Origin: an uncultured bacterium
Lineage (GTDB): Bacteria; Hydrogenedentota; Hydrogenedentia; Hydrogenedentales; JAEUWI01
DNA length: 64,000 nt
NCBI GenBank assembly: GCA_963977445.1
Contig: CAXBPH010000003.1
Coordinates: 9,964 to 73,963, forward strand
Direction of reading: 5' to 3'
Shown here: positions 1-64,000 of the stretch, piece by piece
How the letters are laid out: each line of letters starts with the position of its first letter
Numbering within the stretch: position 1 is the first letter of the stretch
Made by a program: the position numbers and the translations under genes
The notes under the pieces: generated by a model
Database searches by the model: none
The model's input: the letters and a program-made list of their open reading frames with translations, nothing else
Told to the model about the DNA's origin: nothing

Positions 1-2
1 TC

Positions 3-989
3 GTTGTTATCGCGATTATCGGGATACTGGCGGCCATATTACTACCAGCCCTGGCCCGCGCTCGGGAAGCGGCCCGTCGGGCGAGTTGCCAGAACAATCT
101 GAAACAACTGGGGCTCGTGGCAAAAATGTATGCCGACGAGAGCAAAGGCAACCTCTATCCCAACCCACAGGGCAATGAATTCGGGGGACTGGATTGCGAA
201 ACGGGCGGCACAAACGCCAGCTTCACCTACAACAGCCCCTATTCAGCTGCGGCCTTCTTCATGCGGATGAAAGAGATCTACCCCGAATATCTGACGGACC
301 AGAATGTTATCTATTGTCCGTCTGATCAGGAGCCCAATGTCTTAAAGAACCCCAATACCGGTGAGGCCTGGGCCCACCTCCCCTGTTCCGACAATGACTT
401 TGGCATTGGCAAAGCCGACATCAGCTACGCCTACACCGCCTGGGTCTATGACGATATCGAAGAAGAAACCATGTCGGTCACGTTCATGAACCCGGACATT
501 CCGGCCGATTGGCTCGCGGCGCCTCAGGTTGTCGGCTACCTTGCGGTCTTACTGGTAGCTGCACCGACACGCAATGTCATCGAAGGCGGTGGCGACCCGG
601 AAACGGCCGTCGGCATCCAGTTTAAGCATACCCAAGAGGACATCAAGTTTTCGGACTATATTCCCTACGACAGTTCCGGCGGCATCAACATGGCCATCAC
701 GGCCAATGGCGGGCCCATAGGTAATGGCGGCAGTGATACCATGTTGCGTTTGCGGGATGGTATTGAACGCTTCCTCATTACCGACATAAACAATGCCGCC
801 GGCTCAGCCCAGGCCCAGAGCAATATCCCGATCATCTATGATCAGGTAAGCGGCACCACCATCGCCTACTACAACCACATCCCCGGCGGCAGCAACGTGC
901 TGTTTATGGATGGTCACGTGGAGTTCCAGAAGTATGGCTCGGGCGGTGTCACTTCGAAAGGCTTCGCGGCGGCCTCTTCAATTCCGTAA
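3..989 (+). CDS. DUF1559-type prepilin-like N-terminal cleavage/methylation protein with C-terminal H-X9-DG motif (5' partial)
   Basis: Frame open from window edge: [37 protein letters not shown]...; C-terminal [18 protein letters not shown]. Confidence 0.9.
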
Positions 990-1018
990 GCGCAAATCAG
1001 GCCCATTAAGGTCGTTTC

Positions 1019-1052
1019 GACGCCCCGGAGCAAATTTCGGCTCCGGGGCGTC
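1019..1052 (+). terminator. GC-rich hairpin after the DUF1559 gene, probable terminator
   Basis: GACGCCCCGGAGC-8nt-GCTCCGGGGCGTC perfect 13-bp stem; weak U-tract. Confidence 0.55.
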
Positions 1053-1193
1053 CTCCGTTTACAGGGCCCACGGCGCACACGTGGAACGCTGAAAAAGAAT
1101 GTCCGCGCCCCCAGTGCGCAATTGAAAAAAAACCGTGGGAGGGGTATCCTTAAGGTTGGACTGTACTTAGCACCCGTCAGGTAATTTAAATCG

Positions 1194-4100
1194 ATGAAAC
1201 TTGCCATACATAAGATAGCCGGCCTTTCCTTGGGGATTTTTTCGTCCCTGGCCGTTGGTCAACCCGCACCCGATCCCGATTTTTTCACAACGGCCGTCAA
1301 ACCTGTCCTGGAAGCCAACTGCTTCAAGTGCCATGGCGGACGGCCCGCGATTAAAGGAGAATTTCGCATCACAAGCCAGGAAGGCCTTGCCCGGGGCACG
1401 ACCCGGGGCCCTGCGATTGACGTGGAGAACCCGGCAGAGAGCGCCCTGCTCCAGATGATCAGCTACAGCGATGAGCAACATCAGATGCCGCCATCGGGCA
1501 AGCTGTCGCAGGAAGACATTGACACCCTCACAAAATGGGTGACGATGGGTGCCCCATGGGCCCCTGAAGGCGAAGACTTCGGGGTACCGCCTGAGGAACA
1601 TCATGGACCGACAGACAAGGGCAAGGACCACTGGGCGTATCAGCCCGTGACCCGTCCCGACGTGCCCCAGGTAGCCGACCCGAACTGGCAGGCCAATCCT
1701 ATTGATGCCTTCGTCCGGGCCCGACTCGATGGGGCGGGCTTTACCCCGGCCGAACCGGCCTCCCGACAGGTCATGATTCGCCGCCTCTACTATGATCTTA
1801 CCGGCCTCCCCCCCGCCCCCGAAGCGGTGGAAGCCTTTATTCACGACGAACGGCCAGACGCCTATGAACAGCTGGTGGATGCCCTGCTTGCCAGCCCCCA
1901 CTATGGCGAGCGATGGGCCCGGCACTGGCTCGATGTGGTGGGCTATGCGGAAACCCATGGCTTTGAGCGAGATTCCGACAAGCCCTTCATGTGGCGCTAC
2001 CGTGACTATGTCATCGATGCCCTCAATAAAGACAAGCCCTACGACCAATTTGTCCGTGAACAGATTGCGGGCGATGAGATGCCCGAAGCCGGCCCCGAAC
2101 AGTATATCGCGACGGGACTTTATCGCCTTGGCATCTGGGACGATGAGCCCGCCGACAAGGCCCTCGGTCGCTACGATGAGTTGGATGGCATGGTACAAAC
2201 GGTAACCGCTACCTTTCTGGGCTCGACCCTCGGTTGCGCCCGGTGCCACGATCATAAAATCGACCCCTTCCCCACGGTCGACTACTACAGCATGATCGCC
2301 TTCTTCCAGGGCATCAAGTCAACCCAGCGTCAGTCAGAATTAACGCCCGTCATGACGAAAGAAGAACAGGCCGCCTACGACGCCGGGGTGGCCCAGAAGA
2401 ATGCCGATGTCGCCCATATCAATGACCAGATCTATCAGGAGGAGCAGCAATTTCTCACCGCCCTGAATGCCAAGGCGGGCACCGATGCCCCCCCCATTCG
2501 GCGGAGCGATCTCGTCGACCTGAACTTCCGCTTTTACCGTGATACGTGGGAAACACTCCCCGCCTTTGACACCCTCCGGGCCGAAACCGAGGGCAAGCTG
2601 GCCCACAATTTTGTAACCCTGTCGGCCGCGAGTCGTAAGGATGCCATGGGGCTGGTCTTCCAGGGCAAGTTGCGGGTCACAGAAGAAGGCGAACACCAAT
2701 TCAAGATAAAGGCCAAGGATGGCATCCGCCTCACTATCGGCGAGAAGGTCGTCTATGAAGCCGTGGGTACCGGCACCCATGAAGAGACGGTTTCACTCCC
2801 CCTCTGGCCGGGCCAACACGCGTTCCGCGTTGACTATTTCAACACCTATGACGGGCCACTCCTCGACCTCCAGTGGTCCGGGCCCTCCTTCGAGCTTCGC
2901 CCCCTGTCGCTGGACGCACCAACGGCGGAAACGCCCGATGTGCCCAAGCTCATCGCGGCACGTGGTGCTGAAGTCCTCAGTGAAGAAGCCCGCACCCACT
3001 ATGACCAACTCAAAAAAGACCTCAAGGCGACCCAGGACCGACACGTACCGGGTCAGTGGGGCACGACCGTAATTTCCACGGGCCCCCAGGTTGCCGATAC
3101 CCATGTCCTCCTTCGCGGCAACCCCCATGTGGAAGGTGAGCTGGTCCAACCGAATTTCCCGGGCATCTTGAGCCAGGGTGCCGCAGTCGTTCCTCCGGCA
3201 AATTCAGACGCAAAATCGCCGGGCCGTCGTCTCGTCCTCGCCAACTGGCTGGCCAGCACAGAAAATCCCATGACCGCACGGGTGATGATGAATCGAATCT
3301 GGCAATACCATTTTGGACGTGGCATCGTGCGGACCTCCAATGATTTTGGCACCATGGGCGAGCCGCCGACCCACCCCGAATTGCTCGACTGGCTCGCCAG
3401 TGAGTTCGTCGCCCGGGATTGGTCCATAAAATCCATGCACCGCCTGATCTTACTGTCGAACACCTATCGCATGTCGTCCAAGGGCGACGAAACCGCCCTG
3501 GCAAAAGATCCCCGAAACAATCTGCTGTGGCGCTTCGACGTGCGACGTCTGGAAGCCGAAGAAATTCGGGACTCCATGCTCGCTGTAAATGGCAGCCTCA
3601 ATTCCAAAATGGGGGGCCCACAGGTCTTCCCGCCCATGCCGGCCGCCGTGCTGGCCACGTCGTCTACGCCGGATCACGTCTGGGGCAATTCCCCCGTAGA
3701 GGAGCACACCCGTCGCAGCATCTACACCCATGTGAAGCGTTCACTGAAGGACCCTCTGCTGGCCGATTTTGATATGGCCGACACGGAATCGAATTGTGCC
3801 GTGCGCTTTACGACGACCCAGCCTACCCAGGCACTCAACATGCTGAACAGCGACTTCGTAAACACCCAGGCCGAACGACTGGCCACGGAGATCACCGAAG
3901 AAAATGCCGCCAACCTGCAAACGAAGGTGTGGCTGGTCCTGAATAAAGTCACCCAGCGCACGCCGGACAACAGCGAAGTGGATATGGGCCTCGCCTTTAT
4001 CGCCGAGGTCCAGGAGCGCTATGGCTATGATGAGGCCCAGGCCTTTGAGCGATTCTGCCTCCTGGCATTGAATCTGAATGAATTCTTATACGTTGACTAA
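1194..4100 (+). CDS. Planctomycete-type cytochrome c / DUF1549 / DUF1553 protein with an inserted PA14-like domain
   Basis: Signal peptide, CFKCH and CARCHDHK heme motifs, 'HYGERWARHWLDVVGYAET', 'RVMMNRIWQYHFGRGIV', 'PTHPELLDWLA'; central beta-rich PA14-like segment. Confidence 0.9.
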   Translation: MKLAIHKIAGLSLGIFSSLAVGQPAPDPDFFTTAVKPVLEANCFKCHGGRPAIKGEFRITSQEGLARGTTRGPAIDVENPAESALLQMISYSDEQHQMPPSGKLSQEDIDTLTKWVTMGAPWAPEGEDFGVPPEEHHGPTDKGKDHWAYQPVTRPDVPQVADPNWQANPIDAFVRARLDGAGFTPAEPASRQVMIRRLYYDLTGLPPAPEAVEAFIHDERPDAYEQLVDALLASPHYGERWARHWLDVVGYAETHGFERDSDKPFMWRYRDYVIDALNKDKPYDQFVREQIAGDEMPEAGPEQYIATGLYRLGIWDDEPADKALGRYDELDGMVQTVTATFLGSTLGCARCHDHKIDPFPTVDYYSMIAFFQGIKSTQRQSELTPVMTKEEQAAYDAGVAQKNADVAHINDQIYQEEQQFLTALNAKAGTDAPPIRRSDLVDLNFRFYRDTWETLPAFDTLRAETEGKLAHNFVTLSAASRKDAMGLVFQGKLRVTEEGEHQFKIKAKDGIRLTIGEKVVYEAVGTGTHEETVSLPLWPGQHAFRVDYFNTYDGPLLDLQWSGPSFELRPLSLDAPTAETPDVPKLIAARGAEVLSEEARTHYDQLKKDLKATQDRHVPGQWGTTVISTGPQVADTHVLLRGNPHVEGELVQPNFPGILSQGAAVVPPANSDAKSPGRRLVLANWLASTENPMTARVMMNRIWQYHFGRGIVRTSNDFGTMGEPPTHPELLDWLASEFVARDWSIKSMHRLILLSNTYRMSSKGDETALAKDPRNNLLWRFDVRRLEAEEIRDSMLAVNGSLNSKMGGPQVFPPMPAAVLATSSTPDHVWGNSPVEEHTRRSIYTHVKRSLKDPLLADFDMADTESNCAVRFTTTQPTQALNMLNSDFVNTQAERLATEITEENAANLQTKVWLVLNKVTQRTPDNSEVDMGLAFIAEVQERYGYDEAQAFERFCLLALNLNEFLYVD

Positions 4101-4165
4101 ACGCCCCACGGCCCCCCGTATCGGTGGCTGGCCAACGAGGGCGCGTAAGACAGGAGTAAAAAGCG

Positions 4166-5638
4166 ATGGCTGACAATAAACCACGCGGTTCATTTTGCGG
4201 GCGTACCCGCCGGGAATTTCTCACCACCATGGGCGGCGGATTTACCTCCCTGGCCCTGACCGGACTGCTCGCGAAGGATGGCTTCCTGAACAATCAGGCT
4301 TTCGCGGCCGATGGGGTATCTTCCTTTGAAAGTCCCCTCGCCTCAAAGATTGCCATGGCCGCCCCCAAAGCCAAGAGTGTCATCTTCCTCTTCATGTATG
4401 GTGGCCCCAGCCATGTGGATACCTTCGACTACAAGCCCGAGCTGTTCAAGCTGGACGGAAAGACCATTCAGGTTAAAACAGCCGGACGAGGCGGCAAGAA
4501 AAACGAAGGTCGCGTCGTCGGCCCCAAATGGCGATTCAAGCAATATGGCCAATCGGGTGCCTGGGTGTCGGAACTCTTCCCCCATGTCTCCACCTGCGTG
4601 GATGACATCACCTTCCTGAAATCCATGACGGCCGACTCCCCCATTCACGGCTCGGCCATGCTCATGATGAATTCGGGACGCATCCTCAGTGGCAACCCGT
4701 CCATGGGTTCGTGGGTCAACTATGGCCTGGGCTCCATGAACGAAAACCTCCCCGGCTATGTGGTCATGCTCGACAAGACCGGCGGCCCTATCAGCGGTGC
4801 CCAGAACTGGAGCAGCGGCTTCATGCCCGCCAACTACGAGGCCACCGTATTCCGTCCCCAGGGCGACCCCATCCTCAACCTCTCCAATGATCGTGGCATG
4901 TCGCGGGAAGAGCAACGAACGCTCCTGAACCACCTCAACCACTTCAATGACCAGCATCTGGCCGACCGGGTCGACAACAGCGATCTCGCCGCCCGCATCG
5001 CAAGCTATGAGCTGGCCTATAACATGCAAGTCACCGCCCCGGAAGCCGTTGACCTGGCCCAGGAACCGGAGCACGTTAAACGGCTCTACGGCATGGATCA
5101 CGACCGGACGGAAGACTTTGGACGAAAGTGCCTCATGGCCCGGCGCATGGTCGAGCGGGGTGTGCGCTTTGTTCAGCTCTACTCCGGTGGCGCCCACAAC
5201 GACGCCAACTGGGATGCCCACGCCGATCTGCAGGACAACCACAATTACCACGCAGGCAATACGGACAAACCCATTGCCGGCCTCTTGAAAGATCTTAAAC
5301 AGCGGGGACTGCTGGACGAGACCCTGGTCATCTGGGGCGGCGAATTTGGCCGTCAGCCCACGGCGGAATATGAAAAGGGCACGGGCCGCGACCACAATTC
5401 CATGGGCTTCACCATGTGGATGGCCGGTGGCGGCATCAAAGGCGGCATGTCTTACGGCGAGACCGACGAGCTCGGCAGCACCGCCGTAACCAACCGCCTC
5501 CACGTGAAACGTCTCCACGCCACCGTACTCCATCAGATGGGCCTGGACCCCAACCACCTGAGCTATTTCTACAACGGCCTCGATCAGAAGCTCGTCGGTG
5601 TAGAAGGTGCCGAGCCGATCTGGGATATTATCGCGTAG
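4166..5638 (+). CDS. DUF1501 domain-containing protein (Tat-type signal)
   Basis: TRREFL, 'KSVIFLFMYGGPSHVDTFDYKP', 'GGEFGRQP', 'GRDHN'; usual partner of DUF1553 genes. Confidence 0.9.
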   Translation: MADNKPRGSFCGRTRREFLTTMGGGFTSLALTGLLAKDGFLNNQAFAADGVSSFESPLASKIAMAAPKAKSVIFLFMYGGPSHVDTFDYKPELFKLDGKTIQVKTAGRGGKKNEGRVVGPKWRFKQYGQSGAWVSELFPHVSTCVDDITFLKSMTADSPIHGSAMLMMNSGRILSGNPSMGSWVNYGLGSMNENLPGYVVMLDKTGGPISGAQNWSSGFMPANYEATVFRPQGDPILNLSNDRGMSREEQRTLLNHLNHFNDQHLADRVDNSDLAARIASYELAYNMQVTAPEAVDLAQEPEHVKRLYGMDHDRTEDFGRKCLMARRMVERGVRFVQLYSGGAHNDANWDAHADLQDNHNYHAGNTDKPIAGLLKDLKQRGLLDETLVIWGGEFGRQPTAEYEKGTGRDHNSMGFTMWMAGGGIKGGMSYGETDELGSTAVTNRLHVKRLHATVLHQMGLDPNHLSYFYNGLDQKLVGVEGAEPIWDIIA

Positions 5639-5987
5639 GATCGACCTCGTATAGCCCGGCCCCTTCTCGATACGTTGTTTTTTTAACCACAAAGAACGCA
5701 AAGAACACAGAGAAGAGGTAGCCGCAGGGGCGCACAAAACGTCCCTGTGTCTGTTAATTCTTTTAAGTCGTTCCGCGCGATCGGGTTTTGGACGCGACGC
5801 AGGCGCTCCAAAACGCGTTCGTGCGTGGGGACTCGAAATCTGCCGACACCCTGTCACTACTTTCCCCCACCGACGACACCTTCCCTGCAACAACGACAAA
5901 CGCCGCTCCCAGCGGCACGAAAAACCGGGAGCGACGTTTGTTTTGCTTTCCCAGTGATTCACCTTCTCTGGGAATATGGGTTCGAAG

Positions 5988-8921
5988 TCAGCAGGCGGCG
6001 GCGCAGTCCTTTTTCACCTGTCCGATGGCACCGGCCAATTCTTCGGCAGGGGGCAGGTGCAGATAGACAAAGCCGTCGTTAACTTTTACGTCAAAGGTCG
6101 CCACCCGAAGGTTGTCGCCTGAGACGCAAGAGCCGTCTTCGAGAGAGAACTGTTTCTTATGCATGGGGCAGGCCACCTTCGGCACGCCCTCGTCGTCACC
6201 GAGTAATCCACGGGCAAGAACCATGTCTTGCTTGTGGGGACACATATTCTGGGTGGCATACCATTTATCTTCTTCGCCATAACGAAATACGGCTAACTGC
6301 ACCCCGCCGTAGCTGACCGCCATGCCCCCCTCTTCCGGGAAGGTACCCACACGTCCGGCTTTCCACCAGGACTGGGTCGACCATTCAAAGCCATCGGACG
6401 ATTTCGCCACAACAGGCCAGTCCACGGGACGTTTCTGGTCGCGCTCTTCCACGTAGCCGATGGTGGGGTCAGCCTCATCAACGTTGGCAAAGTGCCGGAA
6501 CAAGGCCCGTTTTTCTGGGTTATTCACCACTTCAGCCCATTCGCACTGGTAGGTATCCACCAGTCGGGCCATGTCGGCCTCCAGCACTTCGCACAATCCG
6601 AGCACATCGCCAATAACGACGTCTTTCAGATGGGCGACGCCACCTTCCAACTTTTCCAACCAGACAGAAGTTCGCTGAAGGGGGTCGGCCGTCTGAATGT
6701 AATACATGAGAAAGCGGTCGATGTATTTAATGGCCGTTTCCGTGTCGATTTCCGAGGCAAACAAGTCGGCATGACGGGGTTTGGTACCGCCATTACCGCA
6801 GAGGTAAAGATTCCAGCCTTTGTCGGTGGCAATCAGGCCCACATCCTTGCACTGGGCCTCGGCACACTCTCGGACGCAGCCGGACACGGCAAACTTGAGC
6901 TTGTGGGGCGAGCGAATGCCGCGATAGCGCTCTTCGATCTCGACAGCGAAGGCGGTGGAGTCCTGGACGCCATACCGGCACCAGGTCTGGCCTACGCAAC
7001 TCTTTACGGTACGCACCGACTTACCATAGGCATGACCACTTTCGAAGCCCGCCTCGATGAGCTCTTCCCAAATGTCAGGAAGCTGCTCCACCCGGGCTCC
7101 GAGGAGGTCTACACGCTGGCCGCCGGTAATCTTACAGTAGAGATCATATTTCTTTGCCACCTTACCGATGACGATGAGTTTATCGGGGGTTATTTCCCCA
7201 CCGGGAACGCGGGGTACGACCGAGTAGGTACCCCCTCGTTGGATATTGGCAAGATAACGATCATTGGTATCCTGAATGGTGGCGTGCTTCACAATGTGGT
7301 CATTCCAAAGACTCGCCAGGATGGAGGCCACCACGGGCTTGCAGACTTCGCAGCCCTCGCCGCCGGTGCCACACCCGGCGAGAATCATCCGAAAGTTTGT
7401 GAGCTTCTTCACCTTGACGCTATGGAACAATTCCTGACGACTCATGGGAAAATGGGAGCAGACTACCTTCTTCACCACCACACCGGCCCGCTTGAACTCC
7501 TCGGCCATAATATCTTTCACCAGGGGAATGCAGCCACCGCAGCCCGTACCAGCGCAGGTAGCACTCTGCACATCGCCCAAATCACTGAGTTTGTGTTTCC
7601 GGATGGCGGTGCAAATTGCCCCTTTACTCACATTATTACAGGAGCAAACCTGGGCGTCATCGGGCAGAGATGCGGCGCCAGCAGCGCCGTCTCCCCCACT
7701 CCCCAGGAGCAGGGTCTTGGGTTCTCCCACAATGCCGTCGAGGCTTCGATAGGTGTGCAGCAATTTGGCGTAGTCGGAAGTATCCCCCACCAGAATGCCC
7801 CCAAGAATCTGGCGGCGGTCCTCGGAGAGAATTATTTTCTTATACACGCCACTGACCGTATCCTTCACCACCACCGTGTCACTCTTCGGGCCCTCCGTAT
7901 CAATCGATCCCAGGCTCGCCACTTCCACACCCATCAACTTCAACTTGGTGGACATGTCCGCGCCGGTAAAGTGGGCCTCATGTCCCATGAGGTTTTCCGC
8001 CAGGGTGTCGGCCATCTGGTAACCCGGGCCCACCAAGCCGTAGATCATGCCACCGTGCAGGGCCAACTCGCCGATAGCAAAAACGTTGGGATCATTGGTC
8101 TGCATCGTATCGTCCACGATGACACCACCCCGTTCGCCTACGGCCAATCCAGACTCCCGGGCCAGTTCATCCCGTGGTCGGATACCAGCAGAAATGATGA
8201 GCATGTCCGTGTCGAGTAAGACATCGTCCATAAAGGTGAGGCCCGTAATCGCGCCGTTCCCTTCGATTCGTTTCGTTTGATGCTGAAGCAACACCTTCAC
8301 GCCGAGGGCTTCAATTTCCCGAACCAACAACTTGGAACCTTCGTCGTCGAGCTGACGGGGCATGAGTCGCGGGGCGAACTCCACCACGTGTACATCCAAC
8401 CCCAGGTCGACTACCGCCTTGGCCGCTTCCAGTCCCAAAAGTCCGCCACCAATTACGGTGGCCGTCTTCGAGTTTTTCGCATAGGCTCTTATGGCATCAA
8501 GGTCTTCAATGGTTCGATAGACGAATACGCCTTTTTTATCGACCCCGGCAATGGGCGGCACAAAAGGTGCCGAGCCCGTAGCAAGTACAAGATAGTCGTA
8601 GTGCTCGATGTCACCATCATCGGTAACGATGGTATGGGATTCCCGATCAATCGAAGCCACCCGCTGACTCGTGTGGAGGGTAACGTCGTTGGCTTCATAC
8701 CACCCGAGACCATCCAACGTAAGATCTTCGATGGTGTTCGTTCCGAAGTAACTGGTGAGCTGGACACGGTCATAGGCCGGCCGAGGCTCTTCGCCATAAA
8801 CGACAATATCGTAGTGACTCTTGCCATCGAGTTCTCGGAGTTTTTTGCAGAAACGATGCCCAACCATTCCGTTCCCCACCACCACAACTTTCTTTCGAAT
8901 TATTTCTACGGTTGCTGACAT
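5988..8921 (-). CDS. nirB: Assimilatory NAD(P)H nitrite reductase large subunit fused to a C-terminal NirD-like Rieske domain
   Basis: VVGNGMVG and GGGLLGLE FAD/NAD motifs, two BFD-like clusters, 'KSCVGQTWCRYG' and 'SGCVRECAEA' siroheme/4Fe-4S ligands, C-terminal CPH...CPMH Rieske motif; start at MSATVE (ATG 8921). Confidence 0.93.
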   Translation of the reverse strand: MSATVEIIRKKVVVVGNGMVGHRFCKKLRELDGKSHYDIVVYGEEPRPAYDRVQLTSYFGTNTIEDLTLDGLGWYEANDVTLHTSQRVASIDRESHTIVTDDGDIEHYDYLVLATGSAPFVPPIAGVDKKGVFVYRTIEDLDAIRAYAKNSKTATVIGGGLLGLEAAKAVVDLGLDVHVVEFAPRLMPRQLDDEGSKLLVREIEALGVKVLLQHQTKRIEGNGAITGLTFMDDVLLDTDMLIISAGIRPRDELARESGLAVGERGGVIVDDTMQTNDPNVFAIGELALHGGMIYGLVGPGYQMADTLAENLMGHEAHFTGADMSTKLKLMGVEVASLGSIDTEGPKSDTVVVKDTVSGVYKKIILSEDRRQILGGILVGDTSDYAKLLHTYRSLDGIVGEPKTLLLGSGGDGAAGAASLPDDAQVCSCNNVSKGAICTAIRKHKLSDLGDVQSATCAGTGCGGCIPLVKDIMAEEFKRAGVVVKKVVCSHFPMSRQELFHSVKVKKLTNFRMILAGCGTGGEGCEVCKPVVASILASLWNDHIVKHATIQDTNDRYLANIQRGGTYSVVPRVPGGEITPDKLIVIGKVAKKYDLYCKITGGQRVDLLGARVEQLPDIWEELIEAGFESGHAYGKSVRTVKSCVGQTWCRYGVQDSTAFAVEIEERYRGIRSPHKLKFAVSGCVRECAEAQCKDVGLIATDKGWNLYLCGNGGTKPRHADLFASEIDTETAIKYIDRFLMYYIQTADPLQRTSVWLEKLEGGVAHLKDVVIGDVLGLCEVLEADMARLVDTYQCEWAEVVNNPEKRALFRHFANVDEADPTIGYVEERDQKRPVDWPVVAKSSDGFEWSTQSWWKAGRVGTFPEEGGMAVSYGGVQLAVFRYGEEDKWYATQNMCPHKQDMVLARGLLGDDEGVPKVACPMHKKQFSLEDGSCVSGDNLRVATFDVKVNDGFVYLHLPPAEELAGAIGQVKKDCAAAC

Positions 8922-9047
8922 GGTTTGAAGTTTTCCCGCCCAAGCGACTATGGAAAACACCGCATTTCGCCTAAGAAAGCGTTTCGGTGATTTACCCATT
9001 CAGGAGATCTTCCGACATTTCCGTCATATCGGGATTTGATCGAGAAA

Positions 9048-9064
9048 TGCAATTCTCGTGCCAA
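9048..9064 (-). promoter_or_regulatory. sigma-54 (-24/-12) promoter for nirB
   Basis: Minus strand TTGGCACGAGAATTGCA matches consensus TGGCACG-N4-TTGCW exactly. Confidence 0.85.
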
Positions 9065-9564
9065 TGAGGCCACACGATTCCGGTTTGAGCTGTTTTCCTG
9101 GCTCTCGGAATGGGGCAGTTTGAAAACAATCCACATAAACTAAGGCGTTTACGCACAAAATATGCCAGTTCGCGCCCACCGGGCTTCCTGTCGAAGTCAC
9201 TTCCTCTTGTATTTTGCAATGCTGCGGCCACCGCTAGCCGCCCAGTATCGTCGACAAAAAAACTACATTTCCGTAGGCATAACTCAAAACCATAACCAAT
9301 AGGTACTTTTAAAATCCCCCCACCTCAACGACAAGCAGCATGTGCCAGGAATACAAACTACGTGGTCCATTGTACGCAATCAAGTAACTTTTTACGTATC
9401 TAGATACGTGCTTCTACCCATATCAATAAAGAATATCACCCAATAAAACAAGCAATTTTCATGCAGATTATGCGCCCACCTTTCCGGTAGAAACCGTCGA
9501 CCGATGACGACAATCGCTATCCGTTACCGGGGCGTCAAGGGGCATCCGGGGACCTATTACGCCT

Positions 9565-9580
9565 TTGGCACAGATTTCGC
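9565..9580 (+). promoter_or_regulatory. Candidate sigma-54 promoter for the narK-nasA operon
   Basis: TTGGCACAGATTTCGC, GG-N10-GC spacing, ending 47 bp before the transporter start. Confidence 0.65.
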
Positions 9581-9627
9581 GTTCATAGAGAAAATTTCCT
9601 GGCCTCCCTTACTGAAAGGAATCCTCT

Positions 9628-10974
9628 GTGGATATCAAGCACAAAGCTACCCGGATCGAACTATTTAACTTTAGAACGGTCCAGATGCGAGCCTTCCATA
9701 TGTCGTGGTTTGCTTTCTTTCTTTGCTTTTTTGCCTGGTTCGGCATTGCTCCCATGATGGTTATCGTGCGAGACGAATTGTCCCTCACGAAGGCACAGAT
9801 CGGAAACACGATCATCGCGTCGGTCGCCATCACCATCATTGCGCGCCTGTTTATCGGGTGGCTCTGTGATCGCATCGGCCCCCGTTTAACCTACACGTGG
9901 TTACTCGTTTTCGCGTCGATTCCAGTTATGGGTATCGGGCTGGCCCAGAGTTACGAAACCTTTCTTCTCTTTCGTCTGGGAATTGGTGCCATCGGTGCCT
10001 CATTCGTTATTACCCAATACCACACATCCGTCATGTTTGCACCCAACTGTGTGGGAACGGCCAATGCCACCACGGCCGGCTGGGGCAATCTTGGCGGTGG
10101 TGTTACGCAGATGGTCATGCCCCTGCTTTTCAGCACCCTGCTGGTCATCGGCCTGAGTGAATTCTGGGCGTGGCGAACGGCCATGGTTATCGCTGGCGTA
10201 GTTTGCATGCTTACGGGTGTCGCCTATTATTTTGTTACGCAGGATACGCCGGACGGCAACTTCAAGGACCTCCGTGAACGGGGCCTGATGAGCTCGGCGA
10301 AGGACAACAAAGGTGCCTTTCTGGAGGCGGCGAAAGACTATCGCGTCTGGGCTTTGTTTTTTGTCTATGGCGCGTGTTTCGGCGTAGAACTCACCATCAA
10401 CAACGTCATCGCCCTCTACTACACGGATTACTTCGGCATGGGTATGAAGGCCGCCGGTGCGTTGGCTGCCTGCTTCGGTCTCATGAACTTATTTGCCCGC
10501 ACCCTGGGTGGCTTCTTTGGCGACAAACTTGGCATCAAGTATGGCCTGAAAGGACGGGTCCACTGGCTCACCGTCGCCCTCTTCATCGAAGGTCTTGCCC
10601 TCATGCTCTTCTCGCAGATGACCTTCCTCCCCCTGGCCCTGGGCACCATGATCATTTTCAGCCTCTTCGTGCAGATGTCGGAAGGCGCAACCTTCTCAGT
10701 CGTTCCCTTCATCAACAAACGGGCCCTTGGCGCGGTAGCCGGCATTGTCGGTGCCGGTGGAAACTTTGGTGCCGTATGCGCGGGCTTCCTCTTCAAGTCC
10801 GGTGCCATCACCTGGCCCCAGGCGCTACTTATTCTGGGCGTCATGGTAACCCTCTGTTCTGGGCTTACCGTGTTCGTCCGTTTCAGCGAAGCCGACGAAC
10901 GGGCTGCCGAAGCCGCAAATGAACTCGCTCGGGACATGGAAGACGGGGCTGTTGCGGAACCCGCATCCGCCTAG
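9628..10974 (+). CDS. narK: MFS nitrate/nitrite transporter (NarK/NRT2 family)
   Basis: About 12 TM segments; nitrate signatures 'GTANATTAGWGNLGGG' and 'GIVGAGGNFGA'; nitrate cluster context. Confidence 0.9.
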   Translation: MDIKHKATRIELFNFRTVQMRAFHMSWFAFFLCFFAWFGIAPMMVIVRDELSLTKAQIGNTIIASVAITIIARLFIGWLCDRIGPRLTYTWLLVFASIPVMGIGLAQSYETFLLFRLGIGAIGASFVITQYHTSVMFAPNCVGTANATTAGWGNLGGGVTQMVMPLLFSTLLVIGLSEFWAWRTAMVIAGVVCMLTGVAYYFVTQDTPDGNFKDLRERGLMSSAKDNKGAFLEAAKDYRVWALFFVYGACFGVELTINNVIALYYTDYFGMGMKAAGALAACFGLMNLFARTLGGFFGDKLGIKYGLKGRVHWLTVALFIEGLALMLFSQMTFLPLALGTMIIFSLFVQMSEGATFSVVPFINKRALGAVAGIVGAGGNFGAVCAGFLFKSGAITWPQALLILGVMVTLCSGLTVFVRFSEADERAAEAANELARDMEDGAVAEPASA

Positions 10975-11029
10975 ACATTGTGTTTTCCTGAAATGGGTTA
11001 ACACCAGTAAAAGACCTCTTAATGTCGGG

Positions 11030-11060
11030 ACGGATGGCAGCCAACGTGGCTACCATCCGT
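11030..11060. repeat. Intergenic palindrome between narK and nasA
   Basis: ACGGATGGCAGCCA-ACG-TGGCTACCATCCGT, 14-bp stem with one mismatch. Confidence 0.55.
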
Positions 11061-11105
11061 TGCGACGTTAAACTCAAGCGCGACGAATGCGAAAAGAGTT
11101 ACATT

Positions 11106-14100
11106 ATGGCACCCTCTGCAAAAGAAGCTATTAAGACCACATGTTCCTACTGTGGTGTGGGTTGCGGCATGGAGGTTACGCAGGATCACCTCGGACGGCT
11201 GAATCTCGAAGGCGATCCGTCCCACCCCGTCAGTCGCGGCATGCTCTGCACCAAAGGGCGCACCCTGCACCATGTTGTGCAGAATCAGCAGGACCGGTTG
11301 CTCCATCCCATGATGCGGCGTAGTCGCGCCCATCCGCTGGAACAGGTCAGCTGGGATGCTGCCCTGGAACGGGCCGCTGGTGTCTTTCGCTCTATCCTCA
11401 ATCGTTTCGGGCCGGAATCGGTAGGGTTTTATGTGTCCGGACAGTGCCTTACGGAAGAATATTATATCGCCAACAAGCTGATGAAAGGGTTTATCGGCAG
11501 CAACAACATCGACACCAATTCACGACTCTGTATGAGTTCTGCCGTGGTCGGCTACAAGCTCTCACTGGGCGACGATGCCTGTCCCATCAGTTATGAAGAC
11601 ATCGAGCTGGGCTCCTGCTTCCTCATCGCCGGTGCCAATCCGGCCTGGTGCCATCCCATTCTTTTTCGGCGCCTTGAACAACACAAGGAAGCCAATCCCG
11701 ACACCAAAATCATTGTGGTGGACCCCCGGCGTACCCAGACCTGCGCCCAGGCGGATTTACATCTTCAAATTAAGCCCGGCACCGACGTGGTCGTATTCAA
11801 TGCCATCGCCCGAGAACTCCACGAGCACGGCCATTGGGATGACGCCTTCATTCGGGATCACTGCAATGGTGTCGAATCGCTGATCGATGCCGCCTACGCC
11901 ATGACCGTTGCCGAGGCCGCCGAAGTCTGTGCCGTCCCAGCCGACGACATCCGGGCGGCAGCGCGACTCATTGGGGAGAGCAACGCCTTTCAATCCTGGT
12001 GGGCCATGGGACTCAACCAATGCAGCAACGGCGTGGACAAAAATATCGCCCTCCTCAACCTGTCTCTGGTAACGGGCCAAATCGGAAAACCCGGTGCAGG
12101 TCCCTTCTCCCTCACGGGACAACCCAATGCCATGGGCGGCCGGGAAGTGGGTGGGCTATCCAACCTACTGGCAGCCCACCGGGATCTGGCCGATCCGAAA
12201 GAGCGCGCCTTTGTGCAAAACCATTGGGATTCGGGCCCCATCGCCGCAAAGCCGGGCCTGACGGCGACGGAAATGTTTGCCGCGCTCGAGTCGGGCACCA
12301 TGAAGGCCATTTGGGTCATCTGCACCAATCCGGCCGTTTCCATGCCCAACTTGAGTCAAATCGAGCGGGCCCTGAAGAAGGCGCGCTTCGTCGTGGTCCA
12401 GGATATTTCCTCCCTGTCGGACACCGTTGAATACGCGGATCTGGTGTTGCCTGCTGCGGGCTGGCTCGAAAAACAGGGGACCATGACCAATTCGGAGCGT
12501 CGGGTGACCCACCTGCCCAAGTTACTGACACCGCCGGGTGAGGCCTTGCCGGATGTCGATATCTTGTGTCGATTCGCAAAGAAAATGGGCTGGTCGAAGC
12601 AGTTCACCTATGGCAGCGAAAGCGACATCTTTGATGAGCACTGCGCCCTGACCCGGGGCACCAATATCGACATGAGCGGTATGTCCTATGACCGCCTTAA
12701 AGCCGCTGGCAGCCTGCAATGGCCTTGTCCGACTGCAGACCACCCTGGCACCCCACGCCTCTTCAGCGACAAACGTTTTTTCACACCGGACCAACGGGCC
12801 GCGCTCCACGGTATTCTCCACGAGCCACGGTCGGAGGCCTTGAGTGAGGCCTACCCGATTGTGCTGACTACCGGTCGTATTCGTGATCAGTGGCATACCA
12901 TGACGCGCACGGGCAAGGTGGCCAAGCTGCGGCAGCACCTGGACACGCCTTTCGTAGAAATTCATCCCGACGATGCGCAGGCCCAATCCATCGCGGAAGG
13001 GGACACGGTCACGATTTATAATGACCGCGGTGCCGTGCGTGCACGCGCCCATATTTCCGACGCCATCAAACAGGGCGTTGTCTTCCTGCCCATGCATTGG
13101 GGCAAGTCTCTCCAACGGGGCGCGGCCCGCGCCAATCTCGTGACGAGCACCCACGTGGATCCCAAATCGAAAGAGCCCGACTTCAAGTTTGCTGCGGTGG
13201 CTCTGAGCAAGGCACCGGCGACCCGACTGCAAATCCTGATTGTGGGTGGTGGCACGGCGGCCCTGGCCTTTGTGCAGGAATACCGAAAACTGAACAACGA
13301 CGATGAGCTCATTGTCTTTGGGAAAGAGGGCCACGGATTTTATAATCGCATACTTCTGCCCGACCTTATTGGCGGCGAGTGTACGTGGGATTCCATGCAG
13401 ACCGCATCGGCGGAACGCCTCGCCCTGGATCGTATTCATTTTCACCCCGGCGTGCGAATCGATTCCATCAACCGGGACAAGCGGCTTATTATCGACAACA
13501 CCGGTGCGTCTCATCCCTACGACCGTCTGGTCCTGGCAACGGGCAGCAGCCCCAGTCTACCCCCAGAAGCCCCCCGCAAATTGGATGGGGTCTTCACGCT
13601 ACGCACGAAGAGTGATGCCGATAAGGTAATGGACCACGTCAAACCGGAACACCGGTGTATCGTTGTAGGGGGTGGGCTGCTCGGCCTCGAGCTGGTTGCA
13701 GCCCTTCGTCAGCGAGGTGCCTCCTGCCACCTCATCCACCGTTCCTCCCAGTTGATGGGCCGCCAATTGGATGGCATGGCCGCGCAACTCCTCGCCGAAG
13801 AGCTCGCGGAACGTGGTATTACGTTGCACCTGAACGAATCGATTGCCTCCGTACACGGTCAACGTCACGTAGAGGGATTGCGCACGCGCAACGGCCACTA
13901 TCTGCCCTGCGACGCCTTATTTTTCGCCACGGGCACGACACCCAATATAACCCTCGCCCGGCAGGCCAGTCTCCCCTGCGGCCACGGGGTGCATGTAGAC
14001 GACACGATGGGCACGGTAGACCCCCATATATTTGCCATCGGAGAAATCGCGGAACACCGGCATCGCTGTTACGGCACCACCCCTGCCGCACAAGAACAGG

Positions 14101-14627
14101 CCCGGGTCGCGGCTGCCCAGATTTCCGGCGATCCGTGGACGCATTACGAAGGCAATATCCCTTTCAATGTATTGAAATTGAGCGGCCTGGCCCTGTGCAG
14201 TATGGGCCAGATCGAAGTAAAACGCGAGGATGGAAACTTTGAGGAGATTACCCTCCTCGACCGGGCAGAGCGGTATTACCAGAAGTGTATTGTCTATAAG
14301 AACCGTTTGGTGGGTGCCCTGCTATTTGGTGATATGAGTCAGATGGCCACCCTGAAAGATCTCATTGCAACGGGCATCGAGCTAGATGACCGACGGCGGG
14401 AATTGCTCCGCGCGGGAAGCGCGACGACCCAGGTGCCTTTACAGGGGGCCTTGGTGTGCAGTTGCAACCAGGTGGGCAGGGGCAATTTGGAAGGTGCCCT
14501 CGCATCGGGATGCAGCAGCGTCGAGGAACTCTGTAATGCCACCGGAGCCGGACTTGGGTGTGGCAGCTGCAAACCGGAGGTGAGTGCCCTGTTTGAAGAA
14601 CACAGCGCCGTAGTCACGGCAGGATAG
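11106..14627 (+). CDS. nasA: Assimilatory nitrate reductase (Mo-bisPGD) fused to FAD/NAD(P)H oxidoreductase and BFD-like [2Fe-2S] domains
   Basis: TTCSYCGVGCG...C 4Fe-4S motif, 'NNIDTNSRLCMSS', 'TGRIRDQWHTMTRT'; then IVGGG and GGGLLGLE flavoprotein part; CSCN...CGSC terminus. Confidence 0.9.
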   Translation: MAPSAKEAIKTTCSYCGVGCGMEVTQDHLGRLNLEGDPSHPVSRGMLCTKGRTLHHVVQNQQDRLLHPMMRRSRAHPLEQVSWDAALERAAGVFRSILNRFGPESVGFYVSGQCLTEEYYIANKLMKGFIGSNNIDTNSRLCMSSAVVGYKLSLGDDACPISYEDIELGSCFLIAGANPAWCHPILFRRLEQHKEANPDTKIIVVDPRRTQTCAQADLHLQIKPGTDVVVFNAIARELHEHGHWDDAFIRDHCNGVESLIDAAYAMTVAEAAEVCAVPADDIRAAARLIGESNAFQSWWAMGLNQCSNGVDKNIALLNLSLVTGQIGKPGAGPFSLTGQPNAMGGREVGGLSNLLAAHRDLADPKERAFVQNHWDSGPIAAKPGLTATEMFAALESGTMKAIWVICTNPAVSMPNLSQIERALKKARFVVVQDISSLSDTVEYADLVLPAAGWLEKQGTMTNSERRVTHLPKLLTPPGEALPDVDILCRFAKKMGWSKQFTYGSESDIFDEHCALTRGTNIDMSGMSYDRLKAAGSLQWPCPTADHPGTPRLFSDKRFFTPDQRAALHGILHEPRSEALSEAYPIVLTTGRIRDQWHTMTRTGKVAKLRQHLDTPFVEIHPDDAQAQSIAEGDTVTIYNDRGAVRARAHISDAIKQGVVFLPMHWGKSLQRGAARANLVTSTHVDPKSKEPDFKFAAVALSKAPATRLQILIVGGGTAALAFVQEYRKLNNDDELIVFGKEGHGFYNRILLPDLIGGECTWDSMQTASAERLALDRIHFHPGVRIDSINRDKRLIIDNTGASHPYDRLVLATGSSPSLPPEAPRKLDGVFTLRTKSDADKVMDHVKPEHRCIVVGGGLLGLELVAALRQRGASCHLIHRSSQLMGRQLDGMAAQLLAEELAERGITLHLNESIASVHGQRHVEGLRTRNGHYLPCDALFFATGTTPNITLARQASLPCGHGVHVDDTMGTVDPHIFAIGEIAEHRHRCYGTTPAAQEQARVAAAQISGDPWTHYEGNIPFNVLKLSGLALCSMGQIEVKREDGNFEEITLLDRAERYYQKCIVYKNRLVGALLFGDMSQMATLKDLIATGIELDDRRRELLRAGSATTQVPLQGALVCSCNQVGRGNLEGALASGCSSVEELCNATGAGLGCGSCKPEVSALFEEHSAVVTAG

Positions 14628-14632
14628 TGAAA

Positions 14633-16078
14633 ATGGCCAAGCGAAATGCAAGCATGATTTATCAATCCCAAGGCGGTCGGATAAGTTTTGGGCTCCTTCG
14701 GGAACTGGCCGAGTGCGCCTTGGTTCATGGTGCAGGAACCGTAGCGCTCGGAGGGCGACAGGAGATCATATTAAATGGGATAGTTCCCGATGCCCATCGA
14801 CATGTGCGCCACATTATTGGTTCCCGTCTCGCCGAACACCAACCCCGACGGCCCAATATTGTTACCACCCGCGCCGTCTGCGCCCGCGCCCACCGCACGG
14901 GTTGGTTGAGTGAAGGAAGCTACGACACCGTTCTCGAAAAATTTCGTAGTGCCCCATTACTGGCCATTGATATTGTAGACCCCCAGCAAGACTATGTCCC
15001 GTTGTTTTGTGGTGATGTACATTTTCTGGCCACCCCGGAGCCCGACTTCTGGATGGTCTACCTGAACGAGGGTAACCAGCCCAATCGGGTTTCCATTTCC
15101 CGCCCCATTCACAGTGCGGATATTGCTGATGTTGTATCGCTCATTCAGGAAATACACGTCGAACACAATGATTTTAACTTGCCCCTCTTGCAAACCCGAC
15201 TCGAGGAGCGTTTTGGCGACCGGCTCAAAGCCCATGACGTGGCCACGCCCCCCTTTCCCACGCAGACGCGACCGCTGGTTGGATTTGTGCTTGACCCGAA
15301 GAACGATACCTACTCGCTCGGTATCTCCGTGCAACTGCGTTCCCTCTCGAGCGCCTTCCTCGTCGACCTAAGCCTGCTCGCCGATCGATTTGGACTTGCG
15401 ACTGCCCACATCAGCACCTGGAAAAGCCTCTTGCTCCACGGCATTCCGCGGACGGAGCGTATCGCCTTTGAAAAGTTGCTCCTTCGCCATCGAATCGATC
15501 TCTTCCCCGGTGCGTGGAGCCAGGTGTGTGTCAACCAATGGGCCCATAGCGCCCTGGCACCCTATGCCCGCAAGCTCATCGGTACGTTGAATGAAACAAT
15601 ACCCCACGTCGGCTCCCTGGGCATCTCTCTGGTAACGGCGGATAAACGTGCCTTTCCCGACACCCCCATAATCGTCCACGCCGAGCCCGCCCGAGGTGCC
15701 TTGTCATTTTTACGGCCACGCTATCGCTTTTCCCTCTTTGGGCGGGAGGACTTCGGACGGCACAGCCCGACACTCCTGTCCTATGGTCGCAACATCACGG
15801 CATCAGCCCTTGCCGAACAGGTCATCGCGTTGATCGACCGGTACAGCGAGTCAGAAGGTGCCTACAGGAGTACAGCGGGTAACAGGAAGCGTCCAACGCG
15901 CACCCTCCATGCCCACCGTTGCGTATCCTGTGGCACCGAGTACAGCGAGCTTTATGGTGACCCCATAAGCAACGTGAGCGCGGGTACGCCCTTTATCGAA
16001 TTACCCGACGCCTGGTGTTGCCCCACCTGTGAAGCCCCCCGGAGCGCCTTCGCCGCAAGCGTCCGGGAGGTCGCCTGA
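14633..16078 (+). CDS. Rubredoxin-domain protein with an N-terminal nitrite/sulfite-reductase ferredoxin-like region
   Basis: C-terminal CVSCGTEY...GTPFIELPDAWCCPTC rubredoxin; N-terminal 'GGRIS...GGRQEIIL' half-ferredoxin-like motif; coupled to nasA. Confidence 0.75.
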   Translation: MAKRNASMIYQSQGGRISFGLLRELAECALVHGAGTVALGGRQEIILNGIVPDAHRHVRHIIGSRLAEHQPRRPNIVTTRAVCARAHRTGWLSEGSYDTVLEKFRSAPLLAIDIVDPQQDYVPLFCGDVHFLATPEPDFWMVYLNEGNQPNRVSISRPIHSADIADVVSLIQEIHVEHNDFNLPLLQTRLEERFGDRLKAHDVATPPFPTQTRPLVGFVLDPKNDTYSLGISVQLRSLSSAFLVDLSLLADRFGLATAHISTWKSLLLHGIPRTERIAFEKLLLRHRIDLFPGAWSQVCVNQWAHSALAPYARKLIGTLNETIPHVGSLGISLVTADKRAFPDTPIIVHAEPARGALSFLRPRYRFSLFGREDFGRHSPTLLSYGRNITASALAEQVIALIDRYSESEGAYRSTAGNRKRPTRTLHAHRCVSCGTEYSELYGDPISNVSAGTPFIELPDAWCCPTCEAPRSAFAASVREVA

Positions 16079-16187
16079 AAGGCCACGGAAACGGCACTCA
16101 CGTTCACCAACAGAGGCCCATTGGGCTCGCAGGATACACGTGACATATCCTTGTGCCTTTATCTTATTCCTGGATTCTGATCGCCCC

Positions 16188-16625
16188 TCAGCGCATTCCC
16201 GGCTCAATGCTTGCTGCCGAGAAATCCTCCCCCGCAATAGGGAATCCACTTAATCGACTCAGCATGGCGAGTTGTCCAACATGGGCAAGCATATCCGCTA
16301 TTGGCCCCTGCAGGATGCGCCGGGCCCCATTTTCCGCAATATTCCGGTGGACCAATACATCGTCCAGCGCGGTTAACGTTTCCAAAAACCGTTCCACTTC
16401 CTGTGAAAATTCACACACCGTAGCGGTGTAGCCCTCGAAACGCTCTTCTTCGATATAGACTTGAGTGGCATGGGAGACTTCATACATATGGCGAACAATC
16501 TCACGGGGCGTTCTCGTACCCGAACCCGCAGAGAAATCTCCAAAATCTACGCCGGAGTTCTGCAGCACATTCTGAAATCGATACACTATTGTGGCAACAC
16601 TATGCCGCAGAAATTCATTGTTCAC
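16188..16625 (-). CDS. DinB/YfiT-like four-helix-bundle protein
   Basis: 'RTPREIVRHM' and 'DMLAHVGQLAMLSRL' His pattern; GGAG RBS. Confidence 0.6.
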   Translation of the reverse strand: MNNEFLRHSVATIVYRFQNVLQNSGVDFGDFSAGSGTRTPREIVRHMYEVSHATQVYIEEERFEGYTATVCEFSQEVERFLETLTALDDVLVHRNIAENGARRILQGPIADMLAHVGQLAMLSRLSGFPIAGEDFSAASIEPGMR

Positions 16626-16670
16626 TACTTCTCCTTACAACCTACACGCTGCCTATGCGAAAAGCCCGCC

Positions 16671-18122
16671 CTACTTCTTACTCGCCTCGAGCAAGGCACC
16701 CAGGGCATCGACTTTTTCTGGCATAGCAGACCAGAGATTTGTCGTCTCGCCAATATCGTCAGTCAGATTATAGAGTTGAACGCGGGGCGCGTCGGGACCC
16801 GGCGCGCTTTTTCCATTACTACTCCAACCACCACTGCCGGCGCTATCAATAAATTTCCAGGGCCCTTGACGCACCGCAAAAACACCGTCAATCGAGTGGT
16901 GAATCGTGTAGTCCCGCAACGCATCCGCCCCAGCCTTACCCTCCAACGCGGAGAGCATACTCACACTGTCCGGGCCCGCTCCGTCAGGCAGGGGCGCACC
17001 CACGATGTCGGCTACGGTGGCGAGTAAATCGGTGAGGGTGGTCACTTCCGTTGATGCGCTGCCCGCCTTAACATGATCGGGCCACCGCACGAAGAAGGGC
17101 ACGTGGTGTCCCCCTTCCCACACATCGGATTTTCGCCCACGAAAGATATAGTTGGGCCGATGATTAAATTGTTTGACCATAGCACCCGTCGGCATGGTAG
17201 AGCCGTTGTCGCTCGTAACAATCACGAGGGTGTTTTCGGCCAGCCCGGCTTCGTCGAGGGCATCCAGCACCGCGCCTACCGTATAGTCCACTTGCGCCGT
17301 AAAGTCACCGTACTCGCCCGCCTCACTCCAACCCTTGACGAAGGGAGCGGGTACTACCGGTGTGTGGGGCGCCGTCAGGGGAAAATAGAGGAAGAAGGGC
17401 TCTCCCGGGCTCATTTCTTTTCGTCCCGCAATGTAGGAGACCGCCTTTTCGGTGAGGGTAGGCAACACATCGACTGTTTCGAAGCCCTCGGCCGTGAGGC
17501 CCGACCGGAAGGTGGTGTCCTTCACCTCCGTAGGCACCGCCGTGGCGCGATCATTCTCGATATAGACGTAGGGCGGCATGTCTAAGGATGCGGAGATTCC
17601 GTAGAAATAATCGAAGCCCAGATTACGGGGTCCATGGGTCAGGGGCTGATCGAAGGCCACCTTTTCTCCCGTAAGTTTCATCTCATCGCTCAGGGACGAG
17701 CCATCTTTGGTCTGCCACCCCAATCCCAGGTGCCATTTACCAATACAGGCCGTGGCATAGCCCTGCCCCTTCAAAAAACCGGCCACTGTAAGCTCACCCT
17801 GGTCGATAAGGGGCGGCGAATAGCCCCAGAGCACCCCCGACTTCAGCCGGGTCCGCCAGGCGTAACGCCCCGTCAACACACCATAGCGGGTAGGCGTGCA
17901 AACCGCCGACGGTGAATGGGCATCGGTGAAGGTCATCCCCGCTGCGGCCAGGCGATCCATATGGGGCGTGGGGATCTTGGACTCCGGATTCAGGCAACGG
18001 ACATCGCCATAGCCGAGGTCATCCGCCAGGATATAAACGATGTTGGGCCGTTCTGCCGCACCTGCGATGCATGTCAGGGCCAACGTGAGACTGAGTACTG
18101 TTGTTCGTATCGTGTTCATCAT
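16671..18122 (-). CDS. Arylsulfatase (FGly-type)
   Basis: PNIVYILADDLGYGD, CTPTR signature, GKWHLG; signal peptide. Confidence 0.92.
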   Translation of the reverse strand: MMNTIRTTVLSLTLALTCIAGAAERPNIVYILADDLGYGDVRCLNPESKIPTPHMDRLAAAGMTFTDAHSPSAVCTPTRYGVLTGRYAWRTRLKSGVLWGYSPPLIDQGELTVAGFLKGQGYATACIGKWHLGLGWQTKDGSSLSDEMKLTGEKVAFDQPLTHGPRNLGFDYFYGISASLDMPPYVYIENDRATAVPTEVKDTTFRSGLTAEGFETVDVLPTLTEKAVSYIAGRKEMSPGEPFFLYFPLTAPHTPVVPAPFVKGWSEAGEYGDFTAQVDYTVGAVLDALDEAGLAENTLVIVTSDNGSTMPTGAMVKQFNHRPNYIFRGRKSDVWEGGHHVPFFVRWPDHVKAGSASTEVTTLTDLLATVADIVGAPLPDGAGPDSVSMLSALEGKAGADALRDYTIHHSIDGVFAVRQGPWKFIDSAGSGGWSSNGKSAPGPDAPRVQLYNLTDDIGETTNLWSAMPEKVDALGALLEASKK

Positions 18123-18206
18123 CAAACTTTCCCAGGGTACAATGTTCCGCCATTAATCTGCGGTTCTTACCGACGACGGTGACCACGAGGCTCACGCATC
18201 GGCAGG

Positions 18207-19670
18207 TCACGCACCATCCTTTCCGAGCAGTCGCTTTTCCCAATAGGCCACATGTTCGGCGGGCGTCGACTCCAGGGTCAACCCTCGGGATTCCAAGGCT
18301 TTTTTGTGACGCCCCCGGGCCTCCTCCATCCAATAGTCGGTTATTTCCTTCGATTCGGGGATGGCCCCCATGTCGCCCGTGCTTTCGCTCCAACCCTGGA
18401 GGGTTTCGCGGAGGTTTTTCAGTATTTCGCTGTGCGCGGCATCCCCTGCGATATTGTTCACCTCCCAGGGGTCGGCGCTCAGGTCATAGAGCTCTTCTTC
18501 GGGACGTGTCGTCGCCATGAAGGGCTTTTGGGCTTCCGTGAGCTTGCCTTCGGCCTGCCATTGCTCCAGGACCGATACGGCGGGGTACTGCTTCTTCTTG
18601 TAGGCATTAAATTGAAGGTAGGGACGGTCGGGAAAATAGTTTTTGATGTATTTGTACCGGTGGGTCCGCACACAGCGAATACGGTCCACGGTTTCATCAC
18701 AGCGGTCCCGGGCACACACCACATACTCCCTGGGTGTGCCAGAGTCAATGGGCTGCCCCTGCAGATGCGATGGTGGCGAGATGCCCGCCCACGTCATCAT
18801 GGTGGGTGCCAAATCGATGAGCGAAACCAGCGACTCCGAAACCGTACCCCCATCTTCCCCCTGGGGTTTCCGAACAATCAGTGGTACGCGGATGCCCCCT
18901 TCATAAAGCCACTGTTTGCCGCGAACCTGGGGACGGCCATGGTCGCCGTGATAGACCACGATGGTATTTTCCGCCAGCCCATCCTCTTCCAATCGCTTGA
19001 GAAGCACACCAATTTGTCCATCCAGCACTTGCAGCGATTCGAGATAATCAGCCCAATCCCGGCGCAACAATGGCGTGTCTGGATAATAGGGCGGCAGGGT
19101 TACCGCATCGGAATCAATGGGTTGAGCAGGGTCCCGTTTGAAATCCCGGTGGGTCAGGGAAAAATTAAATTGGGCAAAGAAGGGCTGGCCCTCCTTGCGT
19201 TGCCGCCAGTCCGTTCCGTCGAAAGGTTGCTCTCTGGGTGAAAAGTTCCAGTCCGTTTTTCCTGGCTTTTCCGGATTTGTCCCATTGCCATTGCTCACAA
19301 AATAGCCCGCATCGCGAAAGTAGGACGTAATGACCGCTACGGGCTCGGGCAGGTGGTAATTGTCATCCCGGTGGCTGCGATGGTTCTGAACGCCAATGCT
19401 CGTCTGATACATGCCCGTCATCATGGCCGATCGGGCCGGTGAGCAAACGGGACAGGTGGCAAAGGCGTTGTCATAGCGAACGCCCTCCGCCGCAAGTGCA
19501 TCAAGATGGGGCGTTTTTACGAGGGGATCGCCATAACATGCGATATCGGGCGAGGTATCTTCAGAGATTATCCAAAGAATATTGGGACGTGTCGCCGAGG
19601 CCGCGTGATGGCAATAGGCGTAGCCCAGTGCGGCCGTTCCTGCGGCGGCGAGGAAGGTTCTTCGTTTCAT
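18207..19670 (-). CDS. Sulfatase, Tat-exported
   Basis: MKRRTFL signal, PNILWIISED, CSPAR signature, GDHG. Confidence 0.9.
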   Translation of the reverse strand: MKRRTFLAAAGTAALGYAYCHHAASATRPNILWIISEDTSPDIACYGDPLVKTPHLDALAAEGVRYDNAFATCPVCSPARSAMMTGMYQTSIGVQNHRSHRDDNYHLPEPVAVITSYFRDAGYFVSNGNGTNPEKPGKTDWNFSPREQPFDGTDWRQRKEGQPFFAQFNFSLTHRDFKRDPAQPIDSDAVTLPPYYPDTPLLRRDWADYLESLQVLDGQIGVLLKRLEEDGLAENTIVVYHGDHGRPQVRGKQWLYEGGIRVPLIVRKPQGEDGGTVSESLVSLIDLAPTMMTWAGISPPSHLQGQPIDSGTPREYVVCARDRCDETVDRIRCVRTHRYKYIKNYFPDRPYLQFNAYKKKQYPAVSVLEQWQAEGKLTEAQKPFMATTRPEEELYDLSADPWEVNNIAGDAAHSEILKNLRETLQGWSESTGDMGAIPESKEITDYWMEEARGRHKKALESRGLTLESTPAEHVAYWEKRLLGKDGA

Positions 19671-19869
19671 GGATCGCTCCAAAATAAGCGTTGGTGGAAG
19701 GCTGTACTATAGCGATATACGGAAAGATCTACAAGATCTCGGGGTATGTCCAGCGGTCCCCTCGGCAACCGTCTGCGTCGACGGCGGGTCGACCTGGACC
19801 TTGAAGACCACCGCCGTCCTCGTCAATACTCTATCCAGTTTCAATCACCACCAACACAAAGGACGCCAC

Positions 19870-21300
19870 ATGAACTGTCCAGCATTCCTTCGGGGCGCAC
19901 TGGTCCTCTGCACGCTATTCGCCATGGCTGCCAATGCCGCAGACCAGCCCAATATCCTATTCCTCTTCGCTGATGACCAGACCTACGCGTCGATTCACGC
20001 GATGGGCAATGAGGAAATCCAGACGCCCAACCTGGATCGCCTGGTGAAGGAAGGCACGACCTTTACCCATGCCTACAATCAGGGGGGATGGCACGGTGCC
20101 GTATGTGTGGCCAGCCGGACTATGTTGAATACGGGCCGATTTCTCTGGCACGCACGGGACCGGGAGGACCATCTCGCAGAAGAACAGGCCCAGCGCAATT
20201 TCTGGCCCCAACTCCTCCACGACGGGGGCTACGACACCTATATGTCGGGGAAGTGGCATGTAAAGGGCATCGATCCCGTCAACGTCTTCGACCATGTCCG
20301 CCATGTCCGCGCGGGGATGCCTCGTGACAACTATGGCACGACGAAACTCGGTTACAATCGTCCTCTGGAGCAGGAGGAAGACCTGTGGAAACCCTGGGAC
20401 ACCTCCCAGGGCGGTTATTGGGCCGGTGGCAAACATTGGAGTGAAGTTCTCGGCGACGATGGCGTAGACTTTCTCAATCAGGCGTCAAAAGAGGAAAAGC
20501 CCTTCTTCATGTATCTGGCCTTTAACGCCCCCCACGATCCGAGGCAGTCGCCAAAGGAATATGTGGACCGGTATCCGCTGGAGGGTATCGCCGTTCCTGA
20601 GAATTTTATTCCCCGCCATCCCAACGATGTGGCCATGGGCTGTGGTCCCGGCTTGCGCGACGAAGACCTGGCACCCTTTCCACGCACCCCGCAGGCGGTC
20701 AAAGTCCATCGTCAGGAATACTACGCCATTATCACCCACATGGACGCCCAGATTGGCCGCATTCTTGACGCGTTGACGCAGAGTGGAAAGGCGGACAACA
20801 CCTACATCGTTTTTACCGCCGATCACGGACTGGCGGCCGGGAACCACGGCCTGCTGGGCAAGCAGAACATGTATGACCACAGTGTACGCGTACCCCTCAC
20901 CCTGGTGGGTCCAGGCATCGCCGCCGACCAACGCATCAACACGCCCATCTACCTGCAGGACGTCATGCCCACAAGTCTCCAGTGGGCGGGTCTGAATATT
21001 CCCGAACAAGTGGAATTCAAGCCCCTCACTCCGCTCCTCAACGAGGGCCAGCAAAGCCATTATGACGCCATCTACGGGGCTTATATGGAACGTCAACGAA
21101 TGGTGACGCAAGATGGATTCAAATTGATTTACTACCCGAAGAGCGACACAACCCTGCTCTTCGACCTCGTAAAGGACCCCCAGGAGATGAATAATCTGTC
21201 GGAAAACAGCGCCTATCAAGGGAAAAAGGAAACACTCTGGGCAGCCCTTGCAAAGGAACAGACACGGGTAGGTGATTCATTGAAGCTCGCGGCGAAGTAA
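19870..21300 (+). CDS. Sulfatase-like hydrolase (choline-sulfatase-like)
   Basis: PNILFLFADDQ, CVASR variant signature, GKWH, APHDP, ADHG. Confidence 0.88.
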   Translation: MNCPAFLRGALVLCTLFAMAANAADQPNILFLFADDQTYASIHAMGNEEIQTPNLDRLVKEGTTFTHAYNQGGWHGAVCVASRTMLNTGRFLWHARDREDHLAEEQAQRNFWPQLLHDGGYDTYMSGKWHVKGIDPVNVFDHVRHVRAGMPRDNYGTTKLGYNRPLEQEEDLWKPWDTSQGGYWAGGKHWSEVLGDDGVDFLNQASKEEKPFFMYLAFNAPHDPRQSPKEYVDRYPLEGIAVPENFIPRHPNDVAMGCGPGLRDEDLAPFPRTPQAVKVHRQEYYAIITHMDAQIGRILDALTQSGKADNTYIVFTADHGLAAGNHGLLGKQNMYDHSVRVPLTLVGPGIAADQRINTPIYLQDVMPTSLQWAGLNIPEQVEFKPLTPLLNEGQQSHYDAIYGAYMERQRMVTQDGFKLIYYPKSDTTLLFDLVKDPQEMNNLSENSAYQGKKETLWAALAKEQTRVGDSLKLAAK

Positions 21301-21379
21301 GGTTTCAGCCCCGATCAATAGTCTGCACAGAGTTAAAAGCCAGAAATGCATCGGCGAAGTAATCGATGAGTTCAAAGGC

Positions 21380-21508
21380 CAACGTCTGGGTGGCACGGAC
21401 AAGTCCGCAAGACTTGCCCGTGGGATAGCACCCACATCGGTGTCTCCCTCGGACAACGTCGGGGTGGCACGGACAAGTCTGCAAGACTTGCCCGTGGGGT
21501 AGCACCCA
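21380..21508. repeat. Tandem pair of 55-bp REP-like palindromic units (74-bp period)
   Basis: CAACGTCtGGGTGGCACGGACAAGTCcGCAAGACTTGCCCGTGGGaTAGCACCCA at 21380-21434 and a near-identical copy at 21454-21508. Confidence 0.85.
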
Positions 21509-21587
21509 TGTCGAGGCCTCCATCTAGAAACAAAAAATCGAGAGCGAACCAAGTCCGCTCCCGAATTTATTTCGCAGGCTTTAGTAC

Positions 21588-22256
21588 CTACTTAAGCTCT
21601 TTAATCTTGATGTTCTTCCACATGACCGAATAGGGGCCCGTGCCACCTTTGATCCCATGGACCTGAAGGCCGATAAAACCGGTAGGATGGCTCTTGGCCT
21701 TCTCTTCGTCGACCAGGTCTTCTATGGCTTCGCCGTTGATCCAGGTCTGGATGCGTGCACCCTTGGCCACAATCTTGTAGTGATTCCACTCGCCATCTTT
21801 GAAGGCTTTGCTGCGCTTGGCTTCCGCATCGGGGGACATCCATCCACCACAGGCCTCGCCGTAGATATAGCCGGACTGGGCACCTTCGGCACCGGCCGCT
21901 TCGATCTCAACCTGCGGACCGTTAACGCGACCATACTTCGCGTCGCCTTCGGGAGCCGCGGTGGTCGAGCGAATCTGGATGCCGGAGTTGAGCTCATTGT
22001 CCATCAACATCACGTCGACTTCCAGCTCAAAATCGCCGTAGTCTTTGTCGCTGCACAAGAAGGAGTTCGGGCTACCTTCTGCCGTCGTGCCCACAATGGC
22101 ACCGTCTTTTACTTCATAGGAAGCGGTGCCATTTTTCTGGGTCCACCCGCTGAGGGTCTTTCCGTCAAAAATGGATACCGCGTCATCGGCCGCCATGACA
22201 GACAGGGGCAGAGCGAGCAGGCCAAGTGCGGCCACGGCGATAGTTTTCTTCATCAT
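21588..22256 (-). CDS. DUF1080 / 3-keto-disaccharide hydrolase family protein
   Basis: Signal peptide, 'IFDGKTLSGW', 'NSGIQIRS', 'GFIGLQVHG...WKNIKIKEL'; AGGAG RBS. Confidence 0.9.
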   Translation of the reverse strand: MMKKTIAVAALGLLALPLSVMAADDAVSIFDGKTLSGWTQKNGTASYEVKDGAIVGTTAEGSPNSFLCSDKDYGDFELEVDVMLMDNELNSGIQIRSTTAAPEGDAKYGRVNGPQVEIEAAGAEGAQSGYIYGEACGGWMSPDAEAKRSKAFKDGEWNHYKIVAKGARIQTWINGEAIEDLVDEEKAKSHPTGFIGLQVHGIKGGTGPYSVMWKNIKIKELK

Positions 22257-22385
22257 ACTTTTCTCCTGAGTTCGAGGGGGAGTTGCCGCACACCCGCGAA
22301 AGAAAACCCAGGGCGGGGAAGGCAGCAACGGTGAATCCGTGCAATTTAATCAGATAAATGCTTTTCGATCAAGAACGAAGTCAAT

Positions 22386-24800
22386 TTAGTCAACGGACCA
22401 ATCGGCCGCCTGGACCAGTTTCCAGTCCGTACCGCCCGATGAACTCGTCATCAGGGCACGACGGGTCTCCCGTCGATCCGTCCGATAGAACCAATAAGTA
22501 GGCCAATAATCGTAGGAGAGAAAGAGACTACCCTTACGATCAATAGTTAGACGATGGTAGAAGACACTATATTCAGAAAAAGCAGAAACCACGAGGGGGC
22601 GGGGCGCAGACCAGGGCTCTCCGGGCTTCTTTTCCATATAGGAAAGGCTCGCATACAGGCTCGCAGGAAAGTACGTCGTGTCTGAATTCCAGAGCCGAAA
22701 CACCACGTGGAGGGTGTCGTCGGGACCACAAACGAACCCCACGTAGGTCTGGCGCAAGTCGGCCCCGAGGGGCTCGGGCTCCGTCCAGCCGCTGCCGGCA
22801 TCGTTGGGCGCAAGGGAGCGGGCATAGAGAAAAGTGCTGCCGTGGGTGCCCACCAGAACGTGGAGGTAGCCCTGGCTGTCCATCGTGATGCTGGGCGTAT
22901 TGTGGACGTCGTTGGCGGGCGGCCCATAGCCGACCAGGGCGGGCTCGGACAAGATACCGCTATCCCGGTCATAGGTCGCCACGTAGGTCGGCACCCCCGG
23001 CACCGTAACCGCCGGCTCGGTGGCCTCCCCCCAGGTTACGTGCACCTTGGAACCCCGCGACGCAATCGTGGAGGGAATGCCCGAGTGGCTGGAGATCCCG
23101 ATACACGATTCGGAGAGGCGTATGGGCTCACCAAGACTAAGCGTACCATCGGCATTTTTCGTGGGCACAAACAGGTCGAGATCATGGACACGACGCCATT
23201 TCAATTTGGGATCCACTTGGGTCCGCGTATACCGGACAATCGGCGGTGGACCATCCGGACGGTTATGTCCCGAAAATTGCTCCAACTCAATGGCACCCTT
23301 ACCGGGAACGGCGGTGGACGAAAAAGTCTTCCCGCCATCTTGGGAATGCTCTAAGGCGACGTTGCCGTCCGATGTGGCCAGCATGTAGATGTCGTTCTCA
23401 CCGTCAAAGGCAATCTTGCTGTTCACGACCTTCCCGACAGACGTCTCGTTCCACTCACCATCACGTTGGGTAAATATGCCGTTTTCAGACAAAATGAACG
23501 GACGATTATCGTTGTCAAAGTAGACTTCTTCGGTGACGGGATAGTCGGGCGCATAACCGAACTGTGCGTTCTCATGGCGATAGGGCTGGAGCACCAGGGG
23601 CAAATCCAAGGGGGCGTTCACCGCATCCAGCCCCGGTATCACGCGCAACGTCGACCACGTGGTAAAACCCGACGGCGTGGTGGCGCGAAGATGTACCTGG
23701 CCTTCAACGTCCGCCCCGACAAAGCGCACCCTCACCGAAGCGGACCTACCCGGCCCCATCGTCACCGTATCCGCCGACAGGGAACAGTCCAACGATTGTC
23801 CGTCCGGGAATACCAGATCCAACGCGACTTCCTTGGATGCCGGCCCGTTGTTGTGTAACTCGAATTGGACTTCACCGGATTCGCCCGCCGCCACATTTCT
23901 TCGCTGGGTGTAGGGCGTGAGGAGCCAGCGATTCTCATAGAAAGGAAACCAGGTCGACGCCCGTGGGGACCAGAGAGAAAGATCACGAAATTCTCCATCC
24001 CATCGGGTCACCCCGTCGATGTTTATTGTACCCTGCGCCTTGGAGAAGCTAAGTTGCCAGGGCACATTCTCCCGTTGCTCCGATGGGGCGACGGTGTACT
24101 GTCCTTTTCCATCCGTCCCCACCGGTATCACCGCAATAACACCCCCGACAGCGTCGAGCAGTTGGAGTTCCGCCCCCGTAAAACCCGCCACATCCAGGGT
24201 CAACGCTTCGTTGCGTGGCACAAAACATACCGCCCCAGGCTGGTCTCCCCCGTGCAACACCAGCGGCTCCTGGTGGCGCTCATCTTTGTGTCCCCGCGAC
24301 GTCTCCACGAGATAGCGGGGGCTATTGGTGCGGATGCCCCAGACCATATCCTGACCATAGCGATCTTCTGACGCCGTGATATTAACGCCATAGACGCCCT
24401 TGAGGGGGACGTCGACTGAAAAGCGATGGCGCTGAACGGATGCCGCGCCACTTCCCTTTTCCTGTCCCTGAAAGGGGAGATAGGTTTCGGCAAGAACAGC
24501 ACGATCGGGCCCGAAAAATATCGCGCGCACGTGGGTCTTACGGCCAATACGGTTCAGGTCCTGCTTCTCTACCTCAATCCAGAGTTCCCCCGGCTCCGCA
24601 AGCACATAAACACCGCCGCAACCTTCGATACGGAAATCGCTGCTCCAATCAAGGTCCTCGCCATGGGCCGCTGGGGATAACAATCCGCCTATCACGGTCA
24701 ACAGGAGCACCAGACTCGGAAAAAAACCCGCGCCAATCCCCTTGCAAAAAAAGGCCTCGTGCAAACAACGATTTCTCTGGGTACTTCTGGACATCTTCAT
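22386..24800 (-). CDS. Secreted BNR/Asp-box repeat beta-propeller protein
   Basis: Asp-boxes SQDGGKTF and SSSGGTDW; 'DVHNTPSITMDSQGYLHV' BNR_4-like segment. Confidence 0.7.
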   Translation of the reverse strand: MKMSRSTQRNRCLHEAFFCKGIGAGFFPSLVLLLTVIGGLLSPAAHGEDLDWSSDFRIEGCGGVYVLAEPGELWIEVEKQDLNRIGRKTHVRAIFFGPDRAVLAETYLPFQGQEKGSGAASVQRHRFSVDVPLKGVYGVNITASEDRYGQDMVWGIRTNSPRYLVETSRGHKDERHQEPLVLHGGDQPGAVCFVPRNEALTLDVAGFTGAELQLLDAVGGVIAVIPVGTDGKGQYTVAPSEQRENVPWQLSFSKAQGTINIDGVTRWDGEFRDLSLWSPRASTWFPFYENRWLLTPYTQRRNVAAGESGEVQFELHNNGPASKEVALDLVFPDGQSLDCSLSADTVTMGPGRSASVRVRFVGADVEGQVHLRATTPSGFTTWSTLRVIPGLDAVNAPLDLPLVLQPYRHENAQFGYAPDYPVTEEVYFDNDNRPFILSENGIFTQRDGEWNETSVGKVVNSKIAFDGENDIYMLATSDGNVALEHSQDGGKTFSSTAVPGKGAIELEQFSGHNRPDGPPPIVRYTRTQVDPKLKWRRVHDLDLFVPTKNADGTLSLGEPIRLSESCIGISSHSGIPSTIASRGSKVHVTWGEATEPAVTVPGVPTYVATYDRDSGILSEPALVGYGPPANDVHNTPSITMDSQGYLHVLVGTHGSTFLYARSLAPNDAGSGWTEPEPLGADLRQTYVGFVCGPDDTLHVVFRLWNSDTTYFPASLYASLSYMEKKPGEPWSAPRPLVVSAFSEYSVFYHRLTIDRKGSLFLSYDYWPTYWFYRTDRRETRRALMTSSSGGTDWKLVQAADWSVD

Positions 24801-24845
24801 TCGCTTCCATTCGTTTTCAGGTGAGTCAGTTGATGTAATGTTATT

Positions 24846-25619
24846 TCATCGCGTATATCGCCCATTGAAGGCGTGATGAATCGATTTGTCGTGATAGGGA
24901 TCCGAAGGGTCAGCCAGGTCATCAGGCGTATAACCGGATAAGATACACCCTATCGTAACGTGACGCTCATCGGGGGCCGTGGTGAACGTGGCACGCCAGG
25001 TGCGATACGCGATTTCCCACGTCCCTTCCCCAAGGTCGCGCAAGCGCTTGCGCTTTCCATTGAGCGGCTCATCGCCCAGTTGCTGGTGCAAGAAACCAGC
25101 CACGCCTTCGACACCGTGTGCGCCGAGCCATTCCAGTTGCTCCGTAGCGAACGTCGACAGGGTAACCTTCCATGCTTCACCCTGCAGCGCATCGGTCCAA
25201 CCACCATTCGCCTCGGGAAAACAATCCGCATAGGGGATATAGGGTTTGATATCGAGAATCGGTGTGCCATCGAGGAGATCGTGTCCCGCGACTTCGATAC
25301 GTCGGCCCGACACACGGACAAGTTGGACACAGGACATGCCGATGGCGTTGGGGCGATAGGGTGCCCGCGAGGCAAATACCCCCACTTTCTTGTCACCCCG
25401 GGGCGGCTGAACGCGGGGCTTCCAGTGGCTATTCTTGTGAAATTGGAAGATCAGCCAGATGTGAGAAAAACCGTCCAGGTCTTGTAGCGCCTGCTCGAAA
25501 TTGTGTCCCCCATCGAGCTCAACGACCCCGGTGCTTTCTTCCGCGAGCACCCCTTGACGGGGCGCGTCGTAGGTATATTTTTCATTGCAGCGAAACAGGC
25601 CGATGGGAATAATTTCCAC
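24846..25619 (-). CDS. trmO: tRNA (t6A37-N6) methyltransferase TrmO/TsaA
   Basis: 'APRQG', 'GFSHIWLIFQFH', 'GVFASRAPYRPNAIGMS', 'DLLDGTPILDIKPY'. Confidence 0.92.
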   Translation of the reverse strand: MEIIPIGLFRCNEKYTYDAPRQGVLAEESTGVVELDGGHNFEQALQDLDGFSHIWLIFQFHKNSHWKPRVQPPRGDKKVGVFASRAPYRPNAIGMSCVQLVRVSGRRIEVAGHDLLDGTPILDIKPYIPYADCFPEANGGWTDALQGEAWKVTLSTFATEQLEWLGAHGVEGVAGFLHQQLGDEPLNGKRKRLRDLGEGTWEIAYRTWRATFTTAPDERHVTIGCILSGYTPDDLADPSDPYHDKSIHHAFNGRYTR

Positions 25620-25982
25620 GAGAATTCTCTATCGTGTGTCTGGTGTAGCGGGGTTCAATACGGGTATCCACCCGACCAACCCGTTACGGATTCGAAAGGA
25701 CAGGGTAAGCGAGAATCCGTACTATACCATACGCCCCCGTGCGGTCCCATCAGTGTCCCGCGAACGGAATGGTTCGGACTTTCAGCCCCAATCGTATCTT
25801 GAAAACCTTGTTCCTGGTGCACCACGGGTGCCACCCTCAAACGGAGGAGTGAAGCGGAGGAAGTTTGAGGGTGAGGAGGTGTCAGCCAAGGAGAGTCCTA
25901 CCAACGCCAAAACAAACTGAACCTATCAACCGTTCCGCACGTCCATGGCTTGTCGTTGCCCGTGATGGGGAGAATGACGCAT

Positions 25983-27401
25983 TTACGGCATGGCACACCC
26001 GGTTACAACCGTTCCACTGCCGCCACCACCACCTGTTCCGCCTCCGCCCCCACCACCTTCACCCTCTCCTTCGCCTTCTCCCTCCCCTTCACCTTCACCA
26101 CCGGTGGCCGAGCCGGGATTCAGGTTAACAAAGGGGGCCAGGGCCATACCCGCCGGAATTTTGAAGATAGGATCATTGAAATCTGCGCCGAAGACCGCCG
26201 AGGCGTCTTCGCCAAACCAGTCCGCAATTACATTGGAATAAATGGCCCGAAAGTCGACTTTGTGGTTCAGGTTTCCCCGAATCAAATTATCCGGGTTGAG
26301 ATTGGGCTGTCCACCGTAGACACCTCCATTGACCCCGCCACCGAAAGCCATGAGACAGTTGGCACCACCATGGTCGGTACCGGCACTGCCATTTTCCTCG
26401 ACGCGACGTCCAAACTCGCTGAAGGTAAGTACGAGCACCTTGTCCAGGTTGCCCGTGGCATCCATATCACCGAGAAATGCGTTCATGGAACCGTTGAATT
26501 CGCTCATCAGGTTACCATGGTCCCGACTCTGCCCGGCGTGGGTGTCATAGCCACCCTGACTGCAATAATAAACTTTCGTTTCCCGACCGGAGCGAATTAA
26601 CTTGGAAATATTGCGCAATCCCTGCCCGAAACGACCGTTGGGGTACGAGCGCAAATCCTGGGTGTTGCTGGCTTCGTCAAACTCGGCCACCGTCGCCTCC
26701 GCCACATTCTCCACCCGCTGGATGTAGTCCAGGTCATTGTTGGGCACATTGAGGCGGTTCAGGGCCGTCAGATACTTTGCCCGCAAGTCCGTTCCCGCAC
26801 GCAGGCTGAAATCATCCAGGTTGCTCACGCGGGCCGGGAGGTAGTTTTCACTTCCACTCAGTGCATCGGGCAGCTGACTGGTGTTAAGGGCCAATATAGA
26901 GAGGGCGGGAATATCTTCCGGGGCAACACCCGCGCAAGCGTTGTCGAAGAATCGCATAATCCAGCCCTTATCACCAGGCTGAACGGCGCTGCCCGGTGAC
27001 GCACCGAATTCAAAGTAGTCGGTAGAAAGGAAGTGAGACAGGTTGGGGTTGGGGTAACCCACATTCTGCAGCAGGGCCATATAGCCTTCGTCATACCAGC
27101 GCTTCAAATCGCCCAACTGGGGGTGGAGGGCGTTGAGGTTATCCCCAAGTTCGTGGTAACCGGAGCGCTGGGCCAGCACCGGGCGGGCATTATAATACCG
27201 GTCATCCGCATAGGGAATGACTGTATTCAGGCCGTCATTCCCGCCGCCCATTTGAACAATGACCAGAATGCGATCATCGAATTGCGTTGCCGAAAGGCCA
27301 TGGGCCGATTTGGCGACCCAGGCAGGAACCGCCGCCGAAGCACTCAAATAGGCAAAACCACCCAAACCCGCTTTTATAAAATCACGTCGCGTAAGTTTCA
27401 T
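25983..27401 (-). CDS. DUF1501 protein (Tat signal) with a Gly-Glu/Gly-rich tail
   Basis: TRRDFIK, 'GGGNDGLNTVIP', 'SEFGRRVEENGSAGTDHG'; GEGEGE tail. Confidence 0.88.
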   Translation of the reverse strand: MKLTRRDFIKAGLGGFAYLSASAAVPAWVAKSAHGLSATQFDDRILVIVQMGGGNDGLNTVIPYADDRYYNARPVLAQRSGYHELGDNLNALHPQLGDLKRWYDEGYMALLQNVGYPNPNLSHFLSTDYFEFGASPGSAVQPGDKGWIMRFFDNACAGVAPEDIPALSILALNTSQLPDALSGSENYLPARVSNLDDFSLRAGTDLRAKYLTALNRLNVPNNDLDYIQRVENVAEATVAEFDEASNTQDLRSYPNGRFGQGLRNISKLIRSGRETKVYYCSQGGYDTHAGQSRDHGNLMSEFNGSMNAFLGDMDATGNLDKVLVLTFSEFGRRVEENGSAGTDHGGANCLMAFGGGVNGGVYGGQPNLNPDNLIRGNLNHKVDFRAIYSNVIADWFGEDASAVFGADFNDPIFKIPAGMALAPFVNLNPGSATGGEGEGEGEGEGEGEGGGGGGGTGGGGGSGTVVTGCAMP

Positions 27402-27456
27402 AGTTCGTTCCTCCGTCCAATCCCATCGGCAGTCGTCCAGGCCATCATTGCCATCT

Positions 27457-29130
27457 TCACTTCATTTGCCACATGGGCAAGGACATCAGCAGGAAGATGA
27501 GGCCGCGCACCTGACGTCTGAATCGCCGATCTTTATTGTTTTCATCCGCAGCCACTTCATTCATATATTTGTCCAATTGACTGAGAGAACCGGGGGCCCA
27601 GACTTCGATGTCATCTTGAATAATGACCGTCACGAAATAATCAACAATGCCACGGTGAACGCTCGGATCGATAAACCCACCATTCAGGATCTTGAGATCG
27701 TCGATGTCCTGATCGCTCAGACCCCAGCCATCCTGGTTGCGCACAATCCGTTCCAGGAAGTAATAGCGGGTCAGCAGGTATTCGGCATTGATCCACGGCC
27801 GTCCCTGGCGCCAGCCCGAGACATCCGGCGGATTGAACAACTGCATGCCCATGCCACGCATAAGGTTTATGGGCGCGTCGCCATAGATTCCGCGATTGTA
27901 ATCAAAATCTTCCGGCGCGATGCCGATGGCCGCCTGGCTGAGCCGCAGGGCAGATACGCAAAAGTCGGCAGGACTTTTCGTGATGGAGAAATAATTGTCC
28001 ACATCATAAAAACACTGGGACGTAAAAACCTTACGCAGGCAGGCCCGAAGGTCGTAAGGATAGCGACGTAGGGGGTATTCGGCGTCATCGCTGCCACGCA
28101 TGTAGTCGGCCAGTTCCAGGACCGCTTGGTCGGGTGGGTCAAGGCTGATGTTCTGATTCAGAAACCACCGCAACAGTTTCCACGACATGTAAACCGCTGC
28201 TGCAGGCAAGTCATTGTAGGGTGCCGCGAGACCACTCACATCGGGCTGTACGCTTCGCTTGCTAAGTATGAGATCGATTATTTGAATCAGCTCGCCACCG
28301 TCGTCAGCTTCCGTAACAACCTGACCAAACACGGTCTTATTTCCCGTTACGTGATTGCCACTGCGGAAACGGTGGTCGAAGGCATCGTTTGAGCCGTCAT
28401 CGCGAAAACCATCGAGGGTCTCTCCCGTAATGCTCTTGGCAATTTCCCGAACGTCCTCTTCGCTGTAGTTATTGACGCCCATGGAAAACAGTTCCATGAC
28501 TTCCCGCGCATAGTTTTCCTGGGCACGCCCATCCCCGGCACCATTAATCCAGTTGTCGAGATAGAGCAACATGGCCGCATTGCGAGAGACTTCCCGAAGT
28601 GTGTCGCTGAAGCGTTCCAGGCCTATTTCCCGAAACAGACGATTTTGCACCAGCAATTGTTCGCAGGTCGCCGCGCGACGATCAATGCTCCGTTGGTAAT
28701 CACCGATAATCTGCTCTACCTTGGGAAACTCCGAGACAAAGTGGTCCTGAAAGAATAGACCGATTTGCTCTTGGAAAGGCTGGCTGGAATAGAAGAGCCG
28801 ATAGAAGAGGTGCGCCTCCAGGCGGCGATCAGAGCGGGGACGTTTGGTCTGGCCCTCATTCGTGTCGTTGTCGTTAATTTCATCGATGAGGTCGTCGGGA
28901 AGACCGGCAATGGGTCCACCCCACGGACCGGGGCCCGACGGCCCATCCAGGTTGGGGTCTTCTGGCAACACATCAACCAGCCCATCGACGGCATCGAGCA
29001 TCGCCTGGACGCTTCCATCGCCCACGGCGGTTTCGAGTTCTGCGGGCGTACCGCCAAAGGCAGCGCGGCGCCAGAGGTGGGCCGCCTCCATCGTTGACCA
29101 CGTTCCGTTATATTCATCGAGTAACGCCAT
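27457..29130 (-). CDS. DUF1800 family protein
   Basis: 'AAHLWRRAAFG', 'MLLYLDN', 'ENYAREVMELFSMG', 'PPDVSGW'; adjacent to DUF1501. Confidence 0.88.
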   Translation of the reverse strand: MALLDEYNGTWSTMEAAHLWRRAAFGGTPAELETAVGDGSVQAMLDAVDGLVDVLPEDPNLDGPSGPGPWGGPIAGLPDDLIDEINDNDTNEGQTKRPRSDRRLEAHLFYRLFYSSQPFQEQIGLFFQDHFVSEFPKVEQIIGDYQRSIDRRAATCEQLLVQNRLFREIGLERFSDTLREVSRNAAMLLYLDNWINGAGDGRAQENYAREVMELFSMGVNNYSEEDVREIAKSITGETLDGFRDDGSNDAFDHRFRSGNHVTGNKTVFGQVVTEADDGGELIQIIDLILSKRSVQPDVSGLAAPYNDLPAAAVYMSWKLLRWFLNQNISLDPPDQAVLELADYMRGSDDAEYPLRRYPYDLRACLRKVFTSQCFYDVDNYFSITKSPADFCVSALRLSQAAIGIAPEDFDYNRGIYGDAPINLMRGMGMQLFNPPDVSGWRQGRPWINAEYLLTRYYFLERIVRNQDGWGLSDQDIDDLKILNGGFIDPSVHRGIVDYFVTVIIQDDIEVWAPGSLSQLDKYMNEVAADENNKDRRFRRQVRGLIFLLMSLPMWQMK

Positions 29131-29435
29131 GGCAAAACTCCCCTCCTGGTCCATCTTGAATAAAAAGTACTTCCGGAACCCTGCGTTCAGTCCAGGGAAC
29201 CTTCACGGAAATGCGGGATAATCAGTTGACATCCATAAGTAATCATAAGGGTAAACGGGAAAAAGTCAATCCATGAATACTGCGCTATTCGATTTAAACG
29301 GTGCGGCACGTGACCCGCGCGGGTGACGGAATACTGTCGATGGAAGTATAAGTCGTTGAACGGGTTGCGGTTGTCCCGCTGTCAAATTTCTGCCAGCTTG
29401 CACCATGGCGTCGTAAAAAACAGGGGGAAATTCGA

Positions 29436-31073
29436 CTATAACCGGGAAATTCGCACGTCGTGAAAATAGTGCTGTAAAATGGCGTCGTAACCTTGGTTGG
29501 CCTGGGCCATCCCACAGGCACCCTGTTGGCAAAGTCCCACCCCATGCCCCCGACCGGCACCGCGCACCCGAATCACACTATTTTTACGATCGACGTCAAT
29601 GGTGCACAGGGCACTGGGGAGATTGTCGAAGGCGCGGCGAATATTCAGTTCTTTCCGCACGACCTCGCTTTTCCGCGAGCCGACCAGTCGAATTTCTTTC
29701 AATCGCCCACTCACGCCGCGCTCCATCATCTCGACCCGTTGAAGCGTTCCAATGCCATACTGGTTGTTCAGTTGCTTGGATACGGAGGCAAGTGACAGGG
29801 ACCGGTTCCACCGAAAGTATTCCTTGTCGTGGGAACAGTAGGACGCGGGATTGTCTCGAATCCAGGACTCGACCGATCCGTTGCCCTGAAGTCGCTCGCC
29901 CCCAACCTGGTCGCTGTGACCCCGCAACGCGGCCGCCGGCGCACCATCCCAGACATTCTCATTGTGCTCGGTCCAGCCGCCGCAGTTGGCAGAGAACACG
30001 GTCGGTACAATGGCATTCTCGCGGTCCACAAGCACTTGATCGGTGGTCTCATGGACAGCCTCATCGGTGCGCGCATGATGCCCTTCTTCTCCCGAAAAAG
30101 CCCGACAGTGTTGTTCGATACAAAAATCAAAACCCTCAAAAAAATGCTTTCCACCAGCGTGGGCAATGATTTCGCTTCGCGCGGCCACCGCCTGGGCCTT
30201 GAGGGCTTCGAGGGGCCAGTCCGGATACATTTCTGCAGGTAGAATTCCCTGGAGATAGCTTTCCAGCGGGAGCGACCCACAGACCGACAGATTGCCCTTG
30301 GTATTCAGTTCAAACTCAATTGGAGCCGTTGTGCGCAAGGGCGGCTTACCGGATCGGGCCCCTTCCAGGGAAACAGGACCTGCCGACCGAATCCGCGCCG
30401 GCGAGGGCGAGACCAACTGGGTCGTGCCACTGGCATCGATGAAGGACAGTTTTCCTTCGGCAGGCGAGCGGACTTCGGGACGGATCCAGGCCCAAATTTT
30501 TTCGTTTTGTAGCGTACCCTTTAAGGCAAGGGCATCCCGCTCTGTAGGACAGCGGTCTATACCGAGCCAGTACTTCCGGCCATCGTAGACGGTGCCATCG
30601 GATGCGGTAATCGCCCGCCCCATGGTCGTCACAAAAGTCGCATAGCCTTCCCCACGCCACTGTTCCCGCTCCTCGGCAAGGAGTTTGGTTTCATGGTGTT
30701 CGAAGGCCTTTACATATACGGAATAGGCAATCGTTGCCGGGCGGCTTTGCTGGAAGCTGACCTTCCAGTCTCCCTCGGGCAATCGTTTCAGCCCCGCATC
30801 GGGCGTGGTCACGACCAAACTCTCCGAAGCGTGGAAGCGTTGTGGCGTAATGGTTTCCAGGTATTGCAATCGCACCAGAAAGGGCTCGTTCGGAGACGTG
30901 CGTTCAATGCGTGTAGCCTCTATCGGCTGCGATTCATCCACGGGCATCGGCGCAGACGTGGGTGTACCCACGGGTGCCACTCCTGTCGATGTTGTGTGGG
31001 TACATCCGGGTACCAGCAACAGCAGTAGCCCAACAAAGACCGGGCACCAGACCCGCGTAGATAGACCAATCAT
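29436..31073 (-). CDS. SpoIID/LytB-domain lytic transglycosylase-like lipoprotein
   Basis: Lipobox-like VPGC; 'LESYLQGILPAEM...EALKAQAVAARS'; 'GRGHGVGLCQQGA...ILQHYF'. Confidence 0.88.
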   Translation of the reverse strand: MIGLSTRVWCPVFVGLLLLLVPGCTHTTSTGVAPVGTPTSAPMPVDESQPIEATRIERTSPNEPFLVRLQYLETITPQRFHASESLVVTTPDAGLKRLPEGDWKVSFQQSRPATIAYSVYVKAFEHHETKLLAEEREQWRGEGYATFVTTMGRAITASDGTVYDGRKYWLGIDRCPTERDALALKGTLQNEKIWAWIRPEVRSPAEGKLSFIDASGTTQLVSPSPARIRSAGPVSLEGARSGKPPLRTTAPIEFELNTKGNLSVCGSLPLESYLQGILPAEMYPDWPLEALKAQAVAARSEIIAHAGGKHFFEGFDFCIEQHCRAFSGEEGHHARTDEAVHETTDQVLVDRENAIVPTVFSANCGGWTEHNENVWDGAPAAALRGHSDQVGGERLQGNGSVESWIRDNPASYCSHDKEYFRWNRSLSLASVSKQLNNQYGIGTLQRVEMMERGVSGRLKEIRLVGSRKSEVVRKELNIRRAFDNLPSALCTIDVDRKNSVIRVRGAGRGHGVGLCQQGACGMAQANQGYDAILQHYFHDVRISRL

Positions 31074-32890
31074 GGTGTAGCGCTTTCCTTAATCATTTCG
31101 TCTAACCGACCTTCGGATTTTTGATAGCGTTGACGAGCCACAGAGGCGTCCACGGCATGCCAGGCCATGATCAACGCAATGGGTATGTCATACTTCGCAT
31201 CTTCCAGAAGCTTCGCACTGCGGGCTTCAGACACGTCGGCGAGGGCCGCGACCATGCGGACCGCCCGGGCACGAAGTTTTATATTGGAGGCCCTCATCTT
31301 GACCATGCAACCGGCATACACGTACCCCGATTGGGCCATCGCGCCCGTCGTGATAATATTCAGGGCGACCTTGGTGGCCGTACCCGCATTCAGCCGCGTC
31401 GAACCCGGTAGCACCTCCGGGCCGGTGGCCAAGGCAATTACATGGTCGACTGGGTGCCCGGCCATCTGTGGGTTGCAACACAGCAATACCGTCGTGCAGC
31501 CAAGTTTCCGACCATGATCCAGCGCTGCGAGGACATAGGGTGTCGTCCCCGATGCGGCAATCCCGATAAGGATATCCTGTGTTTCGGGGGACTGGGCCTG
31601 AAGGTCAGCCACGCCCTGAACCTCGTCGTCTTCGGCACCTTCTACGGCGTCCCGCAGGGCCCGCTCGCCGCCCGCAATAATGCCCACCACCTGGCTGGGG
31701 TCCGTGCCGAAGGTTGGCGGACACTCGGAGGCATCCAACACCCCCAAACGCCCACTGGTGCCTGCGCCCATATAAAGAATACGTCCACCCGCACGGAGAG
31801 CCGCACCGGCCTTGTCCACGACCTTCGTGAGCGCACCGTGTTGCTGCTGCAACGACCGCACGACGTGGCGCTGGTGGTCTACCATGGACGTCACAAAGGT
31901 GGCCGTATCGACCTGGTCTATGGGCGCCACATTTTCGCTTTGCCCTTCCGTAGAAGAAAGGGTGGGACTATCCACACCAATCTCATGGCACCAGGGGGCT
32001 GCCCCGTTCACGCCACGAAGGGATAGCACGGCCTCGTGGCCCCGCACGCGTAGTGCTTCATGGGTCAGGCGCGGTGTGCCGCTGAGATAATCGAAATAAT
32101 AACGTCGAAACAATTCACTGTGTTCAATTACCCCCCCCTGGACAAACAGGGGAATGGTGCCGTCCCCGGCGATGGTGCCTGCCGCTGCTGCCGTCAATCG
32201 GGCATGGAGGCGCGCCTGGGTCTGAACGCATTCAAGGGCAACTCGGTCGCCCCCCTCGGCTGCCTCCGACACGACGGAGGCGAGGGCCGCCACAGACTGC
32301 TTGGTGGCCGCCAGGGACCACGGCACGAGGGCTGCCGCATCGGCCAATCCAAGCGCTTCGGGCACGCCATGCTGCAGGGACGTGGGCGGTGCAATGCCAT
32401 CTTCCCCATGGGCAATGGCCTGCAAGGCGGCGCAGCCCAGTTTGTAACCACTGCCGTCATCACCCATAACCTGACCACGCCCACCAAAGCGACGAAAGCC
32501 GCCCTGTCCGTCATGAACCAGTATGGAGCTGCCCGTGCCCGCAATGGCGAGGATGCCGGGGCGGTCGGGAACATGGGCGTAGAGTAGTGGGTGCAAGTCG
32601 GTCGTGATCGATGCATGACGTAATCCCGGCAGGGTCGTGAGTTGCCCAACCATATCCCGCGCAAGTTCCTCCGACATCATGCCGGCAATACCGGCGAGGA
32701 GCGTGTAGGCTTCCACCCCGGGCGTGACCAGGCGAGTGGCCAATTCACTGATGACGCCGGCCGCAGCCGCGGTTCCATAGGCCAACGGATTGGAAGGTCC
32801 CGCCGTCGCTTCGGCAAGAAGCGTCGTGTCGTCATAGAAGCCACCCACGGTGCGGGTTCCGCCACCTTCTATCGCAAGGTAAAAGGCCAT
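31070..32890 (-). CDS. murQ: BadF-type N-acetylhexosamine/MurNAc kinase fused to MurNAc-6-phosphate etherase
   Basis: N-terminal 'IEGGGTRT', 'IAGTGS', 'GDDGSG'; C-terminal 'GAGTSGRLGVLDASECPPTFG', 'GPEVLPGSTRLNAGTATK'. Confidence 0.88.
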   Translation of the reverse strand: MAFYLAIEGGGTRTVGGFYDDTTLLAEATAGPSNPLAYGTAAAAGVISELATRLVTPGVEAYTLLAGIAGMMSEELARDMVGQLTTLPGLRHASITTDLHPLLYAHVPDRPGILAIAGTGSSILVHDGQGGFRRFGGRGQVMGDDGSGYKLGCAALQAIAHGEDGIAPPTSLQHGVPEALGLADAAALVPWSLAATKQSVAALASVVSEAAEGGDRVALECVQTQARLHARLTAAAAGTIAGDGTIPLFVQGGVIEHSELFRRYYFDYLSGTPRLTHEALRVRGHEAVLSLRGVNGAAPWCHEIGVDSPTLSSTEGQSENVAPIDQVDTATFVTSMVDHQRHVVRSLQQQHGALTKVVDKAGAALRAGGRILYMGAGTSGRLGVLDASECPPTFGTDPSQVVGIIAGGERALRDAVEGAEDDEVQGVADLQAQSPETQDILIGIAASGTTPYVLAALDHGRKLGCTTVLLCCNPQMAGHPVDHVIALATGPEVLPGSTRLNAGTATKVALNIITTGAMAQSGYVYAGCMVKMRASNIKLRARAVRMVAALADVSEARSAKLLEDAKYDIPIALIMAWHAVDASVARQRYQKSEGRLDEMIKESATP

Positions 32891-34167
32891 CAGATAACTT
32901 CCCGAGCGGTAGTTTGCCAACCCGCCGCAAAACGGGACACGGCGCCTGGATGTATCACACCCGTCCGAATAATATCCTGATAGAGAAAAGCACTCGGATT
33001 GGGTGTGCGCGTGAGGCTCTTCCAATCCACGTGGACCAGGCCATAGCGTTGCTGGTAACCCTGTTCCCAGGCAAAGCCATCCAGAAGGGCGTTGTAGCAA
33101 AATCCAAGCACCTTCACCCCCGTATCACGGAGATGGAGGGTTCGTTCGACATGGTCGAGCAAATGGTGACATCGCAGCCCGTCGTCTTCTGTGGCCACAC
33201 CGATGCCGGTCATCAACAATGGTACCTTCCACGGGGCCAGGTGCGATGCCATTTCCTCCAGCGTATCGCTATCGGGTTCCGCCTGATCGGGAGCACAGGC
33301 CACACCCTGAGCGTTCGCATATTGGACAAACCCGTTGCGCGGCCGCAGAAGCGCCCCATGGACCTGAAGTTGGCCGGGGCTGGAAAGAGCGATAAAGGAA
33401 AATGGGGGTGCATCCCGGTCCGTACCACACAAGGTGTCGGGGTACGTTTCAAGAAACCACTTGGATTGCTTTTGCTCAAGGCGCTTGTCCCAGGGACTGT
33501 GAATATCCCGCGAGACAATGCGGGGTGCATAAATTGAGGCACCAATCTGGTTACGCTGATCTACTTCCCGCAAAAACGTCGCGACCTCACGATGGGCAGC
33601 GGCCATGCCTTTGATGGCCCGTGAGGCACGTCGGGCTTGCTCGGGTTTGGGCCAGCATCCTTCGCCGTAGGCCATGGCAATCCAGCGCATGGGCTCCAAA
33701 TGGGGAATCCACCACTGGCACGTGGATCCCAGGGCGTCATAGAGTCGTTTCACATAGGCCAGGAAGTGGTCGGGACCATCGGGATGCTCCCAGCCGCCCC
33801 GTTTGCTGAACCAGGCAGGCAGCGTGCATTCCTGCAATACGCAGACAGGCGTCATGCCCTGCCGGGTCATCGCACGAAACACAGAAGCGTAGTGGGCCAA
33901 GGCGGCCGTATCAAACTCGCCGGGCTCGGGCTCAACACGGGCCCAGGAAACGCCGTATTGAAGGGCATTGAGCCCGATCTTCTTGGCAAGTTCCAAATCG
34001 GTCTTGTAGCGCTTCAGGTGGTCGGCGGCCACTTCCGACGTTCCACCGCCCCGGATATGGGCAGGTCGTTGCTCCCACCGCCACCAGTCGGCGTGAAAAT
34101 CGGTGCCTTCCACCGCGTGGGCGCTCACCGTGGCACCCCACAGAAAGGTATTTTCGACGTCAACCAC
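32890..34167 (-). CDS. Glycoside hydrolase family 1-like protein with degenerate catalytic motifs
   Basis: 'FLWGATVSAHAVEG', 'SWARVEPEPG', 'RYGLVHVD'; NEP reads LEP and TENG reads TGIG; GTG start after GGAG. Confidence 0.8.
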   Translation of the reverse strand: MVDVENTFLWGATVSAHAVEGTDFHADWWRWEQRPAHIRGGGTSEVAADHLKRYKTDLELAKKIGLNALQYGVSWARVEPEPGEFDTAALAHYASVFRAMTRQGMTPVCVLQECTLPAWFSKRGGWEHPDGPDHFLAYVKRLYDALGSTCQWWIPHLEPMRWIAMAYGEGCWPKPEQARRASRAIKGMAAAHREVATFLREVDQRNQIGASIYAPRIVSRDIHSPWDKRLEQKQSKWFLETYPDTLCGTDRDAPPFSFIALSSPGQLQVHGALLRPRNGFVQYANAQGVACAPDQAEPDSDTLEEMASHLAPWKVPLLMTGIGVATEDDGLRCHHLLDHVERTLHLRDTGVKVLGFCYNALLDGFAWEQGYQQRYGLVHVDWKSLTRTPNPSAFLYQDIIRTGVIHPGAVSRFAAGWQTTAREVI

Positions 34168-34262
34168 AGTATCTCCGACCAGACATAGGAACACTACACA
34201 CCATATTGTATAGGCTCATTGTAACGTACAGAGATACGCCCCGTGCAAAAAACTGAATAACC

Positions 34263-34305
34263 CAAAAAAAATAAACGGAGAAGTGCGCATTGACGCACTT
34301 CTCCG
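34263..34305 (-). terminator. Rho-independent terminator of the ferredoxin gene
   Basis: CGGAGAAGTGCG-6nt-CGCACTTCTCCG followed by a T-run on the minus strand. Confidence 0.8.
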
Positions 34306-34328
34306 CAGGAGACGATGTCTAAAAGCTA

Positions 34329-34670
34329 TCAGGCGCTTTCGCCGGGCTCCGGGCTGAATTCGCCCTTCTTATCTTCAACGTCTTTAAAATCGTCGGCGGA
34401 ATCAAGGGGCTCTTTGCCCTCTTCGATTACGGGCCATTCCGCCGCATACTTGGCGTTGAGCTCGATGTAGCCCTGCCACTTCTCCGGCACTTCGTCCTGG
34501 GAGAAGATGGCCGTCACGGGGCATTCATCAACACACACGCCACAATCGATGCACTCTTCCGGATCGATGGTAAGCATGTTTTCGCCTTCGTGAAAACAGG
34601 CAACGGGACATACATCCACACAATCGGTGTATTTGCATTTGATGCAGGGTTCGGTGACTACGAATGCCAT
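34329..34670 (-). CDS. fdxA: FdxA-type (7Fe/8Fe) ferredoxin
   Basis: '[14 protein letters not shown]...[12 protein letters not shown]' plus acidic C-terminal extension. Confidence 0.9.
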
Positions 34671-34875
34671 GGGTCTAGCTCCTTTTTACGGTACCTTCGC
34701 ACCGATACTATGTAGTACATCACTGTCGCACACCCGGTCGGTGTTTGACTCGTTGGGGATTCTAGCAATGGAGCAGGCGATCCGTCAACGGACGACGTAT
34801 ACACTTGTATACGCCCTATAACAATATCATGCGCACCCCACGAAGTGTCCAGACCGCTAAGGGTAGGCAATTCCG

Positions 34876-36000
34876 CTAGTTATGACCTTTTTCCGCGTCG
34901 GCATGAAATTTTTCTTGATTGGGATAGGTCTTGCCCTCGGCAAGATCGTCAAACTCTTTCAGCAAATCTTTCTGCTTTCGGCTGAGTTTTACCGGTGTCT
35001 CCACAATCACGCGAACGATTTGATCCCCCTGGCGATAGCCGCGCAGGTCGGGCATACCCATGCCACGCAGGCGAAGCTGCGTGCCCGTCTGGGACCCGGC
35101 AGGGATTTTCAATTCCGCTTCCCCTTCCAGGGTGGGCACGCGAATGGACGCGCCCAGCGTGGCCTGGCTCAAGGTAATCGGAACTTCACAGACAATCGTG
35201 GTGCCATCCCGCTCAAAGAGGGCATGCTCTGCAATATCGATGAAGATATACAGGTCGCCACGACGTCCGCCGCGGTGTCCTGCTTCGCCTTCACCCGTAA
35301 CCCGAAGGCGGGATCCGGAATCGACACCCGCAGGCACATCGACCGAAAGCTCCCGGGCATTCTTGGTCTGGCCTTTACCGGCGCAGGTCGTGCACGGCTT
35401 GGAAATGGTCTTGCCCGCACCCTGACACTGGGGACAGGTGCGTGTGACGCTGAAAAAGCCGTGGGCAACCCGAACCTGACCCTGGCCCTGGCATTGGGAG
35501 CAGACTTCCGCTTTTGAACCGGGGGACGCGCCGGAACCGCTGCAGTCGCCACAATTTTCGCGTCGGTTATAGCGGATTTTCTTCTTGGTACCAAAAGCGG
35601 CATCTTCAAGGGTGATGCTGAGGCGCAATTCGAGGTCATTCCCCGCTTTGGCACCGCCGCTGCCACCCCGTTTGCCGCCCTGCCCAAAAAGCATGTCGAA
35701 AAAGTCTTCGAAGGGCGCTTCAAAGCCCTGGCCGCCAGCACCAAAACCACCACCGCCGCCAAAACCGCCACCCTGGGCGTCGGTACTGCCAAAACGATCA
35801 TACTGGGCACGCTTTTCGGCATTCTTGAGAATATCGTAAGCCCCATTGATCTGCTTCAGCTTATCTTCCGCTTCTTTATCCCCACCCGTCTTATCGGGGT
35901 GATACTTGTGTGCCAGTTTCAGATAGGCTTTGCGAATTTGGTCTTGCGGGGCATCCCGGGGGACGCCTAACAATTCATACAGATCGATCGACTGTGCCAT
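34876..36000 (-). CDS. dnaJ: Chaperone DnaJ
   Basis: HPD J-domain, G/F region, four CxxCxGxG repeats. Confidence 0.96.
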   Translation of the reverse strand: MAQSIDLYELLGVPRDAPQDQIRKAYLKLAHKYHPDKTGGDKEAEDKLKQINGAYDILKNAEKRAQYDRFGSTDAQGGGFGGGGGFGAGGQGFEAPFEDFFDMLFGQGGKRGGSGGAKAGNDLELRLSITLEDAAFGTKKKIRYNRRENCGDCSGSGASPGSKAEVCSQCQGQGQVRVAHGFFSVTRTCPQCQGAGKTISKPCTTCAGKGQTKNARELSVDVPAGVDSGSRLRVTGEGEAGHRGGRRGDLYIFIDIAEHALFERDGTTIVCEVPITLSQATLGASIRVPTLEGEAELKIPAGSQTGTQLRLRGMGMPDLRGYRQGDQIVRVIVETPVKLSRKQKDLLKEFDDLAEGKTYPNQEKFHADAEKGHN

Positions 36001-36036
36001 TTGGTTCCGGCTCCATAGGGCGGTATGAGATAGTAT

Positions 36037-36068
36037 CCCCATGCCCCGGTAAAACCGGGGTCATGGGG
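36037..36068. other. Stem-loop between dnaK and dnaJ
   Basis: CCCCATG-CCCCGGT-AAA-ACCGGGG-T-CATGGGG. Confidence 0.6.
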
Positions 36069-36103
36069 AGTGAAACTTTATTGTACTATAGGGATAGAGA
36101 CGC

Positions 36104-38026
36104 TTACTTGTCTTCTTCTTCGTCGTCGTCCACCACGGTGAAATCAGCATCAACGGCGTCGCCATTGGATTCGTCGTCATCGGCAGGTGCTTCACCACCG
36201 GCGGCCGCTGCGGCTGCGGGATCGGCACCGGCATCCTTGTACATGGCTTCGGCAAGCTTATGGGAGGCCTTGGTCAGGTTTTCTACCGACTGTTCGATGG
36301 CGGCGATGTCGTCCCCTTCCAGGGCTTTTTTCAAATCAGCGATGGCCGCTTCGATGCTTTTCTTTTCGCCTTCGTCGATCTTTTCCGCGTTTTCAGTCAG
36401 CAGTTTCTCGGTCTGGTAGATCATGCTGTCTGCATTGTTGCGTACTTCGATTTTCTTCCGGCGAGACTTATCTTCATCAGCATGGGTCTCGGCTTCGTTG
36501 ACCATCTTCTCGATTTCGTCTTCGGAGAGGCCACTGGACGTTTCGACTTTGAGCTTCTGCTCTTTTCCGGTCGCCAGGTCTTTTGCCGATGCGTGGAAGA
36601 TACCGTTGGCATCCAGATCAAAGGAAACCTGAATCTGAGGGACCCCACGGGGCGCTGGGGGAATACCCATCAGGTCGAAATGCGCGAGAGTCCGGTTGTC
36701 GCCGGCCATTTCCCGCTCACCCTGCAGCACGTGAATCGTAACGGCAGTCTGATTATCGGCTGCCGTGGAGAAAATCTGCTGCTTCGTAACGGGGATCGTC
36801 GTATTGCGTTCAATCAGTTTCGTGCAGACGCCGCCTAAGGTCTCAATACCCAGAGAGAGGGGCGTGACGTCGAGAAGGAGTACATCCTTCACGTCGCCGG
36901 ACAGCACACCGGCCTGAACCGCGGCACCAATGGCAACCACTTCGTCGGGATTCACGCCACGGTGGGGCGTCTTTCCGAAGATTTCTTCGACAACCGCGCC
37001 AACGGCGGGCATGCGGGTCATACCACCCACAAGAATGACTTCGTTGATTTCGGAAGCCGCAAGACCGGCATCTTCCAGAGCGCGGTGGCAAGGATTCTTG
37101 CTGCGCTGAAGAAGGTGGTCTGCCAACTGCTCAAACTTGGAGCGGGTCAACGTGTAGTTCAGGTGCTTGGGACCGGAAGCATCGGCCGTGATGAATGGCA
37201 GATTGACGTCGGTCGACATGGCACTGGAAAGCTCGCACTTCGCCTTTTCACCGCCCTCTTTCAAGCGCTGAAGGGCCATGGGATCTTTACGCAGGTCGAT
37301 GCCCTGTTCTTTTTGAAATTCTTCGGCCAGCCAATCGATGATTACCTGGTCAAAATCGTCACCACCAAGGTGCGTGTCGCCACTGGTGCTGAGCACTTCA
37401 AAGCTGTCATCACCGATGGCCAGGATGGATACGTCGAAGGTACCGCCGCCGAGATCGTAGACCGCTACTTTTTCGTCCCGCTTCTTATCAAGACCATAGG
37501 CCAACGCGGCTGCGGTGGGCTCGTTGATAATGCGCAGCACTTCCAGACCAGCGATTTTACCGGCGTCTTTGGTCGCCTGGCGCTGAGAATCGTTGAAATA
37601 CGCCGGCACCGTCACCACGGCCTGGGTCACTTCCGTGCCCAGATAGGACTCGGCCGTTTCCTTCATCTTCTGCAGAATCATGGCAGAGATTTCAGGGGGA
37701 CGGTAAGAGTTGCCCATGATTTCGACCTGGCAGTCTCCCGTGGAGGTCTCGCCGATCTTATAGGGGACGATTTTTTCTTCAGTGGAGACTTCGTCGTGAC
37801 GACGTCCCATGAAGCGCTTGATTGAAAAGATGGTGTTGGTCGGGTTGGTCACGGCCTGACGCTTGGCGACAGCGCCGATAAGGCGTTCCCCGTCCTTGTT
37901 GAAGGCCACCACGGATGGAGTCGTGCGGTTACCTTCGGCATTGGCTATGACCACAGGTTCGCCGCCCTCCATGACAGCAACGCAGGAGTTGGTGGTGCCC
38001 AGGTCAATTCCAATTACTTTGCCCAT
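36104..38026 (-). CDS. dnaK: Chaperone DnaK
   Basis: '[10 protein letters not shown]', '[18 protein letters not shown]', '[10 protein letters not shown]'. Confidence 0.98.
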
Positions 38027-38137
38027 TGTATTTATTCCTCCTGATAGTACAACCCGACGGGGGCTGCCTGGCTCGTGGTATGAACGACGCTCCGCTCGGG
38101 AAGCGATGTGTAACGGTATAACTTCAGTTCGTCAGTT

Positions 38138-38833
38138 TTATTCGGCAGTATCGGAAGCCGGGGCCTCCGTTGATGTTGTTTCTTCGGCAACGTTGCCATC
38201 TTTCGTGGCGGCAGGTCCGCTGCTCACGACCACCTGGGCCGGTCGCAGGACGAAGTCACCCAGGCGATAGCCCCGCTGAAATTCTTCCATGACCGTGTCG
38301 GCTGGAAATTCATCCGACGGCTGGTGGGTCAGGGCTTCGTGTATGTTGGGGTCGAAGGGTTCACCCTTGGCGGGTATGGGCTCCAGCCCCTTGCCGCTCA
38401 ATATGTCGGAAAATTGGCGTACCACCATCTCCACACCCAGCGCCAAACCGTCACTCTTGTCTTCCACGTGGCTCAGGGCACGTTCCAGATTGTCGACAAT
38501 GGGGAGCAGGTCACGCAACAGACCTTCGGCGGCCGTCTTGCGAATTCGCTCGCTCTCCCGCGCCATACGTTTCCGATAGTTATCGAATTCCGCACGGGCA
38601 CGAAGGGCCTGATCCTTGAGCTCATCGCGCTCGGCCCGCAGGGCAGCATTTTCGGCCTCCAACGGATCGACATCAGCGTCGTCGTCGCTCAATTCCATAT
38701 CGGGAAGGGCGTCACCATCTTCGGGCATTACGCCTTCCGCTGTGGACACATTATCTTCGTCCACCGCACTTCCTTCGATTATTTCGACCTCTTCGTTCAC
38801 CTGAACCTCTTCTTTATGATTGTTTTTTTTCAT
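38138..38833 (-). CDS. grpE: Nucleotide exchange factor GrpE
   Basis: 'RARAEFDNYRKR', 'FDPNIHEA', 'GYRLGDFVLRPAQVVV'. Confidence 0.96.
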   Translation of the reverse strand: MKKNNHKEEVQVNEEVEIIEGSAVDEDNVSTAEGVMPEDGDALPDMELSDDDADVDPLEAENAALRAERDELKDQALRARAEFDNYRKRMARESERIRKTAAEGLLRDLLPIVDNLERALSHVEDKSDGLALGVEMVVRQFSDILSGKGLEPIPAKGEPFDPNIHEALTHQPSDEFPADTVMEEFQRGYRLGDFVLRPAQVVVSSGPAATKDGNVAEETTSTEAPASDTAE

Positions 38834-38917
38834 AGTTAGTCGTACTTCTATAAGTCAGATTGAATTGGCACTGCAAACGCCGTTTGGGGGCATAGGCTAT
38901 GCGGCCCCGGTTGGGGT

Positions 38918-39970
38918 CTAGCGTGCCAGACGCGTCAGCATCCGGCTAACCATGCCTGCCGTATAGTCCACGATTGAGGTCAATCGCGAATAGGGCATAC
39001 GCCGGGGACCGAGTATCCCAATCATGCCAATGGGCTCATCTTTGCAATAGTAAGGCGAGGCCACTACGCTGATATCTTCCAGTCCTTTGGACCCATCGAT
39101 TCGTCCGATGTGAATTGAACAGCTGATTCGTTTCTCATCGAGGAGTGCGTTCCTCAACATATCTGTCAGGACCGTTCGCTCTTCAAACAGGTCGAAGACC
39201 TCACGGGCACGATCCACACCCTGAAACTCAGGCTGGGCAAACAAGTGTCCTGCACCTTCCAGAAACAATTGCGTCCGGCCGTGCTGTGGTGCCAGACCCA
39301 AGAGGCGTAAGGCCAGTTCAGCCGTCTTCCGACGCTCATCCAGGAAAGTCTTCAGCCGTTCTTCAATGGCCTGGCTCAGACCGTCCAGTCGAACGCGATA
39401 TAGATGGTCATTTAAGAACTGGCTGAGCGACTGCAACTGCTCCGGCCCGACCGTTTCATTCAGATTCACGGTCTGCGTCCGCACCCGACCGTAGTTATCT
39501 ACGATCAGCATAACCACCCGATGGGGCCCGACCGCCATTACCTCGATACGATTTACATAGGCATGTGAATCGCCCGGCGCTTCGGCCAAACCCGCCTGAT
39601 TGGATATGAGCGCCAGCAATTGGCTGGTGTGCTGCAGCACCTCATCGGCATCATTCAATTTTTCGGTGAACTCATGCTCGATACGATTGCGCTCACGCAA
39701 GGTAAGCTCCTGCACGTGCATGAGGTAGTTCACATAATAGCGGTAGCCGGCATCCGTTGGAATACGGCCAGAGCTGGTATGAATCTGCTGGAGAAAGCCC
39801 ATCTCTTCGAGGTCGGCCATTACATTGCGCACGGTCGCGGGGCTTAACCCCAACTCGAAACGTTTAACGACAGAACGAGAACCCACCGGATCCGCCGTGG
39901 TAATGTAACTATTTACTACCGCTTGGAGGATTCGTTGTTCACGTTCGTTAAGATCACGGGCATCCGTCAT
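38918..39970 (-). CDS. hrcA: Heat-inducible transcription repressor HrcA
   Basis: 'PVGSR', 'SPATVRNVMADLE', 'HTSSGRIPTDAGYRYYV', 'GPRRMPY'. Confidence 0.96.
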   Translation of the reverse strand: MTDARDLNEREQRILQAVVNSYITTADPVGSRSVVKRFELGLSPATVRNVMADLEEMGFLQQIHTSSGRIPTDAGYRYYVNYLMHVQELTLRERNRIEHEFTEKLNDADEVLQHTSQLLALISNQAGLAEAPGDSHAYVNRIEVMAVGPHRVVMLIVDNYGRVRTQTVNLNETVGPEQLQSLSQFLNDHLYRVRLDGLSQAIEERLKTFLDERRKTAELALRLLGLAPQHGRTQLFLEGAGHLFAQPEFQGVDRAREVFDLFEERTVLTDMLRNALLDEKRISCSIHIGRIDGSKGLEDISVVASPYYCKDEPIGMIGILGPRRMPYSRLTSIVDYTAGMVSRMLTRLAR

Positions 39971-39988
39971 GGGCTTGCATCCACACAC

Positions 39989-40015
39989 TTAGCACTCAGC
40001 CAGCGGGAGTGCTAA
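39989..40015. promoter_or_regulatory. CIRCE operator (HrcA site)
   Basis: TTAGCACTC-AGCCAGCGG-GAGTGCTAA, exact consensus. Confidence 0.97.
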
Positions 40016-40026
40016 CAGGTGCCCAA

Positions 40027-40055
40027 AGTCTAACACACCCATGGGGTCGTGTCAA
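40027..40055 (-). promoter_or_regulatory. sigma-70 promoter of the hrcA operon
   Basis: Minus strand TTGACA-17bp-TAGACT just upstream of CIRCE. Confidence 0.85.
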
Positions 40056-40167
40056 GTTGGCGACCGTTGCAAGTACCATGCCCCGAAGTATATAACGGGG
40101 CCGTACCCGTGGTGTCCTTGTTGTATCGCGCCGCTGGGTAAATTCGAATTTCAGGAAGGGTTGCGGA

Positions 40168-41319
40168 GTGAATGACGTAGGAGCCATGCAGAAATCAATG
40201 GGGGTCACCGGTTCCCCCCGCGACACGATATTGACCCTTCTCGAGATCATCGATGTGCAGGAAAATGGCGACCGACCCTGGGACATACAAATCAAGCAAC
40301 CCACGGCATACCAACGTTTTATGAGCGAAGGACGCCTCGGTCTCGGCGAAGCCTATATGGATGGCGACTGGGATTGTGACGATCTCGCCGAATTCTTCCA
40401 TCGCATCCTTTCTGCCAATTTCACCGACCGGGTGGACTGGTGGCGCATGATTATCCCGTATCTCCGGGCCCGACTCCTCAATCTCCAGAGTGTACACCGC
40501 TCGCGGGAAGTTGCGGAGCGCCATTATGATCTCGGCAATGGCTTGTATGAAAAAATGCTCGACAAGCGCATGGTATATTCCTGTGGTTACTGGAAAGATG
40601 CGACCGACCTGGAAACGGCCCAGGAACACAAGCTCGACCTGGTTTGTCGTAAACTTGGGCTAAAACCCGGCATGAAAGTCCTCGATGTGGGCTGTGGCTG
40701 GGGCTCCTTTGCCCGGTTCGCCGCCGAGCGCTATGGCGTTGAGGTCGAGGGCATCACTATCTCGAAGGAGCAGTTGAGCCTGGCCAGGGAACATTGTGCC
40801 GGCCTCCCGGTCAACCTCCATCTCAAAGATTACCGCGATCTGACGGGCCAGTGGGACCGGGTGGTCTCCATCGGCATGCTGGAGCACGTCGGCCGAAAGA
40901 ACTACGATGGATTCATGACCCAACTGCGCGATTGGCTCACCCCGGATGGCCTGGCCCTCGTCCACACCATCGTGGGGCGCTATCCCGTGCGGCGGAGCGA
41001 CCCATGGATTACGAAATACATCTTCCCCGGTGGCATGTTGCCCACGCCCGGTCAATTGGGCGCATCCTTCGAGGGCAAACTGGTCCTGGAAGACCTTCAC
41101 AATATCGGCGCGGATTATGACAAGACGATCATGGCGTGGTGGGCCAATTTTGAGAAGGCCTGGCCCGAATTGGAGGCGGAATATGGGGAGCGTTTCTATC
41201 GGATGTGGCGCTACTACCACCACTACTGTGCCGGCTCCTTTCGCGCACGGTACAATCACGTGTTTCAAATGGTTTTGTCGCGACACGGCGTGCCCGGTGG
41301 TTATGAAGCCGTTCGATAG
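40168..41319 (+). CDS. cfa: Cyclopropane-fatty-acyl-phospholipid synthase
   Basis: 'LGLGEAYMDGDW', 'HYDLGN', 'YSCGYW', 'VLDVGCGWG', 'KYIFPGG'; start may be 40186. Confidence 0.93.
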   Translation: MNDVGAMQKSMGVTGSPRDTILTLLEIIDVQENGDRPWDIQIKQPTAYQRFMSEGRLGLGEAYMDGDWDCDDLAEFFHRILSANFTDRVDWWRMIIPYLRARLLNLQSVHRSREVAERHYDLGNGLYEKMLDKRMVYSCGYWKDATDLETAQEHKLDLVCRKLGLKPGMKVLDVGCGWGSFARFAAERYGVEVEGITISKEQLSLAREHCAGLPVNLHLKDYRDLTGQWDRVVSIGMLEHVGRKNYDGFMTQLRDWLTPDGLALVHTIVGRYPVRRSDPWITKYIFPGGMLPTPGQLGASFEGKLVLEDLHNIGADYDKTIMAWWANFEKAWPELEAEYGERFYRMWRYYHHYCAGSFRARYNHVFQMVLSRHGVPGGYEAVR

Positions 41320-41389
41320 CAGCCCGTGGCCCCCACGGATTGCCCACCACCAATCCAATTCCATCTAACCGAAGCAGGAGACGACCGGA

Positions 41390-42490
41390 GTGCGAGTCCT
41401 CTTCAATGCCATGCAGGCAGGCAACCAGAGCGGCACCGGGCGCTATGTGGAGGAACTCCTCCCTGCCCTCGCGGCCCTGGAGGATGCGCCCGAGTTCACG
41501 GTCGTCTGGCCGGAAGACGTGCCCCTGCCCGCAGGAAGCGACCGGCTGGAAATACGCCTCCAGCCCCGGGGACTGCGCCACCGTTTGGCCCTGGAGCGAC
41601 GTCTTTACACGATGGCGGGGCAATTTGATGTCGTCCACTACCCCGCGACCATCGGCCCCCTGTGGCGCAAACCCAACCTGGTCATCACGGTACACGATTG
41701 TATTTTTCTCCACCACCCCGAGTGGTTCCGCAGAGAACGGGCTCTCTATTATCGATGGGCCGGAGCCTGGAGCATAGGGCGGGCCGCCCACCTTATTGCA
41801 GATTCAACGCATACCGCCCGGGATCTGGAGGCTTGGCTGTCCCCTCCCCCACCGAATATCACCACCATTCCCCTGGGCGTAAGCGAGTCCTTTCGGCCGC
41901 AGGGCGCGGATGCTGTGGAGCGCGTCCGGAAACGCTATCAACTTCCTGAACGCTTCTTCCTCTACGTCGGCACCCTCGAACCCCGCAAAAATCTTGCCCG
42001 TATCGTCCGCGCCTGGGATCAGGTTGCCGCCACCCTGCCCGAAGACCTGGTTATCGCGGGGCGGATCGGTTGGAAAACCGGCGAACTGGAGGGAGCCATA
42101 GCCGCTGCGACGCACCAGGACCGCATCCACTGCCCCGGCTTCATTGAGTCCTCCGACCTGCCCGCGCTACTCTCCGCCGCCCACGCCTTCGTCTGGCCCA
42201 GCCTCTACGAAGGCTTCGGCCTGCCCGTGCTGGAGGCCATGGCCTGCGGCACCCCGGTCATCACCGCCAACACCACGAGCCTCCTGGAAATTGCAGACGG
42301 CGCGGCTCTCACTGTAGATCCTCGGGATGAAGGAGCCCTCGCCCGGGCGTTAACCCAAATCTCGACGGATGGGGACCTTCACCGCACACTCGGAACGGCG
42401 GGACGTAAACGGGCTGATGAATTCACCTGGCAGCGTTGTGCCCAGGAAACCCGGGCGGTCTATGCCACGGTGGCCAACGCCCGCATCTGA
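41390..42490 (+). CDS. Glycosyltransferase family 4
   Basis: 'YVGTLEPRKN', 'PSLYEGFGLPVLEAMACGTPV'. Confidence 0.92.
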   Translation: MRVLFNAMQAGNQSGTGRYVEELLPALAALEDAPEFTVVWPEDVPLPAGSDRLEIRLQPRGLRHRLALERRLYTMAGQFDVVHYPATIGPLWRKPNLVITVHDCIFLHHPEWFRRERALYYRWAGAWSIGRAAHLIADSTHTARDLEAWLSPPPPNITTIPLGVSESFRPQGADAVERVRKRYQLPERFFLYVGTLEPRKNLARIVRAWDQVAATLPEDLVIAGRIGWKTGELEGAIAAATHQDRIHCPGFIESSDLPALLSAAHAFVWPSLYEGFGLPVLEAMACGTPVITANTTSLLEIADGAALTVDPRDEGALARALTQISTDGDLHRTLGTAGRKRADEFTWQRCAQETRAVYATVANARI

Positions 42491-42724
42491 GCCCCACACG
42501 GGCCATCCGGAGCCCTTGGGCGGACCCCAAGTCGTCCTGCATGCCGCCAACGTGGGATATCTACAGAAGAAACGAATCCCGGCCTATCACAGATTTTTTG
42601 CCGCAAGAGAACGCAAAGAGCGCAAAGGATTCACTTCTTTGCGATCGCTTGCGGCCAATACCATTGTCCCTGCGTTTATAATCGCCAAGGGTGTCGGCTT
42701 CAACGGTATTAGTCCATGAACCCC

Positions 42725-42775
42725 AAAAAAAAACGACGCGCTTCGGAGGGCCAAGGCTCTCACAAAGCGCGTCGT
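42725..42775 (-). terminator. Terminator of the Cys-repeat gene
   Basis: ACGACGCGCTT...AAGCGCGTCGT stem followed by about 9 T on the minus strand. Confidence 0.7.
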
Positions 42776-42798
42776 AGAATTACGAACCGATATTGAAA

Positions 42799-43608
42799 TT
42801 AGACGGCGTCGGAAACGATTTTCTTTCCGGTAACCGGGCAAACTTTGGCTTCACCTTCGGAAGAAGCGGCTTTGGCCTTGTCACACTCAGACTTGGCTTT
42901 GTCGCAGGTCTTGGCTTCGCCTTCGGAAGAAGCAGCCTTGGCCTTGTCACACTCAGCTTTCGCTTTGTCACAAGTCTTGGCTTCACCTTCGGAAGAAGCA
43001 GCCTTGGCCTTGTCACAAGCGGACTTGGGGCATTCGCCTTCAGAGGAAGCAGCCTTCGCTTTGTCACAGGTCTTGGCTTCACCTTCAGAAGAAGCGGCTT
43101 TGGCCTTGTCACACTCAGACGTGGCTTTGTCACAGGTCTTGGCTTCGCCTTCGGAAGAAGCAGCCTTGGCCTTGTCACAGGTCTTGGCTTCACCTTCGGA
43201 AGAAGCGGCCTTCGCTTTATCGCACTGCTTCGCTTCACCTTCGGAGGAAGCAGCCTTGGCTACCTTCGTCTTGCAGCAGCTGGACGCTTCACCTTCAGAG
43301 GAAGCCGCCAACGCCTTATCGAAGGTCGCCTGCCGGTCGGCGATCAGCTTGGCTTTCTTTTCGCATGGCTGAAAGGCATCTTCATTCGCTGCGGAAACCG
43401 TCTGCATGCCGAAGAAGGAGGCAACACTGTTCTTAGCACTCGTGATGGCGCAGGAACCTGATGCTCCGTTGTTCGCAACAACGCCAGCAGTCGCCACGCC
43501 GGATACGACGACCATAGCAGCAACGAAGGATGCCCATTTGCCTTTGTTACGTTTCGGTGCTTGAGCCGTTTCTTCGGTCACAAGCTCTTCCTGATGTTCT
43601 TCGTTCAT
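42799..43608 (-). CDS. Membrane-anchored Cys/Ala/Lys/Glu-rich repeat protein
   Basis: One N-terminal hydrophobic helix, nine AASSEGE-containing units, 16 Cys; GGAG RBS before ATG 43608; own terminator. Confidence 0.75.
   Translation of the reverse strand: MNEEHQEELVTEETAQAPKRNKGKWASFVAAMVVVSGVATAGVVANNGASGSCAITSAKNSVASFFGMQTVSAANEDAFQPCEKKAKLIADRQATFDKALAASSEGEASSCCKTKVAKAASSEGEAKQCDKAKAASSEGEAKTCDKAKAASSEGEAKTCDKATSECDKAKAASSEGEAKTCDKAKAASSEGECPKSACDKAKAASSEGEAKTCDKAKAECDKAKAASSEGEAKTCDKAKSECDKAKAASSEGEAKVCPVTGKKIVSDAV
42846..43305 (-). repeat. Coding tandem repeat (45-bp units with 21-bp interspersed units)
   Basis: Recurrent ...ttggcttcaccttcggaagaagcagccttggccttgtcaca..., varying mainly at codon third positions. 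Confidence 0.85.
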
Positions 43609-44127
43609 TGAATATTGCTCCACAAGTGTTTAAATAAGTTACCCATGCAATCTACACGATAAACATAGATTCAAAATTGACCCGATTTCATGTCAAAACC
43701 TGGAATTATTCGTAGGGTTCAGCATAACAAAAACTCCGCCACTTCGCAATCCTGTCGAAGCGCGCATTTCCACGAACCCGAAAGAAATGAAAACAACCTA
43801 ACCATCTCAATTTAAAGGCGTTACATAAAGTGTGTCTTTAACCCACAATCGCTGGAACGGCTACGTCGTCAGCTCACCAAGTTTCAATGCAGTGCAATTT
43901 GTCCGAAAAATCGCTGAAAACAGGTTGGTTGGCCGAGAACATTCATGAAATAACTGCCCCATAGGCCATGCCCCCACGAAGCCCCGACTCAACCGGTATT
44001 TTGCCGACTTCCGACGATGTTGCCGATGTTTTTGAGGAAGTGGTGGCGGAGTCTTGTGCGGGTGTCTTGGTGGCTTGGGTCGTTGTCGGTCATCGTCGGC
44101 TGCCTTTTAAGATTGCCGAAAAGGGGC

Positions 44128-44331
44128 CTACTCTGCGGGATGCGCAGCCGTGATCGCGACGGGCTCCGAGGCCTCGCGGCTCTTGCGCATGAGTTCCTGG
44201 TCGATCATGCCAAGTTCGGCGGCCAAACCGGCTGCGGCTACGGACAGGCAGGTTTCTTCCACTTCCGCCGCGTGGCGCATCCATTCGGGAAAAGGAAACG
44301 CATCACTTGTGCTATTCATATCCATGGTCAT
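44128..44331 (-). CDS. Small hypothetical protein coupled to the GNAT gene (possibly truncated)
   Basis: ATGA overlap with the upstream GNAT stop; 67 aa. Confidence 0.45.
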   Translation of the reverse strand: MTMDMNSTSDAFPFPEWMRHAAEVEETCLSVAAAGLAAELGMIDQELMRKSREASEPVAITAAHPAE

Positions 44332-44894
44332 AGGTGCCTTTCCAGAATTCTCTCTGCATTGTCGCGCGAAAGTTCAAAGTACGTCAAGTTTTCGAAATCC
44401 ACGTCAGGGCCCAACGGTGTCATCCAACACGCCCCTCCGTAGAAGGGTACGGACTGCGGCAAGGCATGTAGGCCCACTCGACCTCCAAAGCCTTCGTCCC
44501 AGCTTTGCCGGACGGCGCGCTCGAACAGGTGGGGACCAATCAGGCCGTATTTTCGCGTTTGCCCGATACCTGGAATGGTCCAGTTCCAAGGGGCGACTTC
44601 CAGGAAGTCTATATATACCAGCGGCTTGCCATGATCTTCGCCGAGTTGGGAGAAATGTGTCCCAGACTTGGTCAGCATGGCACCCTGCCATTCGTCGTCA
44701 CAGACCACGGCGAATCCAGATGCAGGAACCAGGCGCAGGTGCTGCGCCTTGGCCCGCCAGTTCCAGTTGAGGCTCTGGGGTCGCTCGGAATAGGGAAGAC
44801 CCGCGCGGGCTATTTCGAGAAGGATGCGGGAGCGTTCTGGAGTCCACACCGATTCCAGTGTCAGCAGGTCTTCAGGCGCGACGAGGAGGGCCAA
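44328..44894 (-). CDS. GNAT-fold acetyltransferase-like protein, probably 5'-truncated
   Basis: 'LVYIDFLEVAPWN...GLIGPHLFERAVRQS...GRVGLHALPQSVPFY'; TTG start without RBS and an in-frame stop just upstream. Confidence 0.6.
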   Translation of the reverse strand: MALLVAPEDLLTLESVWTPERSRILLEIARAGLPYSERPQSLNWNWRAKAQHLRLVPASGFAVVCDDEWQGAMLTKSGTHFSQLGEDHGKPLVYIDFLEVAPWNWTIPGIGQTRKYGLIGPHLFERAVRQSWDEGFGGRVGLHALPQSVPFYGGACWMTPLGPDVDFENLTYFELSRDNAERILERHL

Positions 44895-44913
44895 GCTGTT
44901 CTGCCTTCACGGC

Positions 44914-45297
44914 CTACTCACCCGTTGCGATGGCACTGGCGAAAGCGATTCCGCTCGAATAGCTAATACTCACATGCCAATCTAAGATACCGAGCTCATC
45001 AGAAAACTTTGCCACGTCATGATTTAGCCTTACATATGGAGCCCCGTTCTTCCCCCGAAGAATTTCTATTCCATGCCACGTTATTTTTCCAGAAAACCCA
45101 GTACCAAGAGCCTTTGCGATGGCCTCCTTTGCGGCGTATCTACCTGCATAGTAACGATAGTGGGCTGGGGGAGGGTCGGCGGCTTCTCGCTCGTCTATTG
45201 AGCAAAAGCAATTGACCCAGCTATTCGTACCTGAGTCAATTTCATTTCTTATACGTTGAATTCTTTCAATATCGATTCCGTGACCAATGATTCGCAT
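44914..45297 (-). CDS. acpS: AcpS-type 4'-phosphopantetheinyl transferase
   Basis: 'IIGHGIDIERIQRI', 'AGRYAAKEAIAKALGTG', 'GAPYV', 'VSISYS'. Confidence 0.88.
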   Translation of the reverse strand: MRIIGHGIDIERIQRIRNEIDSGTNSWVNCFCSIDEREAADPPPAHYRYYAGRYAAKEAIAKALGTGFSGKITWHGIEILRGKNGAPYVRLNHDVAKFSDELGILDWHVSISYSSGIAFASAIATGE

Positions 45298-45305
45298 GCA
45301 TCCCC

Positions 45306-47189
45306 CTATTTTATTTCTCGAACTACGATATCTCTCTTGTCAAGATCCAGGTCAACAGTTCCGCCTCCACGAGATTTCAACTCTCTCCAAACTTTGAAGC
45401 CCTGCAGGATAGCGCGTTCCCATTCTCCCGTTGTGCATGCTGACACCTCAAGATGAAGGACGGTATTCTTTATCATTCGTAACAATTCACTACTGACCGA
45501 CAATTTACCCTCTAGGAAGTTGTAGTCACGAGCGTAGGCAAAAATCATTGCCGATAGTGCCTCTTCCGTGACAATCGCCCTTGCACCATCTTCCACTTCG
45601 TCAACTTTCGGATCACTCTTTCGCTTCGCTGTGAACATTTTCCTGACGAGTGGAGACCAACCTAGAACCGCAGCGAAAGACAAATGGATTACATCGTGGA
45701 GTCCGTAACCATCGTTCTCGTAAGCGTTGTCAGTCAAGTCATCACCAAACTGCTGACCCTTGTACATCACCCGTATTTTTGGGTTGTTGAATTCGTCATG
45801 GTATGTGCTGAAATCGAGTGAAAAACTACGTGGAAATTGTTCATTTTCGGGATATCCTGCATCGAACGGAGTTCGCGAAGGTAACGTGCCCCACCGTTCA
45901 TCACATTTCGCCAAGTTAAGCTCGGCGATCTCCTTCAGATCGAGATTAAACTTCGTGGCGACGTTTGCCACATACCACAGCAAGTCTCCGAGTTCCTCGC
46001 TTAAGCGGTCCTTAAACAATTTATGCGTGTCACCGTCCCGAAGATATTTCTTGTATTCACTCAACAATTCACCGGATTCGCTTGCGAGGCCCAACAGAGG
46101 AATCGTTAGCGAAGACTCGTCCACACCGGGATTTTGATCTGTCCCGGCAACTTTCTCTTGGTATTTGCCCATATCCATGGCTCTTGTCTCCAGGTTCACC
46201 CCCGTACTCGATCGATTTTCTTCGTTTGAGCTGGTACGGCTGATTAATTCGTTTATGCCCCACTTGGGTGGGTACCAATAGTCGATTGGTTCTAAAATAG
46301 GCTTCAGCTTCTGCTTTATGCGACTTCGCCCTGATTTTCCGACGAATTCTGGATGTACAACTCGCGCGTACTTGTCTACTTCACAAAACAGGTTTTGGCA
46401 ATCAATCAATTGAAGCGGCCTTCCCCATAAGTCGGAAAAATCTATGCCCAGTCGATTAAATTCCTCATCCTGCCTCTCGGTCACCCACCGGATTATTTGT
46501 GCAGTATCCTTCTTTCCCGGGTTTAGAAAGCACTTCTGGATTCCATCGAGTGCTCCGGGGCCTGCGACCACAAAGTCCATTTCAGAGAAGTTAATGATGG
46601 TGCTGTAGTTCAAATCGGTAACATACTGATAGGCTAGAAAGTTGCCTATCCCAGGTGATGACCGCATTGATTCGAACGCCTCTTCCATGGACTCCGAATC
46701 AGCAATTCGTTTCGGTAGCTCCGAAGACATCATGTATTCAAGTAACTTAAGATGGTTCTGGTGTTTGAATGTTAGCGAAAATTTTCGGACGGAGGGCATT
46801 ATATAGGCTGCGGAATAGATCCGCTGGCCTCGCGTCATCGCCTGACTTAAGACACGGTCATATGCCTTGTATGAGTAATCGGCGTATGTGAGATGGCCAA
46901 GCTCATTCTCAAGTAGTTTCCATGTATCGATGCGATTGAAAAGTTTGAATAGAATTATGCGAAAAAACACTTCAGCTGGATGAGTCGGGAGGTCTTCGTT
47001 GTATATTACGTTCCTAATGAGATATTGGCTCACTCTGTCAGAGGCTCTGTAGGCGTTCGTGAATTTGTGGTTTTGAAGCACAGCGTCATCCGTCCACGGA
47101 AGAGGGCGCTTACTTATTCGTCGAAAGAAGATTCTCTGTCGCTCGGCGGCGAATTTCCAATACGTATCGTATACAGGAGTAGTTTTCAT
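45306..47189 (-). CDS. aGPT-Pplase1 / 5-hmdU DNA kinase-like helical domain fused to MazG-like NTP pyrophosphatase and MazG C-terminal domain
   Basis: N-terminal 'YWKFAAERQRIF...PWTDDAVLQNHKFTNAYRASDRVSQYLI', HhH-like 'PGIGNFLAYQYVTDLNYS', 'GPGALDG', 'DCQNLFCEVDKY'; C-terminal 'LGLASESGELLSEYKK...EELGDLLWYVANVA', 'GDDLTDNAY..DGY..HDVIH', 'DEVEDGARA...EE'. Confidence 0.8.
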   Translation of the reverse strand: MKTTPVYDTYWKFAAERQRIFFRRISKRPLPWTDDAVLQNHKFTNAYRASDRVSQYLIRNVIYNEDLPTHPAEVFFRIILFKLFNRIDTWKLLENELGHLTYADYSYKAYDRVLSQAMTRGQRIYSAAYIMPSVRKFSLTFKHQNHLKLLEYMMSSELPKRIADSESMEEAFESMRSSPGIGNFLAYQYVTDLNYSTIINFSEMDFVVAGPGALDGIQKCFLNPGKKDTAQIIRWVTERQDEEFNRLGIDFSDLWGRPLQLIDCQNLFCEVDKYARVVHPEFVGKSGRSRIKQKLKPILEPIDYWYPPKWGINELISRTSSNEENRSSTGVNLETRAMDMGKYQEKVAGTDQNPGVDESSLTIPLLGLASESGELLSEYKKYLRDGDTHKLFKDRLSEELGDLLWYVANVATKFNLDLKEIAELNLAKCDERWGTLPSRTPFDAGYPENEQFPRSFSLDFSTYHDEFNNPKIRVMYKGQQFGDDLTDNAYENDGYGLHDVIHLSFAAVLGWSPLVRKMFTAKRKSDPKVDEVEDGARAIVTEEALSAMIFAYARDYNFLEGKLSVSSELLRMIKNTVLHLEVSACTTGEWERAILQGFKVWRELKSRGGGTVDLDLDKRDIVVREIK

Positions 47190-47237
47190 ATTAACCGGCC
47201 GAAAGTATACGAGTACAGTGGAGTCATTTTTGTCTTT

Positions 47238-48062
47238 CTAAAAATCGTCATGAATAGGCTCGGAAACTGTGCTCGTCACAGATTTGCAAAGTATTTTGTT
47301 AGAGCGCGTGATCAAGTCACGTGCATTGCGTACCCCCCAAGGAAATTGTTTTGAATCCTTAATTCTGGCTGGGCCTTTATCAATTTCGGCATGTGTGGAG
47401 ACACAGGTGAGCGAACCGACGGTTAGGCCAGCTCGCTCTGCCACAAACGCCTGAAGTTGCCCCAAACCGATTAGATTGCCAAGGCACCGAGATATGTACG
47501 TGTGGTTACGGTACATTGCTGTAAGCATCAAGCCCTTGTTTGGATGACATTTAAAGCTCAAAAAACTGAGGCATTGTCCCCCCCATCGACTACGCCCATC
47601 CTCCAAGGGATCGTAAACCGCTAGCTCATATGCCGACTTGAACTTCTGACCACCATTCTCGCGTTCTTGTAGCTTACCGATCAGCTGTTCTAGTGGATTG
47701 TATGTCTTGCCGAGCCTAGTCTGATGCCTGGTCATTCGCTCAAAGTACCTACCCCAGCGCCGGGTCTTCGTCAGTCTATCGAACGCTTCATGGTATTTCT
47801 CGTAGAACACCGGAGCCCCGTGCTGATTGTAGAGTGATTGGGGAAAAATCGTGTTACAGACCGTGGATATGGGGTAGCAATCGTACTTTCGTAGAAAATC
47901 GTCTACCTCTGAAATGATTTCATTGTCAGTTGAATCGAACGATACGGGATTTTCTACATCAACAATAACGTTGTATCCCTCATCATTGTGCTTCATGATC
48001 TCCATTGCAGCCGCTACCCACGCTCGCGCACAACTCTTCTGTGTCGGGATGGCGATGTACAT
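47238..48062 (-). CDS. Divergent thymidylate-synthase-fold protein
   Basis: 'GGQCLSFLSF' (catalytic Cys position), 'LMLTAMYRNH', 'LGNLIGL', 'GSLTCVSTHAEI' in TS motif order. Confidence 0.72.
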   Translation of the reverse strand: MYIAIPTQKSCARAWVAAAMEIMKHNDEGYNVIVDVENPVSFDSTDNEIISEVDDFLRKYDCYPISTVCNTIFPQSLYNQHGAPVFYEKYHEAFDRLTKTRRWGRYFERMTRHQTRLGKTYNPLEQLIGKLQERENGGQKFKSAYELAVYDPLEDGRSRWGGQCLSFLSFKCHPNKGLMLTAMYRNHTYISRCLGNLIGLGQLQAFVAERAGLTVGSLTCVSTHAEIDKGPARIKDSKQFPWGVRNARDLITRSNKILCKSVTSTVSEPIHDDF

Positions 48063-48074
48063 AGAAAGGTCTCC

Positions 48075-48722
48075 CTAATGCGTAATAAATGCGGAAAAGA
48101 TTCGCGACCCGAGATAACGTTTGCTCAACCAGGCGTAGCCATGAAGGCCCCAGGATTCACCCCAACTGTTTCTGATAGCGATATACTTTTCGCTGTTTTT
48201 CGTAGCTGTTGCGACGGCAACAACAGCGTGTCGTCGAACCGGGTCGATAGGCTCAGTTGAATCAACGATTCCAACGTTGTCCGGGGTATAGAACGCATCT
48301 GAGAACGACATCGCGAGGACGACGGGCTTGTCGGTTTGGATGCAGTCCCAAACGGCGTCAAATGTGGCGGTTAAGGCGCTAGTATGGCATTGGAAAAGTT
48401 GCCCTACGTTGTTGGGAGGCTTCCAGTGCGAAATTGGGCTTGGCAATGCCTTGAGGTAGGGCCAGGCGAGTTCGTTCGGTTGCCCGTCCCCAGTTAATGC
48501 AGAGCATACCCCCGGAATGGAAACACCCAAATCTGGAGAGCTTCTCTCCCACTTTATCGCGTAGTAGTATAGGTACTCACACGACAAGGGTTGCCAATTC
48601 CTCTCCAGTGCGGCGGAATGTGCGTCGCTCGTGGCGAACGCCAGGCATGTCGGGCGCGCTCCTTGATCGCGAGCGCTGCCAAAATATGGTCGTAGGTCGT
48701 GACGGATAATCATCGAACTCAT
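48075..48722 (-). CDS. Papain-like (C1) cysteine peptidase, no signal peptide
   Basis: 'RDQGARPTCLAFA' (Gln, Cys), 'RHAVVAV' (His), 'IRNSWGESWGLHGYAW' (Asn). Confidence 0.88.
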   Translation of the reverse strand: MSSMIIRHDLRPYFGSARDQGARPTCLAFATSDAHSAALERNWQPLSCEYLYYYAIKWERSSPDLGVSIPGVCSALTGDGQPNELAWPYLKALPSPISHWKPPNNVGQLFQCHTSALTATFDAVWDCIQTDKPVVLAMSFSDAFYTPDNVGIVDSTEPIDPVRRHAVVAVATATKNSEKYIAIRNSWGESWGLHGYAWLSKRYLGSRIFSAFITH

Positions 48723-49732
48723 GGGCGACTCAACATTGCTTGGCGTTGAGCTGGCAGGAGGCCGGTTTGTAGTGGTCCTGTCAAGTTTACATCAAATTCG
48801 AGCGACTGTAGAGATTCATCATCTGAGAGCCATGGTCGCTGTTCACGAAGATTCACGTGACCGAGTGCCGACTGCTCCGGTTCAGCCACGATCTTACGTT
48901 CGACAATACTACCGATTGCATTTTCAGTCGAGCGGGCCTCTCGGATGTCCTCAACTATTTTGAGGCCGACTTTGGAGAGACTGTCAAACGACCACATGTA
49001 CCCTGATGAAGCGTGTTCGATCAGCTCGAGAATCACGATGTCGTGCGCGCTTCCTTCAATTAGGAGCCTTTGATCGCCCATGCCAAGCACCCATATATCC
49101 GCATACCATGATTCTGGGGTGTGCTGTTTGGTGAGCTGCTGCTTGATAGATTTTGGTTGGGTTTTGAGCAGGGAGTCTCGTACTGATTTCGAAATCGCAT
49201 TGTGCTTGAGGAGCGCATGACAAGTCGCCGCATAGCTTGACCCCATCCGTAAGGCCAATTGGTAGACTATTTTCGGAGACGTTAGGTCTGAGCTCGCCCA
49301 CCCTTGTTGACCCATGTGGTGCGTGATTAGCCATTTCGGTGTAAGCAGTTCGGAGGCAAACGCATTTGCCTGCAGTTCTATGAGATCAAGAGCTGCCCCG
49401 CTCTCAAACGGAGTTCGGTTTAGCCTGGATTCGTCATCTAGACTAGACGAGTGCCCCATGACCGCGTGACCCAATTCGTGTGCTGCCGTGAAGCGCTGTA
49501 CGGAAAGGGGGCGTTGTGTGGTCAACAGAACTCCAGATCCATTTTCTTCCAAATAGCATCCGAGCAGCCCCTTCATCGGTTGGAACATGACAGGTATGTC
49601 GAGAGCTGCGAGAAGTCCAAACACATCGATGCGTCCCACCCCACTCTTTACCTTTTTTTTGACACCATGGCTAGCATGTAATCGGTTAGCAGCAAGAGCC
49701 GCCTCGAGTATAGCCTTACGAACGTCTGGCAT
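48719..49732 (-). CDS. ImmA/IrrE-family Zn metallopeptidase with a C-terminal chagasin (I42)-like domain
   Basis: 'QRFTAAHELGH', 'ELQANAFASELL'; C-terminal 'LELIEHASSGYMW...IGS...LREQRPW'. Confidence 0.82.
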   Translation of the reverse strand: MPDVRKAILEAALAANRLHASHGVKKKVKSGVGRIDVFGLLAALDIPVMFQPMKGLLGCYLEENGSGVLLTTQRPLSVQRFTAAHELGHAVMGHSSSLDDESRLNRTPFESGAALDLIELQANAFASELLTPKWLITHHMGQQGWASSDLTSPKIVYQLALRMGSSYAATCHALLKHNAISKSVRDSLLKTQPKSIKQQLTKQHTPESWYADIWVLGMGDQRLLIEGSAHDIVILELIEHASSGYMWSFDSLSKVGLKIVEDIREARSTENAIGSIVERKIVAEPEQSALGHVNLREQRPWLSDDESLQSLEFDVNLTGPLQTGLLPAQRQAMLSRP

Positions 49733-49735
49733 AGG

Positions 49736-50116
49736 TCAGCCCCCTTTTTGCGCTTTCCTCGATTTCAAGAATTCTGCGAATCTGGCGAGTTCGCTGCGAT
49801 CTTCCGGGGCCAATTCAGATACCTGCCGTGCCAGATGAGCGACTTCCTTGTCAACTGGATGCGTGTCAGCGGTTTCACCGGTAAAAAAGTTCAGAGACCT
49901 CCCGTAGAGTTCGGCTAATTTCTTGAGTTCAAACACTTCAACTTTCCTCAGCCCTGCTTCCATCAAAGATAGCGCGGAACGAGAAGTACCTACTTTCGTG
50001 GCTATTTCGTTCTGGGAGAATCCAACATACTCTCGGGCTTCACGTAGCCGGTCACCAAGTACCTTTCTATCGCTATCACCTTCAACTTTTTTATTGTTGG
50101 GAGCTCTACTACTCAT
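49736..50116 (-). CDS. XRE-family HTH transcriptional regulator
   Basis: 'LGDRLREAREYVGFSQNEIATKVGTSRSALSLMEAGLRKV'; ATGA overlap with the upstream gene. Confidence 0.9.
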   Translation of the reverse strand: MSSRAPNNKKVEGDSDRKVLGDRLREAREYVGFSQNEIATKVGTSRSALSLMEAGLRKVEVFELKKLAELYGRSLNFFTGETADTHPVDKEVAHLARQVSELAPEDRSELARFAEFLKSRKAQKGG

Positions 50117-50433
50117 TTGCTTCCCTTTCTTTTTTCCTCTTCTTGGCACAATTTATCTATACGCAGCATCATATCGTCAATTGCTTCATCAACACTTTGA
50201 TAGCCGCCTTTTCGTATAGTCTTGTCTGGAGGTAGTCGAAAACCAACGATTGGCTCGATGGCTAACAAAGTGCTTACGACGGCAAAGGAGTCCAAAAGTG
50301 GCTCCCAAACCTTGCGCAACAGAGCCCCCTCATCCACAATCTCGTCAAGCTTGTCAGTCAAAACTGCCCGAATTTCGCAAGAAGTCAAATGAACATCTTC
50401 GTCGATTTGAAACGCTGTGGATGTGTTTGCCAT
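50113..50433 (-). CDS. Acyl-carrier-protein-like small acidic protein
   Basis: 106 aa; 'LLDSFAVVSTLLAIEPIVGFRLP...SVDEAIDDM' resembles the ACP DS(Ppant)-helix II-loop-helix IV pattern; AGGAG RBS; PPTase in the same operon. Confidence 0.6.
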   Translation of the reverse strand: MANTSTAFQIDEDVHLTSCEIRAVLTDKLDEIVDEGALLRKVWEPLLDSFAVVSTLLAIEPIVGFRLPPDKTIRKGGYQSVDEAIDDMMLRIDKLCQEEEKRKGSK

Positions 50434-50458
50434 ACCGAATCTCCTGTGCTACTTGGTT

Positions 50459-50487
50459 AGGATACCAAAATTCAGTTGGAAAATCAA
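50459..50487 (-). promoter_or_regulatory. Candidate sigma-70 promoter of the island operon
   Basis: Minus strand TTGATT-17bp-TATCCT with TG extension, 25 bp before the ACP-like start. Confidence 0.55.
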
Positions 50488-50500
50488 ACACAAAATATCA

Positions 50501-50523
50501 ATATGTTAGATTTTCTAACATAT
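50501..50523. promoter_or_regulatory. Perfect palindrome, candidate XRE operator
   Basis: ATATGTTAGA-TTT-TCTAACATAT. Confidence 0.6.
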
Positions 50524-50525
50524 GG

Positions 50526-50607
50526 TATAGCCCAGGGTTTTGCTTGTTCGCGCTTGGGGCGTGAACTTGCTGCGCCCTGGGCTATAGTGTGTCACCCCGT
50601 TGGGGCT
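50526..50607. repeat. REP-like palindromic element (AGCCCAGGG...CCCTGGGCT family)
   Basis: TATAGCCCAGGG (50526-37) / CCCTGGGCTATA (50575-86) plus CCCCGTTGGGG hairpin; same motif family as 63691-64000. Confidence 0.75.
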
Positions 50608-50850
50608 ATTCAGATCGCCCTGTACGGATTCGCCGAAGAATGACACTTCGCCCGAAGTGGGCGCCAGCAACCCCATGAGCACCTTGATGGTCGTGCTCTT
50701 ACCCGCGCCATTGGGCCCGAGAAGGCCGAAGGCGGCCCCACGCTTTATTTGGAGATTGAGGCCGTGGACACCATCTCCGTGTTCGTAGGTTTTTACGAGT
50801 TCTGAGATTTCGACCACCGACTCGGTCTTCACCGGGGCCTGTTTATCCAT
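50608..50850 (-). pseudogene. 5' fragment of an ABC transporter ATP-binding gene
   Basis: 'FGLLGPNGAGKSTTIKVLMGLLAPTSGEV' Walker A; frame then runs into the REP with no Q-loop, signature or Walker B. Confidence 0.8.
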
Positions 50851-51001
50851 AACCTGCACGAAAACAACTCCCCTTGTTCTTCGCTGCAGAACCTGCGTGC
50901 AGCGGGAAAACTGCCAACGAAATAGCCCGATACGCTATAGTACAAGACATTAATCTATCTGACAATCCCCAAAGATTAACCGGAAAGCCCAATCAAAATT
51001 C

Positions 51002-52330
51002 ATGGCCGAAGATCTATTTGAAAATGCCGCCGCTGAGCGGATGCGGAAGGAAGCCCCGCTGGCCCGCCGTATCGCCCCCCGCACCCTCGATGACTTTGTG
51101 GGGCAGGAGCATATCCTCGGGCATGGCAAACTCTTGCGTCGCGCCATCGAAGCCGATCGCATCACCTCCCTCCTCCTTTATGGTCCCCCGGGCACGGGCA
51201 AGACCGCGCTGGCGCGTATTATCGCCATGCGGACCAAATCGGCCTTTGAACCCTTAAATGCGGTGACGTCGGGCGTGAAAGAGCTGCGGGAACTCCTGGC
51301 CCAGGCCAAGCAACGGCGCATCCACCAACAGAAGCGCACCATCGTTTTCGTGGACGAAATTCACCGATTCAATAAGGCCCAGCAGGACGCCCTCCTCCCC
51401 GATGTGGAGAATGGCAACATCACCATGATCGGTGCCACCACGGAGAACCCCTTCTTCTCCGTCGTCGCGCCTCTCCTCTCCCGTTCCCAGATTTTTGAAT
51501 TCAAACGTCACACGGAAGAAGCCCTCGTCGGCTTACTGCGCCGCGCCCTCACACATCCCGAGCTGGGGATGGACCCCGAGACCATCACGGTAGACGACGA
51601 CGCCTTCGCTCATATCGCGCGCTATGCCGAAGGGGATGTGCGCCGTTCCCTCAATGCCTTGGAAGTGGCCCTGCTTACCACGCCGGTGGTCGATGAGAAG
51701 ATTCACATCACCGTGGAAGAAGCCCGGGAATCCATCCAGCGCAAACTCCTCCACTACGATGGCACGGGCGATGGCCACTATGACGCGGCCTCGGCTTTTA
51801 TCAAATCCATGCGGGGGAGCAATCCCGATTCGGCCCTCTATTGGATGGCCCGCATGCTGGAAGCCGGTGAAACGCCGCGCTTTGTGGCGCGACGCATCTG
51901 CATCGCCGCGTCGGAAGATGTGGGCAATGCCGACCCCATGGCGCTGGTGCTGGCGAACGCCGCCTTCCAGACCTGTGAGTTCATCGGCATGCCCGAAGCG
52001 CGCATCATGCTCGCCCAGGCCGTGACCTACATCGCCGCCGCCCCCAAGAGCAATGCGTCCTACGCGGCCATCGACGCCGCCATCGCGGCCGTGCGGGAAG
52101 AAAAAACCACCGAAATTCCCAAACACCTCCAGGATGCCCACTACAAGGGGGCCAAACGACTGGGTCACGGGGCCAACTATCAGTATGCCCACGATTTTGA
52201 AGACAACTACGTCACCCAGGACTACGGCATCCCCCGGGGCACCTTCTATCAGCCCACGAAAAATGGCAAGGAAGCCGAAATAAAGGCCTGGATGGATGAA
52301 CTCGACGCCCGGGACCGGGGAGAGAACTAG
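51002..52330 (+). CDS. rarA: Replication-associated recombination protein A (RarA/MgsA)
   Basis: 'GPPGTGKT', '[13 protein letters not shown]', 'GATTENP', '[10 protein letters not shown]', 'ASEDVGNAD'. Confidence 0.95.
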
Positions 52331-52430
52331 TCCACACCGATACGCACTGGACAGCACGACGTCTTCGGGGGTATCGTAGTCGTAGCATCCTACTGCACTG
52401 ACCCCATTGACCGATTGGAGGGCCTTTACC

Positions 52431-52868
52431 ATGCTGACCTATTTTATATTGACGGGCATCATTGTCTTTGGATTTGCCTTTGCCATGTGGCTGGGCACCT
52501 TTCTGCTTAACCGCAGCATAAACACGACCCTGGAAACCGAAGATGAGGCGCGGCACAATGTCGCCGGTCAACTCGGCTATGGCACCCTGCTGCTGGGCGC
52601 TACCATCATTCTCACGGTCGTATTCTTCCAAATGGATCGGGCACCCATCATCCCCCCCATGCCCCCGGGGCTGCAGCCCGAGGGGATACGCCGGGAGGCT
52701 GAAGCGGAAAAAAAGGACACCAAGGCCATCGTCCCGGAGTCCAAGAAAGAAGCAGCGCCCCCTGCACCGGTCAATGGAGCACCCGAGGTCACCCCGCCGA
52801 CCGATATTAAACCGGCGGAGCCGAAAGAAGCCATACAGCCGGAGGCATCATCCGCGCTATCGGTGTAG
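52431..52868 (+). CDS. Hypothetical membrane protein (2 TM, Pro/Glu/Lys-rich tail)
   Basis: GGAGG RBS; two hydrophobic helices. Confidence 0.6.
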   Translation: MLTYFILTGIIVFGFAFAMWLGTFLLNRSINTTLETEDEARHNVAGQLGYGTLLLGATIILTVVFFQMDRAPIIPPMPPGLQPEGIRREAEAEKKDTKAIVPESKKEAAPPAPVNGAPEVTPPTDIKPAEPKEAIQPEASSALSV

Positions 52869-52901
52869 ACGCTGAAGCGCTCAACGACCTTGGAACCTTC
52901 C

Positions 52902-54506
52902 ATGCACAAGTCTACGCGTTTCGCCTTGCTACTCTGCACCCTGCTGTCCTTCGCGGCAGTCGGGAGCCCTACCTTCACGATGGTGCCCATGGACGACGGC
53001 ACCAAACTCGCAACCGATGTCCATCTGCCCGGTGGTGAAGCACCCTGGCCCGCCATTGTCCTCCGCAGTACCTACGGGCGCATGGGTTCCGTGGCCCGCG
53101 AGTGGCTCGAACTGAATTATGCCGTCGTCATTCAGGATGTCCGCGGCATGGGCGACAGCGAAGGTGAAGCCCATGTCTTCTATGCCGATGGATGGCGCGA
53201 GGACCAGCACGATGGGGCCGACACGGTCGCGTGGGTCAAGGCCCAGCCCTGGTGTGACGGCAAGATCGGCACCTGGGGCGGCTCCGCACTGGCCATCACC
53301 GAAATGCTCATGGCACCCACCACGCCGGATATAGCCGTGCAGCACATGGTCGCCACGCCCGCTAACCTCTATTTCGACACGGCCTACCATGGCGGCGTGT
53401 TGCGCAAAATGCTTATCGAAGGCTGGCTGACTTCGATTAGACAACCCCATATGATCGACGTCTACAAAAGTCACCCCCGTTACGACGACTATTGGGCCCA
53501 CTTTGACACCGTGGCAAAGGCGGCTGACATCAACGCACCGGCCCTCTTTGAAAACGGGTGGTATGACATCTTTCAGCAGGGCACCATCGACGGATTTCTC
53601 GCCCGGGAAGGACAGGGCGCAGCCCCGGCAAAAGGCAACAACTTTCTCATCATGAAATGGTCGAGTCATGGCCCCGACGTGGAAGACGATTACAAACTCA
53701 ACGAAAACCGTTTCGACCTCAAAATCAGCAAACTACGCGACCAGATATTTCGACACTACCTCCGGGGCAACGACGACATCAGCGAGATCCCCAAGGTCCA
53801 TTATTACGTCATGGGGGCGGACACCCCCAACGCGCCCGGCAACGAATGGCGCACAGCCAATCAGTGGCCGCCCTACGAAACAACGGCGACGACCTACTAC
53901 TTACATCAGGACAGCACGCTCAGCACGAACACACCGAATGCAGATGGCGTGCGCAGCTATGTCTTCGATCCCGCCAATCCCGTCCCCACCCATGGCGGCA
54001 ACAACCTCCTCATGCCGTCCGGCGCCTTCAACCAGAAAAAGCACACCGAAGGCCGGGCGGATATCCTCCATTTCATGACCGAGCCGCTGGACGCACCAAT
54101 TGAGATTACCGGCCGTGTCACCGTGCGACTGAACATCAGTACCGATGCCCCCGACACCGATTTCACGGCCATGCTCCTCGACATCTATCCCGATGGAGAC
54201 GGCCGGGAGCTGAACATCCTGGACAACATTCGCCGCGTGAAGACGCGCAATGGCTTTGCCGAAGCCGCCCCGCTGTTGACGGGCACCGAGGAAATTGTCA
54301 CCTTGGAAATTGACCTCTGGAGCACGGCATGGGTCTTCGACACGGGCCACCGCATCGGCCTGAACATCTCCAGCAGTAACCACCCCCGCTTTGAAGTGAA
54401 CCCCAACACCGGCGAAGACTTCCCCGGCGAGGAACTGCGCAAAGCGACGAACATCATACACCTGAGCGCCGAACACCCGAGTGCATTGATACTGCCCCTG
54501 CGGTAG
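52902..54506 (+). CDS. CocE/NonD-family serine hydrolase
   Basis: 'DGTKLATDV', 'QDVRGMGDSEG', 'GTWGGSALA', 'SSSNHPRFEVNPNTG'. Confidence 0.9.
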   Translation: MHKSTRFALLLCTLLSFAAVGSPTFTMVPMDDGTKLATDVHLPGGEAPWPAIVLRSTYGRMGSVAREWLELNYAVVIQDVRGMGDSEGEAHVFYADGWREDQHDGADTVAWVKAQPWCDGKIGTWGGSALAITEMLMAPTTPDIAVQHMVATPANLYFDTAYHGGVLRKMLIEGWLTSIRQPHMIDVYKSHPRYDDYWAHFDTVAKAADINAPALFENGWYDIFQQGTIDGFLAREGQGAAPAKGNNFLIMKWSSHGPDVEDDYKLNENRFDLKISKLRDQIFRHYLRGNDDISEIPKVHYYVMGADTPNAPGNEWRTANQWPPYETTATTYYLHQDSTLSTNTPNADGVRSYVFDPANPVPTHGGNNLLMPSGAFNQKKHTEGRADILHFMTEPLDAPIEITGRVTVRLNISTDAPDTDFTAMLLDIYPDGDGRELNILDNIRRVKTRNGFAEAAPLLTGTEEIVTLEIDLWSTAWVFDTGHRIGLNISSSNHPRFEVNPNTGEDFPGEELRKATNIIHLSAEHPSALILPLR

Positions 54507-54621
54507 CCGATTCTTCTGCGGGCGGAGCCATCCGACACACACCGTGCAACCCTCGGACGCTCCACATTGCTTCGCCGTCTTTGCCCGGTTATATTGAATG
54601 CCAACGCGAAAGGGCACGACC

Positions 54622-55875
54622 ATGAGTACCAATTACGGCGACTACCAATTGGGCGTCTATTTCCAGGGCATGATGGGCCACCTACCCGACTTTCCGTTTG
54701 ACATCGACGAAGTGGAAGAACAGGCAAAGGCCTGCCTCGACCCCAGGGCCTATTGGTATGTGGCTGGCGGGGCCGGGGCCAGCGAAACGGTACGCCGCAA
54801 CCGCGTCGCCTTTTCAGGCTGGCAAATCATCCCCCGTATGCTGGCCGACGTGTCGCAACGCGACCACCGCATCGAACTCTTCGGCCAGACCTACAACGCG
54901 CCCCTTTTCCTGGGACCAGTGGGTGTCCAGGAGATCATCCACCCCGAAGGGGAACTGGCCGTGGCCCGGGCCGCCAAGTCTCTGGCCATCCCCATGGTCT
55001 TGTCCACCCTGTCATCCCACCCGCTGGAAGACGTGGCGGAGACCTTGGGCGATTCGCCGAAGTGGTTTCAGCTCTATTGGCCCGGTGACCCCGAATTGGC
55101 CACAAGCCTCATCGAGCGGGCCGAAGCAGCAGGCTACACGGCCATTGTCGTGACCCTGGACACCAAACTCATGGGCTGGCGTGAAAAGGACCTGCAGACG
55201 GCCTACCTTCCCTTTCTGGAAGGCAAGGGCATCGCCAACTACGTCACCGACCCGGTCTTTTGCGACGCCCTCGAAAAGCCCCCCATGGATGATATGCAGG
55301 CCGCCATCGGACACTGGACCCAGGTTTACGCCGACGCCAGCCAGACGTGGAAAAATATTGCCGACCTGCGTAAGGTCACTACGCTACCCATCATCTTGAA
55401 GGGCATCCTCCATCCCGACGATGCACGCCTGGCCTTCGACCACGGTGTCGATGGCATCATCGTCTCCAACCATGGCGGACGTCAGGTAGATGGGGCCATC
55501 GCCGCACTCGATGCCTTGCCTGCCATCGTGGACCGGGTACCGGAATTGCCTGTCTTATTCGACAGCGGCATCCGCCATGGGGCCGACATGGTCAAGGCCC
55601 TGGCCCTCGGTGCGAAGGCCGTCTTACTCGGTCGGCCCTATGTCTACGGCCTGGCGGTGGATGGCGAAAATGGCGTGAAGAATGTGGTGCAGCGCCTCCT
55701 CGCAGAATTTGACGTGACCATGGCCCTCGCCGGTGTCGCGAAGGCGAGTACCTTGACGCGGGAACACATCGTGCGGGGCGAAATCTTGCACCCCACCGTC
55801 GTCGAGAGCCCTGCCCAGCCGCCGCCCACCGATACGAGGTACGCCTACATTCCCGCCATGCCAACCGGCGAATAA
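54622..55875 (+). CDS. FMN-dependent alpha-hydroxy-acid oxidase (lactate 2-monooxygenase-like)
   Basis: 'WFQLYW', 'LKGILHPDDA', 'SNHGGRQVDG', 'DSGIR', 'GRPYVYGLA'. Confidence 0.9.
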   Translation: MSTNYGDYQLGVYFQGMMGHLPDFPFDIDEVEEQAKACLDPRAYWYVAGGAGASETVRRNRVAFSGWQIIPRMLADVSQRDHRIELFGQTYNAPLFLGPVGVQEIIHPEGELAVARAAKSLAIPMVLSTLSSHPLEDVAETLGDSPKWFQLYWPGDPELATSLIERAEAAGYTAIVVTLDTKLMGWREKDLQTAYLPFLEGKGIANYVTDPVFCDALEKPPMDDMQAAIGHWTQVYADASQTWKNIADLRKVTTLPIILKGILHPDDARLAFDHGVDGIIVSNHGGRQVDGAIAALDALPAIVDRVPELPVLFDSGIRHGADMVKALALGAKAVLLGRPYVYGLAVDGENGVKNVVQRLLAEFDVTMALAGVAKASTLTREHIVRGEILHPTVVESPAQPPPTDTRYAYIPAMPTGE

Positions 55876-55945
55876 GCCCGCGAGATGCGCCGTGTTACGT
55901 ACTGGTTCCATGGCGTAAATTCGTATCCGGCGATTGGCGTTGACG

Positions 55946-56021
55946 TTGTCTCAGGCAGGAATGCCCAAGCCCCGTTTGGCGAATCGTCTTTAAGGGGCTT
56001 AGGCATTCCTGCCTGAGACAA
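55946..56021. repeat. Long inverted repeat (28-bp arms, 20-nt loop), REP-like
   Basis: TTGTCTCAGGCAGGAATGCCCAAGCCCC ... GGGGCTTAGGCATTCCTGCCTGAGACAA, one mismatch; between convergent genes. Confidence 0.85.
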
Positions 56022-56086
56022 AGCACATCAAGGGACATGCATGGGCCATCAACGTCATGAAATAGCGAAGGGGAACCTACCCCCCT

Positions 56087-57160
56087 TTACTTCGTCACCA
56101 ACCGCCCCACGGGATAGCCCGCCGAATAGTCAAATGCCCAACACCCATTGGGCGTGGTGTAGCAAATCGTTTCCTTGCGCTCAAAATCGGTCTTGCCCTG
56201 CCGCACCGCCGCATCAGGGCTGTCTGGCAACAACTGGGGATCGGCCACGACTTCCAGCATTTTGGTCGGGTCACCCATCCCATGTCCAGTGCCCGTGAAA
56301 ATGACGCCATCCAAATCTTTTTCTTCCGGATACCGTGCCACCACGGGCAGTCCCGCCGCCTTCATATTGGCAACCACCACCCGCTTGTCCTCGACCGGAC
56401 AGACCTCGTCCGTCGCGCCGTGGACCACAAAAATCTGCGTTTCCTGCCCATAGTCTTTCATTTGCTTGAGGTGGGTGGTCTCCCCGAGATCCCGAAGGAC
56501 CTGGGCATCGGCCGTAAGATAGGCGGGACTCTCGGGGTCCTGCGAATACCCCGCGTTCAGGGGCGAACCCCCTTCGAGATTAAAGGCGATGTCATCGCTC
56601 AACACGGCCATCCCACAGAAATCGATAATGGCGGCAAAGGTGCGTGGGGCCAGTTTGTTCGCCATCTGGGTCACATTGCCTCCGCCCGAATACCCGGTGC
56701 AGTAAATTCGACCGGTATGAAAAGCGATGCGCTCCCGTTCCAGCCCGCTATACATCCAATGAAGAGAACGCAGGGCATCTAAGGCCTGGAGGTAGCCATA
56801 GTCATAGGGCGGCATGGTCGTGCCATCATAGGGACCGCTCTGAAGATAGTCCACGCAAATAGCCACCACATTATAGCGGTCCGCCAGGGTCTGGGGATCG
56901 GGCACGCCGTCCGCATGGGTACCGGTCCAATAATGGAGGGTCAGAAAGAGGCCCGTCTTTTCATTAATATTCGCCTGCTTCATTCCCGGGTAATACACAT
57001 AAGCCCGAATCGTCCGGGGACCTTCCTGAAACGCCCATTCCTGTGCCGGGAGCTCCGCCGTGCCATTTTCGGCAGGCAAGGGCGGCCAGGGGCGATCGTC
57101 GGCGAAGGCACCACAGGCCAGACTCAACACAACAAGGACGATAGGGAATAATGACTTCAT
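56087..57160 (-). CDS. Secreted alpha/beta hydrolase (DUF2920-like), paralog A
   Basis: Signal peptide, GYSGG elbow, 'HGATDEVCP', 'GTGHG'. Confidence 0.78.
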   Translation of the reverse strand: MKSLFPIVLVVLSLACGAFADDRPWPPLPAENGTAELPAQEWAFQEGPRTIRAYVYYPGMKQANINEKTGLFLTLHYWTGTHADGVPDPQTLADRYNVVAICVDYLQSGPYDGTTMPPYDYGYLQALDALRSLHWMYSGLERERIAFHTGRIYCTGYSGGGNVTQMANKLAPRTFAAIIDFCGMAVLSDDIAFNLEGGSPLNAGYSQDPESPAYLTADAQVLRDLGETTHLKQMKDYGQETQIFVVHGATDEVCPVEDKRVVVANMKAAGLPVVARYPEEKDLDGVIFTGTGHGMGDPTKMLEVVADPQLLPDSPDAAVRQGKTDFERKETICYTTPNGCWAFDYSAGYPVGRLVTK

Positions 57161-57271
57161 GGACAAACTCCAAATTGTTTCGACTTAAGACTTCCCGCCT
57201 CAGGAGCTTAAGAAACTGGCCCCTGACGCAGCAAGATCACCGTGACTTATTCTTGTCGGTTTTCTAAATTG

Positions 57272-58462
57272 CTACCGAAGGCGAAACTCACCAATCAATC
57301 CAGGCCGTCGCGCAAGCAAACTCTCTAAGTGACTATCTGCCCACATTTCGATGCGAAGTGCCGAATCTGATTGGTTGTGGTTCTCGATTATTTGAATAGC
57401 ATCTGTGCTGAATCTGCCGGACGTCGCAATAATGTGAACATCAACTCGCGGCGGCTCCCAGAGTTTCATTTGCTCTCTCAAAGTCGCAATTTCCTTAGCA
57501 CCGACGCTTTTCGACAGCCAATGCTTGCATTGAATAATCACTCGCAGGCGAAACGTTCCGCCTAGTTTGTCGAGAAACACTCTTTGGCACGAAAGATCCC
57601 GTCCTCTGTCTGACGCGTTCGTCTTAGTAAGCCACTCCGCATTTTCGTAACCTTCGGTTTGCGATATCAGATTGAAAACCAATCTCTCGAAATCATCCTC
57701 ATCGATGGCTTCCCAGTTTAGCTTGGTTGCGATTTCTCCGACGGGCCTAGCCTTAACTAACTCACCCAAATCGTCGACGGCCACCGGTAATGGGTCGGAA
57801 CTACCGTATAAAATCTCCGTCATCCCCGCGTCGACAGCTGGCCAATCGTGCTTTATTATGTCTCGAAGATCGCCAATCATACCGTAATGAAGGTGCCTTT
57901 TCAGATCACCCCATCTCGGAGGACGCTTGGCACTACTTCCCAAGATAGTATCGATTCTGGAAACACTGGAGACCAATACTTCCCAGTCGTCACCGTCGAC
58001 AGAACCGTTAGCCTCGAGTTTGCTCGGATAGTCTGTGCGAAGACGCGCCAGCGCTAAATTGGCGATACGTATCTCTTCAAGTAATGCGTGACGAAATACC
58101 GTTCTCCGTGACCTATTCAACCGATAACGGTACTCTTTGAGGTCTTTCTCTGGCGAGAATATGTGCTCATCTATTATTACGGCACTCTCAAAGTCGCCAA
58201 TCTCCATGGCGTCAAATCTGAATTGTCCGATTTCATTTAGCTCTAAGAGTGAATCTGGCATTGTCCATCCATCAATCTTAGGAAGAGCTTCACGTACTTG
58301 ACGATAATCTCGGCAGCAATCATCGTACACTCCGTCGGTCATGTCCCCGAACGAAACACTTTCAGGAATCATCGATTTGATCTTTTCCCACAAAGCTTCT
58401 AACTTCACAAGATTGGCTTCGGTTGCTTCAAATTGCTTCAATGCATCGTTCAATGAGCTCAT
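57272..58462 (-). CDS. Mrr-like (PD-(D/E)xK) restriction endonuclease domain protein with a long helical N-terminus
   Basis: 'DFERLVFNL', 'DRGRDL', 'IIQCKHW', 'ATSGRFS'; more AT-rich than flanks. Confidence 0.8.
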   Translation of the reverse strand: MSSLNDALKQFEATEANLVKLEALWEKIKSMIPESVSFGDMTDGVYDDCCRDYRQVREALPKIDGWTMPDSLLELNEIGQFRFDAMEIGDFESAVIIDEHIFSPEKDLKEYRYRLNRSRRTVFRHALLEEIRIANLALARLRTDYPSKLEANGSVDGDDWEVLVSSVSRIDTILGSSAKRPPRWGDLKRHLHYGMIGDLRDIIKHDWPAVDAGMTEILYGSSDPLPVAVDDLGELVKARPVGEIATKLNWEAIDEDDFERLVFNLISQTEGYENAEWLTKTNASDRGRDLSCQRVFLDKLGGTFRLRVIIQCKHWLSKSVGAKEIATLREQMKLWEPPRVDVHIIATSGRFSTDAIQIIENHNQSDSALRIEMWADSHLESLLARRPGLIGEFRLR

Positions 58463-58508
58463 CTAGATTTGCTCCACCCTACAGCTGGCCGCGGTCACCC
58501 AACCCACC

Positions 58509-59582
58509 TTATTTCGTCACCATCCGCCCCACGGGATAGCCCGCCGAATAGTCGATTTCCCAACACCCATTGGGCGTGGTGTAGCAAATCGTTTCCTTGC
58601 GCTCAAAGTCGGCCGTACCCTGCCGCACCGCCGCATCGGGGCTGTCCGCAAGCAACTGGGGGTCGGCCATATGCTGCACAATCTTCGTGCGGTCACCGAG
58701 ACTGTGACCCGTACCCTTGAACACCACGTCGTCCAAGTGCGCATCGGTCAGGAACAACGCCGTCACCGGCATACCCGCCGCCACCATGTTCCGCACCACC
58801 TCTTCCTTGTCCGCCACGGGACAAACGTCGTCGGTTGTTCCATGGACCACAAAAATCTTCGTTTCCTGCCCGTAGTCCACCATCTGCTTCAGGTGGGTGG
58901 GATTGCTGAGATCACGCAGGGCCTGGGCGTCGGGGGAGAGGTATTCGGGAGTTGCCGGGTCCTTACTGTAGCCCGCGTTAAGCCGTGAGCCCCCTTCGAT
59001 ACCAAAGGCGATATCGTCGCTCAGTTTGGCCATGCCGCACATATCGACAATCGCGGCGAAGGTCCGGGGCGCAAGCTTATTGACCATCTGGGTCACGTTA
59101 CCGCCGCCCGAGCCGCCGGTAGAGTAGATACGCCCCGCGTTAAAGGCCGTACCCCCTTCCTGGAGTCCATTGTAGACCCAATACAGGGCACGAAGCGCAT
59201 CAAGCCCTTGCAGATAGCCATAGTCATAGGGCGGCATGTCGTCTTCGTATTTGCCGCTCTGAAGATAGTCCAGGCAGATGGCAACCGTGTTGTAGCGGTC
59301 CGCCAATAGCTGGGGGTCGGCCGTGCCTGACGCATTGGTGCCACCCCAATTGTGGAGGCTGAGGAAAAGACCCGTGTGTTCGTTCACATTGGCGAGGGCC
59401 TTGCCGGGGTAATACACATAGGCCACAAACGTCCGTGGACCGTCCTGAAAGGCCCATTCCTGCGCGGGGAGTTCCGCCGATGCGTTTTCAGCGGGCAACG
59501 CGGGCCAGGGCCGCTCATCGGCGGCATAGGCTGAAATAGAAGCAAGACAGGCCAACAAGGCAAGGGCGATTCGAAAACGCAT
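58509..59582 (-). CDS. Secreted alpha/beta hydrolase (DUF2920-like), paralog B
   Basis: Signal peptide, GGSGG elbow, 'HGTTDDVCP', 'GTGHS'; collinear with paralog A. Confidence 0.78.
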   Translation of the reverse strand: MRFRIALALLACLASISAYAADERPWPALPAENASAELPAQEWAFQDGPRTFVAYVYYPGKALANVNEHTGLFLSLHNWGGTNASGTADPQLLADRYNTVAICLDYLQSGKYEDDMPPYDYGYLQGLDALRALYWVYNGLQEGGTAFNAGRIYSTGGSGGGNVTQMVNKLAPRTFAAIVDMCGMAKLSDDIAFGIEGGSRLNAGYSKDPATPEYLSPDAQALRDLSNPTHLKQMVDYGQETKIFVVHGTTDDVCPVADKEEVVRNMVAAGMPVTALFLTDAHLDDVVFKGTGHSLGDRTKIVQHMADPQLLADSPDAAVRQGTADFERKETICYTTPNGCWEIDYSAGYPVGRMVTK

Positions 59583-59721
59583 TAAATTCTCCTGGTAGAA
59601 CGACTCCGTGGCGAGTCATTTTTACAGTTCTGGAAATATGGGAATGGGCCAGCGTAATCAGCGGACAGCAGGGGGCACCCAGGCCCGGTGGTCCTGGGAA
59701 CGTTATCCGTTGGACACCCAA

Positions 59722-60171
59722 TTAGGCGGTTTTCTTGCTCCCACAGCCGCCCGAGCCACAGCCGCCGCTTCCGCAACCACCGCCGCCGCCACCACTGGCC
59801 GCTGCCGCAACGAGTTGTTCTTCGGTGGGCCGTGCGTTGCGATACCAGACGACTACAAGGCAGGCCATCCAGAGTGCCGCAATGAGTACCCCGCCGCCTT
59901 CGCGGGTCAATTCGCTCTTGAGATAGGGCGCTTCAAAGCTGGGGATGAGATAGGCAAAGCCACCGAGATAGCCCAGCACCCCGGGGATGGCCCAGGGGGA
60001 ATAGAGTCCAAAGATGGCCGGAACGGTCATGAGGATGCTGTAGCCATAGATAAACATCCAGACCACACCGTCGGGGTCGTTGTATTGGACCGCCACCGAC
60101 GCACCGAGGGGCAGGAGCATGAACACGCAGACCGCGCGAAACAGGGGAAAGGTACTTTTTTTCGTAGCCAT
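59722..60171 (-). CDS. TMEM220-like membrane protein with a Gly/Cys tail
   Basis: 'VQYNDPDGVVWMFIYG' and 'ELTREGGGVLI'; about 4 TM. Confidence 0.7.
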   Translation of the reverse strand: MATKKSTFPLFRAVCVFMLLPLGASVAVQYNDPDGVVWMFIYGYSILMTVPAIFGLYSPWAIPGVLGYLGGFAYLIPSFEAPYLKSELTREGGGVLIAALWMACLVVVWYRNARPTEEQLVAAAASGGGGGGCGSGGCGSGGCGSKKTA

Positions 60172-60261
60172 GGGAGATACCTCGTTGGGTTGTATACCCT
60201 GAGTTTACCGCGCATGACCGGCGAATCCAAAATATGCCATCGACCGGGATCGGGCGAATAA

Positions 60262-60909
60262 CTACTCCACGTCGGTCAGCGGTAATTCTGTGGGCAGGGT
60301 TATCTCAAAGAGCCCCATAAACTGGGTCAAAATGCGATAGGTCAGGCCCCAAATCGTGTAGGGGCCGTGGTTAAAGCAGGAAAAGGCACGCTGTTCCGGG
60401 TCCGGCGGGTAATAATACGCCTCGATGTTGTTCACATCGCCCAGATAGCGGAGCGGCACCCACACGGTGGCCGCCACTTCGTAGTTGTGGGTCAAGGGAC
60501 CCGGCGCGGGACAATAATAGACTATCGGACACACGGCCAACTCAAAGGTGCGCAACCGACCACCGGAAATATCACTCAGCCGCCCAATGACCATCTCTTC
60601 GGTGAGCTCCAGGCCCACTTCCTCCAAGGTCTCCCGCCGGGCCGCGGCCTCGATGCTCGCGTCGGTCGTTTCGACATGGCCACCGGGAAAGGCCATATGG
60701 CCGGACCAGGGGTCCTCTTCGCGCTCGGCCCGCTTCATAAACAGGGCCTCCAGCCCACCATCGGTACCATGGCGCAGTATCATGGCCACCGCGGCCACCC
60801 GGTCTACCTGGGCAGAGGGGGTCGTTTCGGGACAAAAGGCCGCCAGGCGCTGCTGAATCTCCGCCACACTATAGGCGTCGATTGGGGGCGGGGGTGGGGT
60901 AGAATGCAC
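60262..60909 (-). CDS. Nudix hydrolase, CoA pyrophosphatase-like
   Basis: 'WSGHMAFPGG...AARRETLEEVGL', 'IWGLTYRIL'; AAGGAG RBS before GTG 60909. Confidence 0.88.
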   Translation of the reverse strand: MHSTPPPPPIDAYSVAEIQQRLAAFCPETTPSAQVDRVAAVAMILRHGTDGGLEALFMKRAEREEDPWSGHMAFPGGHVETTDASIEAAARRETLEEVGLELTEEMVIGRLSDISGGRLRTFELAVCPIVYYCPAPGPLTHNYEVAATVWVPLRYLGDVNNIEAYYYPPDPEQRAFSCFNHGPYTIWGLTYRILTQFMGLFEITLPTELPLTDVE

Positions 60910-61194
60910 ATCGAACTCCTTACACACGCAGGCCCATTGTCTTACAGAAATAAGGGATGACAATCGGACCTTAAGATTGTGTATTATACGATATTGCATA
61001 CGGGGAATGAATCTCCCAGTTGCGTCAACGGTCGAACAATGGTATAAGGGACGCCGTGTTTTGGACGCGATTCTGGAGCGTTTCGCGCTGTGAACGCGTT
61101 TTCCCATGCTTTTTCCAATAGACAGGGCCACGAGATGTCGTCGGTTAGCAGTCTGTTTAAACCAAGGTAGTGTATTGTTTCTAAGGAGTTGACC

Positions 61195-62430
<1,236 letters not shown>

Positions 62431-62436
62431 GTAATA

Positions 62437-62607
62437 GGGACTGCCTTCACGCCCCATAGGATCTCGCGCCTACGAGGAGAGCCTATAGGCGTGAGGCTGT
62501 CCCGGCCAGTGTCCTTGCAATGCGCTACAGAGACAGCAGGGACTTCAAGGACAGCAGAGACGGTTAGAAATCGTCCCTGCCGTCGCTGAAGTCCCTGTCG
62601 TCCCTGA
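62437..62607. repeat. Two intergenic palindromic elements
   Basis: GGGACTGCC..CACGCC / GGCGTG..GGCTGTCCC (62437-62503); 9-bp periodic AG(G/A)GACnnn run facing a GTCCCTnnn run (about 62529-62607). Confidence 0.6.
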
Positions 62608-62725
62608 AAGTTCGTAAGGTCACGGGCTCACCATAAAGAATCAGCCCCCAATGGGGGTGACAACAAATAGCAGATACCAGGAAGCCTGGCCAATAGGCCA
62701 GATAACCCAAAGGACAACATAGATC

Positions 62726-63625
62726 ATGAAAAAAATCTCCATCGGCAGCTGGGCCTACAGCATCGGGCCATACGAAAACGAGCCCATCGCATGGGAAACC
62801 GTGCTCAAGACTCTCAAGGAAATGGATTTTGACGGCGTCGAAGTGGGCGGATTCTCGATCCACCCCAGCCCGGAAAACTGCCCCAACAAAGAAGACCGCG
62901 AAAAGATCGTGGCCCAGGCCAAGGAAATCGGCATCGGCTTCTCCGGCTTCGTGCCCAATCTCTGGGGCGAAAAGCTCATCAACACCGATGACAACTCGGG
63001 CTACATCAAGGCCTTCAAAGAAGCCGCCCAGTTTTCCCAGGACCTCGGCATCAAAGGTATCCGTGTTGACTGCGTACAGCCTCCAACCATCCACGACGAA
63101 ATCGACTATGACACCGCCAAGAAACGTCTGGTCACCACGTGGGCCGAGTGCTGCAAAATCGCCGCCGACAAGGGCTGCTATGTGACCTGGGAATTCGAAC
63201 CCGGATTCGCCTTCAACAAGCCCACCGACATTTTCCGCATCCTCGACGAAGTGAAAGAAGATAACTTCGGCGTTGAATTCGACACCTGCCACGCCGAAAT
63301 GGTCGCTGGTGTAGGTGCCCGTCAACACGGCACCAAAGAAGTCCTCCCCGGTGGCTGCCTCGAACTGGCCCAGAAACTCAAAGGCCAGATCAACCACATC
63401 CACCTCATCGACTCCGACGGCACCCTCCACCACGACGAAACCAGCAGCCACCCGCCCTTCGGCGACGGCTACCTCGATTTCGACGCCATCGTACCGGCTC
63501 TCCTCGACGCAGGCTGCCCCCACGACTGGTGGACCATCGATCTGTGCTTCTGGCCAGACGCCTGGGCAGTGACCGAGCGCTGCAAAGTCAGCATCGACGC
63601 CCTCAACGAAAAGTTCTGCAGCTAA
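62726..63625 (+). CDS. Sugar phosphate isomerase/epimerase (xylose-isomerase-like TIM barrel)
   Basis: 'FDGVEVGG', 'WEFEPG', 'FDTCHA', 'HIHLIDSDG', 'GDGYLDF'. Confidence 0.88.
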   Translation: MKKISIGSWAYSIGPYENEPIAWETVLKTLKEMDFDGVEVGGFSIHPSPENCPNKEDREKIVAQAKEIGIGFSGFVPNLWGEKLINTDDNSGYIKAFKEAAQFSQDLGIKGIRVDCVQPPTIHDEIDYDTAKKRLVTTWAECCKIAADKGCYVTWEFEPGFAFNKPTDIFRILDEVKEDNFGVEFDTCHAEMVAGVGARQHGTKEVLPGGCLELAQKLKGQINHIHLIDSDGTLHHDETSSHPPFGDGYLDFDAIVPALLDAGCPHDWWTIDLCFWPDAWAVTERCKVSIDALNEKFCS

Positions 63626-63635
63626 TATTCCCCGA

Positions 63636-63664
63636 GCCCCCCGGAAACCCGGGGGGCGATTTTT
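63636..63664 (+). terminator. Rho-independent terminator
   Basis: GCCCCCCGG-AAAC-CCGGGGGGC-GATTTTT. Confidence 0.8.
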
Positions 63665-63690
63665 CAGTTGCCAGCGGTGGCGAGCTATAG

Positions 63691-64000
63691 GTCTGCGCTG
63701 CCCTTTCAGGGCGCATGGATACACCGGCAAACCAATACCCAGGGCGTTGCCCTGGGCTAAGCTGCCAAGCCCCTTCGGGGCGCAACAAACAATACGTAAC
63801 CCGCAAACACACGCGGTAGAATAACGGCCCCACAGGTCCCAAAATATTCCGGCCTGAAAGGCCAACACAGCATAGCCCAGGGCAACGCCCTGGGTTAACG
63901 AAGACAAAATTTAAATGAGCCCGGAAAGGGCGACGCAACCCATCGATACGATGTCTGCGCTGCCCTGTCAGGGCGAATAGATAAACCGGCAAACCGAATA
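63691..64000. repeat. REP/BIME-like mosaic array running off the window edge
   Basis: CCCAGGGCGTTGCCCTGGG and inverse CCCAGGGCAACGCCCTGGG; GCCC-tetraloop-GGGC hairpins; direct repeat GTCTGCGCTGCCCT.TCAGGGCG at 63691 and 63953. Confidence 0.8.

Follow-up and report, generated by a model that had tools for sequence, protein, structure and literature searches.

A divergent acyl carrier-like protein heads a mobile, defense-associated operon of nucleotide-centered enzymes

The gene at 50113..50433 on the reverse strand of the window, by which we mean the whole 64,000-nucleotide stretch of DNA that was analyzed, is a genuine gene, and its product is best explained as a free-standing and highly divergent protein of the acyl/peptidyl carrier superfamily. 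It is the first of seven overlapping or nearly abutting genes that form a tightly packed operon in a low-GC dip and that encode, in this order, the carrier, a CapH-like HTH regulator, a CapP-like M78 protease with a chagasin-like domain, a C1 peptidase, a thymidylate-synthase-like (TS-like) protein, an HMUDK_hel-MazG-MazG_C fusion, and an AcpS-type phosphopantetheinyl transferase (PPTase). The best joint explanation, to which we assign a probability of about 0.6, is that the protein is a divergent carrier phosphopantetheinylated at Ser49, that it belongs to a mobile, defense-associated unit under CapH/CapP-like control, and that its arm serves the nucleotide-modifying core of that unit. The features of the operon, all on the reverse strand, are as follows.

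50505..50519, reverse strand: operator-like box 1 (GTTAGAAAATCTAAC), the center of a 10+10 palindrome
50475..50489, reverse strand: operator-like box 2, an inverted copy of box 1, which overlaps a −35-like TTGATT (50482-50487)
50459..50464, reverse strand: putative −10-like hexamer TATCCT, 17 nt past the −35-like hexamer, found by reading the sequence
50441..50445, reverse strand: ribosome-binding site AGGAG, 8 nt 5′ of the carrier start
50113..50433, reverse strand: carrier protein (ACP-like), 106 aa, ATG start; Ser49 is the putative phosphopantetheine site and residues 74-78 form a family-specific R-x-G-G-Y loop
49736..50116, reverse strand: XRE-type HTH regulator, CapH-like, 126 aa from the ATG that overlaps the carrier stop (Pfam HTH_31, 6.7e-12; PADLOC capH, 3.5e-15; present in 13/13 genome loci)
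48719..49732, reverse strand: M78 (ImmA/IrrE, CapP-like) metalloprotease with HEXXH and a C-terminal chagasin-like (I42) domain (Peptidase_M78, 9.2e-11; PADLOC capP, 4.7e-16)
48075..48722, reverse strand: papain-family (C1) cysteine peptidase, its start overlapping the M78 stop (Pfam Peptidase_C1, 1.7e-11; present in 13/13 genome loci)
47238..48062, reverse strand: TS-like protein, 274 aa, whose C-L-S motif contains a Cys that is invariant in the alignment (NCBIfam TIGR03283, 1.7e-10, below cut-off)
45306..47189, reverse strand: HMUDK_hel + MazG + MazG_C fusion, 627 aa (Pfam, 2.5e-114, 5.4e-6 and 8.3e-70, respectively)
44914..45297, reverse strand: AcpS-type 4′-phosphopantetheinyl transferase, 127 aa, single domain (Pfam, NCBIfam, motif alignment)

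The peptide 'PLLDSFAVVSTLLAIEPIVGFRLP...YQSVDEAIDDM', in which an earlier note on this DNA had recognized an ACP pattern, is present in the translation of 50113-50433, and the TGA stop of this frame shares an ATGA with the ATG of the downstream HTH gene. Although a word-index search with the single protein returned no match beyond itself, an exhaustive HMMER search yielded 67 relatives at E ≤ 1e-3, 15 of them at E ≤ 1e-10. Two of the 67 (P0025 and P0054) are long, repeat-rich, eukaryote-like proteins devoid of a carrier domain; they were judged spurious and left out of every alignment. D48, S49 and G77 are invariant in the 52 aligned relatives, so the conservation of the DS serine that the note had named as a check is borne out, and G76 and Y78 are, like G77, invariant or nearly so. 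The pattern DS...GG[Y/C] occurs in 58 of 65 short matches, the other seven being fragments, frameshifted reads or one GGH variant. The protein is acidic, with a pI of 4.66. That the frame is a chance ORF bearing a chance motif, for which its small size and the absence of a Pfam match are the sole arguments, is refuted by the 67 relatives, the invariant residues of their alignment and the recurrence of the gene in 13 genome loci; the ribosome-binding site, the translational coupling, the confident predicted fold and a gene position shared by those 13 loci with 21 of the 23 on plasmids speak against it as well, and we consider its probability practically nil. The note's word "hidden" holds only in part: 6 of 32 relatives are labelled 'acyl carrier protein' in JGI, and RefSeq gives the same name to the first gene, the positional counterpart, of four plasmid loci.

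At the sequence level, the evidence for membership in the carrier superfamily points both ways. The window protein matches no Pfam model, PF00550 included, even at E ≤ 1; it reaches the NCBIfam ACP model PRK07081 at an E of 0.013 and 15.4 bits, far under the cut-off, and DltC (4bpg) aligns with it across LLDSF at an E of 0.63. The family profile, on the other hand, matches solved ACPs in the PDB (best E 6.2e-5), placing its DS on the DS of their attachment serine, and 59 of the 60 chains listed are ACPs or complex-I ACP subunits, where chains named SDAP, NDUFAB1 or ACPM are taken by us to be ACPs. PF00550 is touched at E ≤ 0.1 by 14 of the 52 family members. Structural neighbors of the carrier in the Atlas bear carrier or ACP names (scores 0.93-0.96, TM 0.70-0.75). 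In the AF2 model (pLDDT 84.6), helices span residues 15-36, 49-63, 69-72 and 81-104, which gives the order helix I, long loop, II, short III, IV; Ser49 opens helix II, and a bridge between residues 47 and 78 lies beside it. A Foldseek search of the PDB with this model returned no match at E ≤ 1e-3 (best 5kp6_B, E 0.54, TM 0.39/0.49); about 30 of the top 50 entries are carrier proteins by our own reading, so that the ranking alone leans to carriers. The AlphaFold/Foldseek comparison proposed earlier was thus favorable in helix order and Atlas similarity and unfavorable in that a significant Foldseek match in the PDB is missing. The conserved DS serine, the profile match to solved ACPs and the AF2 model together support the claim that the protein is ACP-like.

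The last core gene does encode an AcpS-type PPTase, as had been proposed. Its product matches Pfam ACPS PF01648 at an E of 2.9e-16 and 59.9 bits (cut-off 25) and passes NCBIfam TIGR00516 acpS with 64.3 bits (cut-off 59.8) and TIGR00556 with 72 (cut-off 45.35). The motifs G-x-D and K-E-A-x-x-K are kept, with D9, K57, E58 and K62 invariant in 8/8 orthologues; we take D9 to be the catalytic Asp and K57, E58 and K62 to be the residues of the catalytic Glu/Lys motif. The statement that AcpS closes the operon is correct for the conserved genes, but a further ORF (44328-44894), which has no counterpart in related loci, follows it on the same strand. FAS, PKS or NRPS domains were found neither in the 8 island ORFs nor in 35 further large ORFs across the window, in agreement with the description of AcpS and carrier as standing without fatty-acid or polyketide genes.

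AcpS lies downstream in 9 of 13 genome loci, that is, in all nine whose contig includes that end. On plasmids, a PPTase adjoins the system in 6 of 23 cases and in four arrangements: an AcpS gene is divergent upstream in three, co-directional upstream in one and internal in one, and an Sfp-type gene is immediately upstream on a Haloarcula plasmid. No PPTase was detected within 7-9 kb in the other 17 plasmid versions by the AcpS profile and record annotation, a procedure that unannotated Sfp-type genes or genes beyond 7-9 kb would escape. Since AcpS recurs in the genome loci and PPTases stand beside plasmid versions, the carrier/PPTase pairing is well supported; the "dedicated" pair of the note is confirmed as a recurrent association and not as an obligatory one, and in the 17 plasmid versions a host enzyme presumably takes over. 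Helix II charge hardly differs between AcpS-linked and unlinked carriers (means −2.7 and −3.1, with some rows mis-registered), and at S+2, Arg is found in 13/13 genome loci, Ala in the window protein and V or S in the plasmid versions; nothing is concluded from the comparison. A predicted complex of three AcpS copies with the carrier, computed with alignments as input, scored 0.01 against a mark of 0.32, was run without controls and is counted neither way.

Thirteen genome loci show the same gene order, and the carrier directly precedes the HTH gene in all of them as it does in the window. These loci were found with a 6-sequence alignment that catches only WEPLLDS-like or PPDKxVRKGG-like stretches and are therefore a biased, closely related sample. 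Two of them look decayed: in L003 and L004 the carrier stands without TS-like, HMUDK and AcpS genes, and the M78 gene of L004 is split. Versions of the system are also carried by 23 plasmids, one of them haloarchaeal, with the carrier gene first and directly before the HTH gene in 21. A canonical carrier can hold the equivalent position: the gene that leads HTH-ImmA-TS-like on one Streptomyces plasmid encodes a PF00550 protein (32.3 bits, cut-off 20.8). HMUDK_hel is absent from most proteobacterial plasmid versions, which retain the carrier, so a carrier tied to the HMUDK domain does not hold. Streptomyces and cyanobacterial versions retain the carrier without C1, and therefore the suggestion that it is a decoy or cofactor for the protease fails as an account of its primary role. 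Every version with C1 has the invariant G-G-aromatic loop in its carrier, and the five versions without C1 do not.

In all, the system spans at least six bacterial phyla and one haloarchaeal plasmid. Its constant parts are the carrier, the HTH regulator, the M78 protease, the TS-like enzyme and the MazG-MazG_C pyrophosphatase; its variable parts are HMUDK_hel, the C1 peptidase with the chagasin-like inhibitor domain, UDG, dCTP deaminase and the PPTase. On plasmids its neighbors are annotated as Shedu, AbiEii, dCTP deaminase, caspase/CHAT and RES-Xre. A collection of 50,697 phage records held no match to the carrier or to the TS-like protein. We regard this widespread gene cluster as a probable anti-phage system directed at nucleotides.

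Inhibitor_I42 on the window M78 protein (5.8e-5, 23.7 bits) stays under the cut-off of 27.2, and the orthologue in locus L014 reaches 28.9 bits. The TS-like protein has no Pfam match, and the 627-residue protein matches HMUDK_hel, MazG and MazG_C at E ≤ 1 and neither a P-loop kinase nor an aGPT-Pplase model. The carrier, C1, TS-like, HMUDK and AcpS proteins fall outside the models of PADLOC. Upstream of the carrier gene, the box 1 and box 2 pair occurs once per locus and nowhere else in the window and seven loci (strict regular expression) and can be seen by eye in 13/13 genome loci; GTTTGATTTTC lies 51-80 nt upstream of the carrier start in 10 of the 13. The consensus promoter scan did not report the TATCCT at 50459..50464.

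Combining these observations, we propose the following model. The operon would be a single transcription unit that starts with the carrier gene, and because the operator-like inverted repeat overlaps the promoter, the CapH-like HTH protein probably represses it and the CapP-like M78 protease probably relieves this repression. The unit as a whole would be a horizontally moving, defense-island-associated system. Ser49, at the N-terminus of helix II, would receive 4′-phosphopantetheine from CoA, transferred by the operon's own AcpS or, where no PPTase is linked, by a host enzyme. Our best guess is that the pantetheine arm provides a protein-bound thiol or thioester, which the nucleotide-modifying core may use to retain a small group or intermediate or to pass it on. 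The loading step is a guess, as the operon encodes no adenylating or acyl-transferring enzyme. As AcpS-type enzymes can accept acyl-CoAs, a separate loading enzyme would not be needed.

Other roles for such a protein have to be weighed against this model. The carrier could be phosphopantetheinylated and yet stand outside the nucleotide chemistry, as a switch for the HTH/M78 pair (and for C1/I42 where present) whose apo, holo or acyl state, set by the CoA/acyl-CoA pool or an infection cue, decides on repressor cleavage or C1 release. Whatever the other genes do, the carrier gene is the immediate 5′ neighbor of the HTH gene in the window, in 13/13 genome and in 21/23 plasmid loci, and this constant adjacency to the HTH-M78 pair would suit a regulatory role no less than a catalytic one. 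The window also has the carrier stop overlapping the start of the HTH gene; the G-G-aromatic loop tracks C1 and is missing in the five C1-less versions, and the bridge between residues 47 and 78 in the model sits beside Ser49. Moreover, the TS/HMUDK_hel defense DS-4 (PMC13092281) is active without a carrier protein, so this chemistry needs none in general. The gene order may, however, be merely inherited, the correlation with C1 may stem from a single evolutionary split, and no binding test succeeded. As we also know of no precedent for an ACP that controls an ImmA-type protease, we regard such a switch as a credible but distinctly less probable role. That the carrier is instead a substrate or decoy cut by C1 or M78, for instance at the R-x-G-G|Y loop, with cleavage as the activating event, would suit the near-invariance of G76, G77 and Y78 and the co-occurrence of the loop with C1 and the I42 domain. 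Yet there are carriers that have neither C1 beside them nor the loop, and the invariant DS and linked PPTases would go unexplained, which makes this role very improbable.

The protein might also have an ACP fold and no prosthetic group, its DS serving protein contact only, as in an adaptor or an antitoxin-like inhibitor, while the PPTases serve another substrate or hitchhike. The 17 of 23 plasmid versions without a PPTase, the failure of the window protein to match the Pfam model and the basic residues in helix II (S+2 being Arg in 13/13 genome loci), at positions where canonical ACPs are acidic, all lean this way. Against them stand the Asp-Ser of 52/52 relatives at the exact structural attachment site and the recruitment of PPTases in five gene arrangements and from two enzyme classes, even in an archaeon; to our knowledge, archaea as a rule lack a housekeeping ACP and AcpS. 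In bacteria, a housekeeping AcpS could serve the PPTase-less versions. We therefore think an unmodified carrier improbable. We are equally doubtful of a bolder chemistry, in which the thiol of the holo-carrier is itself the reactant and captures an electrophilic C5-methylene pyrimidine intermediate from the TS-like enzyme or from HMUDK_hel-activated 5-hydroxymethyl-uracil, tethering the nucleotide or DNA covalently to the carrier for processing or release by MazG-MazG_C and C1. A phosphopantetheinylated carrier whose arm serves the nucleotide-modifying core remains our preferred reading.

The established settings of carrier proteins and their PPTases are lipid, polyketide, non-ribosomal peptide and teichoic-acid pathways and a small number of cofactor pathways. 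In the present case a divergent carrier belongs to the constant components of a mobile, defense-island-associated system whose core is a TS-like enzyme with MazG-type nucleotide enzymes, where one would not expect it. The haloarchaeal plasmid stands out, since archaea generally lack ACP. If Ser49 is modified and required, this would be a new use of phosphopantetheine, in nucleotide-centered immunity or its regulation, and the cargo of the arm, readable by mass spectrometry, would give a handle on the chemistry of TS/HMUDK_hel/MazG defense systems. Were the thiol the reactant, the system would be the first carrier-protein-dependent pathway of nucleotide or DNA modification, an immune effector in bacteria and archaea. 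Full-text literature searches turned up no paper in which MazG, TS, HMUDK or anti-phage systems are connected with an ACP or a PPTase; the neighborhood may already be described in Burroughs et al. 2015 (NAR 43:10633), and novelty holds with that reservation. PMC13092281 cites that work for predicting several such domains as defensive, and lists MazG, MazG-C and aGPT-Pplase only as predicted, unvalidated defense domains.

Like the carrier, canonical ACPs (AcpP, ACPM/NDUFAB1, DltC; PF00550) are acidic proteins of about 100 aa. As in the predicted structure of the carrier, they have four helices with a long loop I, a D-S-(L/F) where helix II begins and a helix IV of the (S/T)-V-x-x-A-I-D-like type. 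They lack the R-x-G-G-Y loop that is invariant before helix IV of the carrier, which scores under the Pfam threshold, has a less acidic helix II and, because its helices I and IV are longer, superposes poorly on them (TM 0.35-0.5); nor does it have FAS, PKS, NRPS or Dlt partner genes nearby. As in known AcpS-ACP pairs, the enzyme passes the acpS models, keeps the motifs and is linked to a DS-bearing carrier, but here it is an additional copy reserved for a mobile island, can be swapped for an Sfp-type enzyme or be absent, and would modify a divergent carrier.

In CapH/CapP regulation of CBASS and other systems, the pair similarly occupies the 5′ side of the operon behind a palindromic operator, whereas in the island the carrier gene precedes it, the protease bears a chagasin-like domain and a papain-family peptidase gene follows; none of the 8 island proteins is a CD-NTase or a cyclic-nucleotide-activated effector, so the likeness to CBASS is confined to the regulator pair. 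The encoding of an I42-like domain and a C1 peptidase side by side recalls chagasin (I42)-papain (C1) pairs, except that the putative inhibitor is fused to the M78 protease within a regulated multi-gene system.

DS-4 ('NTTI'), composed of TS, dNMP kinase, HMUDK_hel, NDT/TIR-like and Nmad2 proteins, protected E. coli from phages (PMC13092281). It has a TS-fold enzyme and an HMUDK_hel protein in common with the island, and no other part of DS-4 recurs there; in Table S8 of that paper, DS-4 comprises no carrier, PPTase, HTH/M78, C1 or MazG-MazG_C, all of which the island has. Phage thymidine hypermodification (PMC8989533) employs a dUMP hydroxymethylase, a 5-hmdU DNA kinase and an aGPT-Pplase2 amino-acid:DNA transferase. 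It shares with the island a TS-fold enzyme and an HMUDK-named domain, although the island has the helical HMUDK domain alone, with no match to a P-loop kinase or aGPT-Pplase, and is cellular or plasmid-borne, unlike the phage clusters. In that chemistry the thiol of beta-mercaptoethanol adds to the electrophilic C5 methylene (PMC8989533), and by analogy with this published adduct, chemistry of the island on 5-phosphomethyl-dU is conceivable.

The gene that opens the operon starts with an ATG, has an AGGAG 8 nt upstream of it, and ends in a TGA that overlaps the next start codon (ATGA). Its translation contains the acyl carrier protein (ACP)-like peptide quoted in the earlier note. Six closely spaced genes follow on the same strand, and two further ORFs lie 3′ of the last of them:

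50113-50433 (-): carrier ORF, 106 codons, ATG start
gene after the carrier (-): XRE-type HTH protein (PADLOC capH, 3.5e-15)
48719-49732 (-): M78 metalloprotease (PADLOC capP, 4.7e-16), plus a weak chagasin-like I42 match at its C-terminus
48075-48722 (-): papain-family C1 peptidase
next gene (-): thymidylate-synthase-like (TS-like) protein, 274 aa (TIGR03283, 1.7e-10; no Pfam match)
next gene (-): HMUDK_hel + MazG + MazG_C fusion, 627 aa
last core gene (-): AcpS, 127 aa, scoring above cut-off for Pfam ACPS and NCBIfam acpS
44328-44894 and 44128-44331 (-): two ORFs of 188 and 67 aa with host-like G+C

The assignment of the closing gene to the AcpS-type 4′-phosphopantetheinyl transferases (PPTases) was thereby borne out, as was the claim that fatty-acid and polyketide genes are missing: no FAS, PKS or NRPS domain was found in the eight island ORFs or in 35 further large ORFs from the window. 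The two ORFs beyond AcpS match nothing in Pfam, and none of the related loci has an equivalent of either. The M78 stop overlaps the C1 start, placing the papain-family peptidase next to the I42-bearing protein, and some orthologues are annotated in RefSeq as ‘protease inhibitor I42 family protein’; the two look like an inhibitor/protease pair that is integral to the regulator.

On its own, the carrier has no Pfam match at E<=1, reaches an E of 0.013 against an NCBIfam ACP model, and aligns over LLDSF to DltC in the PDB with an E of 0.63. HMMER, run exhaustively over 1.84 billion representatives, returned 67 proteins at E<=1e-3, two of which, long and spurious, were rejected as relatives. The DS...GG[Y/C] signature is retained in 58 of the 65 short matches, the other seven being fragments, frameshifts or one GGH. 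Across the 52 relatives aligned, D48, S49 and G77 never vary and G76 and Y78 hardly do, which bears out the expected conservation of the DS serine. The profile of these 52 matches solved ACPs (best E 6.2e-5), aligning the family DS to their attachment serine, and 59 of the 60 chains listed are ACPs by name. PF00550 is touched by 14 of the 52 members at E<=0.1, and 6 of 32 relatives are already named ‘acyl carrier protein’ by JGI. We take the family to be one of divergent carrier proteins, detectable by profile but not by the standard domain model.

The AlphaFold model (pLDDT 84.6, pTM 0.70) has helices at residues 15-36, 49-63, 69-72 and 81-104, so that Ser49 starts helix II, as in ACPs; a bridge from residue 47 to residue 78 sets the invariant GGY loop beside it. 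Carrier proteins are the ESM Atlas neighbors both by features and by structure. The order of the modeled helices fits the proposed ACP fold, but Foldseek against the PDB gave nothing at E<=1e-3, the best hit being an ACP (E 0.54, TM 0.39/0.49), with about 30 of the top 50 being carriers by our reading.

An inverted pair of 15-nt boxes lies at 50475-50519 (-), GTTAGAAAATC[G/T]AAC ... GTTTGATTTTC[C/G][A/G]AC, the second overlapping a −35-like TTGATT. Each of the 13 related genome loci has the pair exactly once, about 50-105 nt 5′ of the carrier gene and at no other site. Judging from sequence, the pair probably serves the CapH-like repressor as its operator, and its location makes the carrier part of the regulated unit. 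The island (G+C 0.44-0.53 versus ~0.6 on either side) sits between planctomycete-chromosome-like flanks (PSCyt, PSD1, DUF1501, sulfatases). Just 5′ of it ends a 114-aa N-terminal fragment of an ABC-transporter ATPase with the Walker A region (50515-50859, (-)), at the end of which lies an imperfect 28-nt inverted repeat (50526-50586). The island seems to have inserted in or next to this gene; no integrase or tRNA was found near it. Elsewhere in the window, a 274-aa ORF (42799-43623, (-)) consists mostly of KAKAASSEGEAKTCD-type repeats behind a hydrophobic N-terminal segment and has no family match. At 56087-59582 (-), two paralogous DUF2920/S9-hydrolase genes flank a protein with an Mrr-type restriction endonuclease domain (57272-58462), and a NUDIX-domain protein lies beyond (60262-62049); this region may hold more defense-related content.

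The 13 genome loci, from Planctomycetota and Gemmatimonadota, were found by scanning a single genome from each species with two conserved family peptides as seeds, which biases the sample to close relatives. The order carrier-HTH-M78-C1 is kept in all 13. The TS-like gene is present in 11, as is the HMUDK fusion (truncated by a contig end in two of these), and AcpS in nine, namely every locus with the HMUDK 3′ end on the contig. Loci L003 and L004 lack the part from TS-like to AcpS and look decayed; in L004 the M78 gene is also split. L001 has an HMUDK gene of 52 codons, L005 numerous frameshifts, and L011 a 1.5-kb insertion within M78. Part of the decay in these five may be MAG assembly error.

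A tblastn search with the carrier hit 7 plasmids, and one with the TS-like protein hit 23; all 23 TS-like-bearing loci were compared. The carrier profile matches the small first gene in 19 of them. In two cyanobacterial loci the carrier position is occupied by a small gene containing a DS motif, called ‘acyl carrier protein’ by RefSeq in one case; three Streptomyces positional genes bear this name too, and one of the three passes PF00550. One unannotated Burkholderia record is a TS-like fragment only, and one Mycobacterium locus has no carrier by profile. The constant set comprises carrier, HTH, M78, TS-like and MazG-MazG_C. HMUDK_hel may be fused, separate or missing, the Streptomyces and cyanobacterial versions lack C1, and UDG, dCTP deaminase and PPTase also vary. 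Annotated neighbors of defense type (Shedu, AbiEii, dCTP deaminase, caspase/CHAT, RES-Xre) make this a defense-island-like setting. Frequent neighbors in L014, L016, L019, L024, L026 and L036 are caspase/CHAT, a large metallophosphoesterase, a second canonical thymidylate synthase, and Shedu or dCTP deaminase, the last lying within the operon itself in L036.

A PPTase adjoins the system in 6 of the 23 plasmid loci: AcpS is upstream and divergent in three, upstream and co-directional in one, and between the TS-like and HTH genes in one, and an Sfp-type enzyme lies directly upstream on a Haloarcula plasmid. In our view, this repeated recruitment of two PPTase classes, in differing positions, is the strongest argument for a modified, important serine. 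The dedicated carrier/PPTase pair proposed earlier therefore stands as a recurrent association but not an obligatory one, since 17 plasmid loci lack a PPTase; there, a host enzyme presumably serves the carrier. The archaeal version (Haloarcula marina plasmid NZ_CP100410.1, 3224-8774) runs from the Sfp-type PPTase through carrier-HTH-M78-C1-TS-like, with HMUDK_hel and tmk divergent; such a pair is unusual in itself in an archaeon. A rearranged version on Mycobacterium sp. plasmid NZ_CP079868.1 (7550-15414) reads 148-aa ORF, TS-like, AcpS, HTH, M78, IS630 insertion, C1 fragment, a MazG-MazG_C fusion with a thymidylate-kinase domain, and HMUDK_hel. Here AcpS is present and the profile finds no carrier; the 148-aa ORF might encode a highly divergent carrier.

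As judged by comparing sequences, the island encodes a protein of carrier type, whose attachment serine is invariant, and an intact AcpS, within one regulated operon of a mobile, widely distributed system. We propose that AcpS phosphopantetheinylates Ser49, that HTH represses the operon and M78 releases it, by analogy with CapH/CapP, and that the I42 domain would restrain C1. Our guess is that the carrier arm serves the nucleotide enzymes by holding a group or an intermediate through its thiol. According to PMC8989533, the C5 methylene that arises during thymidine hypermodification is open to addition of a thiol, which keeps alive, as a guess, the boldest idea of the earlier note, that the carrier thiol is itself the nucleophile. 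Neither HMUDK_hel nor C1 can be the carrier’s sole partner, because the carrier survives the loss of each. A regulatory role is also in play, given the fixed position of the carrier ahead of the HTH-M78 pair. Furthermore, across L001-L036 the invariant carrier loop R-x-G-G-(Y/F/L) (residues 74-78, window ~50200-50214) is present in every locus with C1 and missing from the five C1-less loci (Streptomyces L022, L033, L035; cyanobacteria L031, L032). This restriction to versions with C1 and I42 hints at a secondary contact of the carrier with that module, although the co-occurrence may reflect one evolutionary split.

Full-text searches, with Burroughs et al. 2015 outside their range, found no paper linking an ACP or PPTase with such systems; PMC13092281 credits Burroughs et al. 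with predicting several of these domains to be defensive. The same paper describes DS-4, a validated anti-phage system with a TS-fold enzyme and HMUDK_hel. Considering (i) the genomic context and (ii) DS-4, the island system would have an anti-phage or anti-plasmid role. It has both a TS-fold enzyme and HMUDK_hel in common with DS-4, and what is new about its carrier and PPTase is the functional setting, the fold and the enzyme pair being known already.
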